This document shows, one piece after another, positions 1 to 64,000 of a stretch of DNA of 64,000 bases. The notes below the pieces were generated by a model. It searched no databases and was not told the origin of the DNA. It saw only the letters and a list, made by a program, of their open reading frames with translations. The position numbers were made by a program, and so were the translations under genes. Origin of the DNA: Blepharisma stoltei ATCC 30299 (lineage: Eukaryota; Protista; Ciliophora); NCBI GenBank assembly GCA_965603825.1, contig CBFDEM010000023.1, forward strand, positions 496,001 through 560,000. The letters are read 5' to 3'. Position 1 is the first letter of the stretch. The number at the start of each line of letters is the position of its first letter.

Positions 1-640
1 GCTATCTGGCTGAAATAAACTTTCAGAAGTTTATACTCCGAAATCTCTCAGAAAAGGCTACTCATTCAATGAAGCAGCTCTAAGAACTTCAAGTATCAAA
101 AACTTTTCCCCAAAATCTCAGCCAGAAAAATCTCCAACTCACACTGACTCATTATTAATAAAAATTAAACGAAAAAGTTCCAAGAAATCTTGCTGCTCAG
201 AGAAAGACGATTTTAAATTTCGAATGATAGCATCGCCAAGGCAAAAAGAGATTCAAAAAGAACGTATGAAATCGCTTGAAAGTGTCCATGATAGCTGTGA
301 AAGATCATTAAAATGCAGAAACTTCAGCCTTCCTAGGCTGCTTAAGGAGCATCAAAAATTAATTGAGTCATTTGAAATACAAAAAATTGCAATTCAATTG
401 TTTCAAGATGGCCAGACCAGTAAAATTGATCATCCATTGGTCAGAAAGCATCAAGAATCTATTCATAATAGAATAAGACATGATGTGATCTCAATAAAGG
501 ATGAAGTGTCAAGACTAACAGATCAAGCTAGGATTGACAATAAAATTTATAAATTGGTGGCTCCTTCATATTCTAGGAAAACTTTGGACTTTATGAAAAG
601 CGTCAGAGTTGTATATCAAGCCTTTTCAAGCCCTAATTAG
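1..640 (+). CDS. hypothetical protein, 5'-partial
   Basis: The frame of ORF 224..640 stays open back to position 2 if TGA(11-13)=Trp; ends TAG; no recognisable domain. Confidence 0.6.
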
Positions 641-676
641 CATGATATTTTAACAAATATTATATAAATGCTTACA

Positions 677-1654
677 TTAAATTACGGTTTTTGGAATCAT
701 ATGCTCTTGGAAAGTCTTAGAAGCTTCAATGATTGACTGTCTCCAGATTTCCCAGAGCCTTTCGTTGAGTCTTCGTGTAAAATAATCAATCCCTACTCCT
801 TTCGACTTGATTCATTCCTCTTTCGCAATTTCATAAAAATGCAATGCAGGATTTAATAGCTTTTCTGTCCAGCAAACACCCATTTTTGCTTTAATAGACA
901 GCACAAACTCTGTAGAATTAAGCTGTTCCCCCAAGGTCAGTCATATTTCAATCGCTTTATCATAAAAGTCCCTGGCAGGTTGAATAACTCTTACTTTTAC
1001 ATTCATATTAAAAGGATTCACTTCAATAATATTTGTGACAAACTGGCTTGTCACTTGGAACGTAGAAAGTACTCTGTTTGATAGAGAATCAATATATCGT
1101 GAAAGAGATGAAAGAGTTTCTGGGCCTATAATCGCTTCAAGTGGCAAACTGGCTCTTTTCAGTACTTTACAAACTCTAGAAGCAAAAGTTTGTACTTCTT
1201 CTTGTGCAACTATAAGAGGCTGTAGTTGAGATTTAACCCGAGCACTTGGCAGAACTTTAAATTCAATCTGCTGAAGGTTTATGTCGATTTGCAAACTCAT
1301 CATTGCTAAAAAGAAATTATATAACAATGATTCAAGGCAAGCGCATTCTGAATTGGCTTCAGTCCAAATTGAGTTTAAAGACAGCTCGTCCTTGAAAGTT
1401 TGCTTAAATGTGCCGAAATCGATACTATAGGATCTCTGAATTATGCTGAGGAAGATTTCAATCAAGACTTCTAGACAATATTTCGCCAGCCTTATGTTCA
1501 AAAATTCAAGTTCTCGTTGAAGCGCAAGTCGCCAGTCTTCGCCAAGAAGCGAAAGTAAGGTATTTCTGAGCAGTTCTATATGTGGAAATTCTTGAGGATC
1601 GACTTCATAGTTAAAACACGAGTAATAAACCACGAGCTTTTCAGAATTCTCCAT
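677..1654 (-). CDS. hypothetical protein (~325 aa)
   Basis: ORF 941..1654 continues through two in-frame TGA codons to TAA at 677-679. Confidence 0.65.
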
Positions 1655-2186
1655 AGATAATGTTATGACGTATTAAATCTAATCTGTTATAGCACTAAAA
1701 TTTCAATAAAATTTTACTGTACTTCAGCACTTAATGCTGACATGTCAAAATAAGTAAAATAAACATCGGCAAGCATTATTACATAATAAATTATTTTCAC
1801 CAAAAACTCAAATTAATAATTAATTAAAATCACATAGGTGAAATTTCTATGATTTAGAATTTTGCTTTAATTTAAGACTTATTTAGAAATCTATGAGAAT
1901 TGATTGATTTATAGGTTCTTCCACTGCTTGTTTTACTTCAGCTTCATAGAATCCTTCTGCGCATATCTTTTTTCCTACCCCAAAATCATATCTTGTAATA
2001 ATTTAAAGTAGCACTTGGGAAAAAATGGTACTGGTGAGGTTTTCCTTTTAACTATAGAGACGAAGATGAGAAAGGATTGCATTTTGGAGCCAAATAAGGT
2101 TGAATAATAGAAATCTATTATTAATGCATTTTAATTATTTAATTAATATTTAAATTTTACTTATTTATGATAAGCTAAGAAAAAGA

Positions 2187-3422
2187 ATGTTAAGACAACT
2201 GCCATACAGATTTCACCCATCCACAAAGACTCACAGCCTAATTCAAAAAGCTTTAAATTCTACCTTTTATTTAGTCCAAGAGCTTGGCCCTACCTCTTTT
2301 TTACTAAAAGATGACAATAAAATATCCTACCGAGTGAGTATTGGGAGTACAGTTCAATGCTCTTGCAGAAAAACCTCACCAGACCATTGTATTCATACTC
2401 TCTATGTTCTTCTTAAAATTTTCAAACTCAATCCTTATAATCCACTTCTATGGCAACTCAGTTTCATCGACTCAGAAATCAATTGGATTCTAAATAACAG
2501 ACAATGTATTAGTTTTGACTCAATTGAAGAAACGTGAAGTAAAGCTAAAGAAATATCTAAACGAGTAAAATTAAACACTGAATGCTGCTCAATTTGCCAA
2601 GAAGAAATGAAATCCGCTGATGATCTTGTATATTGCAAGAATGGCTGTGGGCACAATTTTCATATAAAATGTATGAAAATATGGGCAGACCACAAAATAT
2701 CGAATGATGAAATAGTTACTTGCCCTATGTGTAGAGCTGAATGGAAGCTTGCGACTTTACAAAAGCCTGACCCACTTCCAATCTCAGAGTTAAAGCAAAA
2801 AATTAAGCATAATCCTGATTCATGATGTGAAGGCTGTGGAAAATGCCCAATTCGAAATGAAAAGTTTAAGTGTTTGGCTTGCCCCGAGATTTATTTATGC
2901 TTGCGATGCTTCTATATAGAGCATATAGATCATCCAATGTTGAGAAAGCGGTCATATAAGCATAGGTGAGAGCCTGCGTTTCGGCCTGGAGAAAAAGAAT
3001 GTGACCTTGAAACATATATTATGAAAGCTGTTCCTAGTGCTGAAGGCTGAGAGTGTATAATTTGTAAAGATAGAGCAGAGTGTGATTGAAAGATATTTTT
3101 GTGTGGCCACACAGCACATGAATGCTGTTTAATCATAAATTTAAGAAATCATCAATATCTCTGTCCTGAAGATGACTCATTGATTCTGTCTGGGCTAGAT
3201 ATTGAATATTATAAGCCGAAGAAAAATAGAGAAAACTGTAGTGTTAGAAATAATAAAAGAAATAGAGGTGATAGTGTCCCGACAACTAGGAAAATTTTCA
3301 GAAATCCTCCCACAACCTGAAATCGATCTAGAAGGATAGATGAGAGTTTTCAGCTTCCTTCTTTGATTATTACCAAATTTGAAAGAGACCTTAACGCATT
3401 GAATTTAAGTTCATTAATATAA
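2187..3422 (+). CDS. ZSWIM2: SWIM-RING-ZZ-RING E3 ubiquitin ligase (ZSWIM2/MEX-like), ~411 aa
   Basis: One frame with 6 TGA(Trp). SWIM CSC..HCIH; RING CSICQEEM..CKNGCGHNFHIKC..W..CPMCR; ZZ CEGC..CPI..KCLAC..LCLRCF..H..H; second RING-like CIIC..CGHTAHECC..CP. Confidence 0.8.
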
Positions 3423-3445
3423 ACTGCAATTTTTCCAAAAAATAC

Positions 3446-5065
3446 TTATAGTGAATTAAGTATGGCAAGCTTAGCTTTAATTGCACCAATATAGACTTCA
3501 TTAACTTTCTCGTTCATTTCGATCTTATTTAAATTGCTTGAATCAATTCCTACAAATAAATTTTCATAGCTTTTGGCTTTTTCCTCTGCTTTATTTGCAA
3601 TTTCTCTAATAAGGGAAATTTTTTCAGGCTTCAAAATATTTTTGTTGGAAATGATCGGCTTCCATTCGATTTGTGCAATTTTTTCAGGACCTAAGATTTT
3701 GCTAATTTTTTCTCTAACTTTTCTTCTTTCATTTAAATAGTCTACAGATTTATCAATGGGAGGAGATTTTTCTTCTGCTTTTTTCATATTAGTACTGTTT
3801 GGTGAACTGATTCCTTTTGAAATACTTCGATTGCTCATTGATTTTGTCCTGCTATGTCTTAATAGATTTTTCGCTTTTCCTTTATTTTCATCAGAAATTG
3901 ACAGACTGTCGTTGATTTCACTATTAGAGTAGGAAGATTCTTTAGAATCCAGATTAATACGTTTAAAATGGCTTTCATCTAAGCTCTTATGTAGTCTCCG
4001 GTTATTGTGTTTCTTTTGTAGTAATAAAATTTCATTTTGTTTAGCAATTGAAATCGAAGGCTTAAATAGCTCAATTGCTAGGTCTCCATACATTCTTGAC
4101 CTTTTAGCAAGCTCTTTTCTCATTTTTATTTTTTCAAGCTCATTAATCTGCTTTTCTTTTTCCTCAATTTTAGCTTTTTCGAAAGCTTCAGACCGGTAAT
4201 AATTAATGCTTGCCTCTTGTAAAGAAAACTCATTCAATTTGTGCCTTACTTTCAATTCTCTTCTTCCTTCCTGCTCCTTTTTTTGTCTTAAATAATTTCT
4301 TTCATGACTTTGCAAAGCTTCATAATCAATTGACAGCCAATTCCTTCTTCTTTTTTCCATCATTTCTTTATGCTTATCAATTTCCGGAAAAATGGATTGA
4401 TTTAAAAAATTTTCTTCCATTTGCTTGTACATCGGCTTTGCTTCATATACTCTTTTGAGTTCTTTGTCTCCTATTTCTAATAACTCTTGCCTTTGTTTTC
4501 TCTGATTTTCAACTTTTTCTCGAATTCTGTCAAGTCTTTGTTGCCTTTTATCGATGAAACTCTTTTGCAATTCTTCTTCAGCGATTTTATCTAATCTCAT
4601 TTGATTGAAAAGCTTTTCCTCCATGGATTTTACGAATTCTTCACGGGATTTAGTGGATTTTTCTCTTTCTTTTTGCATTCTTTTGATAAAATTTACTCTT
4701 TCGGCGTCGTCAACTTGTTTGATAAATGAACGAATTGATTTTGATCTAAACGGTATTGAGGTCAGGGATTTGTATTCTTGATCAACGAATTTTAATTTTG
4801 TTTCGAGCTCTTCTTTGGCCTGTTTCATTAATTTTAACTTATGTTGTGATAGCTGAACTTCATAGTTGTTTTTGTGAGACATCTGATTGATTTCTTCAGA
4901 TAAATCCAATGGCGAATTTGCTAATTTAAACTTGTTTGGAGAAGATATCATAGATGCAGCTGCATTATCAATCGTCATAATTACCTGAGTTGCTGTTTCT
5001 TTATATTTAGCGATCAAACTATTAAGAGTCAGAGAAAGATAGCCAATAACTGGCTTTTCTCCCAT
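3446..5065 (-). CDS. coiled-coil hypothetical protein (539 aa)
   Basis: Long uninterrupted ORF with E/K/R/Q-rich heptad character. Confidence 0.75.
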   Translation of the reverse strand: MGEKPVIGYLSLTLNSLIAKYKETATQVIMTIDNAAASMISSPNKFKLANSPLDLSEEINQMSHKNNYEVQLSQHKLKLMKQAKEELETKLKFVDQEYKSLTSIPFRSKSIRSFIKQVDDAERVNFIKRMQKEREKSTKSREEFVKSMEEKLFNQMRLDKIAEEELQKSFIDKRQQRLDRIREKVENQRKQRQELLEIGDKELKRVYEAKPMYKQMEENFLNQSIFPEIDKHKEMMEKRRRNWLSIDYEALQSHERNYLRQKKEQEGRRELKVRHKLNEFSLQEASINYYRSEAFEKAKIEEKEKQINELEKIKMRKELAKRSRMYGDLAIELFKPSISIAKQNEILLLQKKHNNRRLHKSLDESHFKRINLDSKESSYSNSEINDSLSISDENKGKAKNLLRHSRTKSMSNRSISKGISSPNSTNMKKAEEKSPPIDKSVDYLNERRKVREKISKILGPEKIAQIEWKPIISNKNILKPEKISLIREIANKAEEKAKSYENLFVGIDSSNLNKIEMNEKVNEVYIGAIKAKLAILNSL

Positions 5066-5409
5066 TATTTCTATAAGTGCTTAAAAATTAATTTTTTTAC
5101 TTTTTATAAATTGTTTGTGTTGTAAGGAATTAGTTTAGAAAATCTAAGAATCAGGGGCCCAACTTTCCTTGTTGATCTAGCCGAATTCTCTTGAAAAATA
5201 TTCTGATTAATTGAAAAAGAAGCTAATAATTACTATTTATTAGCTCTCTAATTTAGCTCGACAGCAAGTTAGCTTTAAAATTTCATCTTCAAATAGGATA
5301 AGCCACTCATTGGATATATTTTATCTCTTTCTTTTATATAATTTTTATGGCTTAAATTTTTTATAGAGCTGCATTAATTTATTTATCCTAAAATCTGATT
5401 ATAAATAAA

Positions 5410-6672
5410 ATGCTGATGCCTAGTAAATCCGATTTTAGAATGGTCTCTACTCTCACATGCATACTAGTTTATTGTTCTTTTTCAATTGGAGAGTTCATTT
5501 TTGCATTACCTCTCTTCAATGCTGTTGGTGGCTATCTCTTTGCTAACCTCCAAATTGTAATTTTAGGATTTACTAGTATCATACTTTATACTGGAGTAGT
5601 TGAGGCTTGCTCAACAAGAGATTTATATAATTATGGATGCTTATTAAAGCTTTATTTTGGCGAGAGTTCAGCTAAAATAGGCTTATTAGCAATTGCAATA
5701 AAGTATACATTGAGAAGTATGTGATGGCTATTTTACTGCACAAGGCTTATTTATGCAATCTTTATTTACATTAATCCAAGCTCTAATAAAGATTTTTTTA
5801 AGTCGACTGAATACATTTTGATATCCTTAGCTTTTTTAGTCCTAGTGACATTTCTGCATTATCAAGCTGGCAAAGTAAACAAAATATTGAAACTAAGATA
5901 TCTTTCCTATTTCATTATTTTTACGTGAATTTATATGATTATTTTAAGCATAGTATGGCCTCCAGTAAATCACTACGAGGAGCCAAAGAAGGAGAATATC
6001 CATTATGATAATTTTTGGTTTGCTTGGCTCAATTTTTGCCTTTTTATTATGGATACAAGCTCAATCCAATGCATCCCGGTAATTCTAAAAGAAACAAATG
6101 ATGTAAGTTCGATTAAAACAATAATTTGTTGTGGAACTTTTATTATAATGGTGCTCTATTTTTTAATTGGAAACATAGGAAATGCTTTAAATCCAAATTT
6201 CAAAGAATTTATTGAACTTGTAACCTTTAGTCCAAATAATAAAAATATGAGCTATCAAGAACTTGAAAATATTCCATGAGTAATTGGAGCTTTTTTCACT
6301 TCAGTATCTTCGATTTCTTTATCTATTTTTGGATTATATACATCAAGATTGTGTGTTAATCAAATTGTAGATTTAAACTTTCAATTTGATCCATATCGTA
6401 ATAGAGTTATTAGTCTGTCTCTTATAGGAATTGTTATTGCAATGCTATCAACGTTGCTGATTGATTTTAATAATCCTTTTGTTTCTATTATATCACTTTT
6501 TCTTATTACATCAGGCTATGTTGCAGAAATGGCATATCCTTACTTGGTTTATTTGAGGTATCAAGCAAACAATATTATTAAAACTCTATTTGGCGTTTGG
6601 TACTTTTTTTGGATATGTCCAATATGGGTTTACATTATCCTTATAGTATTAAGGGTAGTTGACTCCTTTTAA
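5410..6672 (+). CDS. multi-pass membrane protein, probable divergent amino-acid transporter (AAAP/Aa_trans-like), 420 aa
   Basis: Three ORF fragments share one frame, joined by TGA at 5722, 5926 and 6277; about 10-11 hydrophobic segments; N-terminal SIGEFIFALP and YGCLLKLYFGE resemble AAAP motifs. Confidence 0.55.
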
Positions 6673-6976
6673 AAAAGCTTAGCATAATTTAATTTAAAGT
6701 TTAACCTTAAATGCGGATAAATTTTCTTCAAACTAAGAGCAAATTAATGGATAGTTTTCAACTCTAGTGAGGCTGCAGTGCTAATAATTTATTATATTTT
6801 TTCTATGAATGGGATATAATTTTTGAATGGGAGAAGTGTATGCAAATTTTAATTTAAATTCTGAATATCCAAAATTTAACATCCGATAATGTATAATTAT
6901 TTGCAGATTTATATTTATCGGTTATCTGTTTTTAGAGATATGTAAAAAAATATACAAAATTTGAACTTGAAATAAA

Positions 6977-7819
6977 ATGGATTGCGATAAACTGACCTCT
7001 AAATTAGATGACCAAGAAAAGATTACTTATTTAAATGCGATTGCATTAATAAACAAATATGCAACCCTCATAAAACGCTTAAAGCGTTCTAAGAAATCTA
7101 AAAAGTCAATAAGGTATTTAAGGTGCTCAAGCACTTCAAGATTAAGTTTTACATCAAATGATGAAACTGAAGAAAGCCTCGAAATCCACAGTCCTAGACG
7201 TCCAAAAAACGGGATGCTAATTTCAAATAAAACTTTTTCTGCAGTTGCCCATGCAAACTCTCCAAATTGCTATTCGCTTGAGCAATACTGAACGATGGAT
7301 GCTGTTTTTGAGTCTATATACGAAAAATATAAAAACCATTCTTGGTGCAGACTAAATGCTGAAGAGCGTGAAGTGCATATAGCTGTACTTAAACAGTTCT
7401 GGCTTGACTGTTACATCTGTGACCAGACATTTTTGAATTTACTTCTTTCTCCTTTGAAGAACAAGCTGTGAATCAATTATGACTCATTTGCAGAATCACT
7501 AAGGGGAATTCATAAGACAAACATTTTTCACATGATTACATTGGGTATGCATGGAAAAAAAGCCAAAAAAATATTTTTGATTCAAAAATTATTGTTTTTC
7601 TTTAGATTTGTTCAGTTCGAAGCTGGCCCTGAGCTAGGTAGAGAAACCTTAGGAAGGGTGCTAGAAATGTCTGACAAAAGGGGAAAAGTCCAAGTAGATA
7701 TGTGGATTAACGTAATTTTTAAAGCTGCTGATGCAGTAAGGGGCTTTTCAAAGCAAAGTATTAGCTTCGAAGAGTTCAGGAATTTAATAATACAGCAATT
7801 TGTTAAAGAGTGCAAGTAA
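6977..7819 (+). CDS. hypothetical protein (280 aa), possible degenerate C-terminal EF-hand-like segment
   Basis: ORFs 6977..7291 and 7532..7819 are in frame and joined by two TGA; C-terminus IFKAADAVRGFSKQSISFEEFRNLI. Confidence 0.6.
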
Positions 7820-8088
7820 AAAACTGCGAAGAGTACAAAATTAAGATGAGCTATGCATTTACTAAATAATATAATAAAATACTTGAGTAGAAATGAAGAT
7901 TGGTTTAATCAATTAAATAAGGAATTTTTAAAATCCATAGTAATTCTAGCTCATATATATATCAGCCATTCTTCTTAAATTTCTTATAATTAAGATTCTT
8001 TTTTTATCATATAAAGATCATTACTTATTATCAAGTATAACTAACTTTACAATCTTCATTACCATTTTTCCATAATCTCTGGTTAAGA

Positions 8089-9150
8089 ATGTCTGTGATT
8101 GTAAACATCTCTAATGAAGACCCCGGATTTGAGCTTTTGAAAAGCACCAAAGGACTAATTAACACAGAATCTATAAAAGACAAATGGGTTGCTCATTCAA
8201 AAGTAGTGAAAATCGAAAAGGTTTTGAAAATATTATTTAATCAAGTTCAAGGTCTTCTATCTGGAAATGATTCAGACATCCAAGGACGCTTTACCCTCAT
8301 CGCCTTTCTTTTGAACTCAAAAAAGAACAGCGATCTTACTTTGTCCTTAATCAGAGCTCTGTCCTCAGTCACAGAATCCAGCAGACCTGCAATGCAAGCT
8401 CTTTCTTTACTTTATGATGCCATCACAGAAGGATCATTAAAATTCGCAATTTTCAAAGCAATTTTATCACAAGCTAAAAACGCTGACCTATTAAACATGA
8501 TTTTGCCACATTTACAAAAAATCGAAAACTTCAGCAAAGACTGGACTGATGTGGCTTCTGAAGAAAAACAAGAATTTTATTGGGAAATTTCACAGTTGCC
8601 TATCAACGAAAGCTTAAAAGCCAAATTCATTAAAATGCTGATTTCTGAGACCTCAGATTTACCTCAAGCACATTTCGAGGAAGCTATTTCTCAATTAATT
8701 TCTTATTCAGATGCCTCTGAAATCACTTCAATTCTGTCACTTCCTTGTATAAATAAAATAACTGGGCACTTTGCAGAGCTTATCAAAATATTACAAGAAG
8801 TTTCTGTCTCCAAATACCTTGTCTTCAAACAAAGCAACGAAGATTATTTGGCCTCTAAAGGATTTAATGCAGATAAATGTCTTGACACAATAAGAGTTTT
8901 AGCTTTATGCGACCTTGCAAAACATCATGAAGAGTTCAGCTATGCCCAAGCAGCTCAACAATTACAGGTAACCGAAGAAGAAATTGACGACTGGGTGGTT
9001 AAATCAGTCACTTTTAACCTTTTAGACGCCAGAATTGACGAAGTTGAGAAAAAAATCAGAGCGACCAAGAATACATCAGACCAAGACGAAAAATACTGGG
9101 AAAACATCCACCAATTGCTTGAAGGCTGGGAAAAGAACTTAAGTAGATAA
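8089..9150 (+). CDS. EIF3M: translation initiation factor eIF3 subunit M (PCI domain)
   Basis: C-terminal PCI winged helix IRVLALCDLA..FSYAQAAQQLQV..EIDDWVVKSV..LLDARIDEV followed by W..I..LL..W. Confidence 0.75.
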   Translation: MSVIVNISNEDPGFELLKSTKGLINTESIKDKWVAHSKVVKIEKVLKILFNQVQGLLSGNDSDIQGRFTLIAFLLNSKKNSDLTLSLIRALSSVTESSRPAMQALSLLYDAITEGSLKFAIFKAILSQAKNADLLNMILPHLQKIENFSKDWTDVASEEKQEFYWEISQLPINESLKAKFIKMLISETSDLPQAHFEEAISQLISYSDASEITSILSLPCINKITGHFAELIKILQEVSVSKYLVFKQSNEDYLASKGFNADKCLDTIRVLALCDLAKHHEEFSYAQAAQQLQVTEEEIDDWVVKSVTFNLLDARIDEVEKKIRATKNTSDQDEKYWENIHQLLEGWEKNLSR

Positions 9151-9172
9151 GCGTCTTCAATAAATAATTAAA

Positions 9173-9997
9173 ATGGAAGACAATAAGGCAATAGCTTTGC
9201 TCAGACTGTGCAGAGAATTGCCTTACAGCTTAGAGCTAGATTCTGATGAAGTGATTACCTTTAGCACAGAGATGATGAAGCATGAAATTTATAAGTTTCA
9301 TCTAGGATTATCTGAAGAGATTGATTTGGAATCTCTAGAAAGCTTATGTGAGTCACTCAGAAATCAAGTTCTTGTATTTGTTATCGGAGTCAAACAAAAA
9401 GTGAAAGGAAAAGGCAAACTTCTAGAAGACTCAGTTAAGGAGTATTGTGTTAAATTTATTGCAGAAATTGTGAGGCTTTTAGAAGATGCTGCAGCAAATA
9501 TGGATACAGATGCAAAATTATTGAATGTGGGAAAAGCTTGTAATGTGATTGATAAAGCTAATGATATACCAGGAGAGATCAGAGTAATTGTGATGTAGAA
9601 TTATCTTGCTGGAAAGATTTTAGAAGAGCTGGATCAAATAAAGAGTGCAAGCGAAGACTTGAATTATGAAGATAATGAAAATGTTTCTGAACTGTGTAGA
9701 AAAACAGTTGACTTTGTATCTAAACAAGTCGAGTTTTGGGAGCAAGTGTCAAGAGACTTATTGAGTGATAGAATAGACCTGATCCATGCAGGGTTGATAC
9801 TTGAAACAAGTAAAGAATCAAGTAAAGAAGTTGACTATTTAGTTGCTAGCGTATTTATCATTTAGTTTTTATCTATTGAAGAAGACGTATATATCGAAGA
9901 AGAGATTGAAGATATCAATGAAATTCTTAGAAAACTTAATGCTATATATCAAAAACTAAGTGTTCTTGATATAGATATTCCATCAATTGATCTATAA
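9173..9997 (+). CDS. helical protein, possibly GCIP/CCNDBP1-like (~264 aa, two 15-nt introns)
   Basis: Frame restored by removing introns 9584-9598 and 9851-9865; ends TAA 9995-9997; family call rests on weak motif recall. Confidence 0.5.
9584..9598 (+). other. 15-nt spliceosomal intron
   Basis: GTAATTGTGATGTAG; A at -6; contains in-frame TAG. Confidence 0.85.
9851..9865 (+). other. 15-nt spliceosomal intron
   Basis: GTATTTATCATTTAG; A at -6; contains in-frame TAG. Confidence 0.85.
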
Positions 9998-10092
9998 TCT
10001 TCAAAGATCTTTTACACAAAATTCTCTATTTTAATTACTAATATTTTCATATTAAAATGTTTTAAACAAATCGGTTAGATTAGTGTTAGTCT

Positions 10093-10674
10093 CTACATAG
10101 CAGACTTAGTATGCAAAACCACAAAGCAGTGAGGACATCTGTGGACGACGTCCATACAAGGTGTGAAACAAAAAGGCAAACAGCTGAGCGGCCAGAACAC
10201 GCAGAATATAATGATGCAAAAAATTCAGGCCACTGCTCCAGGCTGATATCTGATATTAGTAACAATATATCTATTACAGCTTGGACAAAAAGCCTGCTGA
10301 GGACTATTTCCCCATCTCCCTGGTGCTCCTACTTGCACTGCTCCAGTTGCATCTCCTCCTTGAACTATTACGACTGGATTTGCTTGAGGAGAATAATTCT
10401 GATTGGGATAATTGGGCATGCCAGCATACTGAGGATATCCGGCTTGCTGACCCATCCCAGGCTGATAGTAGTTTTGTGGAGGAGGTCCCATGCCGCCTTG
10501 TGCCGGATTTCCATATCCAATCACAGGGGCTGGCTGATAAGGGTAGCTAGGGTTCTGCATTTGAGCAGGGTTTTGGCTTTGATAGTTCATCTGATCAGGG
10601 TTGGGAGGATAAGTTCCGACTTGGTAATTTTCTTGATGTGGAAGAAGTGCTTGATTTTGATTGTTTGGTTCCAT
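10093..10674 (-). CDS. LITAF-domain protein (193 aa)
   Basis: P/Q/Y/G-rich N-terminus, CPSC, TGA(Trp) at 10225, hydrophobic IFCIIIFCVFWPLSCLPFC, then DVVHRCPHC; ends TAG. Confidence 0.9.
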
Positions 10675-11094
10675 TTTTTACTCCATAGCAATCAAAAATA
10701 TAAATAGTAATCAAGGACAATAAATTTGTAAATTGATAGATTGATAGTTTATTATACAATTCACAATGGGATGAATCTAATATATGAGCCTAATTTTATA
10801 AAATAGGTAAACTTGCACATTTTAAACATAAAATCTCTATATCATTATGAATTCTAAGCTATAATTATTAATTATAACTTATAATTTGTATTTTTGTATT
10901 TTGTTATGATAATTTTATTTTTGATATGCTGTCCAAGATATCATTTCTCTATAAATAATTTATTATAGTAACAGTCCTCACAAAAATCCTTTATCTGACC
11001 AGCTGAAACTTCTCAATCTCAAAATCCACCCACACCTCTAAATCCTTACAAAATATGATGGAACCACTTTCATATATTTTAATAATCAAAAATT

Positions 11095-11661
11095 ATGGGT
11101 TGTGATTATTCAAAAGAAGTTAAAAAGGATTTCACATCTAGAATAAAACAAATTCAAAATAAAATTGCAGCCCTCGTTAAACGAAAGTCCCAGCTCGAGG
11201 AGCTGCTTCACGAAATGGGGACTCCAAAAGAACCCAGCATCACAGAAGATGATATTAGATCCGAACTTAATCGTCGACTCGAAAGGCTTGAAGAAATGAT
11301 AAAAGAAATCCATAAATTAAATAAGCTTGGCAACAGTGATACGTTTACGCCCAGCAATTTTCGAAGCTATAATTCTGTGAAGATTGAAGAATCTGTTAAG
11401 TTTGAGAAAAAGGAAGAGTCATTTGAAGAAGATAGTGAACAGAGTGAGGAAAAAGAAGAATCTGATATAAAAGAGGAAGCAAGCCAGAAAAAAACGCATG
11501 TTGTGTTTAATGTGGCTGCTATTATTGAGGATCCGTCTATCAAAGCGATCATTGAGAAAAAAAGAAAGATGCTGGAGGGTAAAAATAAGGCTGCTAATGA
11601 GTCGCTGAGTACGGAGCTAAAAGAAACTGGAAGTTTAGTTGATAATCAAAGTGTAGTATAA
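11095..11661 (+). CDS. hypothetical coiled-coil protein with N-terminal MGC acylation motif
   Basis: 188-aa ORF; MGCDYS start; acidic central stretch. Confidence 0.65.
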   Translation: MGCDYSKEVKKDFTSRIKQIQNKIAALVKRKSQLEELLHEMGTPKEPSITEDDIRSELNRRLERLEEMIKEIHKLNKLGNSDTFTPSNFRSYNSVKIEESVKFEKKEESFEEDSEQSEEKEESDIKEEASQKKTHVVFNVAAIIEDPSIKAIIEKKRKMLEGKNKAANESLSTELKETGSLVDNQSVV

Positions 11662-12196
11662 ATAGATATAATAAAATTAACATGCAGGGTAATAACACAT
11701 AATAAATATTTACTGTAAATAGAACTTGAACAGGCAAGAGTTTTGAAATAAATTTAATTAGATATAGAAGTGATTTCATAAATATCGTTAAATGGCTAAA
11801 GGTAACTTGATAATTTTATTGATATTGTATCTTACTCTCCACATTTAAGTAACTCTTTATTTAAATAAATTTGTAATTAGAATCAAATTATATCAATCTT
11901 GAAGATTTTACTACTATACCAACGTTTTAGTATAACTTAAAATTGCTATTAATTACTTCAATCTAAATAATCATTCTAAAAACTACAATAATCAAACTAA
12001 TTCAATTTTAATTCAATCCCTCACAATTTTAATATCCAAAAAGCTACTCAACCTTATTAACTTTGAGACAAAGGAAGATTGGATTTTTCATAAATATCAA
12101 GATTTGTTGGTTGCCATTGTTTCTTCGTATCTAAATCTAATTCAGTTATTAGTCTTGAATTATAATAGTTGTATTTTACCCAAAAAATAACCAATA

Positions 12197-14299
12197 ATGA
12201 TCCATATTTCCCGAGCCATAAATAGAAGGTTATTCAGTATGGAAAGACTCAGGCTGACAAACCAACAAGAAGTTGAAGCAACTCTTGCAAGCTTAAATAT
12301 TCCTTTTAAGACAATTCAGCACCCAGAAGTTAAAACAGTCAAAGAGTGCTTAGAGCATACTGGTGTTTTCGCAGGAAAGGTCTTAAAGAATTTATTCTTG
12401 AAAGACAAGAAGGGTAAATTCTACTTAATATCTGCCGTCCACACAACTGAAACTTCCTTCAAAACTCTTGCTAAGAAACTTGGAAGCACTGGAGGAGTGG
12501 TTAGGGAAGCTCCTGAAGAAAAGCTCACAGAACTCCTTGCAGCAGTCCCTGGTGGAGTCTCTCCATTCGCTCTCGCAAATGACCATGAAAAGCAAGTAAA
12601 ATTCGTCCTCGACAAAGAAGTCCTGAACTTGCAGCATATCTTACTACACCCTATGACAAACACTGCTACAACTGAAATCCCAACAGAAGGCCTAAACACA
12701 TTTTTGCATCACATCGGGAGAGATGAGGATACTCTCATAATTGACTTTTCAGCAGTAGAAGAAGAAAAGAAAGAAGAAGCCAAAAAGGCAGCTGCCACTG
12801 AAGAAGAGAAAAAAGATACAACTCTAGGGCTTTCGTGCACCCAAGAAGAAAACTACGCTCAATGGTATAGCGACGTCATCACAAAATCAGGGATGATTGA
12901 GTATTATGACATCTCAGGCTGCTACATATTGAGACCATGGTCATATGAAATATGGGAAAGAATCCAGAACAAATTCGACAAAGAAATCAAAGAGCTTGGT
13001 GTTAAAAACACTTACTTCCCTATGTTTGTATCTGAAGCAGCTCTTAATACAGAAAAAGAGCATGTTAAAGGATTTGCCCCTGAAGTGGCGTGGGTTACTA
13101 AAAACGGTGAAACTCCTCTCAGCGAGCCAATTGCAATCCGCCCGACAAGTGAAACAATCATGTATCCAGCCTTCGCAAAATGGATTAGAAGCCACAGAGA
13201 TCTTCCACTAAAAGTAAATCAATGGTGCAACGTCGTAAGGTGGGAGTTTAAACACCCAACTCCTTTCTTAAGAACTCGTGAATTCTTGTGGCAAGAAGGA
13301 CACACAGCCCATGCAACTTTAGAAGAGGCTGCAGTTGAAGTCAGACAAATTCTTGACCTATATGCTTCAGTCTATGAAGATTTATTAGCAGTTCCAGTCG
13401 TCAAAGGACAGAAAAGTGAGATTGAAAAATTCGCAGGAGGCTATTACACAACCTCAATTGAGACTATGATTCCTTTCAATGGCAGAGGAATCCAAGCTGC
13501 AACTTCTCATTGCTTAGGGCAAAACTTCAGCAAAATGTTTAACATCTGGTTTGAAGATGACTCTAAAGAGAAGAAATTTGTTTGGCAGAACTCCTGGGGT
13601 CTAACCACAAGAACTATTGGAGTTATGGTGATGGTTCATAGTGATAACAAAGGTCTTGTGCTTCCTCCAAGGGTTGCTCCAACACAAGCAGTTATTGTCC
13701 CAATATTTGAAAAGAATAAGGTTGAAGAGGTCTTGAACAAAAGCAGAGAAATTTATGATGAAATTAAAAGGACAGGAGTCAGAGTTGAGCTTGATGATAG
13801 ACAAAACTATAACCCTGGCTGGAAATATAACCATTGGGAACTTAAAGGTGTCCCTATCAGAGTCGAAATTGGAATGAAAGATATTGCAAAATCTCAGGTC
13901 AGAATTGTAAGAAGAGACACTGGGAAGTCAGAGTTTGTTAGCTGGGCTGAGTTGCATACACTTCCGGCTTTACTTGAACAAATACAAGCAGATATGTTGG
14001 CTAAGGCTAAACAAAATTTGGACTCAAGGGTAATTAAGGCTTCAAATTGGGCTGACTTTTTGGTTGCCTTAAACGCTAAGAACTTTGTCCTCACTCCTTG
14101 GTGCCAGAGAAATGAATGTGAAGAAACAGTAAAGCACAGATCAGCAGAAGAAAGTAAGCAGACTGAAGGAGACCACTTAACTGGATCAGCTAAAACATTG
14201 TGCCAACCATTTGAACAGGACCCCATCCAAGAAGGAGAAGCATGCTTCCAATGTGGTGAGCCTGCGAAGCATAGAGCTCTTTGGGGAAGATCTTATTAA
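12197..14299 (+). CDS. ProRS: eukaryote/archaea-type prolyl-tRNA synthetase with N-terminal YbaK/ProX editing domain
   Basis: [21 protein letters not shown] (ProX); [21 protein letters not shown]; RPTSET; [28 protein letters not shown]; WGRSY C-terminus. Confidence 0.95.
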
Positions 14300-14326
14300 G
14301 AGATAACTTTTTATTAAAAAACTATC

Positions 14327-15481
14327 TTACTTAACTCTTTCATAAAACAGCATATAAGGTTGTGCCCTCAGCACTTCATCTTCAAAGACTTCTCGGACAT
14401 CTACATCTGAACATAGATATCAGACCCCAGAATTAAGCCTATATGTCAAATAATGCCCTCCTAAGCTTCCTCCTAAATGTTCAATAACAGCTCTCAGCTC
14501 ATATTTTACTGTGTTTTGGCTTGGATTTAAACATAGCTTTTTCTGCATTAGTCAATCAATTTCTAAATTTAAGTCAAATTTCATTTGAGCAGTTGATTTC
14601 TGAATGTAGCCTAGTGGACCTTGAACAAGCCATTTGCAATGAATACAAAGAATATCAGGGAATCTTGCAATTTTGTGGCATAAAGATGCTCTTTGTTTCC
14701 TAAAAATCACTATTTCAGCATCATCAACAGATATTCTGCGCTCTAATGATTTTCGTAATGTTTCTACTTTTTTTCAAAAAATTTCTGATGGGAAATGTCT
14801 TTTATCTTTCAAAATTTCTAAGCTTGCTTCAATTGAGCATCTTTGACACTGAAAATCATCAATAATTTCTTCGGTAGACAGAATTTTAAAACTTTCTTCC
14901 AATGAAGGTGTTATAGTAACTGATATATCAAACATTGACTCCAAAGTAAATGATTTGTGTCCGCAAACTGAGCAGGTGACTTCAGTGCTCATAAGGCCAT
15001 GAAAAGGGTTTTTAAGGTTTTCTTCTTTCTCCATGCCATTGAGGTCAGGTATCTTTAGAGATCGCAGAGGCCTCTTATTTACTTCAGATATGCTTTCTTG
15101 GATAACATAAAAAATCTCATGTGAGTCATGCTGCTGCCCAAAATGAGGAAATCTTTGTGAAAGGGAATTCACCAGTGCATTTGGCCTTAAAGTTTCTTTT
15201 CCTTCTTTTAAAAAACGTAAAAATGCTTTTAGCTCTCTCACTATTACATCGTTTGGATCTTTTGACTTTAACCTCACGCTTACTTTTGCTAAAAAATCAA
15301 AAAATGTTTTGCAAGATGACAGACCTTGTAATAGAGAGTTCAAAAAGCATGTGTTTCCTAAATTAAAAATTCCTGATACAGATGGGCCGTTTTCATCACT
15401 TGCAAAAAAAGTGGTTAAGGCAAAAACAAGTAGTGAACCTCCAATTCCTGAAATTATATATCTTGAGGAAGTTGCTCCCAT
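14327..15481 (-). CDS. ubiquitin-specific protease with N-terminal transmembrane anchor (USP30/Ubp16-like), 384 aa
   Basis: Cys box GIFNLGNTCFLNSLLQ; QQHDSHE; after TGA readthrough a His box AVIEHLGGSLGGHYLTYR..W(TGA)YLCSD..PYMLFYER; stop TAA 14327-14329. Confidence 0.88.
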
Positions 15482-15565
15482 GGTCGAATTGAGGGATTAT
15501 AAAAATAAAATAATATATTTTTTATTCGATTTTATTTGGGTAAAAGCATTATTCTAGCCTCTATT

Positions 15566-16711
15566 TTATTCTAGATAGCTTAAAATTTCATCCCATCTCT
15601 GTTTTAACTTTTTTTGATGCAGCATAGAAATTGCTGAATTCACCGCATTCTTCAGCCTTTCTCTCTGTTTTAGATCTGATTCTAGTGCTGCTGTTCTAAG
15701 AACATAGCATCCATAAGGGCAGTTTAGAAGGCTTAGCATTTTGTCGTCTGCAATAAGCTCATTGATAATTTCTTCCCTCATCCTTTCTTCCTTCATACAC
15801 TTTTCCATCACATTTGACGAGTATTTTTGATTGCAAAGTTGCGCCACTTTGCCTCTAATACAATTGATTATTTGAAATGAGCACTCCTCTTGCCATTGAT
15901 CAATCATATGTTGAAGAGCATAATTTCCATATGGATCCTGCATCAAAACTAAAGCGTGGCTTAATAGTTCGCTAAAAATTTGAGGATCATTGATGCATTT
16001 TTTAATCACGCATAGCCCAAGTTTGTCTATTGCAAGCTCCCTGACATGTCCCAAAATTTCTCTGATAATAAAATGTTTATTTTTTAATGTCGCCAATAAC
16101 CGTTGAATAACATGGGATCCATTTGTTTCTAATGACAGTTCTATTATATGTCCTTGCAAAGCCCTTTGATAACAAAGCTCTTCTTCTGGTAGGCTTGCAA
16201 GAGTGATAGCTGTTTGTAGAGCATGAGTGCCTCGGGGGTTCCTTGATACTCTTATAATGTCATCTTTCAGCCGAGTTAATAGATAAAGCCTTTGAGTTGA
16301 TGAGCAGCTTTGAAATAAAGTTTGGCACATATAGTTTCCGTATAAATCAGTCATTATTTCCCCAAGGTGTGGTGAAACAACATTCACGATTTGCTCAATT
16401 TCTTCTGGCCGACTCTTGGCAATATATTGCTGAATTTTTTTGCTACCTGTTTTTGTCCTACAGAGAAACGGTAAGCTGCTAATATTTATAGAAAAATCGG
16501 AGACAGAATCGATATCGCCACTATAAGAAAGAGCTGGATCTTCGTCTAATATATCATTAAAACACTGAGAAACTGATGTGTGCACGATATTGTATCGAGA
16601 ATCGCTGTTGTTGGATTCATTTGAGATGCTCCAGCTTCTACTAATCAAGTCATCAGAAATTGTGCCGCTACGAGCTTTTTCAGGGAATTTGTATTTTTTC
16701 TTGGGCTCCAT
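15566..16711 (-). CDS. Pumilio/PUF-family RNA-binding protein
   Basis: PUF repeats DLYGNYMCQ, RGTHALQ, NGSHVIQ, DPYGNYALQ, QKYSSNVMEK, PYGCYVLR. Confidence 0.9.
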   Translation of the reverse strand: MEPKKKYKFPEKARSGTISDDLISRSWSISNESNNSDSRYNIVHTSVSQCFNDILDEDPALSYSGDIDSVSDFSINISSLPFLCRTKTGSKKIQQYIAKSRPEEIEQIVNVVSPHLGEIMTDLYGNYMCQTLFQSCSSTQRLYLLTRLKDDIIRVSRNPRGTHALQTAITLASLPEEELCYQRALQGHIIELSLETNGSHVIQRLLATLKNKHFIIREILGHVRELAIDKLGLCVIKKCINDPQIFSELLSHALVLMQDPYGNYALQHMIDQWQEECSFQIINCIRGKVAQLCNQKYSSNVMEKCMKEERMREEIINELIADDKMLSLLNCPYGCYVLRTAALESDLKQRERLKNAVNSAISMLHQKKLKQRWDEILSYLE

Positions 16712-17136
16712 TAATTATTAATAATGATGAAACGAACAGCTATTTAAAATTTTAATTATTTATATATGAAAATTTGTTTAAGGCTTCTGATGTTTTATGG
16801 TCATTTTTTCTTGTGATTTTAGCTGAAAATAGGGCATTTTATTAATATGATAGTGATTGCTTTGGAAGATTATTTTGCATTTTATTTAGCAAGATTTAGG
16901 TTAATGATATTATTTTTCTTTCATAATTTAAATGTTAGAATTAATTAACTCTGAACAAAATAAATTTTACTAAATTTCTAAAACCTACTAATTTCTTTTT
17001 CTATATAATATTTTCAAAACTTTCTTTTTATATTTAATAGTTCCAAACTTTTATAGAGCTTCTAACTTGCAGTTTTCTTTCATTCCTTCTAAACTTCTCT
17101 TACAAATTTTTGATTTTTAACTATTAAAATATTTAA

Positions 17137-17610
17137 ATGGATTTTCAAGATCGCCTATCAGGAACTCCTCTTTATGCCCACGAATCCCTAGAAGAGCTCT
17201 ATCAGAATATAGATCAAGAAGTACTAAAAACATCAATGGAAGCAGGATCTTCAAAATCATACTCTCAAGCAGGTCAAAGAACAAAAAAATCAGTCAGGCC
17301 AGGCATTCGAACCCTTCAAAGCAAGTACTTATCAAAGCGTCATCGCTTCTTCAAAGCAGCAGTCAGAGAAGAATGTGTTGAACAAGCCCTTGAAATAATT
17401 GAGCACAAACTAAAAGAACTAGTTGAGCAATATAATGGAGATCTGCATGTATGCAAGGTATCAGGAAACAGTGATATTACAGCATATTTTATAGTTAACG
17501 ATGAAGTGACTAGTAACATCTGGGCAAAAGAATTAGAAGATGTAATTGCTGGGTATTTGAAACCAGGGACAAAACCATCATTACTTGAAATGATGAATTT
17601 GAAAGAATAA
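17137..17610 (+). CDS. hypothetical protein (157 aa)
   Basis: Clean ATG..TAA ORF between AT-rich spacers. Confidence 0.65.
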   Translation: MDFQDRLSGTPLYAHESLEELYQNIDQEVLKTSMEAGSSKSYSQAGQRTKKSVRPGIRTLQSKYLSKRHRFFKAAVREECVEQALEIIEHKLKELVEQYNGDLHVCKVSGNSDITAYFIVNDEVTSNIWAKELEDVIAGYLKPGTKPSLLEMMNLKE

Positions 17611-17725
17611 AATAAATAAAATTTTATATACAAATATTTTAAGCAAATCTTTCCTAGGAAATTTCCAATTTTTTGGCATTAAAGTTGATCCTTTATCTAG
17701 CAATGAATATTGAGAAAATTTTTAA

Positions 17726-20474
17726 ATGGAATCTGCATTAGCAAAAACACTTCAAGATTATGTCCCCTTAATCTTTAAGCATCAAAAAGCATACTCAGAT
17801 GTTGATAGAGACAGAATAAATACCTTTAATATAATCCAAGAATCAGACCCTTTCAGATTTGAGCATGGAGGAATGCTGGTTTACGATTCAAAAGCATTAA
17901 TGACTTCTTTGCATAACCATTCATTGGAGAAACATTTATCCCATTCAGAAAGCCCAAAACGACTTTCAAAGCATATGAGAAATGAACTTAATAAAGCATA
18001 TAATTCAGGTATATTTCAATATAGACATTGACGCATACTGCAGGATGAAAAGTTATGGACCGTCCCCTACTTTTGAGCCTGAGTATGCTTTAAGAATCCC
18101 TGATGACAAAGTAACACTGAAATTTAACAGCAAATTTGAGTCTGGGAATCTTTATAAGGCTGTTAAGCTCACTGACTATGAATATCTTTTATTTTTGAAC
18201 TCTGATATTGGCAGCTCTGCTCATAATCATTGATACTATTTTTCTGTGTGAAACCCACGAAAAACTTCTATTACATTTAAAATCACAAATATGCTGAAAG
18301 ATGACAAACTTTATAACAGTGGGATGAAGCCAGCAGTTTTATCAACAAAATCAGCTAAAGAAAATGGATCAGGCTGGCAGAGAGATTGCCTTAACATATC
18401 ATATACAGAAAATGTAGATAGTAAAAATTCTTTGGCCTTTTATGCAAGGAGAAAATACTATACCTTGAGTTTTACGTATAGGTGAAAATATGAAAATGAC
18501 CTTGTATATTTTGCTTACTCAATACCTTATACATACTCTGAGTTAAGCCAGCACCTTTCATATATCAAAGAAAACCATAAAAATATAGCCAGAGTAAATC
18601 CTTTATGCACATCACTTTGTGGAAATATATGTGAAATGCTGACTATCACTGAAAATATTGCAACATATTATAGCTTTGAAGATGAAGCAAATGAATGAGG
18701 GGTCAGTGTTGGAGGAAGAAAACTTTCAAAGCTTAAGCTAATAAGACAGGAAAGTATAAATAAGCCAAATGATAAAGCACGAGCTAATCAAGATCATAAG
18801 AAAAAGAAAGGAATAGTACTTACTGCCAGAGTTCATAGCGGAGAAACAGTTTCATCATTTATGATGAGAGGCGCAATTAATTTTTTATTAAGTGATGCAA
18901 GGATTGCTAAATCTCTTCGGAAACATTTTGTGTTCAAAATCATTCCAATGCTTAATCCTGATGGAGTCCGCTATGGAAACTCTAGATGCTCTCTTCTCGG
19001 GGTAGATTTGAACAGACGGTGATTAAGTCCTAATAAAATTTTACACCCAACGATTTTTTATGCAAAAAAAATGATTGAGGTTTTTAAAGAAAAGCATGAA
19101 TTAATGATGTTTTGTGATATGCATGGACATGGAAAAAAGAAAAATGTGTTTATGTACGGGTGTGGAGTCAAAAGCTATGATATGATCGATATGAGGAGAA
19201 ATTTGCTGGCAAAAGTTATACCTCATTTACTTAATAAGAAAAATTCGCTATTTAGCTATAATGATTCGAGGTTCAGATGTGAAAAATCGAAGGTTACTAC
19301 TGCAAGAATTGTGGTGTATTCTCAATTTGAAGTTTCTCATTCTTATACAATGGAGGCGTCATTTTTTGGTCCAAAAAATCCACGAGCATTAGGCGAATCG
19401 TCTTCAGGCGATTCTCATATGAATGAGTCTCATTTAGAAACTTTAGGAAGAGATTTGTGCAAGTTATGCTTGATTTTTACCTCAAATAGAGTTTATATGC
19501 AAAGAGTTAGAAATACAAATGAATTTCTAAGGAGAATTTTATTCAATCGTCTAAAATCACTAAATAAACCGCAAAATCTAGAAGTAGAAGAAACTAAAAC
19601 AATAGAAAGCTCAGAGTCGCCTGATTTGATAAACGAAGTGGAAGAGGGTAAATTAGAAGAGGAAGATGATTTAGGAGACATAATAAACTTAAAAAGCGCA
19701 ACCATAGATGAACATTTTTGGCAGCCTCTTGATATTGTCGACTTGCCTGAAGATGAAAGTGACAGTGGAGGAAGCGATTCTTCTCCGAGTGAAGCTGAGC
19801 ATGAAACTGAGCATCTTGCAATAATTCGAGCTCAAAACAATAAAGGCCGTAATCTTAATTCTCCGATCATAAATATTCAAGATGATTTCAAAATGCCAGG
19901 CAAAGACAAATGCAACATAACTCCTTTGCCTGCGCAAACTCCTACTATGCTTAAAGACCTTACTGAAGCCACCAACATAAGAAAAGTTCAATCTTTTCAA
20001 AAAAACTTGAATAGGGATATTACAAAGCCAAAACAAAGAGAAGAAGCAATAAAAGTTTTTCCTTCAGACTCTACAAATGGCCAATGCAATATCAACAGAT
20101 CAAATATCATATTCAATGAGCCCTTTTGTATAAATAACAGCAGACCAATTAATTTCACAAATGAATTAGCATATCCTAGGTTCAATGAAGATGAATATTT
20201 TAATAATTCCAGAAGATCTTATGAAAAAGAGGTTAAAGTTAATATAATTAGGGAGGAGTATCTCCCTAAAAGCAAGACAAAAAATCGTCCAAAAAAGCAG
20301 CTTTCTACAAAACTTGATCCTTTTTCAGATGAAAGAAGATTGCCTTTTATATATAACCCTGAAAAAAAGTTTGCAAATAAATTTATTTTGAAAAGCAATG
20401 AAAAAACAAAAGTTAGTGATCTATCATATACAACTAAAGACTTTTGGAATAATTTCAGCGCCACTAAGCGCTAA
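17726..20474 (+). CDS. cytosolic carboxypeptidase (CCP/AGBL, M14D tubulin deglutamylase family), ~910 aa
   Basis: [10 protein letters not shown]; HNHW(TGA)YYF; FAYSIPYTY; TARVHSGE; IPMLNPDGV; DLNRRW(TGA); DMHGH; YTMEASF. One 16-nt intron and 5 in-frame TGA. Confidence 0.92.
18009..18024 (+). other. 16-nt spliceosomal intron
   Basis: GTATATTTCAATATAG; removal joins the frames of ORFs 17726 and 17982. Confidence 0.85.
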
Positions 20475-20623
20475 ATCATTACATGAAACTCCTTATCATT
20501 AACTGTAAATTTATGATTATATTTATAATGACTATTAATCAAATTCCATATTTTATTGCGTTAAATTTATAAAATGCTATTTTTGCAATAGCCCATTTTC
20601 ATTTTAAGTGCATATAGTTATAA

Positions 20624-23600
20624 ATGGAGGATGAATTTGATAATGATAAACATAATGAATCTTTTGGAGATTCTCGTATCAACCAAACTAGAACTTCTAT
20701 AATCACATTTAATCGAAGAACAGTAACAATAGAAGAAGATATCAGCAAAAACCCAGAATTAGCAGATTCAGAAGATTTAAATGGTAATTTTAAACTTAGA
20801 ACTTAAAAAAGTCATAAGTCAGCCTGATTCAATTGTAAATATGCCTTTAAGACTACTTCTGAAGATTACTGGGACTTTATTTCAAATTGCATTAACTGTA
20901 TTTTCATGTATTATTTATGTTACTGGAACCTATTACAGTGACAGCAGTGGCGTGTTTTCTACACTTGAAATTGTGATTGCGCTTCTTTTTACTGTAGATT
21001 ATCTTTGAGGATTTGTAAATGCAAAAGACAAAAAAAAGTTCATGCTGAAGCCGCTTAATTTAATTGATTTGGCCGTTGTTCTTCCTATTTTTATTTCACT
21101 TGTGGGGGTAATTTATATTCAGAACTCAAATAATGCTGATACAGTTTCAGTCACAAAATTATTCAGAGTAATTCGAGTTGTCAGAGTCTTAAGGTTGTAT
21201 AGAATTTTTACTGTATTTATTACTTAGACTACTGTAGATCCAAAAACATTGATAGAAAGGCCGCTTTTTGTAGCTTCTGATGTCACTCGACAAATTTTGA
21301 TTGCAATAATTTCAGTGTTTTCTTTAATTTTTATTTCAGCAGGAATTGTATTTACACTTCAGCAGACATCGAGCTTTAATATATCACTTCCAGTTGTAGG
21401 TGAAACAATGACTTTTGACAAGGCGTTTTATTATATTATTATTACAACTGGTACTGTTGGATATGGGGATATGGCACCAACAACTAATCTTGCAAGAGCT
21501 TTTATTGGAATTTTTATTATTGTGGCTGTTATTATAATGACTCAGCAAACATCAAGATTAGGAGAATTAATTAAAAGAAGCTCTCCTTATAAAACGCCAT
21601 ATAAAACAGATCCTGGAAAACATGTAGTCGTTTCTGGAACTTTTAATGGAATTACTTTATATAGGTTTTTAAGAGAATTTTATCATCCAGACCATGACAT
21701 GCCAATGAAAAAATGTAAAATTTTAATTGTGAGAAATGAACAGCCATCAAAAGAAATTCTTTCCATATTGAATCATCCTCTATACGAAGAAGCAGTTAGC
21801 TATTTAGAAGCTGATTTTATGAACGAACAAACCCTAATTGACGCTGCAGTTTCCATAAGTAAAGGCGTATTTATCCTAACCAATCAATATCAAGATGATA
21901 TTGGAGCTAGCGATACTTACGCAATTCTAGCATCAAGTGCCGTTAAAGAGCACTCAAACGAGATCCCAGTGTTTTTACAATTAATTAGACCCGACCTCTT
22001 AATTCACCACTATTGAGCTGGCTGGGAAACTGGATTCAGTTCATGAAAACTGAAGCTGTGTATGTTAGCTGCCAATGTATTTATTCCTGGCTTCAGCACT
22101 TTAATGTCGAATCTAGTCACATCAAGCACAAATACCATGAAAAAGGAAGCTGAAAATAACCATTGGCTTTACGAATACATGATGGGATTATCAAACGAAG
22201 TTTATTTGACTCCTTTCCCCAAGCATATTTATGGAGAAAAATTTTCAGAAATTGCCAAAAATCTTTATCTAAAGCATAATTCCTTACTCATTGGTGTTCA
22301 AACCAAAATGGCAGACCCAGAAACATTGGAAATTCATTATGAAATTTTATTAAATCCTACTGAATATCAGATCCAAGAAGACGATAACGCGTTTATCATT
22401 GCTGCTGATATAGAAGATGCCAGAGGTATTGAAGACAGTACAATTACTGAAGTCCATGTTCCTGTATTTAGCGACGAAATATATGCTGAATTTTCTCAAT
22501 TTAAAACTCCAATAACAAAAAAGAGCGTCTGCAGAGACCTTGAAGAAAAGCATTTGATAATGTGGGAGCATGATTTAAGAGGCTCATTGTGGGATCATAT
22601 TTTAATATTCGGAAGAATTGAACATTTGGAAATATTTTTAGATATTTTTACAAAAATCACAGAGCAGACTATATGCTATGTGTCAGATCAGCCTCCAGAT
22701 GAGCGATGAGAAAGGATTAATCAGTCATATAAAGAAGCTTTTTATCTAGAGTGCTCTTTAATTGATGTAGAAGAGCTGTCACATACAGCTATAAATTTTG
22801 CCTATCATGTAATTCTTTTAAGTACAAGAATTTCAGGCTCAGCTATGGATGATAGCGGAATCTTACCTATCGTCAATATTATTGAAGGAAATTTTAGCTG
22901 TAAATTCACAGTTGAATTAGTTGATGAAATCAATATGAAATACCTCGAAAAAAAGCCATCAATTGAGCTTGAATCAATGCCTTTCATCACTTGGCCAAGA
23001 TATGCAGCTTCTCACGTATTTCTTTCAAGTACCTTAGATTACATTATCGCTCAAGGCTTTCATAATAACTATATCATTGATCTAATCCAAAGACTAATAA
23101 TTTATGAAGATATTTATGCAGAAACTGGGATTGATGAAAACTATCAAATAAATTCAATTGACCTCCCTATCTCTTTGAGTGGGAGAATCACATTTGGAGA
23201 AATATTCATATATTTCATAAATCTGCCGAGACCAGTCATCGCATTAGGAATATACCGTGGCGTTGGATATCTAAACAACGAAGTTCCATATGTCTATACA
23301 AAGCCGGATCCAAATACTCCACTTTTTGAAAATGATAAAATCTTCGTCATGGGAGAATTAAATAATCGCGAAAATAGCCCTTTCCTTCAAGATGTCAGAA
23401 GAAAAAAGCGAAAAGACACGATCATTGACCTCGGCAGAAAGAAATCACTCACTAAAGCAGCCCAAAGCTTGCTTGTAAGAAAAGAAACTGCGGCCGAGAA
23501 CGCAATCAAACTAATAGAAGAAGAAGATAAGGACCCAAACCAAATGCTTGAAGACGAAGTTATCATGGAGATGGTCAGAAACTTCCTCTGCAAAACTAGA

Positions 23601-23753
23601 AACGAAAGAGATATAATAAGGGTACTTTTTATTTAGAAACAAAATGAAACTCTGCTAAATCTCGCCAACGAGTACTCCTCAGTCCAAAAACTCCTTTTAG
23701 GCTTCAACTCAGCTGAACTCGACTCTTCTTCAAAATCCCTTGAAAGCCCTTAA
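20624..23753 (+). CDS. Slo/BK-family potassium channel with two RCK domains (~1027 aa, three tiny introns)
   Basis: S4 LFRVIRVVRVLRLYR; filter TGTVGYGD; KHVVVSG..FLREFYHPDH (RCK1); MLAANVFIPGFSTLMSNL; EYMMGLSNEVY; IALGIYR. Confidence 0.92.
20784..20799 (+). other. 16-nt spliceosomal intron
   Basis: GTAATTTTAAACTTAG; removal repairs the frameshift between ORFs 20624 and 20781. Confidence 0.85.
21213..21227 (+). other. 15-nt spliceosomal intron
   Basis: GTATTTATTACTTAG; in-frame TAG between S4 and S5. Confidence 0.88.
23622..23636 (+). other. 15-nt spliceosomal intron
   Basis: GTACTTTTTATTTAG; the frame continues 38 codons afterwards. Confidence 0.75.
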
Positions 23754-23798
23754 TGTAATTTTTAGTATTTTCTATCACTTGTACAATTAATTAAATAA

Positions 23799-25058
23799 AT
23801 GGACCCTTCACCTCCATTCAAGCGACTTCCTGAGCCTCAAGAAGAGGACAAACTTTTGAAAAGAGCCCGTGTTGACCCGAAGTCCAACACTGAGTATGAG
23901 CCGACTCGGGTTCTTTTTATTCGCGGTCTGAATCAAAATGTAAAAGAAAAAGATGTAGTTGATCTTTGTTCTCAGGTCGGAGTTGTTGAACAAGTGTTTT
24001 TGCTTCGTAATAAAGGTCAAGCTTTCGTTGAATTTGATTCGCTTGAGGCTGCTGATTTTTGTCTGCTGCACTTTTCGAGAGCCCCTGCATTTTTGAATGG
24101 GAATCGGCTCTTTTTTTCATATTCAGGCAGACAAGTGATTACTCGGAAGCCTCATGAGCCTGCACAGCCGTCTAAAGAACTGCTTCTTACGATTACTCAA
24201 GCCCGCTACCCTGTCACTGTTGATGTCATTGGGAAAATCTTGATACCATATGGCAGAGTGGTCAAAACTCGGATCTTCCCGAGGAATTTTGGATACCAGT
24301 GCATAATTGAAATGGATTCTTTAGAATCTGCCACTGCTGCTAGAGCTGCTTTGGATGGTCAGCATATATACAGCGGATGCAACTTAATCAAGGCGGAATA
24401 TAGCCCTATGACATTGCTTGTACAAGACAAAGGGGAACTTGAAGAGGAAGAAGAAAAAAGTTTAAATGAAGAAGATATCAGTAACGTCGTTTTTCTACAT
24501 AACATGGCTGATAAAGTTACACCTGATATGCTTTTCAACTTATTTTCTTTATATGGAAACGTTTTACGAGTCAAAATTTTCTTTAAACGAAGGGATATGG
24601 GGCTTGTCCAGTTTGAAGATCACCAGCAAGCTGTTTTAGCAATTAACAACCTGAATAACTTGCCTTTTATGGGCCAAACGCTTCTAGTTTCTATTTCACG
24701 CAACAGTTTTATTAATATGCCTTCTAGCGAGAGGAAAGCAGCTTTATGCAAAGATTTTGGAAACTCAGCTTTTCAACGTTTTAAAATTGCAGGGTCGAAG
24801 AACTTTCAAAATATATTCCCGCCTTCAAATATTTTGCATTTGTCTAACCTATCTGAAAATATGGATGAGCACTTTTTTAGAAATCTGTTTGCGGAACAAG
24901 CAGAATTAGTTGGTCTTAAATATATAGGTGAGGGCAGACGAATGGCACTTGCTAAATTCAAGAGTATTGCTGATGCAGTCATGGTTCTTGTTTATCATCA
25001 TAACGAAAATCTTAACGGCCGGCTGTTGAAAATCGCTTTTTCTAAAGCAAACTTTTAG
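23799..25058 (+). CDS. PTBP: polypyrimidine tract-binding protein / hnRNP L family, 4 RRMs
   Basis: KGQAFVEF; YPVTVDV..LDGQHIYSGCNLI; VTPDMLFNLFSLYGNVLRVKI; KNFQNIFPPSNILHLSNL; LKIAFSK. Confidence 0.9.
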   Translation: MDPSPPFKRLPEPQEEDKLLKRARVDPKSNTEYEPTRVLFIRGLNQNVKEKDVVDLCSQVGVVEQVFLLRNKGQAFVEFDSLEAADFCLLHFSRAPAFLNGNRLFFSYSGRQVITRKPHEPAQPSKELLLTITQARYPVTVDVIGKILIPYGRVVKTRIFPRNFGYQCIIEMDSLESATAARAALDGQHIYSGCNLIKAEYSPMTLLVQDKGELEEEEEKSLNEEDISNVVFLHNMADKVTPDMLFNLFSLYGNVLRVKIFFKRRDMGLVQFEDHQQAVLAINNLNNLPFMGQTLLVSISRNSFINMPSSERKAALCKDFGNSAFQRFKIAGSKNFQNIFPPSNILHLSNLSENMDEHFFRNLFAEQAELVGLKYIGEGRRMALAKFKSIADAVMVLVYHHNENLNGRLLKIAFSKANF

Positions 25059-25164
25059 ATTTCTCCTTTTCTAACTTCTAATTTCATGTTATTACTTTAG
25101 TAAAAGCTATATTCTTTCGTTATATGTTAGTTTTAGAAGAAGATTTAAATTATCAGACTGCCTA

Positions 25165-26106
25165 TTATTCGATTTTTAGCAAAATCTTTCCACTTGAAAG
25201 GCTGCCTCTGTATTCGGTTATGGCTTCCTGGAAATTTGTCCAGTTTTTTATAGACGCGATTTTAGGGACAAATAATGAATAATTCTGCCGCAAAATGCTT
25301 TCCCAGTTACCTAAATTGTCTTTATAATCATTCAGGTGAAATCCTTTGATTTTCTTGCTTTCCAAAATCAAGTTAGTGAGATCTACTTTTTCACATGGTT
25401 TTGCTGAGAGATTTCCAACAATAATAACAGTCCCATCAGGCTGTAGAACTTTTAACAAAGAATTGGTAATAGTTGAGCCTATAAAATCAATAGCAAAACT
25501 TGGCTTCTCTTTTTCTGAAACTTCTTTCAGCTTCTTTGGAAAGTCTTTGCTGCTTGAATCAAGCACATTTTCTAATCCCAGCTGCTTGAGCTCTTCAATT
25601 TGAGAGCTTTTTCTGATAATCCCAATTGGCCTTTTACCTTGGGTTAGGCCTAATTTTATGAGAATTTTTCCTAAACTTGACATTGCAGCAGTAACAATAA
25701 AAGACCCCTGATCTCCTACCAGATTAAGAATCGAAATAGCAGTCAGGGGATTTACCATTATTCCAGCAGCTTGTTCTGAAGACAAATCATCTGGGATTTC
25801 ATGCCAAAGATTAGAGATTGCAAACTGAGACCAGGATCCTATTCGAAAGTATCCAGCGATCCTACGTCCAATAAGCCTTGCATCTAGTTCTTGGCCTACT
25901 GACTCTATTCTGCCACTTCCTTCAAGTCCTAAAGTTACTGGATATTCTGATTTCTCGTCATACGCTCCTACAAGTGTTGCAAGATCTGCTGGGTTTATAG
26001 CGGAATATTCCATCTTAACGAGAACTTCTCTACTCATAGGACTTGGAATAGGGATGGAGTCCATTATGGGCACGCTCCTTCTCTTCAATATGCGGATCGC
26101 TTTCAT
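25165..26106 (-). CDS. zinc-independent medium-chain dehydrogenase/reductase (quinone/enoyl reductase-like)
   Basis: EVLVKMEYSAINPADL; PVTLGLEGSG; VNPLTA; TAAMSSLGK; GKILL. Confidence 0.88.
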   Translation of the reverse strand: MKAIRILKRRSVPIMDSIPIPSPMSREVLVKMEYSAINPADLATLVGAYDEKSEYPVTLGLEGSGRIESVGQELDARLIGRRIAGYFRIGSWSQFAISNLWHEIPDDLSSEQAAGIMVNPLTAISILNLVGDQGSFIVTAAMSSLGKILIKLGLTQGKRPIGIIRKSSQIEELKQLGLENVLDSSSKDFPKKLKEVSEKEKPSFAIDFIGSTITNSLLKVLQPDGTVIIVGNLSAKPCEKVDLTNLILESKKIKGFHLNDYKDNLGNWESILRQNYSLFVPKIASIKNWTNFQEAITEYRGSLSSGKILLKIE

Positions 26107-26162
26107 TTTTTAATATAATCCAAATCGCTATTTTACCATAATCTCGTCCTATTTATTATAAA

Positions 26163-27713
26163 ATGTCTGAAGGGAAAGACTCGCCTAGTAAGCTTGAGCA
26201 GCGAGCTAAAGAATTCATGCAGACATTCAACCAAGAAGACATCAAACGTCGTAAAGAAGAACAAACTGTAGAGCTGAGGAAATCCAAAAGAGCTGACCAA
26301 GCCACAAAACGCAGAAATTTCCAATCGAATGATCAAGAGTGGGTCAAAGTAAATGAAAAGTATAAAAAATATTATGTACTTGCAGACCTCCCAGAGCTGC
26401 TCCAAGCAATCCGAGCCACAGATCCTGAGCGTCACCTATTTGCAGCTCAAGGATTACGAAAACTTCTGAGCATAGAACATCAGCCACCAATCCAAGAAGT
26501 CATCGATGCAGGCGTCGTCCCAATTCTTATAGAATGAATTCAAAGGTTTGAGTTTCCTCAGCTTCAGTTTGAATCGACCTGGGCACTGACAAACATTGCA
26601 TCTGGAACACACCAACACTGCCAAGTCATTGTAGAAAAAGGAGCCATTCCTTTGCTTGTCAAACTTCTAGAATCACCCAACGAAGAAGTCAGAGAGCAAG
26701 CTGTCTGGGCCATTGGCAACATCGGAGGTGACGCAGCCCATTGCAGAGATATCATTCTACAGCACAACGGGCTGCAATTGTTGATTAACTGCGTAGAAAA
26801 CACAGCCAAGCCTTCAATGATCAAAAATGGAAGCTGGGCTATCAGCAACTTGTGCAGAGGCAAACCACCCCCAGCTTTTGAAATGATTAAAGACGCCATT
26901 CCGATTTTGGCAAAAGTAGTCATGGAGCATCATGATACGGAGCTTTTGACTGATTGCTTGTGGGCATTGTCACATTTATCAGAAGGAGGGGAAGAAAAGG
27001 TAGAAATGGTAATTGATAGTGGATGCATACCAAGAGTGATTCAGTTTTTGGGACATCATATATATAACGTGCAGTTACCAGCAATTAGGACGATCGGGAA
27101 TGTAGTCACAGGAAATGACAAGCAGACACAAATTGTGCTTGGAATGGGAGGAGCTGTAGCATTATCAAACTTATTGAGCTCTCCTAAGAAAAATATCAGA
27201 AAAGAAGCTGTTTGGAGTATCTCTAATATTTGTGCAGGGAGCAAGGAACAGCTAGATGCTTTGGTTGCAGCTGAGGTGTTTGGAAAAATTATTAATATCG
27301 TGCAAAAAGATGAAAAGGAAATCAGAAAAGAAGCTGTTTGGGCACTTAGCAATGCGGCAGCTGGAGGAAGAGCTGATCACGTCGCACATTTAGTACAGCA
27401 AGGAATCATCCCAGCGCTTTGCAATTTGTTTACACTTCAAGATGTGAAAATTGTAAGTGTAGCGATGGAAGGAATTAACCGAATTTTAAAGCATGGACAA
27501 GAAAACTTCAAGACTGAACAAGGCACAAACCCGTTCGCAGACATTGTGGAAGAGTGTGGAGGGTTAGACAAATTAGAACAACTGCAAGGCCATCCTAACA
27601 CAAATATTTATGAGAAGGCGAGAACGATAATTGAGAACTATTTTGAAGTGGAGGAGGATGAAAATTCACAGCTTATTCAGTTGATAAAAGACAGTGTCCA
27701 GTTTACATTTTAA
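26163..27713 (+). CDS. KPNA: importin alpha (karyopherin alpha), 516 aa
   Basis: IBB domain RRKEEQTVELRKSKR..KRRN; ARM repeats LQFESTWALTNIASG, QAVWAIGNIGGD, KEAVWSISNI; one TGA(Trp) at 26535. Confidence 0.95.
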
Positions 27714-27922
27714 TTGCTTTAGATAACAAATCTTTTAATATCATTAAAATAATGAAGTATTAATTTTAAATTTTTAAAGAATGTTGCCAAGAAGAAAGTA
27801 TAAATACTTCTTAGCGTTTTATTAGCAAAACATTAGTCAAAGTGAAAATTAATATTGAGAAAGAAGAAGCATATTTGAGTTTCATAAGCAATGAGCATTA
27901 AAGATACCTTTGGAAAATATGT

Positions 27923-27927
27923 AAAAA
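27923..27927 (-). terminator. RNA polymerase III T-run terminator of the tRNA gene
   Basis: TTTTT on the minus strand one base after the discriminator. Confidence 0.65.
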
Positions 27928-27928
27928 G

Positions 27929-28001
27929 CACCCGAGATGGGACTTGAACCCACAGTCTCTTCCTTAGGAGGGAAGCGCCTTATCCGTTAGGCTACACGGG
28001 C
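27929..28001 (-). tRNA. trnR-CCT: tRNA-Arg(CCT)
   Basis: Reverse complement GCCCGTGTAGCCTAACGGATAAGGCGCTTCCCTCCTAAGGAAGAGACTGTGGGTTCAAGTCCCATCTCGGGTG folds as a cloverleaf; CTTCC/GGAAG anticodon stem, loop CTCCTAA, GTTCAA T-loop. Confidence 0.93.
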
Positions 28002-28265
28002 TTCTTAATTTCATTTGAATAAATTAGGTAAAATATATGATTTTAGACTATTTTTATTATTGAGTCGAAAATTCTTTTATTCTCTTTTTGATTTTTCATA
28101 AAAATTGTTTAATAAATAGTTCTAGTGTAGATAAAACTGTCTTTAGTCTTTTGTTAGGCAAGACTGATAACCATATAAATTCATATAGCTTCAATATAAA
28201 TATTCTTTATTTCATCTTAAATAATTTTCTTATAAAACCCAATTAATAATAATTTATTGACCTTA

Positions 28266-29258
28266 ATGGAACCTGACAGAATAACTGAATTATTCTTCCA
28301 ATGAATAGAAGCTAAGGAAGGAGACTTGAAGTTCAATGTTATGTTTGAATCTCAAGAAGGTTCAATGCTTACCTTCCGATTTGACGACCATTTGATCAAA
28401 CTCAACTTCAATACCTTTGCATTAGAATGCAGAGCTACCAATAAACCTCTACGAAGCTATGTTGAATGGGCACAAGACACTCTAATAGAGAAACAACAAA
28501 GTTTCACATCAGGAGAAATTGAATTTGGTGATTTACTGACAGAATTAGCAGAAGAATATCAAAGAAAGTTTTACCCTGATGAAGAAGAAGAATTCTCAGA
28601 CGGAGACAGTGATGAATATGCTCAAGAAAACATGGACATCGCCAGGCCAAGCCAAAAAGAAGAAACCAAGGCTATCGAAGAAGAAGTTAAAGTAGATCCA
28701 GCTTTAGAAGAAAAATTAAACAAATTAGAGCAAGCATTTTCTGGTCAAGGCTCTGCAACTGCAAATAAAAGGATTTTGCAAGAATACAAGTATTTGACAA
28801 ATTCAAAAGAATGCAAAGGCTTGACTGTTGATTTTGAAGGGGGATCAAATATGTACGTGTGGATTGTTAGACTTGATGTCAAGATTTTTGAAGTTGATAA
28901 AGAGCTTAAAAAAGATTTCGAAAAATATGCTTCAAAGTATAACCAGAACCAAGAAATTGTGTTTGAGCTGAGGTTTGACTCACATTTCCCATTTAATCCA
29001 CCCTTTTTAAGAGTAGTTAGGCCTAGGTTCCAATTCAGAACTGGGCATGTTACAATTGGAGGATCAATATGTATGGAATCATTAACCCCGTCAGGCTGGA
29101 TTCCTGTAAGAACAGTTGAAAGCATATTTGTTGAAATTCTTTTCAATATGACTGAAGGAGGCGCAAGATTAGATCCGGTCTCTGCAAATGTTGAATATTC
29201 GTTAGCAGAGGCCCAAGAAGCATTCACTAGAGTTGCGCAGCAGCATAGATGGATTTAA
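28266..29258 (+). CDS. ubiquitin-conjugating enzyme E2, UBE2Q-like (330 aa)
   Basis: GSATANKRILQE; FPFNPPFLRVVRP; GHVTIGGSICMESLTPSGW (catalytic Cys); GARLD..YSLAEAQEAF. In-frame ATG at 28266 via one TGA. Confidence 0.9.
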
Positions 29259-29324
29259 TTTCTTAATTACCTTTAAACTTAGGAAAATTTGATTATTTTT
29301 ATTGTTTAATTTTAATTCATTTTT

Positions 29325-29670
29325 ATGCGTTGCAAAAAAGTCTATGATTGGGCTAGATATAAGCTCTTGGTTGATGGAGTGATCGGAATAATTTTCGGAT
29401 GCTGGCAGGTAAGAGATATTTAGCTTTATACATTTTTGCTAGGGTGTAGTGATTTGCTGTAAAAAGACGAATTCAAATTATAATGGAGAAAAAAATATAA
29501 AACTCTATAAGATAATTTTCTTAGGTTATTAGATTTCCAGTTTCACATTTTGGTTTGTTTTAAGCCTAATATTGGCTAAACAATTTATTATTTCTTTGTT
29601 TTGGCCTTACGCGATATTACACAAAGAGCATTAAACAATTTTTATTATTTGATAAATTAATTCAGAGATT
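29325..29670 (+). pseudogene. diverged duplicate of the tetraspanin 3' end (last TM, intron, 3' flank)
   Basis: Clear similarity to 31432-31780, including GTCTATGATTGGGCTA..TTCGGATGCTGGCAG|GTAAGAGATATTTAG|CTTTATACATTTTTGCT and downstream non-coding sequence. Confidence 0.8.
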
Positions 29671-30627
29671 GTCTAAGTTATGACAATAATAAATTTATTA
29701 TGCATGATCTTAAAAATTAGAATCTTGTTGAATTTATCAATTTAGGGGATCAGCTAAGTTTGGATCTGCAGAAATGAGTCTTTTTAGCTATTTCTCACTT
29801 TTTCTAGGCACATTTAGGACTTTATCAACTTGGATTTTATATTTTCATCAGCATGAAGGATCAATCAGTTTAAAATTTGCAACCTGCCTTTATCTTTAAA
29901 TTTACTCTCCAATTCTTATTTTTTACTTTATTTGCATTTATATTAATTATTAAATTATAGCAGTGATCTTTTCACATCTCTTAAATTTCAATCAATTATT
30001 TTATTTAACTTGAAATTAATTTCATATGCATTTCAATTAGTTTTATTGACTAAATTTCCCTTTTAATTCACCCTTTAAGAGTTAGGCCTAAGCTCCAATT
30101 CAGAATTTGTATATTACCATTAGAGCATTTATATTATGGAATATCTAGTCTCAATTTTTGTAAGAAAGTTGAGAGTATAATTTTCAAAATTTTTTCAATG
30201 TGACTGAATGATTAGACCTGGTGTCTGTAGAGAGCTCTGGAGGAAAGTCGATTTTAATTTATTATTATCTTCAAACCTTAGAATTATTTGATAGTTTCTT
30301 TTTGAATTCAAATTAATTTCATGCGTTGAATCGATAGCTAATCACAGACAAGAGAAATCATAATAGAACTATTTTCCAAATAAATAAAGGATCTTAATTC
30401 TTCATATAAATCTTGATTTAAAGTTTCGAAACCTAAAGATGATTGAAACAATTTTAACATGAGACGTAAATACTTTTTTGGTCTTTTTATTTTTTAGGTA
30501 TATTTCTTATGAAATATTAGACTTTGCTTACCTTTTATAAAACTACCCACATAGGATTCACAGATCGGTATTTTGTAACCGCTTTTAGTTAAACCTTCTA
30601 TAATAAACCTCTGCTATAAAAATAAAA

Positions 30628-31602
30628 ATGTGCTGCTGCAATGTCAGATGCTTACAATACTGCCTTTACATTAGCTGCGTCCTACTACTTGTAAGATTAA
30701 TATAGGGCACAGGAGCAGTCATTATCTGGATAGGCTTCGAAGTCCAGGATAGCGAGTTCGTGAAAACTATTGATGCAGAGTACGCAGGGTACGGGATTAT
30801 TGGCCTCGGTGGAGGTATGATAGTTTTTGCTGTTGTCGGCTTTATCTCTGGCTGTAAAAGGAGCAAATGCTTACTTTTCATATTCATTTTCATTTCCTTC
30901 ATCATTGGAGTTCTTCTAGTTGCATTTGGTGCTGTGATAATTTACGTAAGAGACAACTTTCTTCCTAAGTATCTGGACAGCGAATCAGATTGTCGCGATT
31001 TCGATGCCTTCGAAGAGGCTGATGATGGTTTTGGCAAAGCTTTCTCAACAATCTGTACAGTCTATTGTCCATGTGGCATGGACAGTGACATATATGCCGA
31101 AGTGAAAGACCTACTATACCCAAACCAAACTCAGCATATTCAAGGTACAACTGATATCCTTAGCTGTGACCCATGCTCAGAAGCTGCAACCTACCCAAGT
31201 GCTGTCCAAGACGTTGTTTATCAATGGATCAGAGACAACTTGGATTTGCCTGTGACTTCCTCTGCCGATTGCATAATTCCAGAAGGTACTTATGAAGACG
31301 TGTACTTAAAAGATTACAAGAAATACATACCTTTGATCAAATGAATGGAAAAACATTTTGACTGCTCGGGATTATGTTCATATAGACCTATTTATTTGTT
31401 CAGCGATATAAATAATGGAGTGCCTGAAAATAGCTGCCGTAAAGAAGTCTATGATTGGGCTAAAGATAAGTTCTTGACCTATGGAGTGATCACAATAGTT
31501 TTCGGATGCTGGCAGGTAAGAAATATTTAGCTTTATACATTTTTGCTGGCTGCAGGGTTGTGCTGCAATTGCACAAATTCAAGACATAAAGGTAAAAAAT
31601 AA
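30628..31602 (+). CDS. tetraspanin-family protein (~314 aa, two 15-nt introns)
   Basis: MCCC N-terminus; three N-terminal TMs (GFISGCKRSKCLLFIF); Cys-rich large loop with W(TGA)MEKHFDCSGLC; TM4; LCCNC tail. Confidence 0.85.
30691..30705 (+). other. 15-nt spliceosomal intron
   Basis: GTAAGATTAATATAG within TM1. Confidence 0.88.
31516..31530 (+). other. 15-nt spliceosomal intron
   Basis: GTAAGAAATATTTAG within TM4. Confidence 0.88.
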
Positions 31603-31853
31603 TGAAAGAGCTTAAATAAAACTCATAAGATAATTTTCTAGTGTTATTAAATTTCGAGTTTAACATTTTGGAATTTTTTAAGTCTAAATTGGCTAAAAAA
31701 ATTATTATCTCTTTATTTTTACACATCTTCCTCAAAAGAGTATTGACGATTCTCATTATTTTAACAAAATAGTCTAGAGATATATCTTGATTTTATATTT
31801 TACCCAAAAACTTAAATCAAACATAATAATTGGTTAAGTCATTAAAGTGGTAT

Positions 31854-32888
31854 TTATTCCATTTCATACGCAAAATGATCGACATCAGCTTGCAGATATT
31901 CTCCTCCCATCACTGGAACTTCTTTTGGAGAGTTCTTAGCGAATTCTCTCATTTCAGCTTGGATCTGTATAAAGAAGTCTTTTTGTGCCATTTCTAGCTC
32001 TCTCTTTAGTATATTTTGGTCTTTAGCAATTATATTCTTTTTTATCTTGATAAATTTTCCTGTCTCGAGCTGGCTGCTTTGATTTCAATTATAAAAGAAA
32101 TAAAATTCAATCAAGTATAGTCCTCTTTCAAGGCTTTGAATAATTGCAGTGTTTTCAAAAAATAATGAAGGAGGTTCTACGTTAAAATAATTTCTAAAGG
32201 TCTCTTTTGTGATTTCTAATACTTCATATTCTTCATTTATCCCTAAAATTTCATCACTAGGGGGTGGTGGCATTTTTTCTTGACTTGGCTTAATTGGGGT
32301 AGCCTGAGAGTAAGGTTCTCTATCAATTTTATCAAAATTTTGCTGAGCTGGCATTTGTTGTCCTGAAAATCCTGTAGAAGCTGCACCTCTTGTTTCTATT
32401 CTAGTAGAATTCTGAGGAGTCGACCTTTGTTCCCTTGAGAATTTCATGGGAGATGGCTCTTGAGCTTTTTTCATCCTTGACGGCTTCTTTAACTCTTCTT
32501 CTAAAATATTTGCTGTCGAAATAAAGTCCCCTACGATTATACCTATCTTGATGAAAATTTTTTCAGGCGTTCTTTCACTCATGGATGTAGTCTCTAAATA
32601 CTTGTGCATAAAAAGGCCTGCGCCGACGGCTTCAAACAGATTATTTGCTTTAGATTTTATGATATCATTTAGCTCTACAATTTGGACCCCGATTTGTTTA
32701 AAAATCCAATATTCTTTGACGAGGACTTGAGTAAGGTACTCATTTGTAAAAATTAGCTTGACAGCAATTAAGTATTTTTCTACTTGTTGCTTGGCGATTT
32801 TAAGAGAGCTGAAATCTCTTGTTCGTTTTAGCTTTACTGGGATGTCATTTTTGTCAGCAAATGCTTGGAATTCTCGCAAACTTCCCAT
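31854..32888 (-). CDS. hypothetical protein (344 aa)
   Basis: ORF 32085..32888 extends through TGA to TAA at 31854-31856. Confidence 0.65.
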
Positions 32889-33167
32889 TTATTATAGAAT
32901 ATTTATTTTTTGCCCTGAGATTAAGGTTTATTTTATAATCTCTATTTTAAATGCATCTATTGTTACTTATAAAAATTAGATAGCTTTTGCAAAATTGGAT
33001 TTAAAATGTTTTAATGATATATAATAGTATCGAATTTTAAAAAATGATAATTTATATTATGCTTTCTTCTGTTTTATTTATATATTTATAACATTCGAGA
33101 TCGTTATATAAATTCACTAAGTATTAAATTGAATGATTATTGGTTGCAGATAATTTAATAAAGAAAA

Positions 33168-33980
33168 ATGGAGCAAGATTCTGATGAAAAAATAATTAAA
33201 TCATTGAAACTTGCGATAATTAGCAGCATTGTGACAACAATAATAGTATCAGATCTTATAGCAGACTCAATCATTGACACAAAATACACGGTAGCTATTA
33301 TTCCGTCAATTTTTGCAATAATAACTATTCCGGTTACTATACATTTAGCGATGAATATATTTTGTAACAATTTGAAGCCAACGTCAAAAAACCTAGTAAT
33401 TTTTTGCATATATAGTGGAGCAGTCTCAATTTTATGCTTTATGATTTTGTGTGCTTTATCTGTTGACAAAATAATAGAAATATCTTGATGGTTAATATGA
33501 TTACCAGGACTTTTTGCCATATTAACTTATTTCATATTTTGTGTTTTTTTAATTCCAGGATTGCTTGATCCAATTATTAACTTAAAAAGATATGCTTTTC
33601 TACTTGCAATTTGGCTTGTTACTTTGCTTGCTTCATTAGGATTATTAGGATGGTACTTAGAAGATACTGAAATATCGGACAGATTTATATATATGTGAAT
33701 TCCATTGATGGTTTCTTCACTAATTAATCTATTCGTGAACTATGCGTATTATAGAGAGGATACATCTTCCACATACTTATTACTGATTGAAAATTTAACT
33801 TGCCTTTACATTTTGATGTTTAGTATTTTAATAATACTTAGTCTAACTGTATTGGAAATCCGCACGACCATTATCTCACTTCCTCTTTTAGCATTTTTTG
33901 CAACATTAGTTTACTTCGAAATTTCAGACAGTGTAAGACCAAAAAGTCCACTACACGAACAACTATCAAATAAATTTTAA
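33168..33980 (+). CDS. multi-pass membrane protein, possibly TMEM185/TMEM60-like (270 aa)
   Basis: One frame with 3 TGA; about 8 hydrophobic segments; repeated W..I(W/F).P motifs (ISWWLIWLPG, YMWIPL). Confidence 0.55.
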
Positions 33981-33994
33981 CTAAAGAGATTAAC

Positions 33995-36826
33995 TTAAGA
34001 GGTGTATAAATACTTAGGAATTTTTTCGGATTCCTCATCTTTCATAAGGCTTGCTTCAAGATCTTCTGCTGGGATGTCATCAATTTTGCATTGCCAATCT
34101 TCATGACCCTCAATTATGTGCTGCTCAACTATTTCTTGAGTAGGATTGATATTAGGCTGGCTTTTTACTCTCGATATAGCACTAAGGCTTGGCTTAGGGA
34201 TTTCAACTGACTCTAAGTCCCATATATCTTCAGCATACTCGTGGATTGTGCGATCACTTGAAAACCTTCCCATATTAAGCGCTCCAGTTATAGACATTTT
34301 TAACCATCGGTCTTGATTCTTATATACCGCATCAGCTTCTTCTTGTTTTTCTATATAAGAATAAAAATCAGATTTCACAAGATAAATATCATGCTGCTCC
34401 AGGGATTCTACAAGAGATGATAGTTCTTTAGGATTCCCAAAAGTTCCACTTTTAATAGCATCAAAAATTCTTTGCAGGCGGCTTCCAGCTGGTGCTCCAC
34501 TCTGTACTCGAAGTCTATCAACTTCATGTACTCTTGCCCCAAATATAAAGGCATTCTGAATTCCAATATCTTCTACAATTTCTACATTGGCTCCATCCAT
34601 GGTTCCCATAATAATGGCCCCATTCATCACAAACTTCATATTACTTGTCCCTGAAGCTTCAGTACCAGCAGTCGAAATTTGTTCAGTCAGATCAGCAGCT
34701 GGGATGATGATTTGTGCACTGGACACACAATAGTTAGGAAGGAAAACGACTTTCATTAGATCTCCTATATCAGGATCATTGTTAACAACGTCTCCAATGC
34801 TATTAATAAGTTTTATGATCTTTTTGGCAGCAATATACCCAGGTGCTGCCTTTCCACCGACCATGAAAACTCTTTTGACTTGTTTTGCTCTGTCATCAAC
34901 TGTCATGGCTTTAAGGTTAAAGTAGCGATAAATCATGTACAAAGCGAACAAGTTTTGCCGTTTATATTCGTGGATTCTTTTGACCATAATATCAAACATC
35001 GCGTCAGTTGGGATTTTAATTCCACACTCCTTTTCTACCCATTTTGCGAGTCTTTCCTTGTTTTGCAGCTTGGCTTGTCTGAACTCTTCTTGGAATTCTT
35101 CATTATCGATGTAGCTCATTAAGTTTTTAGTTTCATACAGATCTGAAAGCCAGTTATTAGACTTGAGATATTTGGTGTAGATATCTGACAGTCCTTTATT
35201 TGAACATTTTATCCATCGTCTAGGAGTGACTCCATTTGTCTTATTTTGGAATTTTTTAGGGAAATATTCGTGGAATCTTGCAAAGAGCTGAGTTTTAAGC
35301 AGGTTGGAATGGAGAGCTGCGACTCCATTGACTGCATGGGAGCTGACAATACAAAGATTAGCCATACGGACTGCTTTAGGTCTCGACTCTTCAATAAGTG
35401 ACATATACCCCATGATATCAAATTTCTTAGGGTCATTGGCATATCTTTGGCCAACTTGGTTCATAAAGTGGAAATTAATCAAATAAATGATTTCTAAATG
35501 TCTTGGAAGAAGTCTTTCGAACAGCTCAACACTCCATTTCTCCAAAGCTTCTGGCATCACTGTATGATTTGTGTAGCTGAACACTTTATAACAGATATTC
35601 CAAGCCCTTTGCCACTCAAGACCATATTTATCTACTAAAACTCTCAAAAGTTCTGGAATTGATATGGCTGGATGAGTGTCGTTTAATTGAATGGCAACTT
35701 TATCAGGCAGTTCTTCCCACTCTCTTGGCTTTTTTAAAAATCTTCTAATTATATCTTGAATAGTAGCGCAACAGAAGAAATATTGCTGCCTTAGTCTCAG
35801 CTCTTTGCCGCTAGGTGTAGAGTCATTTGGATAAAGAACTGATGTAATGTATTCAGCTTTCTGTCTGGTTTCAATTGCTTTGAAGTAGTCACCTTGATTA
35901 AAGCTTTGGAAATCAAATTCATTAGTAGGCATGGACTTCCACAATCTTAAATTAATAGTGTTAAAAGTGTCGTACCCAGGAATTGGGTTATCATAAGCAA
36001 TTGCTTTGACAATCTCATTTGGAATCCAATTCGATTTTTCAATGCCATTTTCCCACTTCTTTTCTACTCTTCCGCCAAAATAAATATCATAAGTTACATC
36101 AGACCTCTCAATTTCCCAAGGATTCATCTGTGCTAGCCAATAATCTGGCATTTCCACTTGGTATCCTTTGACAATCATTTGTCGGAAAATCCCATAGTCA
36201 TATCGAATTCCATAACCCCAGGCTGGGTAGTCTAAGGTAGCCAAAGAGTCTAAAAAGCATGATGCAAGCCTTCCAAGGCCTCCATTGCCAAGCCCAGGGT
36301 CGACTTCTTCATCATAAAGTTCTTCAAGTTTATATCCAACTTCTTCTAGAGCTTCTCTATATTTATCTTCTAATCCTAAATTAATCAAGGCATTTTGCAT
36401 TGATCTGCCAATAAGGAATTCAATTGACATGTAGTAAACTCTTTTTTTGTCCTCTGCTGTAAACAGCTGCTGGGTGTCGTTCCAGCTTTCAATTAGTCTA
36501 TCTCTGATGGAAAGAGCTGCAGCTTTAAAGCAAGAATTCTTATCAAAATTGAAACGAGTTCGAGCCAGCGTGTATTCTACATGGGCTACGATTGCTTTTT
36601 GGATTGTTGACTTCTCAGTATCTATATATTCTGCCATCAACTCCCAAAGTTTTTCACTGGTTGCTTCTCCTCTTGAAGCAGAATCAAATTCAGGACGATA
36701 CAACTTTTGAGAACCCAGCTCAACTCTAGATGAATGTCTACTGCCTCTTCTATGAAGGCCAGAATTCTCTTCGCCTTCACCTGAGAACACTCCTGAGCTG
36801 TAATGCTTGATTGGTTGTTCCTCCAT
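33995..36826 (-). CDS. PYG: glycogen phosphorylase (GT35)
   Basis: GLGNGGLGRLASCFLDSLATL; IQLNDTHP; YTNHT; KTNGVTPRRW; VKRIHEYKRQ; PLP-lysine motif EASGTSNMKF. Start placed at the second Met (36826); 36856 also possible. Confidence 0.96.
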   Translation of the reverse strand: MEEQPIKHYSSGVFSGEGEENSGLHRRGSRHSSRVELGSQKLYRPEFDSASRGEATSEKLWELMAEYIDTEKSTIQKAIVAHVEYTLARTRFNFDKNSCFKAAALSIRDRLIESWNDTQQLFTAEDKKRVYYMSIEFLIGRSMQNALINLGLEDKYREALEEVGYKLEELYDEEVDPGLGNGGLGRLASCFLDSLATLDYPAWGYGIRYDYGIFRQMIVKGYQVEMPDYWLAQMNPWEIERSDVTYDIYFGGRVEKKWENGIEKSNWIPNEIVKAIAYDNPIPGYDTFNTINLRLWKSMPTNEFDFQSFNQGDYFKAIETRQKAEYITSVLYPNDSTPSGKELRLRQQYFFCCATIQDIIRRFLKKPREWEELPDKVAIQLNDTHPAISIPELLRVLVDKYGLEWQRAWNICYKVFSYTNHTVMPEALEKWSVELFERLLPRHLEIIYLINFHFMNQVGQRYANDPKKFDIMGYMSLIEESRPKAVRMANLCIVSSHAVNGVAALHSNLLKTQLFARFHEYFPKKFQNKTNGVTPRRWIKCSNKGLSDIYTKYLKSNNWLSDLYETKNLMSYIDNEEFQEEFRQAKLQNKERLAKWVEKECGIKIPTDAMFDIMVKRIHEYKRQNLFALYMIYRYFNLKAMTVDDRAKQVKRVFMVGGKAAPGYIAAKKIIKLINSIGDVVNNDPDIGDLMKVVFLPNYCVSSAQIIIPAADLTEQISTAGTEASGTSNMKFVMNGAIIMGTMDGANVEIVEDIGIQNAFIFGARVHEVDRLRVQSGAPAGSRLQRIFDAIKSGTFGNPKELSSLVESLEQHDIYLVKSDFYSYIEKQEEADAVYKNQDRWLKMSITGALNMGRFSSDRTIHEYAEDIWDLESVEIPKPSLSAISRVKSQPNINPTQEIVEQHIIEGHEDWQCKIDDIPAEDLEASLMKDEESEKIPKYLYTS

Positions 36827-36972
36827 TATTTTATAGCCAATATATGTAACATACAAATTGCCAAAGATGGTGCAAAAGATGAAGATATTATTTTAACTCT
36901 AAATTATGAAAACTTTGTAAAAATAAATTTTATGTATAAAAAATACAAAAATGCGATAAAATGTATATTGGA

Positions 36973-38439
36973 TTAATTTTTTGCTGTCATCAGATTTATG
37001 AACTCTTTTAAATCAATCACCCCATCACCATTTGCGTCCACCTCAGACACAATTTGGCTCCAATAAGCGTCCTCCACAAGCAACTCTCTTCCTAGCACCT
37101 CTTTAAGCTCATCAGCCGTGATATCACCACTTCCATCCTTATCAAACATCCTAAACGCCGTTTCTAAATTCTCTCTTGAAACCAATTTATTATAATCTGA
37201 GCACGCTTTCAAAAACTCTGAATAATCAATATTTCCGCTATGGTCTGAATCTACTTCTTTCATAATTTTCTCTACAGTCTCTTGTGTGTCACTTTCACTC
37301 ATATGTTTTCTATACTCTGCATATAGCTCTGCCCTACTGATTTTCCCATCCCCATTTTTATCAAGAGCTAAGAAACTTTCCTTCAGCCTTTTAGTTTCTT
37401 CATGAGAAATTAGCTGAGTTGCTAAAAAGATATGGACAGCGTTCTTTAGCTTGCTTTTAGAATGGAATTGTTTGAGATCATCCAAAGCCACTTCAAGGTG
37501 GCTGTTTTCGTTTGACTTATAATTTTGAACCCAAATGTGAGTAATTGCATCACGTGCAGAAATACGGGAGTTTGGGTCCACTTCGAGAAGTCTTTGAAGC
37601 AAATTGACAGCCTCGCTTGAAATTCCTGGGCATCTTTCAGGGGTTACTCGTATAGGGTTATCTCTAACCTGCTTGAGGATTAAAGTTTGGTCTCTTCCAT
37701 GGTATGGAGGTCTTCCGGTTAAGAGGATAAACATAATGATCCCACAGCTTCATACGTCGCATTTCTCATTATAAGCACCTGATAGCACTTCTGGGGCTAC
37801 ATAATAAGCAGACCCAAAACAGCCACTTAATTTTCTGTTTTTGTCGAGAAAACAAGAACTGCCGAAATCTGCGATTTTTATATTAAGGGAGCCTGTGCTG
37901 TCTTCTAGTAAAATATTTTCTGGCTTTAAGTCTCTATGAATAACATTTTTCTCATGGCAATAGGAAACGGCTGAAAATACTTGACGCATTATGGTGGAGG
38001 CCTCACGCTCTGAAAATTTGCTCATTGCGATTATTTTGTCGAATAATTCTCCCCCTGCGCAGAATTCAGTTGCTACGTAAAACTTTCAGGGGTCTTCGAA
38101 AATTTCGTAGCATTTAAGAATGTTTGGATGATCTAAGGAGCTTAAGACACTGATTTCTTTGAGCATATAGGTAGAATCCATTTGTTGAGAACTTAGACCG
38201 GCTTTGTGAATGATTTTAACAGCACGGTTTTGATTACTTGGCTTGTATATGAAAAGCTTGACATCAGCAAAGGCGCCGGAACCAAGTTTTCGAACTTCTT
38301 GGTAGTTTTCAGAGAGTTTTCCCATGTGTCGCTGTAGGAATGCTCCTGGGGAGAAATTTGACTCTTGATTATCAGCTTTATTGACTTTGCCTGGTACTTC
38401 AACTGAATGCTTTGATACTTTTGTAACTCCGCAACCCAT
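36973..38439 (-). CDS. CDPK: calcium-dependent protein kinase (CDPK), 488 aa
   Basis: MGC acylation site; LGSGAF; HRDLKPEN; DFG; YVAPE; KCDVW(TGA)SCG; four EF-hands (DKNGDGKIS, DSDHSGNID, DKDGSGDIT, DANGDGVID). Confidence 0.95.
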
Positions 38440-38688
38440 TAAAAAAATACTTTTATCTGCAGTTCATGTTTTTTTAGAAACCAATTTTTAATTCAGTATA
38501 ACTTATTAATATATTTCCAAAATAAGCGTTTTAAATGTATATTTATATACGTGCCAGCTTCGAAGATAATTTGATAACTCAAACGTAAATAAATAAACGC
38601 TGAAATATGCTATTTACCCAAATTGTTCCTTCTATACTTACTAATTTAATTAATTTTCAGTCCCGCCATTATAATAAATAACCCGGGA

Positions 38689-41600
38689 ATGAGAAAAAAT
38701 AGACAAGCAGCCCTTGCCCAGCTCAAAGAAGCAAAGCACGGACAAAAGAAAAGAACGGAACAATATGAAGTCCAGGAAGAAGCCGATATCCTTGTAAACG
38801 TAACAGAAGAAGAGTACCAAGAAATGAAGAAAAAGCAAGGAAACAGCAAATTCATAACTAATGATTTTGGCATAGGCTATGATGATCATGGAGAACTTGA
38901 TTACCAAGATGAAGAAGAAGACCCATATGAAGAGGAAGAGGAAAACCTCAAAAAACCAAAAATTGAAAGCAAATCAATTACGACTTTTATGAAGCCCGGA
39001 GTAAGTATGAAACCAAAAGGACCGAAAAAGGCAGAAAGTGTTGAAGCTTCTAAGATTATGGACGATCTTTTAGGGATGATGGATGATGATTCAATTAACC
39101 CTGAAGAAGTCTTGTCAATGGGAAATGCAGTTCAAAAGCCTAAAACTTTTGCAGTCAATAAAGGTACTACACAGACTCACGCTATGGAAGAAGCTTTAAG
39201 GCAAAGATATAACAAACCAACAGTAGCTAAAAAGCCAGCTAACGAAAGCAGACCATTAGAAGAAGTCAAAAAATCACTTTCTGAAATAATAAAAAACGAA
39301 GAAAACAATAAAGAAGAGGAAGAGAAGTTTGAGATGAGAAAGAGAAAAAGAGCAGGCGATATTCTCCCTGCAAAAATTACGACTCCTAAAAAAGTTGATG
39401 AAGTTTATGTCCATCCTGAAGAGCCTACTTTTGAAATGGAAGAAGTTCATAACGTGCCTGAGCCAATTACAATTACAGCGCCTATTGAAGAGACAAAAAT
39501 GGAAATAGAGCCAGTAGTCGAATCAAAAGTAGAAATGGCTTTAGAAGAAAACGGCAACACTAACATTGAGTTTCAAGCTCTTGAAACTGAACTGCCATTT
39601 GAATCAAACTCAGCCAAATATCTCCCTATTGAAAATGGAAATCTCCACGTTTACTGGTATGACGCAATTGAAGATAAAGAACTATTGCCTGGAAGTGTCT
39701 TCATTTTTGGAAAAGTCTCCAATATAGAGACCAAGCGGTTTGAAAGCATCTGTGTTATCGTACAAGAGATGCAGAGGAATCTCTTTGTCCTACCAAGAGA
39801 AGAATACAAAGATCAGCCTGGAGAAGTTTATCAAGAGCTTGAAGAAATCCGTAAGAAATGCGGGATCAATAAATGAATGTGCAAGCCAATTGAGAGGAAA
39901 TATGCATTTGAGTTCCCAGATGTCCCGCCTAAAAGCAGCTATATGAAAGTCCAATACAGTTCAAAATTGCCACCACTTAACGAAAAATATTTTAAAGGAA
40001 AAACGTTTTCCCACATTTTTGGGGCTGGGTCAAGCTTAATTGAACTTTTATTAGTAAAGCGTAAACTTAGAGGACCTTGCTGGATGAAGCTAAAAGATGT
40101 GCAGATCGCTAAAAATAAATGCTCCCACTGCAAGCATGAAATTGTGATTGCGGGTCCTAAACAAATAGAGTTTACAGCTGATGAGGCAAATTTGATTCCT
40201 CCGCCTTTAACTGTCCTTTCGCTAGCTTTAAAAAGTGTAAGAAATTCAAAAGGTCTTGAAATTTGTGCAATTTCTGGTGTCGCTCATTCACAAATTGATC
40301 AAGTTCAGCCTACTCCTTATAATCTTAATACAGTGAATGCTTTTTCTATAGTCAAAAAAGTCGGTCCAGCTGTGGCTTCTAAAAATCCAACAATTGAGGT
40401 GGTTGAGTCAGAAAAAGTGCTCCTTAATAGCTTTCTAGCCAAAATGATTCGGATTGATGCAGATGTAATTGTTGCTCATGAGCTCCTAGGGAACTTTTTA
40501 GATATTTTGATAAGCAGACTTCAAGCTTTGAAAGTCTCAAATTGGTCTCGCATGGGCAGATTGTCAAGAAATAGGTATTCAAGCCAAAAAAAAGATGATG
40601 CATTTGGAGGAAATTGGCTATACAGATCAACGACATCAGGAAGATTATTATGTGATACCTTTTTATCTACAAAAGAACTTTCAAAACAAACCACTTATAC
40701 TTTAACTCATCTTGTTAAACAGATACTTAAAAAAGATAGGCAAGAAATAATTGATGTTGAAAATTTATTAAATTCAGTTCAAGGAGTTGAAAGATTAGCT
40801 AAACATACACAACAAGACGCGTATTTTAATTTTGAGATTACAATGCATTTATCAGTAATTCCACTTACCAAACAGCTGACTAATATAGCAGGGAACTTAT
40901 GGTATCGGTCTTTTCTAAATCAAAGAGCTGAACGTAATGAAATGCTACTTATACATGAATTCCACAAAAATAAATTTGTATGGCCCGACAAGGCTATCAA
41001 AAAAACTGAAGAAGTTGGAAAGAAAAATAAAAAAAAGTATTTAGGAGGTCTCGTTCTTGAGCCTAAGTCAGGTCTCTATGATAAATTCATATTGCTTTTA
41101 GATTTCAATTCACTATATCCTTCTCTGATTCAAGAATATAATATTTGTTTTACTACAGTAACAAGAAATAAAGGAGTAGAAGATGATAATGAGCCAGGTG
41201 GCCTTCCATCAGAAAAAGAAACAAGAGGGATTTTGCCTGACATTATCCGTGATCTTGTTGCAAGAAGAAAAGCCACAAGAAGTTTAATGAAGAATGAAAC
41301 TGATAAAATTAAGCTAGAGCAGCTTGAAATTAAACAAAAAGCTTTAAAGCTAACAGCAAACTCTATGTATGGCTGTCTTGGTTTCACACAGTCAAGATTT
41401 TATGCTAAGCCAATAGCTGCTTTAATTACGATGATGGGTCGTCAAACCTTAGAAAATGCTGTAAAAATCGCAAAGGATAAGCTAGGGCTTGACGTCATTT
41501 ATGGAGACACTGATTCTATTATGATAAACACAAACCTCTCTGATATGAACAAAAGTCTTGAAATTGGAAATACATTGAAAAAAATAATCAATAAGCAATT

Positions 41601-42726
41601 TAAATGTTTGGAAATTGAAATTGATGGGCTCTTCAAATGCATGCTATTACTTAAGAAGAAAAAATATGCATGCATGAAGCTTGTTGGTAACGAATTTGTA
41701 AGAGAAGTAAAAGGGCTTGATATGGTAAGAAGAGATTGGTGTCCGATATCTAAATTTGTGTCAAGTGGGGCTCTTGATATTTTACTCTCTGGACAAAATA
41801 GCGAAGATATTGTAGCAAATTTGAGGGAGTTTGTTGAGGGGGTTTATAGCAAACTACAAAAAGAAGAGTATCCATTATCTGAATACATCATAACTAAACA
41901 ATTAACAAAAGCGCCTGAAAAATATAAGGATGGAAAATCACAGCCTCATGTACAAGTTGCCTTAAAATTAAAAGAGCGAGGTGAGAGAAATCTAGAAGGG
42001 CAGTTTATTCCATATGTAATTTGCCAAGAAGAAGCTACATCTTATGCAGAAAGAGCTAAACACCCTGATGATTTTATCAGTTCAGCTGGAGCATTAAAAA
42101 TAGACTTTACATGGTACATAACCCAGCAGATTCTTCCACCATTGCATCGTTTGTGTAGCGTAATAGATTCAGTGACTTCTGGTGAAATTGCCACTTGGAT
42201 GGGTCAAGATCCAAGTAAATATAATACCTCCAGTACTGAAACGACTCATTCATATGTAAATTTAAGAGGAGCAGATAAACTCACTATAATTTGTTATGGG
42301 TGCGCTAATAGGTATGAAGCTACTGAAAACTCATTCGGATGCAAAACTTGCACAAAAAGCGGACAAATAAATCAGGTTAAAAACTCAGTAACAAGAATGA
42401 TGAGAGAAAAAATGATGAAATATTACACAGCTGAACGAAAATGCAATGAACAGACATGTGGATGGAAAACCAAACAAATTGAAACAAACTGCAAAATTAA
42501 GGCATGCAAAGGAATAATGATCTCAGACTACTCAGTTGTGCAACTTCATGAACAATTGTATTATTTACTAGATTTATTTACAAAAGGGTGCAAAATAGAT
42601 CAAAAGAGCTATCAAGAAATTGCTATGAAACTAGAAAATGTATTGAGAAGGAGTGGGTATCAAAGAATTGAGCTTAAAAACTTTGTATGCTCGAAGCCAA
42701 ACTTAGCAAGCATAATTGATATTTAA
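38689..42726 (+). CDS. POLA1: DNA polymerase alpha catalytic subunit (~1345 aa)
   Basis: N-terminal DFGIGYDDHG; YWYDA; RKYAFE; LLDFNSLYPSLIQEYNICFTT; KLTANSMYGCLG; YGDTDS; C-terminal Cys motifs; one TGA(Trp) at 39874. Confidence 0.96.
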
Positions 42727-42891
42727 TTAATCTTTGAAATAATTGCTAGAGATAATCTAAGATTATTTGCAAATGATCTTTATATTTGCAATATGATTAA
42801 AAATAATAAAAATCTTAAAGCAATTGCTGAATTACGCTCTTTATTGTCATTAAAATCGTTAGAGTGCTTTTGACGTGTAATAATAAACAAA

Positions 42892-43371
42892 ATGGTAAAC
42901 AGTGACGATTTTATCCAAAAAGTAGTCGGATTGGCAGAAGGTATTCCAGCCATCCAGAGCATCAGCAAAGCAACAGGATTATCTGTCCAAACTTTAACAT
43001 TTGGCACAATAACTCTTGTTCTTCTTCTCATTCTTTTTACTGTCTGTCCTAACACAACTCTGGTATTTATTGCAGGCTCATACCCATCTTATTACACAGT
43101 AAAAGTCCTTGAATCAAATAAGACAAACGACGGTAAAGAATGCTTGAAATTTTGGTTCATATTTGGTCTTTTCCTTCTAATGGATCCAGTTCTGGATTTT
43201 CTTTTATCATGGATACCTCTGTTTTTCCTTATCAAAGTTGGCCTTATGGTCTTTCTGTTCTGGCCTCAAGCCAAAGGAGCCTTAAAGCTATATGATATAA
43301 TGAGACCTACTATGACCAAATATCAAACAAAACTTGAGGATTTTCTAGAGAGTTTAGCAAAAAGTTTATAA
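42892..43371 (+). CDS. REEP/DP1/Yop1 (HVA22) ER-shaping protein
   Basis: YPSYYTVKVLES..D..ECLKFWFIFG..SWIPLFFLIK..LFWPQAKGALKLY. Confidence 0.88.
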   Translation: MVNSDDFIQKVVGLAEGIPAIQSISKATGLSVQTLTFGTITLVLLLILFTVCPNTTLVFIAGSYPSYYTVKVLESNKTNDGKECLKFWFIFGLFLLMDPVLDFLLSWIPLFFLIKVGLMVFLFWPQAKGALKLYDIMRPTMTKYQTKLEDFLESLAKSL

Positions 43372-43416
43372 AAATAAGTTTAAATAGCTAAGAAAATGAA
43401 TATTAAATTTATTATT

Positions 43417-44694
43417 ATGAGCGTTCTTGCAGTTTTTCTATTTCAAATTGTCCTCGGTAACAATGTTAGGATCAACAAGGAGCCATGAAACACCTACATT
43501 ACAAAAATTGCAATTGGAGGGATCAATTATGACCTACAACTTAGCATTGGGACAAGTTTAACAATGGTCATCAGCAGAGAATGCGCACATTGTGAAGAGC
43601 ATAGGAATCCTTATAATTTAGACTCAAGCACTTTTGGAGTAATAACAGTGAATTCTGAACAATGCTGGTCAACTGATGTATATGAAAGCAATGAATGTGG
43701 GTTTTTATATGAAGGATTTGATGAATATGAAGCTAAAGGGGCATTATCATTAGAAACTATTCGAGTTGGGATGTTTTCTATGTCAGAAGTCATTTTCGGA
43801 AGAATTTTTCATGAAAATCAAAAACTTAATATTGATGGAATTTTTGGAATTGGTCAGCATAATTTGAAAAGAAATTATGGACCTTCCTTGCTGGATTTGC
43901 TAGTAGCGTAAGTGACAAGTAGGAATGAACATATAAGGGATGTATTTTCTTTTTGTATGACAAGTGAAAAGGATAAAGAAGGCTTTTTAACGTTTGGTGG
44001 GTTTGATTCTGAGTATTACCATATCAGTGATTTCAAATTGTTTCCTATAGATTATAATGATCGCTATTCTATTCCTGTTATATCAATTTTTCTTAATAAC
44101 TCTGAGTTTTGAAATGGAGAAATCGAAGGTATTTTGGAGACAAGAATTCCTTATATTTTGCTCCCTGAAAAGCTATTTTCACATTTTATTGCTTCTCTAA
44201 GTGCCTACTATGGCACTGATTGTGACCCTTTATTGTGCACAAAAACAAATAACACATTTTATGGAAATTCTATACCATCAACCCCAGCCAAATTCCCAAA
44301 ATTAACTTTCACGCTATCAAATAAATCTACTCTAAAAATCGATATAAATGAAATTTTTATGAAATGTCTGAATTCTAATGATTACTGTAGCATAATAAAA
44401 TTTTTCCCTGAAGACTATATCGTACTAGGAGCACCAGTCCTCGAAAAATTTTATGTTACAATTGATACTGAGTCAAGATTGATAGGGCTTGCAGAAGTTA
44501 GTGCTTGTGCTCAACCATTGATATTATCTAGATTCAGTACATGAGAAGACAGCTCCTGGGCTTCTAGCTTTAAGCTGACTATGATTTTGACAGCTATTGG
44601 GATGATAGCAGTTATTATATGGTAATTTCTATGCAGGTATTGTGGGAAATCTTATGAGCTGGAATATGAAATTATACATGCAGATGACGAATAA
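43417..44694 (+). CDS. membrane-anchored pepsin-fold (A1) aspartic protease homolog, predicted catalytically inactive (~415 aa, two introns)
   Basis: Signal peptide; YITKIAIG; CAHC; SSTF; DGIFGIG; FSFCM..GFLTFGGFD; FPKLTF; IVLGAPVLEKFYVTID..IGLA; C-terminal TM; 3 TGA. Confidence 0.85.
43908..43922 (+). other. 15-nt spliceosomal intron
   Basis: GTAAGTGACAAGTAG; phase 2; removes an in-frame TAA. Confidence 0.85.
44622..44636 (+). other. 15-nt spliceosomal intron
   Basis: GTAATTTCTATGCAG; phase 2; removes an in-frame TAA. Confidence 0.75.
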
Positions 44695-44739
44695 AGCTTT
44701 CATTTAATTTTAGCTTACTTAATTACTGTGCAGTTTAAT

Positions 44740-45423
44740 TTATAAATTTTGTATACCTAATGGAATGCTTCTTTTCGAGCCGCATAGTTTAATACCAGTT
44801 TTTGTTTTTCCAATTGCTTGAATTTTGTTTTGGATTGATTTATAGTCAAATACCGCTTTCTTTTTATATTCGTCAGTAAAAAAATGTTTCCTTCTAAATG
44901 TTTTATTGAGAGAAGTTAAATCAAGAGAAATTTTATCAGAAAATTTTTCTTGACATTGCTTTAAGAGTCCTGATGTGTTTTCTTTTTCTTTTTTCATTTG
45001 ATTTAGCGCAAATAGTACAACGTCATTAGATTTCCCAATCATAGTATTTGTTCCTTCCCTCATAACTGACATACTCCTTGGCTCAGGCGTTGTGCTATGG
45101 CAAAAACGCTTTTCTGTAGGCAAATCCTCTTCATATAAACTGTTATTTTTCGAATGAAATCGCGCTTCTAAAAGCATTTGTTTTTTGAATGAAGGCGAAG
45201 ATTGGGCTATTTTTTCATAATGTTTTTCGATATGGCAGTGCTGAATTGGCGGTCTACGATAAGCTGGCACCTTAGTATTATAAGAAGTACTTTGAGGAAG
45301 GAGTTTATAAGGCAACTCTTTCATGAACCGATAGAAGATATCGGTTGGCACATTAGAAAGGTTGGTTTGTGCTTGCTCAATTAGAGTTCTGTGAAAAGCT
45401 CGTGGCATACTTTTAGACCTCAT
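44740..45423 (-). CDS. hypothetical basic protein (227 aa)
   Basis: Uninterrupted ATG..TAA ORF; no recognisable domain. Confidence 0.65.
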   Translation of the reverse strand: MRSKSMPRAFHRTLIEQAQTNLSNVPTDIFYRFMKELPYKLLPQSTSYNTKVPAYRRPPIQHCHIEKHYEKIAQSSPSFKKQMLLEARFHSKNNSLYEEDLPTEKRFCHSTTPEPRSMSVMREGTNTMIGKSNDVVLFALNQMKKEKENTSGLLKQCQEKFSDKISLDLTSLNKTFRRKHFFTDEYKKKAVFDYKSIQNKIQAIGKTKTGIKLCGSKRSIPLGIQNL

Positions 45424-45755
45424 TGGAAATTAACGGTAATTTAATTAATATTTAAAATTGAATTAATGCAAGAATTAAAATGGAAAGTGTGAAAGATTTT
45501 TAGTTAATTATAGCCAGCTTTATCTTGTGGTTTTATCTTATTATAAAGTTTTAATTTAAAAAATTAAATTCTATTATTTATCTTTTAGCAAAAATTATTT
45601 TAAATGCTGAATATTTTTGCTTGAAGGAAATTCAGCATAATTATAGGGATTTTGCTATAAATACGAAAATCGGTAAGTCATAAATGCTATTCATGGACAA
45701 CGAGAGAGGACATTTATTATTATTTATAATTCAGAGTTTTTTTAAAGAGATTATA

Positions 45756-48359
45756 TTAAAAATCTGAAAGCTTAAGCAATTTTTGCTTGTTCTTACCAAG
45801 CCATCTTTTAGCTTTCATAACTACAAGATCCCACAAACACTTATAGTCTTTACATTTTTCTTCAAGCAATGCAACAACCAAAGCTGTAGTCGATTTCTCA
45901 TTAAATTTAAAAATATCGACATAGTAATCAAGCAAATTATTCACAATATCTGATAAGTTTGCAGAAGTTTCCCAATACCCATCAGTGTTTTGTAGATGCA
46001 TTATTTTTTCAACTTCATATCCAACGTCAATGCATTTTACCTCATTTTTTTTCTGGGGTTGCTTAGGCAAATTTTTAGCTTCAGATTTTTCTATTTTCGC
46101 CTTTTTTTGAGGAGGAATTACTTTGGCTTGCTTGCCTCTTCCTCTTTTGGCTTGTAAGACAACTTCTGTTGATTTAGAAGCACTTCGAGTTCTAGGAGTA
46201 GCTGCTGAAGGTGTTGAAACTTTAGTAGATGATGAGCTTCTAGGAGTTGTAGATCTTCGAGGGATAGATTTTTTAGCAGTTCTTTTAGCTTGAGGCTTAA
46301 TTTGAGCAGGAGTGGCTCTCCCTGACCTAGTTTTTCCTCGTTTAGGACTTGCTTGCTGATTTTGCCCTGCTTGCTGGACATCAATTACTGCTTCTTGCAT
46401 ATCCCCAGGTCTGACAGTCATTCTTTTATGATTTGCAGAAGCATTAACTGAAGCCTTGAACACGTCAACAATATATGCTTCAGCTGCTTCATGAAACGCC
46501 TGAAAAGCTTCTTTTTGGAATCTCATGTCAGGAATGGTATCATTACTAATAGTCCGGACAATATTTTTGAATTTTGTTTTGGGGATTAATAAATCTGTTG
46601 AATTTTGGTATTTTTTTATTTCTCTTTCTGCAAGCTTCCCTGGTCTAAGCCTAAATGGCTTTTTTATACCAATAGTAGGAGCTATAGTTCTTGCGTTTGA
46701 TACTTTTTTCTTGGGAGCCGCTTTAGGCTTCACTTCTGGTGGCAAGTCAGTTTTTTGGTATTTTTCAGCATCAAATGAGGTATATTCGCCTTCAACTTGA
46801 TATTCTTTGGATTTTTTAATGGATTCTGCTTTATCACATCGCTTCAAATATTCTTTGGCTTCTAGCACAAGAATTGAGCTTGAAGTTACTATTTGTCCGT
46901 CAATAATAGGCAGTTCTATATCTTTTGAGCCCAGTTTTTCGCTTTGAAATTGCAGAGTGATGCTTTTGGGGAGTTTCCCTTTCTTAAAAACTCCTGAAAT
47001 TTCAATCTTTTCATTTGAAAAAACACTGAATGGGTCTCTTGGCCAAACAAAATCAAATGGTTTATAGTCTGCCAGCTTAATATCGGTAATGGCAGAGACT
47101 AAAACTTGTTTCAGCGAGCTTAAAATGGCTGGCTTTATTTGATTAATGCTCTTTATTTGCTGAGAAGTGCCATTGCCCATTTTTGCAAGATTATCAATAA
47201 ATGCTTGATCTGTATCAATACCAATAGTGCTGATTTTGACATCTTTATGCTTCCCTATTAACTTCTTAAATTCCTCTAAGCTGTCCCACACATTTCCATC
47301 AGTTACAACAAAGACGCTTAAAGGGTACCCAGGGATTCTGTTGCCTTCTATAACATATTTTAAAGGCTCAAAAAGGTTGGTTCCTCCCATGTTGCTATTA
47401 TACTGAAGAACGACTCTATGTGCTTCATCAGCTGAGCATTTATCATATTTTTTACTTTTTTTAAACATTGCCTCGTAGCTACTTCCAAAGCTTACAACAT
47501 TGAAGTAGCAGTTTTCAGGTAGTGAGCGAATAAATAGTGCTACAGCTTCTGTTGCTAGTTGTATTCTGCTGCACATTGATCCACTTCTGTCTAGCAATAT
47601 AATGAATTCTCCAATCTGTGCTGCTCCACTTGAATCTAAAAGCTCTTCGTCTGGCTTGTAGGATAAATAAAAAGCATGCCTATTTGTACCTTCGTCTTTT
47701 TGAACAATAATAAATGGCTCATTAGGAATTTCTTGATAATAAGTTACTTCAATATCATTTTCAGGGCTAAAATTCATAAAATTTACCTTGTGGCGATTTT
47801 TATCAAGTGTCACTGAATTCCCATTTTTGACATTGACCTCACCTTTTTGTTTTCTTGATTCATTTCCCCAAATTGTAGTGATTTCTGCAGAGCAAGGAAC
47901 ATTTTCAAGTTTATTTGGAAATAGAGCTTTAGGGATTATGAATTTTCAAAAGTTCTCTGGAATTATCTGCTCTGATTTGCAGACATAAGTAGCATCAATT
48001 TTTATTTCTGACCCCTCTGCAACTTCTCCAATATCAAAAACCATCATGTCAAAGTCACCCAACTTTTTTAGCAGAAAATCACTTTCACCTGCATTTTTTG
48101 CGTCTTGGTAAGATTTTAGAGGCTTATTAGGCTCTTGAATGTTAAATATATGCGAGTTATCGCCTTTTACTATTTTGAGTTCAGATAGGTGTATGTCGGA
48201 AATGATCGGAAAAACGTATTTTGCATCGATTGATGCATTAGAATTGTTGGAATAAAACTGTACTAAAGTAAATTCAGCATAATTGTAATTAAGCTCACCA
48301 TCAATGTGAAATTCGGTGCACTCAAGGTGAACATTGTTGAAGCCAACTAAAGAAGACAT
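45756..48359 (-). CDS. VIT-vWA (VWA5A-like) protein with an embedded histone H3 fold and basic linker, ~867 aa
   Basis: VIT (AEFTLVQFYSN..IDAKYVFP); TGA(Trp) at 47946; vWA with MIDAS LLDRSGSM, FNVVSFGS, MGGT, VTDG; H3-like KKPFRLRPGKLAEREIKKYQNSTDLLI..MRFQ..EAAEAY..KRMTVRPGDMQ; C-terminal LQNTDGYW..TTAL..WDLVVMKAKRWL. Confidence 0.9.
46386..46724 (-). other. histone H3-like domain inside the VIT-vWA protein
   Basis: Ungapped manual alignment to canonical H3 residues 36-127 gives 44/92 identities; upstream KAAPKKKVSNARTIAPTIGI resembles H3 tail residues 14-35. Confidence 0.92.
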
Positions 48360-48718
48360 TAATATTATAAACAAAAATGGATTTTATTAAAATATCTATG
48401 ATTAATTTGATTGCATTTTCTGATTAAGTTATAGATTTTAATAAAATAGTGCAGTAGCTAATTTTAAAAAAGTTAGAAGAGCATTTTTAATTTATTAAAG
48501 TGTATTATTAAACTAGTAATGGAATTTATTAACTTACCACAAAACAATTTAGCAATATTTTGCTTAAATTAAGGGAAAAGAAGGAATTGGAGTTTATCAT
48601 ATAAATTTTAATTCATTATGTGCTGTTTCTATTTTAAATCGAGGGTCATAATTATATATGAAATTTGATTTTTAAAGCTACTTAAAGTAATTATTAATAA
48701 AATGGCATAAAATTGTGA

Positions 48719-51037
48719 TTAAAATAATGTGTTAAAATCTGAGAGCCGAATTAGTATTTGATCATTTTTTGCAAGTCATCGTTTTGCTTTCATAACTATA
48801 AGATCCGATAAGTCCTTATACTTTATGCATTTCTCTTCAAGGAAAGCTACAATTAAAGCGGTAATTAATTTGTGATCTAGCTTTGAGATTCCTAAGTCAT
48901 AACCAAGTAAATTATAAACGATATCTGATAAATTTTTAGAAAATTCCCAATACCCCTCTGCTTTTTGCAGATGCAATATTTTTTCTACTTCATATTCATT
49001 CTCAGCCCCTTTTACTTCATTCATGTTTTGGAATATTTCTGGTAATTCAGCAATCTCTAGCTTATTAATTTCAGTAGACTGAATCTGTTCTTCTTTTACC
49101 TTAGCTTTTTTACGAGGAGAAGCGGCGTCTAGTTTCTTGTTTCTTCCCCTTTTAACCTGCAAGGCTACATCTATAGAGCAAGAGTCGCTTTGAGCTTGAT
49201 AAGCAACTTCATCTGATACAGTTTTAGATTGTACATTAGGAGTTGAATTTACGTTTACTGTTTTTTCTTTAGCTTGCTTATTACTTTGCTTTAATTTTGT
49301 TGCAGGTTTCAGTAAATTTCTTTCTGAGTTAGTTATTTCCTGCACTTTGGTCTCTGAATAGCTTTGGCTTGACTTTTTTATATCAATAGCATTTTCTTCC
49401 AAGTCATTATTAGCTGCTTGGTCTTCTGTTAGTTTATTTTTCTTATATCTTTCAATATTGAAAGAGGCGAAATCTCCTTCAACTTGATATTCTTTGGATT
49501 TTCTAACTGATAATCCTTGATCGCATTGCTTAAGATATTTTTTAGATTCTAATATAAGAATTGAGGATGATATTGATATTTGGCCTTCAGCTATGCTTCA
49601 ATTTATATGCTGAAGAGGTCCCACTCTATCAGTTTTAAACTGTAAATCTATACTTTTTGGAAGTAAACCTTTCTTGAAAACACCTGAGATCTCAATTTTT
49701 TCTTCCAGAGTGACATTGAAAGTTTCATTTGGTAAAACAAAGTCAAATATTCTATTATCTGAAAGACAAATATCAGTAAAAGTCGGACTCAAAGCCTGCT
49801 TTAACGATCTTAAAACCCCTTGCTTTATTTCATTTGGACTATTGCTCATATAAGAAGTGCCTTTTCCTATTCTAGATAGCTCTTTAATAAAAGTACCATC
49901 TGAATCTATGCCAATTGTATTGATTTTAGCTTCCTTATACTTTTTGATCAATCTTGTAATTTTGGTTTTATTATCCCAAGTGCTCCTATTAGTTACAACA
50001 AATATGCTTAGTGGATATCCAGGAATCCTAGGACTTTCTAATACATATTTCAAAGGTCCAAAAAAATCGCATTCTGTTATATCGTTATTATCTGAGGAAA
50101 TTGCTAAATAAGCTTCATCGATTGAGCATTGGTCATATTTTCGACTTTTTTCAAATATTGGCTTGCCAAAGATAATAACATTAAAATAGCAATTTTCTGG
50201 AAGAGAACGAATAAATAGTGCAGCTGCTTCAGTAGCTGATGGGATTTTGCTATCAATAGAAGCATTTCTATCAAGAAAAATAGCAAATTCTCCTGCAAGC
50301 CTTTCTTCACTTAAATCAAGAAGATTTTTATCTGGTTTGTATGACAAATAAAAAGAATATCTATTGATTCTTGGGTCTTTTTGAATTGTAAGATAAGATT
50401 CCTGAGGTGTTTCGAAATAGTAAACGACTTCAAGATCATTATCTGGGCTAAAATTCATAAAGCCCGCAACTCCGAAATCAACTTCAAGTTTTATAAAATT
50501 TCCACTTTCAAGTAAAAACTTATTATATTGTCTAAGAGAATAGTCCCAAAATGAATGGATATCTGCTGTATATGGAATTTCTTGATGTCCAGGCGGAAAT
50601 AATTCCTTAGGGATTTTGAGCTTCCAATAAGGCTCTGAAAGCATCTTCTCTGCTTTGCAAGCAAAAACTGTATCAACTTGGATTCCTTCATTCGCAGCAA
50701 TTTTCTCAACGCTATATACCATCATGTCATATTCTTGTAGTTTTTCAAGAGTGTAAGAATTTTCTCCAGCGTTTTTTGCATCTTCATATGATTTCAGAAC
50801 CTTATGAACTTCTTCTATTTTAAGACTTGAGTTCGACCTAGTTTTGTAAGTTGATAGATTTACGAGGGTAATGTTGGGAATGCATGGAAAAATATATTTT
50901 GCGTGGATTTCTTCATTGGAGGTGTTTAAGTAGTGCTGATGGAAAGTGAATTCGGCTGAGTTATTATGAATGATGCCGTCAATATGAAATTTTGTAAGTT
51001 TGAGAGGCTCATTGTTGGAGCCAAGTAAGATTGACAT
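48719..51037 (-). CDS. tandem paralog: VIT-vWA protein without the H3 fold, MIDAS degenerate (~772 aa)
   Basis: Colinear with 45756-48359 (FHIDG, FMNFSP, LFIRSLPENCYFNV, KSKEYQVEG, YEVEKI.HLQ..GYWE); TGA(Trp) at 49598 and 48776; stop TAA 48719-48721. Confidence 0.88.
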
Positions 51038-51337
51038 TTTTATTAAAATCACCAATAAACCAACCTTGCTTCTTTCCTATACACTTCCTAAATTAATTTT
51101 TTTTAATATTTGTTATTTGTCTTTTCACTCAATAGACTTTATATATATGTTTCTTATAATGGCTTGTTTTACTAATTTATGCTATTAAAGCAAATTAATT
51201 TGATCCATATCAATAATTCTATTCATAATTTTTATATTATTTTTCTGACAATGTTCATTTTTATATATTTTAAAAATTCTACCCTTATTATAGCTTCATT
51301 TTAGATTTTTCTGATTAAGTTATATTTAATAATTTAA

Positions 51338-52276
51338 ATGGAACTTCCTAAAGTTGAAGGACCTCACGATGGGCGGGATATCTCATATAACTATTTCTAC
51401 AAGCAATGCGAAGACTTAAACGAAATTGAAGAAGGGATCCCTGTCTCCTCTTTTACCAACCTTTCCAAAATGCGAAATAAAGATCTTGAATTCAGGTTAA
51501 TGCGAAAAATCACCGAAACCAAGAAGCATATGGAGTTTTTAGTCCAAAATACTCCAAAGCTTCAAGGCTTAAACAGATATTCAGATATCCTTCCTTTCCA
51601 GGACACAATTGTTTCACTAGAAAGTGGCGATTATATCAATGCTGACTGGATAAAACATCCTATGCCAGACCATAAGCTTTTTATAGCAACACAAGGCCCT
51701 CTAGAATCCACAAGGGATTCTTTTTGGCGAATGATATGGGAATATAATGTAAGTCTTATCGTAATGATATCAGCCATAAGAGAAGCTGGAAAAGTTAAAT
51801 GTGACCAATATTTCCCCATAGGAGACTCTATAGAGCTACCGAATTTTGTGATAACTCTTGTAAGCTCAGAAACTCCTTTTCCTTCTATAACCGCTCGGGT
51901 TTTCCAAATCACCCACAAAGCGACGATGGAGACCAGGACAGTGTCTCATTTACAATCAGTTGCATGGCCAGACCATGGGACACCTGAGCTTGAAGATGAA
52001 TTTGACTCCATTGATTACCTTTTAAACTCCTTAGAATCTCATAAAGAAAAGCATGTCGTTATCCATTGCAGCGCTGGGATTGGTAGGACAGGCACTCTTA
52101 TAGCTCTTTTCCAAATGGTCCAGACCATCAAACTTATGAAAGAAGATGCAAGAATCAGCGTCTTCGGCACAGTCAGAAGACTCCGTGAGCAGCGCTGGGG
52201 AATGGTCCAAACCAAAGACCAATACGACTTTTTGTATAGATTTATGGACGAGTGGATCAATAAATATCATAATTAG
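51338..52276 (+). CDS. classical protein tyrosine phosphatase
   Basis: NRYSDILP; DYINA; FIATQGP; FWRMIWE; KCDQY; WPDHG; HCSAGIGRTG; MVQTKDQY. Confidence 0.95.
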   Translation: MELPKVEGPHDGRDISYNYFYKQCEDLNEIEEGIPVSSFTNLSKMRNKDLEFRLMRKITETKKHMEFLVQNTPKLQGLNRYSDILPFQDTIVSLESGDYINADWIKHPMPDHKLFIATQGPLESTRDSFWRMIWEYNVSLIVMISAIREAGKVKCDQYFPIGDSIELPNFVITLVSSETPFPSITARVFQITHKATMETRTVSHLQSVAWPDHGTPELEDEFDSIDYLLNSLESHKEKHVVIHCSAGIGRTGTLIALFQMVQTIKLMKEDARISVFGTVRRLREQRWGMVQTKDQYDFLYRFMDEWINKYHN

Positions 52277-52294
52277 CTTAATTTATTTGATATA

Positions 52295-54466
52295 ATGGTA
52301 AAAAGTGCAGTTAAAGTTGTAGTGCGCACACGTCCAACAGCCAGTTTTGCATCTAAAAATCTTCAAATAGACCTAGATCAAAAAACAATAGAAGCGTTTA
52401 TCCCTAAAGATAACACCCAAGGCCTCATAAACAACCAGCAAGAGCACTGGAAGTTTCAGTTTGATGAAATTTTGCATAACTCCTCACAAGAAGATGTGTA
52501 TGATATATGCGGCCGAGAAGTCGTGCACAGTGTTTCTGAAGGCTATAATGGGACCATTCTAGCATACGGCCAAACTGGGGCTGGGAAAACTTATACCATG
52601 CTTGGAGGGCAGCAGGCTTATAAGTTTCGAGGCGTCATTCCTAGAGCGATTTCTCAACTTTTCCATGAAGTCCAGAGCAAGCCAGAATTAAGTTATGTGA
52701 TAAGGGTAAGTTATGCAGAAATTTACAATGAGCTTATATATGATTTGATTTCGCCAACCCCACCATCAGACCAAAGTGGCTCAATCATGATCCAAGATGA
52801 TCCAAAATATGGAATTACACTGAGAGGGCTATCACAAAGCATTGTAAACACTGAAGAAGAAGCATTAAACCAGCTGTTTGAAGGTGAAACAAACCGTACT
52901 ATTGCTGCACATCTACTTAATAAAAACTCTACAAGATCCCATTGTGTCTATACAGTCCATTTAGAAAGCAGAAGCAGGGTGGAGTCAAGCGAAAAAGTGA
53001 CCATTTCAAAGCTGAATTTAGTTGATTTGGCTGGGTCAGAAAGGACTAAAAAAACAGGCTCAGAAGGACTTACACTGACTGAAGCAAATTATATTAATAA
53101 ATCTTTGAGCTATTTGGAACAAGTAGTTATCGCATTGTCAGAGAGAGGCAGAGAGCATGTCCCATATAGGCAGTCAAAGCTGACATATATGCTAAAAGAC
53201 TCAATTGGAGGAAACTCAAAAACTCTGATGGTCGCAAATATATGGCCTGAGCCTAACCATATGGAAGAAACGATTTCTACCTTAAGATTTGCCACTCGCA
53301 TGATGCGTGTCTCAAATGAAGCCACAATTAATGTAGAACTTGACCCTGCACAACTGATTGAAAGATATAAAAGAGAAATAAGAGACCTAAAACAAGAGCT
53401 TGCAATGCACGATACATTGGCAAATCGTGGAAGAATTGTATATGAGCCTTATACTCCTGAGCAGCAATACCAGCAGCAGCAAATTGCAGAGAGTTTTCTT
53501 GATGGGGACACAGATGAGGTCGAATTTGACAGTTTAAGGCAGGTTAGAGAACTTTTTATCCAGATGAGAAATATATATAGAAGAGCGTTATCAAGGCTTG
53601 GGGCTTCAGATTTCAAGGTGAGAGCTGATAAAGAAGTAGACCGCTCTGGGTCTTCGCATCCAAAAGAACCAAAAAACATTGAAGAGTCTGATGAAGGACT
53701 TGGAGATGAAGAAAATTTTGGAGGGTTCGGCTTAGGACGAGCTAATCCTAACGCCAAACCAATGGACACATCTGCACTTGAGCCTCGAACTCACTTTATG
53801 CAAGCTGAAGAAGAAGAAATCAACATCAACAAATCTATATCATTTGAAGAAAACAAGAAAAAATCATCAGGATCTCAAAGAAAGCAGCCAATTGACAAAA
53901 ACCAAGCATTTATGGAGTTTAAAAACGTTGACGGAAGAGATATAAATAACGCCCTAAACCAAAACAGAGAAGACCACAAAGATAGAAAAGCAAGGCTTAA
54001 AGAAGTGGGAGCCAGGATTAATAGAATTAAATCAGAAATAGACGAATGCAAAGAAAAAGTAGAGCAGATTAGGAGAAATAAACCAAGCGAAGAAGAAGAT
54101 GTAATTGATGAAGAGGAGTTTGAGTATATAAAAAGATTAAAAGATTTAAAGAAAGTGTATAGAACTGAATATGATCAGATGAAAAATTTGAAAGAAGAAG
54201 TCAATATGATTGCACAAAGCATTGAATTTTCGAGAGAAAGGCTGATTAATGAGTTTGAAACGTGGTATGAAAGAAAATTCGGAGGGGCTACGATGGCACT
54301 GTCAAGAGAAAACTTTGGAACTTTGTCAGAAATGCCAGCTAATATGGAAGGAATTGAAGAAATTGATGATGTAGATCCTGATGCACTGGCGTTTATTAAG
54401 GCGAAGAATAATGTTAAAACACTCCATAAAGCGAAGAAGGCTTTAGGAAGTACACTTAAAAAATAA
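52295..54466 (+). CDS. kinesin-9 family motor (KIF9/KIF6/KLP1-like)
   Basis: AYGQTGAGKT; NKNSTRSH; LVDLAGSER; HVPYRQSKLT; family-typical LINNQQEHWKFQFD and LKQELAMHDTL. Confidence 0.9.
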   Translation: MVKSAVKVVVRTRPTASFASKNLQIDLDQKTIEAFIPKDNTQGLINNQQEHWKFQFDEILHNSSQEDVYDICGREVVHSVSEGYNGTILAYGQTGAGKTYTMLGGQQAYKFRGVIPRAISQLFHEVQSKPELSYVIRVSYAEIYNELIYDLISPTPPSDQSGSIMIQDDPKYGITLRGLSQSIVNTEEEALNQLFEGETNRTIAAHLLNKNSTRSHCVYTVHLESRSRVESSEKVTISKLNLVDLAGSERTKKTGSEGLTLTEANYINKSLSYLEQVVIALSERGREHVPYRQSKLTYMLKDSIGGNSKTLMVANIWPEPNHMEETISTLRFATRMMRVSNEATINVELDPAQLIERYKREIRDLKQELAMHDTLANRGRIVYEPYTPEQQYQQQQIAESFLDGDTDEVEFDSLRQVRELFIQMRNIYRRALSRLGASDFKVRADKEVDRSGSSHPKEPKNIEESDEGLGDEENFGGFGLGRANPNAKPMDTSALEPRTHFMQAEEEEININKSISFEENKKKSSGSQRKQPIDKNQAFMEFKNVDGRDINNALNQNREDHKDRKARLKEVGARINRIKSEIDECKEKVEQIRRNKPSEEEDVIDEEEFEYIKRLKDLKKVYRTEYDQMKNLKEEVNMIAQSIEFSRERLINEFETWYERKFGGATMALSRENFGTLSEMPANMEGIEEIDDVDPDALAFIKAKNNVKTLHKAKKALGSTLKK

Positions 54467-54757
54467 TTTGACTTATCTTTAAATAATTAAGAATGATAGA
54501 TACAAATGTATAGATAATTAAGCTGAAATAGATGAACTTGAAAAAATATTTTTTGAAAGTCTAGAAAAACATTCGGAAAATCTAAAAATATAAGAATGAG
54601 CTTGTAACAATTTTTAACACTTTTATGCTATTTTAAACTATAAGTTTCAGACCTATTTAATACATTTCCGTTATTTCTATTATATTAAAAAACGGATAGT
54701 TTTTCGAATTTAAGGACTTTTTTAGCAGTTATATCAAGCAATTGAGAATAAATCAAT

Positions 54758-55108
54758 TTATTTAAACTTATTTAGGATCACCTTGACTAAGTCAGCAACC
54801 CCTCTGACCTCGTCGGTATCTTCCCCTGTCAATGTAATTTTAAATTTTTCTTCCAAATTTGTAAAAACCTCTATTTCAGCAAGCGAATCTAAGCCAATTT
54901 CATCAAACAGGCTTTTATTCGTCACTTTTTCTCTTTCCACACCTTCTGCGTTTTTAATTTGCTCTATTACTGCAGATTCAATTGTAGCCAAGCTTGATGC
55001 AAAATATCGATAGTTGTTGATAGTCCAATTGCTAACTGAAACAGGCTGCCACATACAGCGAAGGTTTGATTGTATTGGTCTAGAAAGAAACTTTAGTCCA
55101 CTCCACAT
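54758..55108 (-). CDS. ACP: mitochondrial-type acyl carrier protein (116 aa)
   Basis: Presequence-like MWSGLKFLSRP..RYFAS; phosphopantetheine site GLDSL; LEEKFKITL; start placed at 55108. Confidence 0.85.
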   Translation of the reverse strand: MWSGLKFLSRPIQSNLRCMWQPVSVSNWTINNYRYFASSLATIESAVIEQIKNAEGVEREKVTNKSLFDEIGLDSLAEIEVFTNLEEKFKITLTGEDTDEVRGVADLVKVILNKFK

Positions 55109-55292
55109 TTTATTATAACTTACATGTGATGTCATATTGAAATCATAATCTGACGTAACCTCATTTTCAATTATTTTATATAGATATGCCTTATTAAGTA
55201 GTCTGCCTGCTATAAAATTGTTATAATAATTAAAATATAAGGAAAATCTTATGCTTAAATAAGTACAAAAGTAAATTTTTAAAATAGTAATA

Positions 55293-56444
55293 ATGGAAAT
55301 ATCTTGCGAAACAAGCATCTTTGATTATTTTCCAGGTGCAAAAGAATTCTTGAAGAAAGATATAACTCTTATATATCTTGCATTGTTTGTTTATTTCCTT
55401 CTAATGGTATCAACTATATAGGTAAACTTATTTGGACTGATAGCAGTTCTCCTCATGCACTTACTTCCTTTTTTGCTTTTATGATTTGCCAGTAGGAAGC
55501 TTTCTCAAATCCATACAAAAGGCATCATTAATTACCTGCCAGCTCCTCTTCAAGACCTGCTACTTCGCCGATCAATATTTGATGTCCTATGTGAAATCTG
55601 GTTTGTGCCCAAAATTACTTTATACTTAAAGAGATTTGCTTTGCCGTTCTTCATTAAGATGGACAGAGAAGAGGCTTATGCGATGTTTGACGATCTAGAT
55701 CCAGATTTTGCTAAAGCTTTAGATACTAAAGGAGTTATTAATATTCTTCCACAGCCGATCTACAGTGTTATAATGCCAAAAGACTTGTCAGTTGAAAACG
55801 AGCTTCCTTCTCTAAGAGAGCCTGAGCCAGTAGCTGAGCCTCTCCCAGCTCCAGAATCCGGCTTAATCCAAGTCATGAGTTTTGACCCCAACGATCAAGT
55901 CGTTAGAATTACTAGCAAACGAACTGAGCTTTTAGGCTCAGGAAGCAGAGTTGAAAGGCCAAAACCAGAAATTCACAATAAAATCGATGAAAAAATAAAA
56001 GAAATTACCCAAAAAATCCCAACGCTCCAACCAGTGATGAGCAAAATTCTTGGTAATAAATTCAGAGCTTTAATGGAACTAGTCAGCCAAAAGTCATTGA
56101 TAAGTTGTACAGTTGGATCTGGGCTAGCGATTTTACTGCAAATTATGTTTTCCAGGCAGTCAAGAGCAATGTCTTTGGTTGGGATAAAAGTGGCATTATT
56201 TATAGGCGCATTTTCTGCTTTAGGGTTTTCACTATTAGGGCTTTTTATAAAGTACCTGCATAAGCAAGTTGAAGAACCAAAGAAAAATGAAGAGGCTGAG
56301 GCTCAGCAGAATGAAGAGCAGGAACCTCATCAATACCCAAGTGTAAGAAGGCTCTTGGAAGAAAGAACTAAAATCAAATCAAGGTTCAACACTAAGGGAG
56401 ATAAGAATAGCTTCTTCAGCCCTGATTTAAATATGGCTATTTAG
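55293..56444 (+). CDS. hypothetical membrane protein (~378 aa, one intron)
   Basis: ATG 55293 in frame after removing intron 55407-55421 and reading one TGA; hydrophobic pairs near both ends. Confidence 0.65.
55407..55421 (+). other. 15-nt spliceosomal intron
   Basis: GTATCAACTATATAG; contains in-frame TAG. Confidence 0.8.
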
Positions 56445-56499
56445 TCTTTTCTTTGGAAATATTATAATGATTTTCTCTATTAAGACTTATTTTAACCTA

Positions 56500-59400
56500 T
56501 TAGTCATCAAATATGTTAGGCTTGCTTCTCAAGCTATCAAATCTTGTTGAGTGAATATCAATGTTTTCTTCTTCATCAGGCTGATTCCTAGTCGCCATTT
56601 CGATATTTTCATATTTTTGAGTGCCTTTGCTCTTTCTGTATTTATTAATTAAGTACAATAGTGCTAGTCCTAAAGCTAAATATCCTAAACAGTAGAAAAT
56701 GGTGCCCCAGACTGATTCCTCATTATTTGTAAACAAGTTATCAATATTTTTGCTTTCTTTCAAAACACAGCTATTAACCTCATTTTTTTCATATCCTGTA
56801 TCACAAATATAGCAGCCTTCCCCTGCATATCCTTTATTGCAGACACAGATATTATCTTTAAATTTGCCGTTCTGTGAACATTTAACAGTTTTTTCTTCAT
56901 TATTTCCATTTCCTAATACAAATGTTGGAGGAACTACTGTAGGAGCTGTAAATATTTTCCCTTTATTTGTATATAAAACTCCTTTTACTTGGACGAACTT
57001 ATAAGTTGCCCCACTTTCTAAGTCAGCTTTATTGAACTGAAATTCCCATCTCAGTCCTTGCTTATCTAACGCAGCCACATTTTTTGGCCTGATGTATTTT
57101 TTTGATTTTAGCTTCATCAGTACAAAAGCTTTGCCAATTATGTCAGAGTTTGTAAGCTTGTCTATGATTAATCCTTCACTTGTATAAGCTTGCTGAGAAA
57201 GCTCAATTGACACAGAAAAGTTTTCTTGTGTAATAGTTTGCTTACCTTCAGGCGAAATGCTAGTAACAATTGCAGATGGGTCAGATTCAGCTTGTTGGCC
57301 TGGTTCAATAACTTCAGGTGTTTTAACTCTCTCACATGCACCAAACTCATTTCTTATGAAATCTTTATCACAAATTTCACATAAATCGCCTGCATATCCT
57401 TCAAAGCAGGAACAATTATTTAATATATCAAGTGCTCCGTTTGGTCCACAGTTTTTATGAAATCCTATTGGCTTATCTGGTTTTGCTTCTACTTTAAACT
57501 GAGGCAAAGATGCATTTACTTGGAATTCGTTTCCTTCATCATCATATAGCGAGCTTTTGGCAATTTTAACTGTATAAGAAGCGCCATAAGCTAAATCTTC
57601 TGAGTCAAATTCCAGTTTCCACTTAGTTTCTCCTTTATTTAAAGGAATTGCTGAGTTTGCTTTGACAATTTGTTGAGTTACATCATTAAAAACATAGACA
57701 GAGTCAATCATAGCTTTATTGTTTTTAAGGGTTGTGATTTTACCTTTTTGGGAGTTATAAGGCGCTGAGCTGAAGGTAACAAAAATTTTTAATATTTGGT
57801 CTTTTTTCATTGGGGAAGTAATGCTCAGTGTTATTTCAGATATAGAAGCTGATTTTTCAATTATGTCTTCAACACAGACTCCGTCTACTGGTGAAAAATT
57901 AGTAATGCACTCATGGCAAGTTATACCTGTATAAGGTTCTGGGCAGACGCATTTTAATGCTTCGTTACAAATTGCATTTGCTTTGGGATTGCAAACGCAG
58001 CCTATAGTGCAGTAGCTGTGCCTAAGACCATCTGATAATAATTGAAACCCTGAAGGCGTTATAGTTTTATCATCAATTTTTAGCTGATAGCACGTGCTTT
58101 CTCTTAGTTTTGCAGCCTCAAATTTAAATTTCAGCTTATTAGGGTTATTTTGAGACACTTGCATTGATCCAGCTATCACCTTTACATATTGGTCACTCTC
58201 CAAAGTCACCAATTTTCCTATTTCTTTAGGATTTTCAATAGGAACGTCAAAAACAAGAAGAATATTTAAATCTTCGTTAGGGTTATGATGAGTCAAAGTC
58301 CCAGGGTCAGCTAAAGTTATCATATAGCTTTTAGCCTTTTTTTCTTCTACCACAGGGATATACTCTATATTAAAGGAAAAAGGAAAGCATGAATCAATAT
58401 CTTTGTATCTTTGTACTAAATGGTTAGAAGCTACTGTTTGTTTAAGCAGGAGCTTATACTCTCCTGGCTCCAGCTCTTCGTTTTCTAAAATACTTGCAAA
58501 GTTCATAAGCTCACCTATTTCATCGTCAGTAAGGCTTTCCCATCTACTTTTACTTATCTGGAGATCATCTTTTGTCAATATCATACTTATATCATTTGTT
58601 AAAAAATCATAAGTAGCCTCAATTGACAATAGTGCTTTGGCTGGCAAATTCAGGGTCATTTCATACATAAAGTTCGAATTTTCATTCCCATCTGATATTA
58701 CTCCAGGTGGAAACTTATTTTTTTCCCCAATCATCCATTTATCAAAAATCACAAAATTATCAGACCCATACATTTCTTTTTCTTTCGTAAAATTAATAGT
58801 AGTCTTCGGCAAAATTTTGGCAAGATCATGATCATTTGTTTTGCATTTCAAAATATTTTCGACTTCTTGAGTAGTTTCAATAACAATTTTCATTTCATAA
58901 GTTACGCAGGATTCCTCGATTTTGTCTTTTATATATGTGATTAATAAATAATAAGGGTTTTTCTGTGGTTTTATCATAAAAATATAGCTTCCCATGTTTG
59001 ATTTATTTTTAGAATATGCTAAAGGGTCTCTGAAATCAGCATCTTTGTAAACTGCAGTTTCAATGAAAACTTTAGGATTATGAGAAATAGTCATGATTCT
59101 TGCAATCCCGCTTTTTGGGGCAGCAATTTTGAGGACTTCTGAGTTGACTTCTTCTTTTATCTTAAAAACTCCGTGAAAAGAAATAGATCCATCTCTAGCT
59201 TGAGGCCCTCCAAAGGTCCTGGAATATTTTGAAGTCAGGGAAGGTGGCAATTCGCCTCCATTGCAGATAAGGTCAGCAGTTATATCAGAAGTCATAACTG
59301 ATACTTGTAAAGGCCAACAAGCATTTGGTATTTCAGTGCCATGTGAAGAAATTACTTTTAAGATATAGCTGCCTTTTTCTAAATCCATAATAAGCTCACT

Positions 59401-62400
59401 ATAGTTTTCAATTCCTATTGATCTTGCAACTACTCCATTTTCATTAGACAGCTCAAGTGAGATAAACCCTGACAGTGCATTTTCAAAAGAAATAATAGCT
59501 TCAAATTCGCTGTTTTTTTCAAAGTCAAGAGCAATCACATGGTCAATTGCTTGAGAATTATGCATGATACTAACTTCATTTATACCTGTTTTCGCATCAA
59601 AAACGGTTGGAAGAGCTGCTGGTCCTGAACATTGGTAAACTGATGCAATTTTTTGGAACTCTGTCATAGTAATAATTTGTAGGTCCATCTCGAAACTTGG
59701 ACAAAGCCGCATAGAAGGTAACGCTACATCATTATAATAACTAATTTCTAATAAATAGCTCCCTGGTTTCAATAATTTATGCAGCCCATCACTAAGTTCT
59801 TCTACAGTCACTTTTTGAATCGTTTCAAAAATATCTCCAGCCTTCATTAAACTTATTTCAAATTGTATTTCTTTCTGAGGGACCACAAATACCCTAATTA
59901 TTGAGTCTTCTCCAATTTCAAAATCAAATAGACTGGCACCTGCTAATACATCTAATTCTAGCTCTTTGTTCCAGTGCAAGTTTCCTGTTTGGAGCTGCCC
60001 TACCAGATTAAGTGATCCAGGCTGGTCAATAAAAGAGCAGGTTTCAGTTTTCCTTATCATGGACTCAATGTCGTCCCATAACATCATGTCTTCTACTATA
60101 ATACTTGTAGAGAATTTCACACAGGATTTATATAAAGATTTCCCAGTTTCTTTTAATACTAATGTGTAGTCTCCTTGTGCTAATGGAAATGCTGGGAGTT
60201 CAAATCTATGGGAAGCTTCAAAACTTCCGTATTCTACAATTTCTTTATCTTTAAGGACTTGCAGAATAAGTCCACTTTGTAGAAAATCTGATTGGATATG
60301 GCCTGTAAGAAGGGCGGTCTCAGATGTAATTTTAAAAGGAATTTCTATATTTAATGGTTTTGAGGACTGCAGAAACTCATATTGAAGCTCATTTATTAGC
60401 TGAGAATACCCTTCAGGATCATTGAAACCAAATAGGATTGGTCCAGTGTTTTCAATATAACGCTCTGTCATTATTTCCCCACCTGGCAGCTTTTGGTTGC
60501 AGTTTTTAGAAGACCCAGCTACTAAAGATGAAGTTGAAGCAATTTCTATTAATAAAGAATAAGTATGGCACGCATCTTTAGAGTTTGGGTAATAAGAAAC
60601 AACTAATCTGTAACTCTGATGCTGCTTTAAAATCTGATTAAATGTATATATAGAGACATCTCTTTCTCCAGGTGCCCCATCACTTATAATTTCACTTTTC
60701 CCTAGTATTAGAGATACCCTCATAGGTGAGCCTTCACTTTCTGCTGAAACCCTAATAAAGCTTTCTGTGTTTAAATAAAATGCTATCTCATTAGTAGCAT
60801 TGGTATAGGAATTTGGAGACATTATATTTGGGATAAACACTTTTGTGACTGGCAAATATTCTGTTGGGGTATCTTTTAATCCTAGTTTATCAAGTGTATT
60901 GAGCGTAGGAGGGAAAAGCTGGGCATCTTCTTGGTAACATGGCCATTTTTTCAGTTTAGTTTCACTAGTTCCTACTAGTTTTCCTCTTAATTGAAAAGCT
61001 CCACAGTGAGGCAAAACATTATAGTTATCAAAAGCTTCAACATTTTCAATTTCATTAGTAGCATATGATAGCTCTTTTGATGTAGGGCCAGATTTTATAC
61101 TAAAAATATACGTTCCTGGAGCGAGTTCTCCTTGAAAAGATCTTCTATCATGCTTTCCAAGCTTCAGAGCGTCAGTTGTGTCTCCTTTAATTATTTCTGT
61201 ATTTTCCCTCGGCAGTCTTTTTTCTAATGAAATCGTAAAATCATTTATAACGAAATCTGAATAAATATCAAAATAACAGTATGCAGAAATTGGCAAATAA
61301 AAAGTTGACTGGAATACAATTTCTTCTCCTTTTATTAGTGATTTTAATGGGACTCTGAAAAAGTCTCCAGGCGCTGAGCTTAAATCAACTTTTGACTTCG
61401 TTGAATTTAAACTTTCACTGATTTTAGCGAATTTTTCAGATAAAAACGAAGTATTGTCCTCACATGTATTTAAGCCTAAAAAGTCTGAAAGACCTCTAAC
61501 TGCTTCGTGTGGAGAAATTCCGATTTCTAATATAAAAGTTTCACAAAATTTGTGTCGAGGGTCATCCATAACACTATTTAATACTCCAAACTCAATTGTA
61601 TATTTTCCTGCAGGGAGTTCTTTAAGCACTCCTTCGCTTTCCCCAATTGCGTTGCTTTTTCCAATTTCAATGCCTTGGTTGTTTTTAAGCAAGATATCTA
61701 CATCAATCCCAGACGGTTCTACAGTAGCAATTCTTAGCACAGATGATTTTTCTATTTGAAACTCAGTGACTTGTTTTATATTGAGAAAATCAGCTATTAC
61801 TCTATCAGAGTATCTTAAAAACCCATTTGCATCCATAAGCCCAGGACCATTCAGATTTGCTGGTATATGTGCAGCTTCACAGTTAAACCTGTCTTCTCTT
61901 TCTATTACTGGCTCAATATTCACGTGAAGAGAAAAAGGGATTTTTTCACCAATAGAGACCAACATATCATGCTCAGCCAGTGTCATCCCATAATAGAACA
62001 CAGTAACAGCAAATTTGCCTGCCCCAAATCCTGAATATACTGTGACTGCATTTTTATCAACTCGTCTTCCAAACAGACATGACCCTTTTTTTACACATTG
62101 AAGTTTTGAAAATTTCGTGAAATTTGTTTTTGCTTTTGAGAACAATAGACCAAGGCCTCCTCCAGTAAGAAAATCATAATCTAAATAATTTTTACGAAGC
62201 GAAAATGTGAGTTTTCATATTCCAGTAAGCCCTATGTCTTTTAAATCTTGAGTTACCTCAGGATTATTAAATTCAAAGGTTTTTATTATTGAATCTCCTA
62301 GTGCAATATCTGATGTTTTCAGTAGATATGTAGAATGAGTCCCTGTATAAGGGGCAAAAGCTTCAAGCGTATCACTGGCATCAGATAAGTCAGGGAACCC

Positions 62401-62892
62401 TTCTATATAGTTATCTAAAGATTTTGGGAGTAACTCTTGCAGATTTGAGTAGGGGTGGATTGCAATATTAAAAAAAAGATTGGGAAGATTGCAGTCTTTA
62501 TCATTTTTCTTATCTTCTTCGTCAGTGATAATTGCATTTGTGGATGTGATGATTATGTAGTAATTTCCTTTTGTAAGCTTATTTGAAATCATTAAGAATT
62601 CTTCTTGGACAGCGTTTGAGGATAAAATAGTGTCTGAAGATCTAAGGATTGATATTTTGAGATCGTGAAGGCGAGGTTCTGCGGAAATTCTGTATATGGA
62701 TTACCTTATTCAGGAGTCTTCTGGTAAATTGAGATCCCATGTCAAGCTGTCTTCAGGAGCTAAAAATCTTCCTGAGGTTTCTAAGTGTTTAGTGTTTTCA
62801 AATGAAGGTGAGAAATAGCTTAAAAGAGGCGGCAAATCTGGAAGATCACATGCAAGCGCTGACTGGAACAGAAAAAGAATCCAGGTCACCAT
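56500..62892 (-). CDS. large type I membrane protein (~2125 aa): signal peptide, tandem beta-sandwich modules, three Ig-like + EGF units, TM, short tail
   Basis: ORFs 62710..62892, 62215..62592 and 56500..62145 join via TGA at 62710 and 62215 and intron 62690-62704; EGF motifs CVCPEPYTGITCHEC, CSCFEGYAGDLCEIC, CVCNKGYAGEGCYIC; TM VWGTIFYCLGYLALGLALLYLI. Confidence 0.88.
62690..62704 (-). other. 15-nt spliceosomal intron
   Basis: Minus strand GTAATCCATATACAG; removes an in-frame TAA. Confidence 0.85.
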
Positions 62893-62983
62893 GTTTGTGT
62901 TATAATTAATGAAATAAAAATCTTATTATTAAAATTCTAATTATATAGGAATTTTATTGATTTTTTTGTGAAATTAATAATAA

Positions 62984-64000
62984 TTAAGTATCATTTTTAA
63001 CTTTTCTCTTCAAATAACGTTCGCGAGCTTGGTTTACCTTAATAGCTGGGTCTTCTGCTTCTTTTTCTTCATTTATAGAAGGCTCTCTTGGCCTTTTTTG
63101 TTTTTGCAGCCCTACAAGTCTTTCTAAATTAGCTTGACTTAATTTTGGTGTAAGGTCTTCAATTCATTCACTTCGAATTTTGCTGAGCACTTTTAATGAT
63201 CCATGCGAAAGAGTTGATCCAGAAAGATGAGTGTATATAATTCAAGGCGGGTATTTTCCCAATATACTTATACTTGACTGTTTATCTACATGAAGCATTG
63301 TTCCATCAGAGACACTTAAATATGACCCTTCTTGGCCATATGATACAGCTCTTGCTGCATTCATATAAAACCCAAAACATAACGCCAGTCTTAGTCTGAT
63401 TGAGGAGTCTGAGCTTAAAGCTTTTTTTTCCATTAATTCATTATAAAGTTTTTCCTCAGGTAGTCCACTGATCCTGAAATTTTTTATCATAGTTTTCAAC
63501 TGTCCTCTGATATCCCTAGCTTGCCTTAAAGCTCTGGCATTAATAAAATTTTCATAGCACCAAGCTTCACTGTATTCATTATCCCTTCAGGAATCAAAAA
63601 CTTTTAAATAAGTTACATGGTCTCCACTTTTATCAATAAATTGCAATTGGGCCTGCTTTGCATTTTCTGTGTTTTCTAAGTCCATTTTTGGGACATTTTG
63701 CCATATATTTTCAGTTGAAAGCATAGCAACCAAGCTGAGCATTTCAGAATATGATTTAAAAATCAATGAAGCAATCAAACAGCGAGAATATGTTGGCTCT
63801 AATGGCAAAGATGCTAAAGATCTGCCTAGTTCCGTGATAGAGCCATCCTCATCAAGAGCTCCAATTAAAAAAAGCTGTTTATGTGCCATTAAAAGTGCCT
63901 CGTGGTCTGGAGGCTCAATAAACCCAAAATTTATCACATCTCGTATATCAAGAGCTTTTAAAGTCAAAATTGTGCTTGATAAATTGACTCTTTTTATTTC
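62984..64000 (-). CDS. DEAH-box RNA helicase (Prp22/DHX8/DHX40-type), 5'-partial: winged-helix, HA2 and OB regions
   Basis: EIKRVNLSSTILTLKAL..FGFIEPP..LIGALD..ITELGRSLASLPLEP; SGDHVTYLKVFDSW(TGA)..WCYENFINARALRQARDIRGQL; stop TAA 62984-62986. Confidence 0.9.

What the first reader, a model, noticed from the sequence alone, without database searches (positions are those of the whole stretch)
45756..48359. Histone H3 domain embedded in frame in a VIT-vWA protein
Seen: between the vWA region and the C-terminal domain of a VWA5A-like protein lies ARTIAPTIGIKKPFRLRPGKLAEREIKKYQNSTDLLIPKTKFKNIVRTISNDTIPDMRFQKEAFQAFHEAAEAYIVDVFKASVNASANHKRMTVRPGDMQEA (46386-46694). It aligns without gaps to canonical H3 residues 36-127 with 44/92 identities by hand count, plus a recognisable tail remnant. 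No stop, intron or frameshift separates it from the flanks, and the host has an intact MIDAS (DRSGS/T/D). Known: VIT-vWA proteins (VWA5A, PARP4, ITIH) are not normally histone-fold proteins, and I recall no described VIT-vWA-H3 fusion. Inference: a captured histone repurposed as an H4-binding, chromatin-anchoring or chaperone-decoy module. It could act in ciliate nuclear dimorphism or genome rearrangement, or couple a vWA adaptor to chromatin.
Basis: partly seen in the sequence, partly recalled or inferred. Interest (0 to 1): 0.92.

Follow-up and report, generated by a model that had tools for sequence, protein, structure and literature searches.

The report
Histone H3 inside VIT-vWA protein
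A ciliate gene carries a histone H3 core spliced into the floppy middle of an adaptor-like VIT-vWA protein; the fusion is real, kept by selection and shared with two other microbes, and sister genes hold pieces of other essential host proteins at the same spot, which suggests built-in bait, though nothing has been tested.

Summary
Confirmed. Window 45756-48359 (-) is an intact, unspliced, apparently transcribed Blepharisma stoltei gene (867 aa, UGA=Trp): VIT, vWA with intact MIDAS, gap-free H3 fold (Pfam E 8e-23), basic linker, helical C-terminal domain. The architecture is not undescribed: Singh et al. 2023 (SI) note this gene and its paralogue in passing, untested; this scan also flagged the paralogue (s1-646632). 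New here: the H3 sits inside the variable linker of a complete VWA5A-like protein. Two uncultured ciliate-like organisms have the same fusion with near-canonical H3 (93% and 83%). In Blepharisma it predates a duplication and was deleted in three paralogues. All 7 allelic differences are synonymous. This copy keeps the H4-facing residues (19/21) but lost the H3-H3' bundle (3/10; H113N, L126E), so it could pair with H4 but not build nucleosomes. Relatives carry an eIF5A hypusine loop or ubiquitin in the same linker. Best reading (0.4): an integrated bait, as in the ITIH4 bait-and-MIDAS trap. Rivals: histone/chromatin tether (0.33), tolerated passenger (0.2). It is not a CenH3 substitute; short CenH3-like genes exist. 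No link to nuclear dimorphism was found.

The parts
45756..48359 (-). Whole gene, 867 aa VWA5A-like protein with internal histone H3 fold
   Evidence: identical protein on record as P0001; contigs
47985..48317 (-). VIT domain (aa 15-125)
   Evidence: Pfam PF08487 E 1.2e-15
47946..47948 (-). TGA read as Trp (codon 138)
   Evidence: aligned to W in the paralogue; Blepharisma code
47160..47609 (-). vWA domain (aa 251-400) with intact MIDAS (DRSGS 47577-47591, T327, D354)
   Evidence: Pfam VWA_3 E 4.6e-24
46755..47102 (-). Second half of the ITIH-like hybrid/VIT domain
   Evidence: AlphaFold pLDDT 80-95; Foldseek best hit ITIH1 6FPY E 5e-28
46671..46754 (-). Basic Pro/Lys linker in the place of the H3 tail; similarity to the tail not significant
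   Evidence: 413/1000 shuffles; pLDDT <50
46389..46670 (-). Histone H3 fold, H3 residues 34-127, gap-free; H4 face kept, H3-H3' bundle lost
46026..46388 (-). Disordered basic S/T/P/K/R linker with short NLS-like basic motifs
   Evidence: motif match only
45759..46025 (-). Helical C-terminal domain of the VWA5A family
   Evidence: pLDDT about 90; family alignment; PMC10539598
48719..51037 (-). Tandem paralogue without the H3 segment and with a degenerate MIDAS (DRNAS)

Best explanation
An intracellular VWA5A/ITIH-type protein carries an integrated bait. SHOWN: a complete VIT-vWA-hybrid core and C-terminal domain (CTD) are joined by a long variable linker, and the H3 fold sits in that linker under purifying selection. 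Relatives carry other conserved host-protein pieces at the same place. INFERRED: the insert folds by pairing with endogenous H4 as a lone H3-H4 dimer that cannot tetramerise, and so displays histone surfaces on a flexible tether. An enzyme or protein that attacks or binds H3-H4 (a protease or modifying effector of an ingested or endosymbiotic microbe or virus, or a host factor) engages or cuts the bait. This loosens the CTD from the vWA domain and lets the Mg2+-MIDAS capture the attacker or signal, as ITIH4 does after cleavage of its variable region. Gain, decay and loss of baits among paralogues would reflect changing targets.
For: Same-site inserts: eIF5A hypusine-loop fragment in the gene next to an H3 fusion (E 1e-9, 78); ubiquitin in a metagenomic VIT-vWA (E 5e-22); seven GLFG-like repeats in the C27 paralogue. 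Selection: 7/7 allelic differences synonymous, P 2e-5 to 1e-4. All four inserts are gap-free while linkers are gapped. The two non-Blepharisma inserts are 81% identical against 44-53% for their scaffold domains, with saturated synonymous sites and dN 0.12. H4 face 19/21 conservative versus bundle 3/10, Fisher p 0.001. Both H3-bearing Blepharisma copies keep MIDAS, while the H3-less tandem copy lost it. Precedents: ITIH4 bait plus MIDAS trap (PMC7793589); predicted CTD-vWA autoinhibition across a disordered loop in Dictyostelium Vwa1 (PMC10539598); the fold's best match is ITIH1.
Against: No attacker, partner or localisation is known. ITIH4 is secreted, and no intracellular VWA5A-like protein is shown to trap anything. 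H3, ubiquitin and eIF5A are short, abundant genes, so random capture into a tolerant loop predicts the same set. The ubiquitin carrier lies in a sister branch. Most linkers inspected hold no recognisable domain. The H3-less C2a copy keeps its MIDAS. The near-canonical inserts with intact bundles look built for real nucleosome chemistry. The interface residue lists come from my knowledge of the nucleosome structure, and the H4 list is mostly hydrophobic core.
Confidence: 0.4

Rival explanations
1. Histone-fold tether, a 'macro-H3'. The insert pairs with H4 to bring the vWA adaptor to chromatin or to the soluble H3-H4 pool: nucleosome-incorporated in the organisms with near-canonical inserts, reduced to an H4-binding or histone-buffering module in Blepharisma.
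For: P0006 and P0123 keep H113, C110, D123, L126, I130 and 16/17 DNA contacts plus tail remnants. The linkers are basic, with NLS-like motifs in Blepharisma. VWA5A is nucleocytoplasmic. This genome has other histone fusions (TPR-H2B, ARM-H2A).
Against: This copy lost the bundle and several DNA contacts (R63P, R69N, T45K). The gene is weakly expressed. The insert was deleted in three paralogues. The model does not explain eIF5A or ubiquitin at the same site.
Confidence: 0.33
2. Tolerated passenger. Abundant short genes fall into a permissive linker; the H3 supplies only a basic or nuclear-targeting patch, or is kept merely because misfolding is costly, and it decays and is lost over time.
For: Graded decay: 93, 83, 46, 29 identities per 100. 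dN/dS about 0.5 between the two Blepharisma inserts (dS probably underestimated). Repeated deletion. Low expression.
Against: No indels in 100 residues in any of four inserts; face-specific conservation; 3/3 synonymous polymorphisms in the insert (P 0.01-0.02); inserts more conserved than their scaffold in the other lineage.
Confidence: 0.2
3. It is the missing centromeric H3 (CenH3) of Blepharisma.
For: Singh et al. found no CenH3 and these were the only long H3s; Q68 and T107 are replaced, as in many CenH3s.
Against: Loop 1 has canonical length, F84 is kept and the bundle is lost. Two short genes (L011, L013) have a longer loop 1 and W at position 84, and L011's best PDB hits are Cse4 and Cnp1.
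Confidence: 0.03
4. Assembly chimera, or two genes read as one.
For: None found.
Against: Spanning contigs in several runs; one frame; codon-position GC like the host gene; the same architecture in a paralogue and in two unrelated assemblies.
Confidence: 0.01

Closest known systems
The two 'longer histone H3s' with VIT and VWA_3 domains in Blepharisma stoltei (Singh et al. 2023 PNAS SI, PMC9942806)
   Same: This gene is evidently one of the two: only two VIT genes with a histone hit exist in the genome.
   Different: The paper treats them as H3s with N-terminal extras and offers no function. The H3 is in fact an internal insert between hybrid domain and CTD; other species, losses and interface changes were not reported in that passage.
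VWA5A/BCSC-1 clade, Dictyostelium Vwa1 (PMC10539598)
   Same: VIT, vWA with MIDAS, hybrid, disordered loop, helical CTD; no signal peptide evident; VWA5A-like proteins among top named hits.
   Different: The loop holds a histone fold; no other hit in the top 120 outside this subfamily had one.
ITIH4 bait-and-trap inhibitor (PMC7793589)
   Same: VIT-vWA fold (best Foldseek hit ITIH1), MIDAS, variable region C-terminal to the core.
   Different: ITIH4 is secreted and its bait is unstructured; trapping is untested here; about 14% identity to ITIH1.
macroH2A and plant NLR integrated domains (own knowledge)
   Same: A histone fused to a large non-histone module; host-target copies integrated into a sensor scaffold.
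   Different: macroH2A is nucleosome-competent with a terminal fusion; NLR-IDs use an NB-ARC switch, absent here.
CenH3/CENP-A
   Same: Divergent H3 fold with Q68 and T107 replaced.
   Different: No loop 1 extension, F84 kept, tetramer bundle lost.

Membership tests
VWA5A-like intracellular VIT-vWA proteins | VIT followed by vWA domain | tested here: met
VWA5A-like intracellular VIT-vWA proteins | MIDAS DxSxS...T...D | tested here: met
VWA5A-like intracellular VIT-vWA proteins | ITIH-like hybrid core, disordered loop and helical CTD | tested here: met
Histone H3 family (sequence) | Pfam Histone over cut-off, best hits H3, helices aN, a1, a2, a3 in order | tested here: met
Histone H3 family (sequence) | Three-dimensional histone fold | tested here: inconclusive
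   Monomer model pLDDT 57, TM about 0.33 to H3; H3 folds only with H4 and no complex could be modelled
Nucleosomal H3 variant | H3-H3' four-helix bundle (C110, H113, D123, L126, I130) | tested here: not met
   2/10 identical in this copy and in C27; 8-9/10 in the two other organisms
Nucleosomal H3 variant | Modifiable N-terminal tail | tested here: not met
   no free N-terminus; tail similarity not significant
Nucleosomal H3 variant | H4 binding and chromatin incorporation | not testable with these tools
   H4-facing residues are conserved but binding was not tested
CenH3 | Longer loop 1 and loss of F84 | tested here: not met
ITIH4-like bait traps | Variable region after the VIT-vWA core and intact MIDAS | tested here: met
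ITIH4-like bait traps | Cleavage- and Mg2+-dependent capture of the attacker | not testable with these tools
   needs biochemistry

The most novel reading that the evidence does not exclude
Ciliate VWA5A-like proteins are an undescribed intracellular surveillance family that mounts copies of essential host targets (H3 paired with H4, eIF5A hypusine loop, ubiquitin, FG repeats) as exchangeable baits on an ITIH4-like MIDAS trap, the protist counterpart of plant NLR integrated decoys. In the near-canonical members the bait may even enter nucleosomes as a roughly 95-kDa H3 variant.
Probability: 0.3. Interest if true: 0.88.

Novelty: new variant of a known kind. Interest (0 to 1): 0.62.

Why it matters
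The function of intracellular VIT-vWA proteins, including the human tumour-suppressor candidate VWA5A, is largely unknown. A linker that repeatedly hosts recognisable host-protein copies gives a direct handle on what that linker does. A conserved giant H3 fusion is also very rare: among 1.84 billion cluster representatives, only one of the top 150 hits spanned both parts. The series from near-canonical to tetramer-dead inserts is a natural experiment in turning a core histone into a binding module.

Tried and rejected
A search with the H3 region alone found only the query: too few shared words; the relatives came through the paralogue and P0006. Intron or splicing removal of the insert: no joints in any run; no spliced model was needed or joined. 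Tail remnant in this copy: not significant. CenH3 substitute: rejected. One clade of H3-bearing scaffolds: rejected, p-AU 8e-105, so either one old gain with many losses or at least two gains. BLASTP of the C2a linker against H3 shows no significant remnant; the deletion argument rests on the tree and on 16 shared derived residues, with the short DMQ remnant as a weak extra. The monomer fold of the insert was uninformative. The two metagenomic hosts could not be named; a ciliate origin is inferred only. The metagenome scan found five loci, none with H3. The Atlas returned only plain VIT-vWA clusters. Literature searches found no study beyond the Singh SI passage.

Full report
Observation. The finding is a minus-strand gene, window 45756-48359, 867 codons. 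One in-frame TGA (codon 138) aligns with Trp in the neighbouring paralogue. The genome has 41.46 Mb in 64 contigs and its paralogues are on record as Blepharisma stoltei proteins. Pfam gives VIT, VWA_3 and Histone (E 7.6e-23), the last two in one stop-free frame; the best PDB matches are H3.3 and H3.1. The insert aligns without gaps to H3 34-133, 45/92 identical over 36-127 to the organism's own H3. MIDAS is intact. Contigs from three probable RNA runs and one DNA run show no joint or indel; single contigs span both junctions (X10 45961-47732; X5 45996-47709), and the probable RNA runs leave the flanking spacers uncovered. The claimed tail remnant in this copy is not above chance.

Prior description. 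The supplement of Singh et al. 2023 (PMC9942806) states that both longer Blepharisma H3s have VIT and VWA_3 domains, that their role is unknown, and that they are the most weakly expressed H3-domain genes. The architecture is therefore known in passing but unstudied. This scan also noted the second copy (s1-646632), which I had found independently.

Anatomy. AlphaFold models the VIT-vWA-hybrid core and the C-terminal helical domain at pLDDT mostly 80-95; between them lie disordered stretches and four low-confidence helices at the aN, a1, a2 and a3 positions. The best fold match is ITIH1. This is the layout of Dictyostelium Vwa1 and VWA5A, where a long disordered loop joins the core to a CTD predicted to dock on the vWA domain (PMC10539598). 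The H3 is thus an insert in that loop, not an H3 with an N-terminal extension.

Distribution and history. Blepharisma has ten VIT genes; two carry H3: this one and C27 (1031 aa, insert 29% identical to H3, preceded by seven GLFG-like repeats). Two more fusions turned up in other assemblies: P0006 (JGI 3300045971) and P0123 (SRR25018408), with inserts 93 and 83 per 100 identical to Blepharisma H3 and clear but remodelled tails. Their contigs are gene-dense, 46-51% GC and read in the standard code. An Rrp45 gene from the SRR25018408 assembly scores 307 bits to Blepharisma against 153 to human, so a ciliate, probably heterotrich, origin is inferred but not shown. All four fusions fall in one 14-member subfamily (100/100), but the H3-bearing scaffolds are not a clade (p-AU 8e-105). 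In Blepharisma, C27 is sister to a group holding this gene and three H3-less copies, and the two inserts share 16 derived residues: one capture before the duplications, then deletion in the tandem neighbour, C2a and C2b. Whether the other lineage shares that capture is open; all four share only I119V. Among 1.84 billion cluster representatives, only P0123 of the top 150 hits spanned the whole vWA-plus-H3 profile, so the fusion is rare.

Selection. Seven differences between run contigs and the assembly are all synonymous, three within the insert (P 2e-5 to 1e-4 overall, 0.01-0.02 for the insert). No insert has an indel, while the flanking linkers have several. P0006 versus P0123: insert 81% identical, scaffold domains 44-53%, synonymous sites saturated, dN 0.12. 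This gene versus C27: dN 0.5, dS about 1.0, i.e. relaxed but constrained.

What the insert can do. Using interface lists from my knowledge of the nucleosome structure, this copy keeps 19/21 H4-facing positions identical or conservative and the E97, R116, D123 set, but only 3/10 of the H3-H3' bundle (C110A, H113N, L126E, I130D; Fisher p 0.001). C27 shows the same trend (15/21 vs 3/10, p 0.05). P0006 and P0123 keep both faces. Inference: the Blepharisma insert can form an H3-H4-like dimer but no tetramer or nucleosome. A monomer model could not confirm the fold, as expected for a domain that folds with its partner. It is not the missing CenH3: loop 1 and F84 are canonical, and two short genes elsewhere have CenH3 hallmarks, one with Cse4/Cnp1 as best PDB hits.

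The linker as a capture site. In SRR25018408 the VIT-vWA gene 1.5 kb from the H3 fusion carries an eIF5A fragment with the hypusine-site lysine in the same linker. A metagenomic member of the sister branch carries ubiquitin there. A Blepharisma paralogue has two Pol II CTD-like heptads, which may be chance. Most linkers inspected show no known domain.

Mechanism. I favour an integrated bait (0.4). ITIH4, on the same fold, is cleaved in a variable region and then holds the protease through its MIDAS (PMC7793589). Here the loop would display an H3(-H4) surface; engagement would release the CTD and allow MIDAS-dependent capture or signalling. Shown: architecture, position, selection, face-specific conservation, other inserts. 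Inferred: H4 binding, trigger, trap, any defence role. The tether model (0.33) fits the near-canonical members best and is not exclusive. The passenger model (0.2) explains the choice of abundant genes and the losses, but not the constraint.

Verdict. Real, previously mentioned but unexplained, a new variant of the VWA5A-like family.

Noticed in passing
L011:1477-1845 (G000:C38:313326-313637) and L013 (G000:C30:623100-623420): Short (122-124 aa) divergent H3s with longer loop 1 and W at position 84; L011's best PDB hits are Cse4 and Cnp1. Probably the CenH3 genes that Singh et al. 2023 reported as not observed.
   Followed up: partly
L054:6326-8542 (-), SRR25018408: VIT-vWA gene with an eIF5A hypusine-loop fragment in its linker, one gene away from the H3 fusion.
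   Followed up: yes
L058:224-2692 (+), Ga0194116_10036872: VIT-vWA protein with a ubiquitin domain in the same linker (Pfam E 5e-22).
   Followed up: yes
P0123 and P0006, tail remnants: The H3 K9 position reads M in P0123 and apparently L in P0006; K-to-M changes are known methyltransferase inhibitors (own knowledge). Two cases only, and the alignment in P0006 is loose.
   Followed up: no
L041:1923-5018 (G000:C27): The second H3 fusion has seven G(L/M)FG repeats, Nup98-like, replacing the end of the hybrid domain before the H3.
   Followed up: partly
L049:1136-2923 (C24) and L050:889-2430 (C39): Other histone fusions in this genome: TPR repeats plus H2B, and an ARM-like region plus an H2A-like fold.
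   Followed up: no
L043 about 2950-5400 (-), G000:C2: Paralogue C2b has an in-frame TAA after the vWA domain: a pseudogene, or a short intron not resolved here.
   Followed up: no
L046:2480-5332 (-), G000:C8: VIT-vWA paralogue with two tandem YSP(S/T)SPS heptads like the Pol II CTD in a Pro/Ser-rich linker.
   Followed up: partly
window 38650-42726, 51338-52276, 52277-54466, 33995-36892: Ordinary neighbours: DNA polymerase alpha, tyrosine phosphatase, KIF9-like kinesin, glycogen phosphorylase; no functional link evident.
   Followed up: yes
P0097: VIT-vWA homologue with C1 and ZZ zinc fingers after the vWA domain.
   Followed up: no
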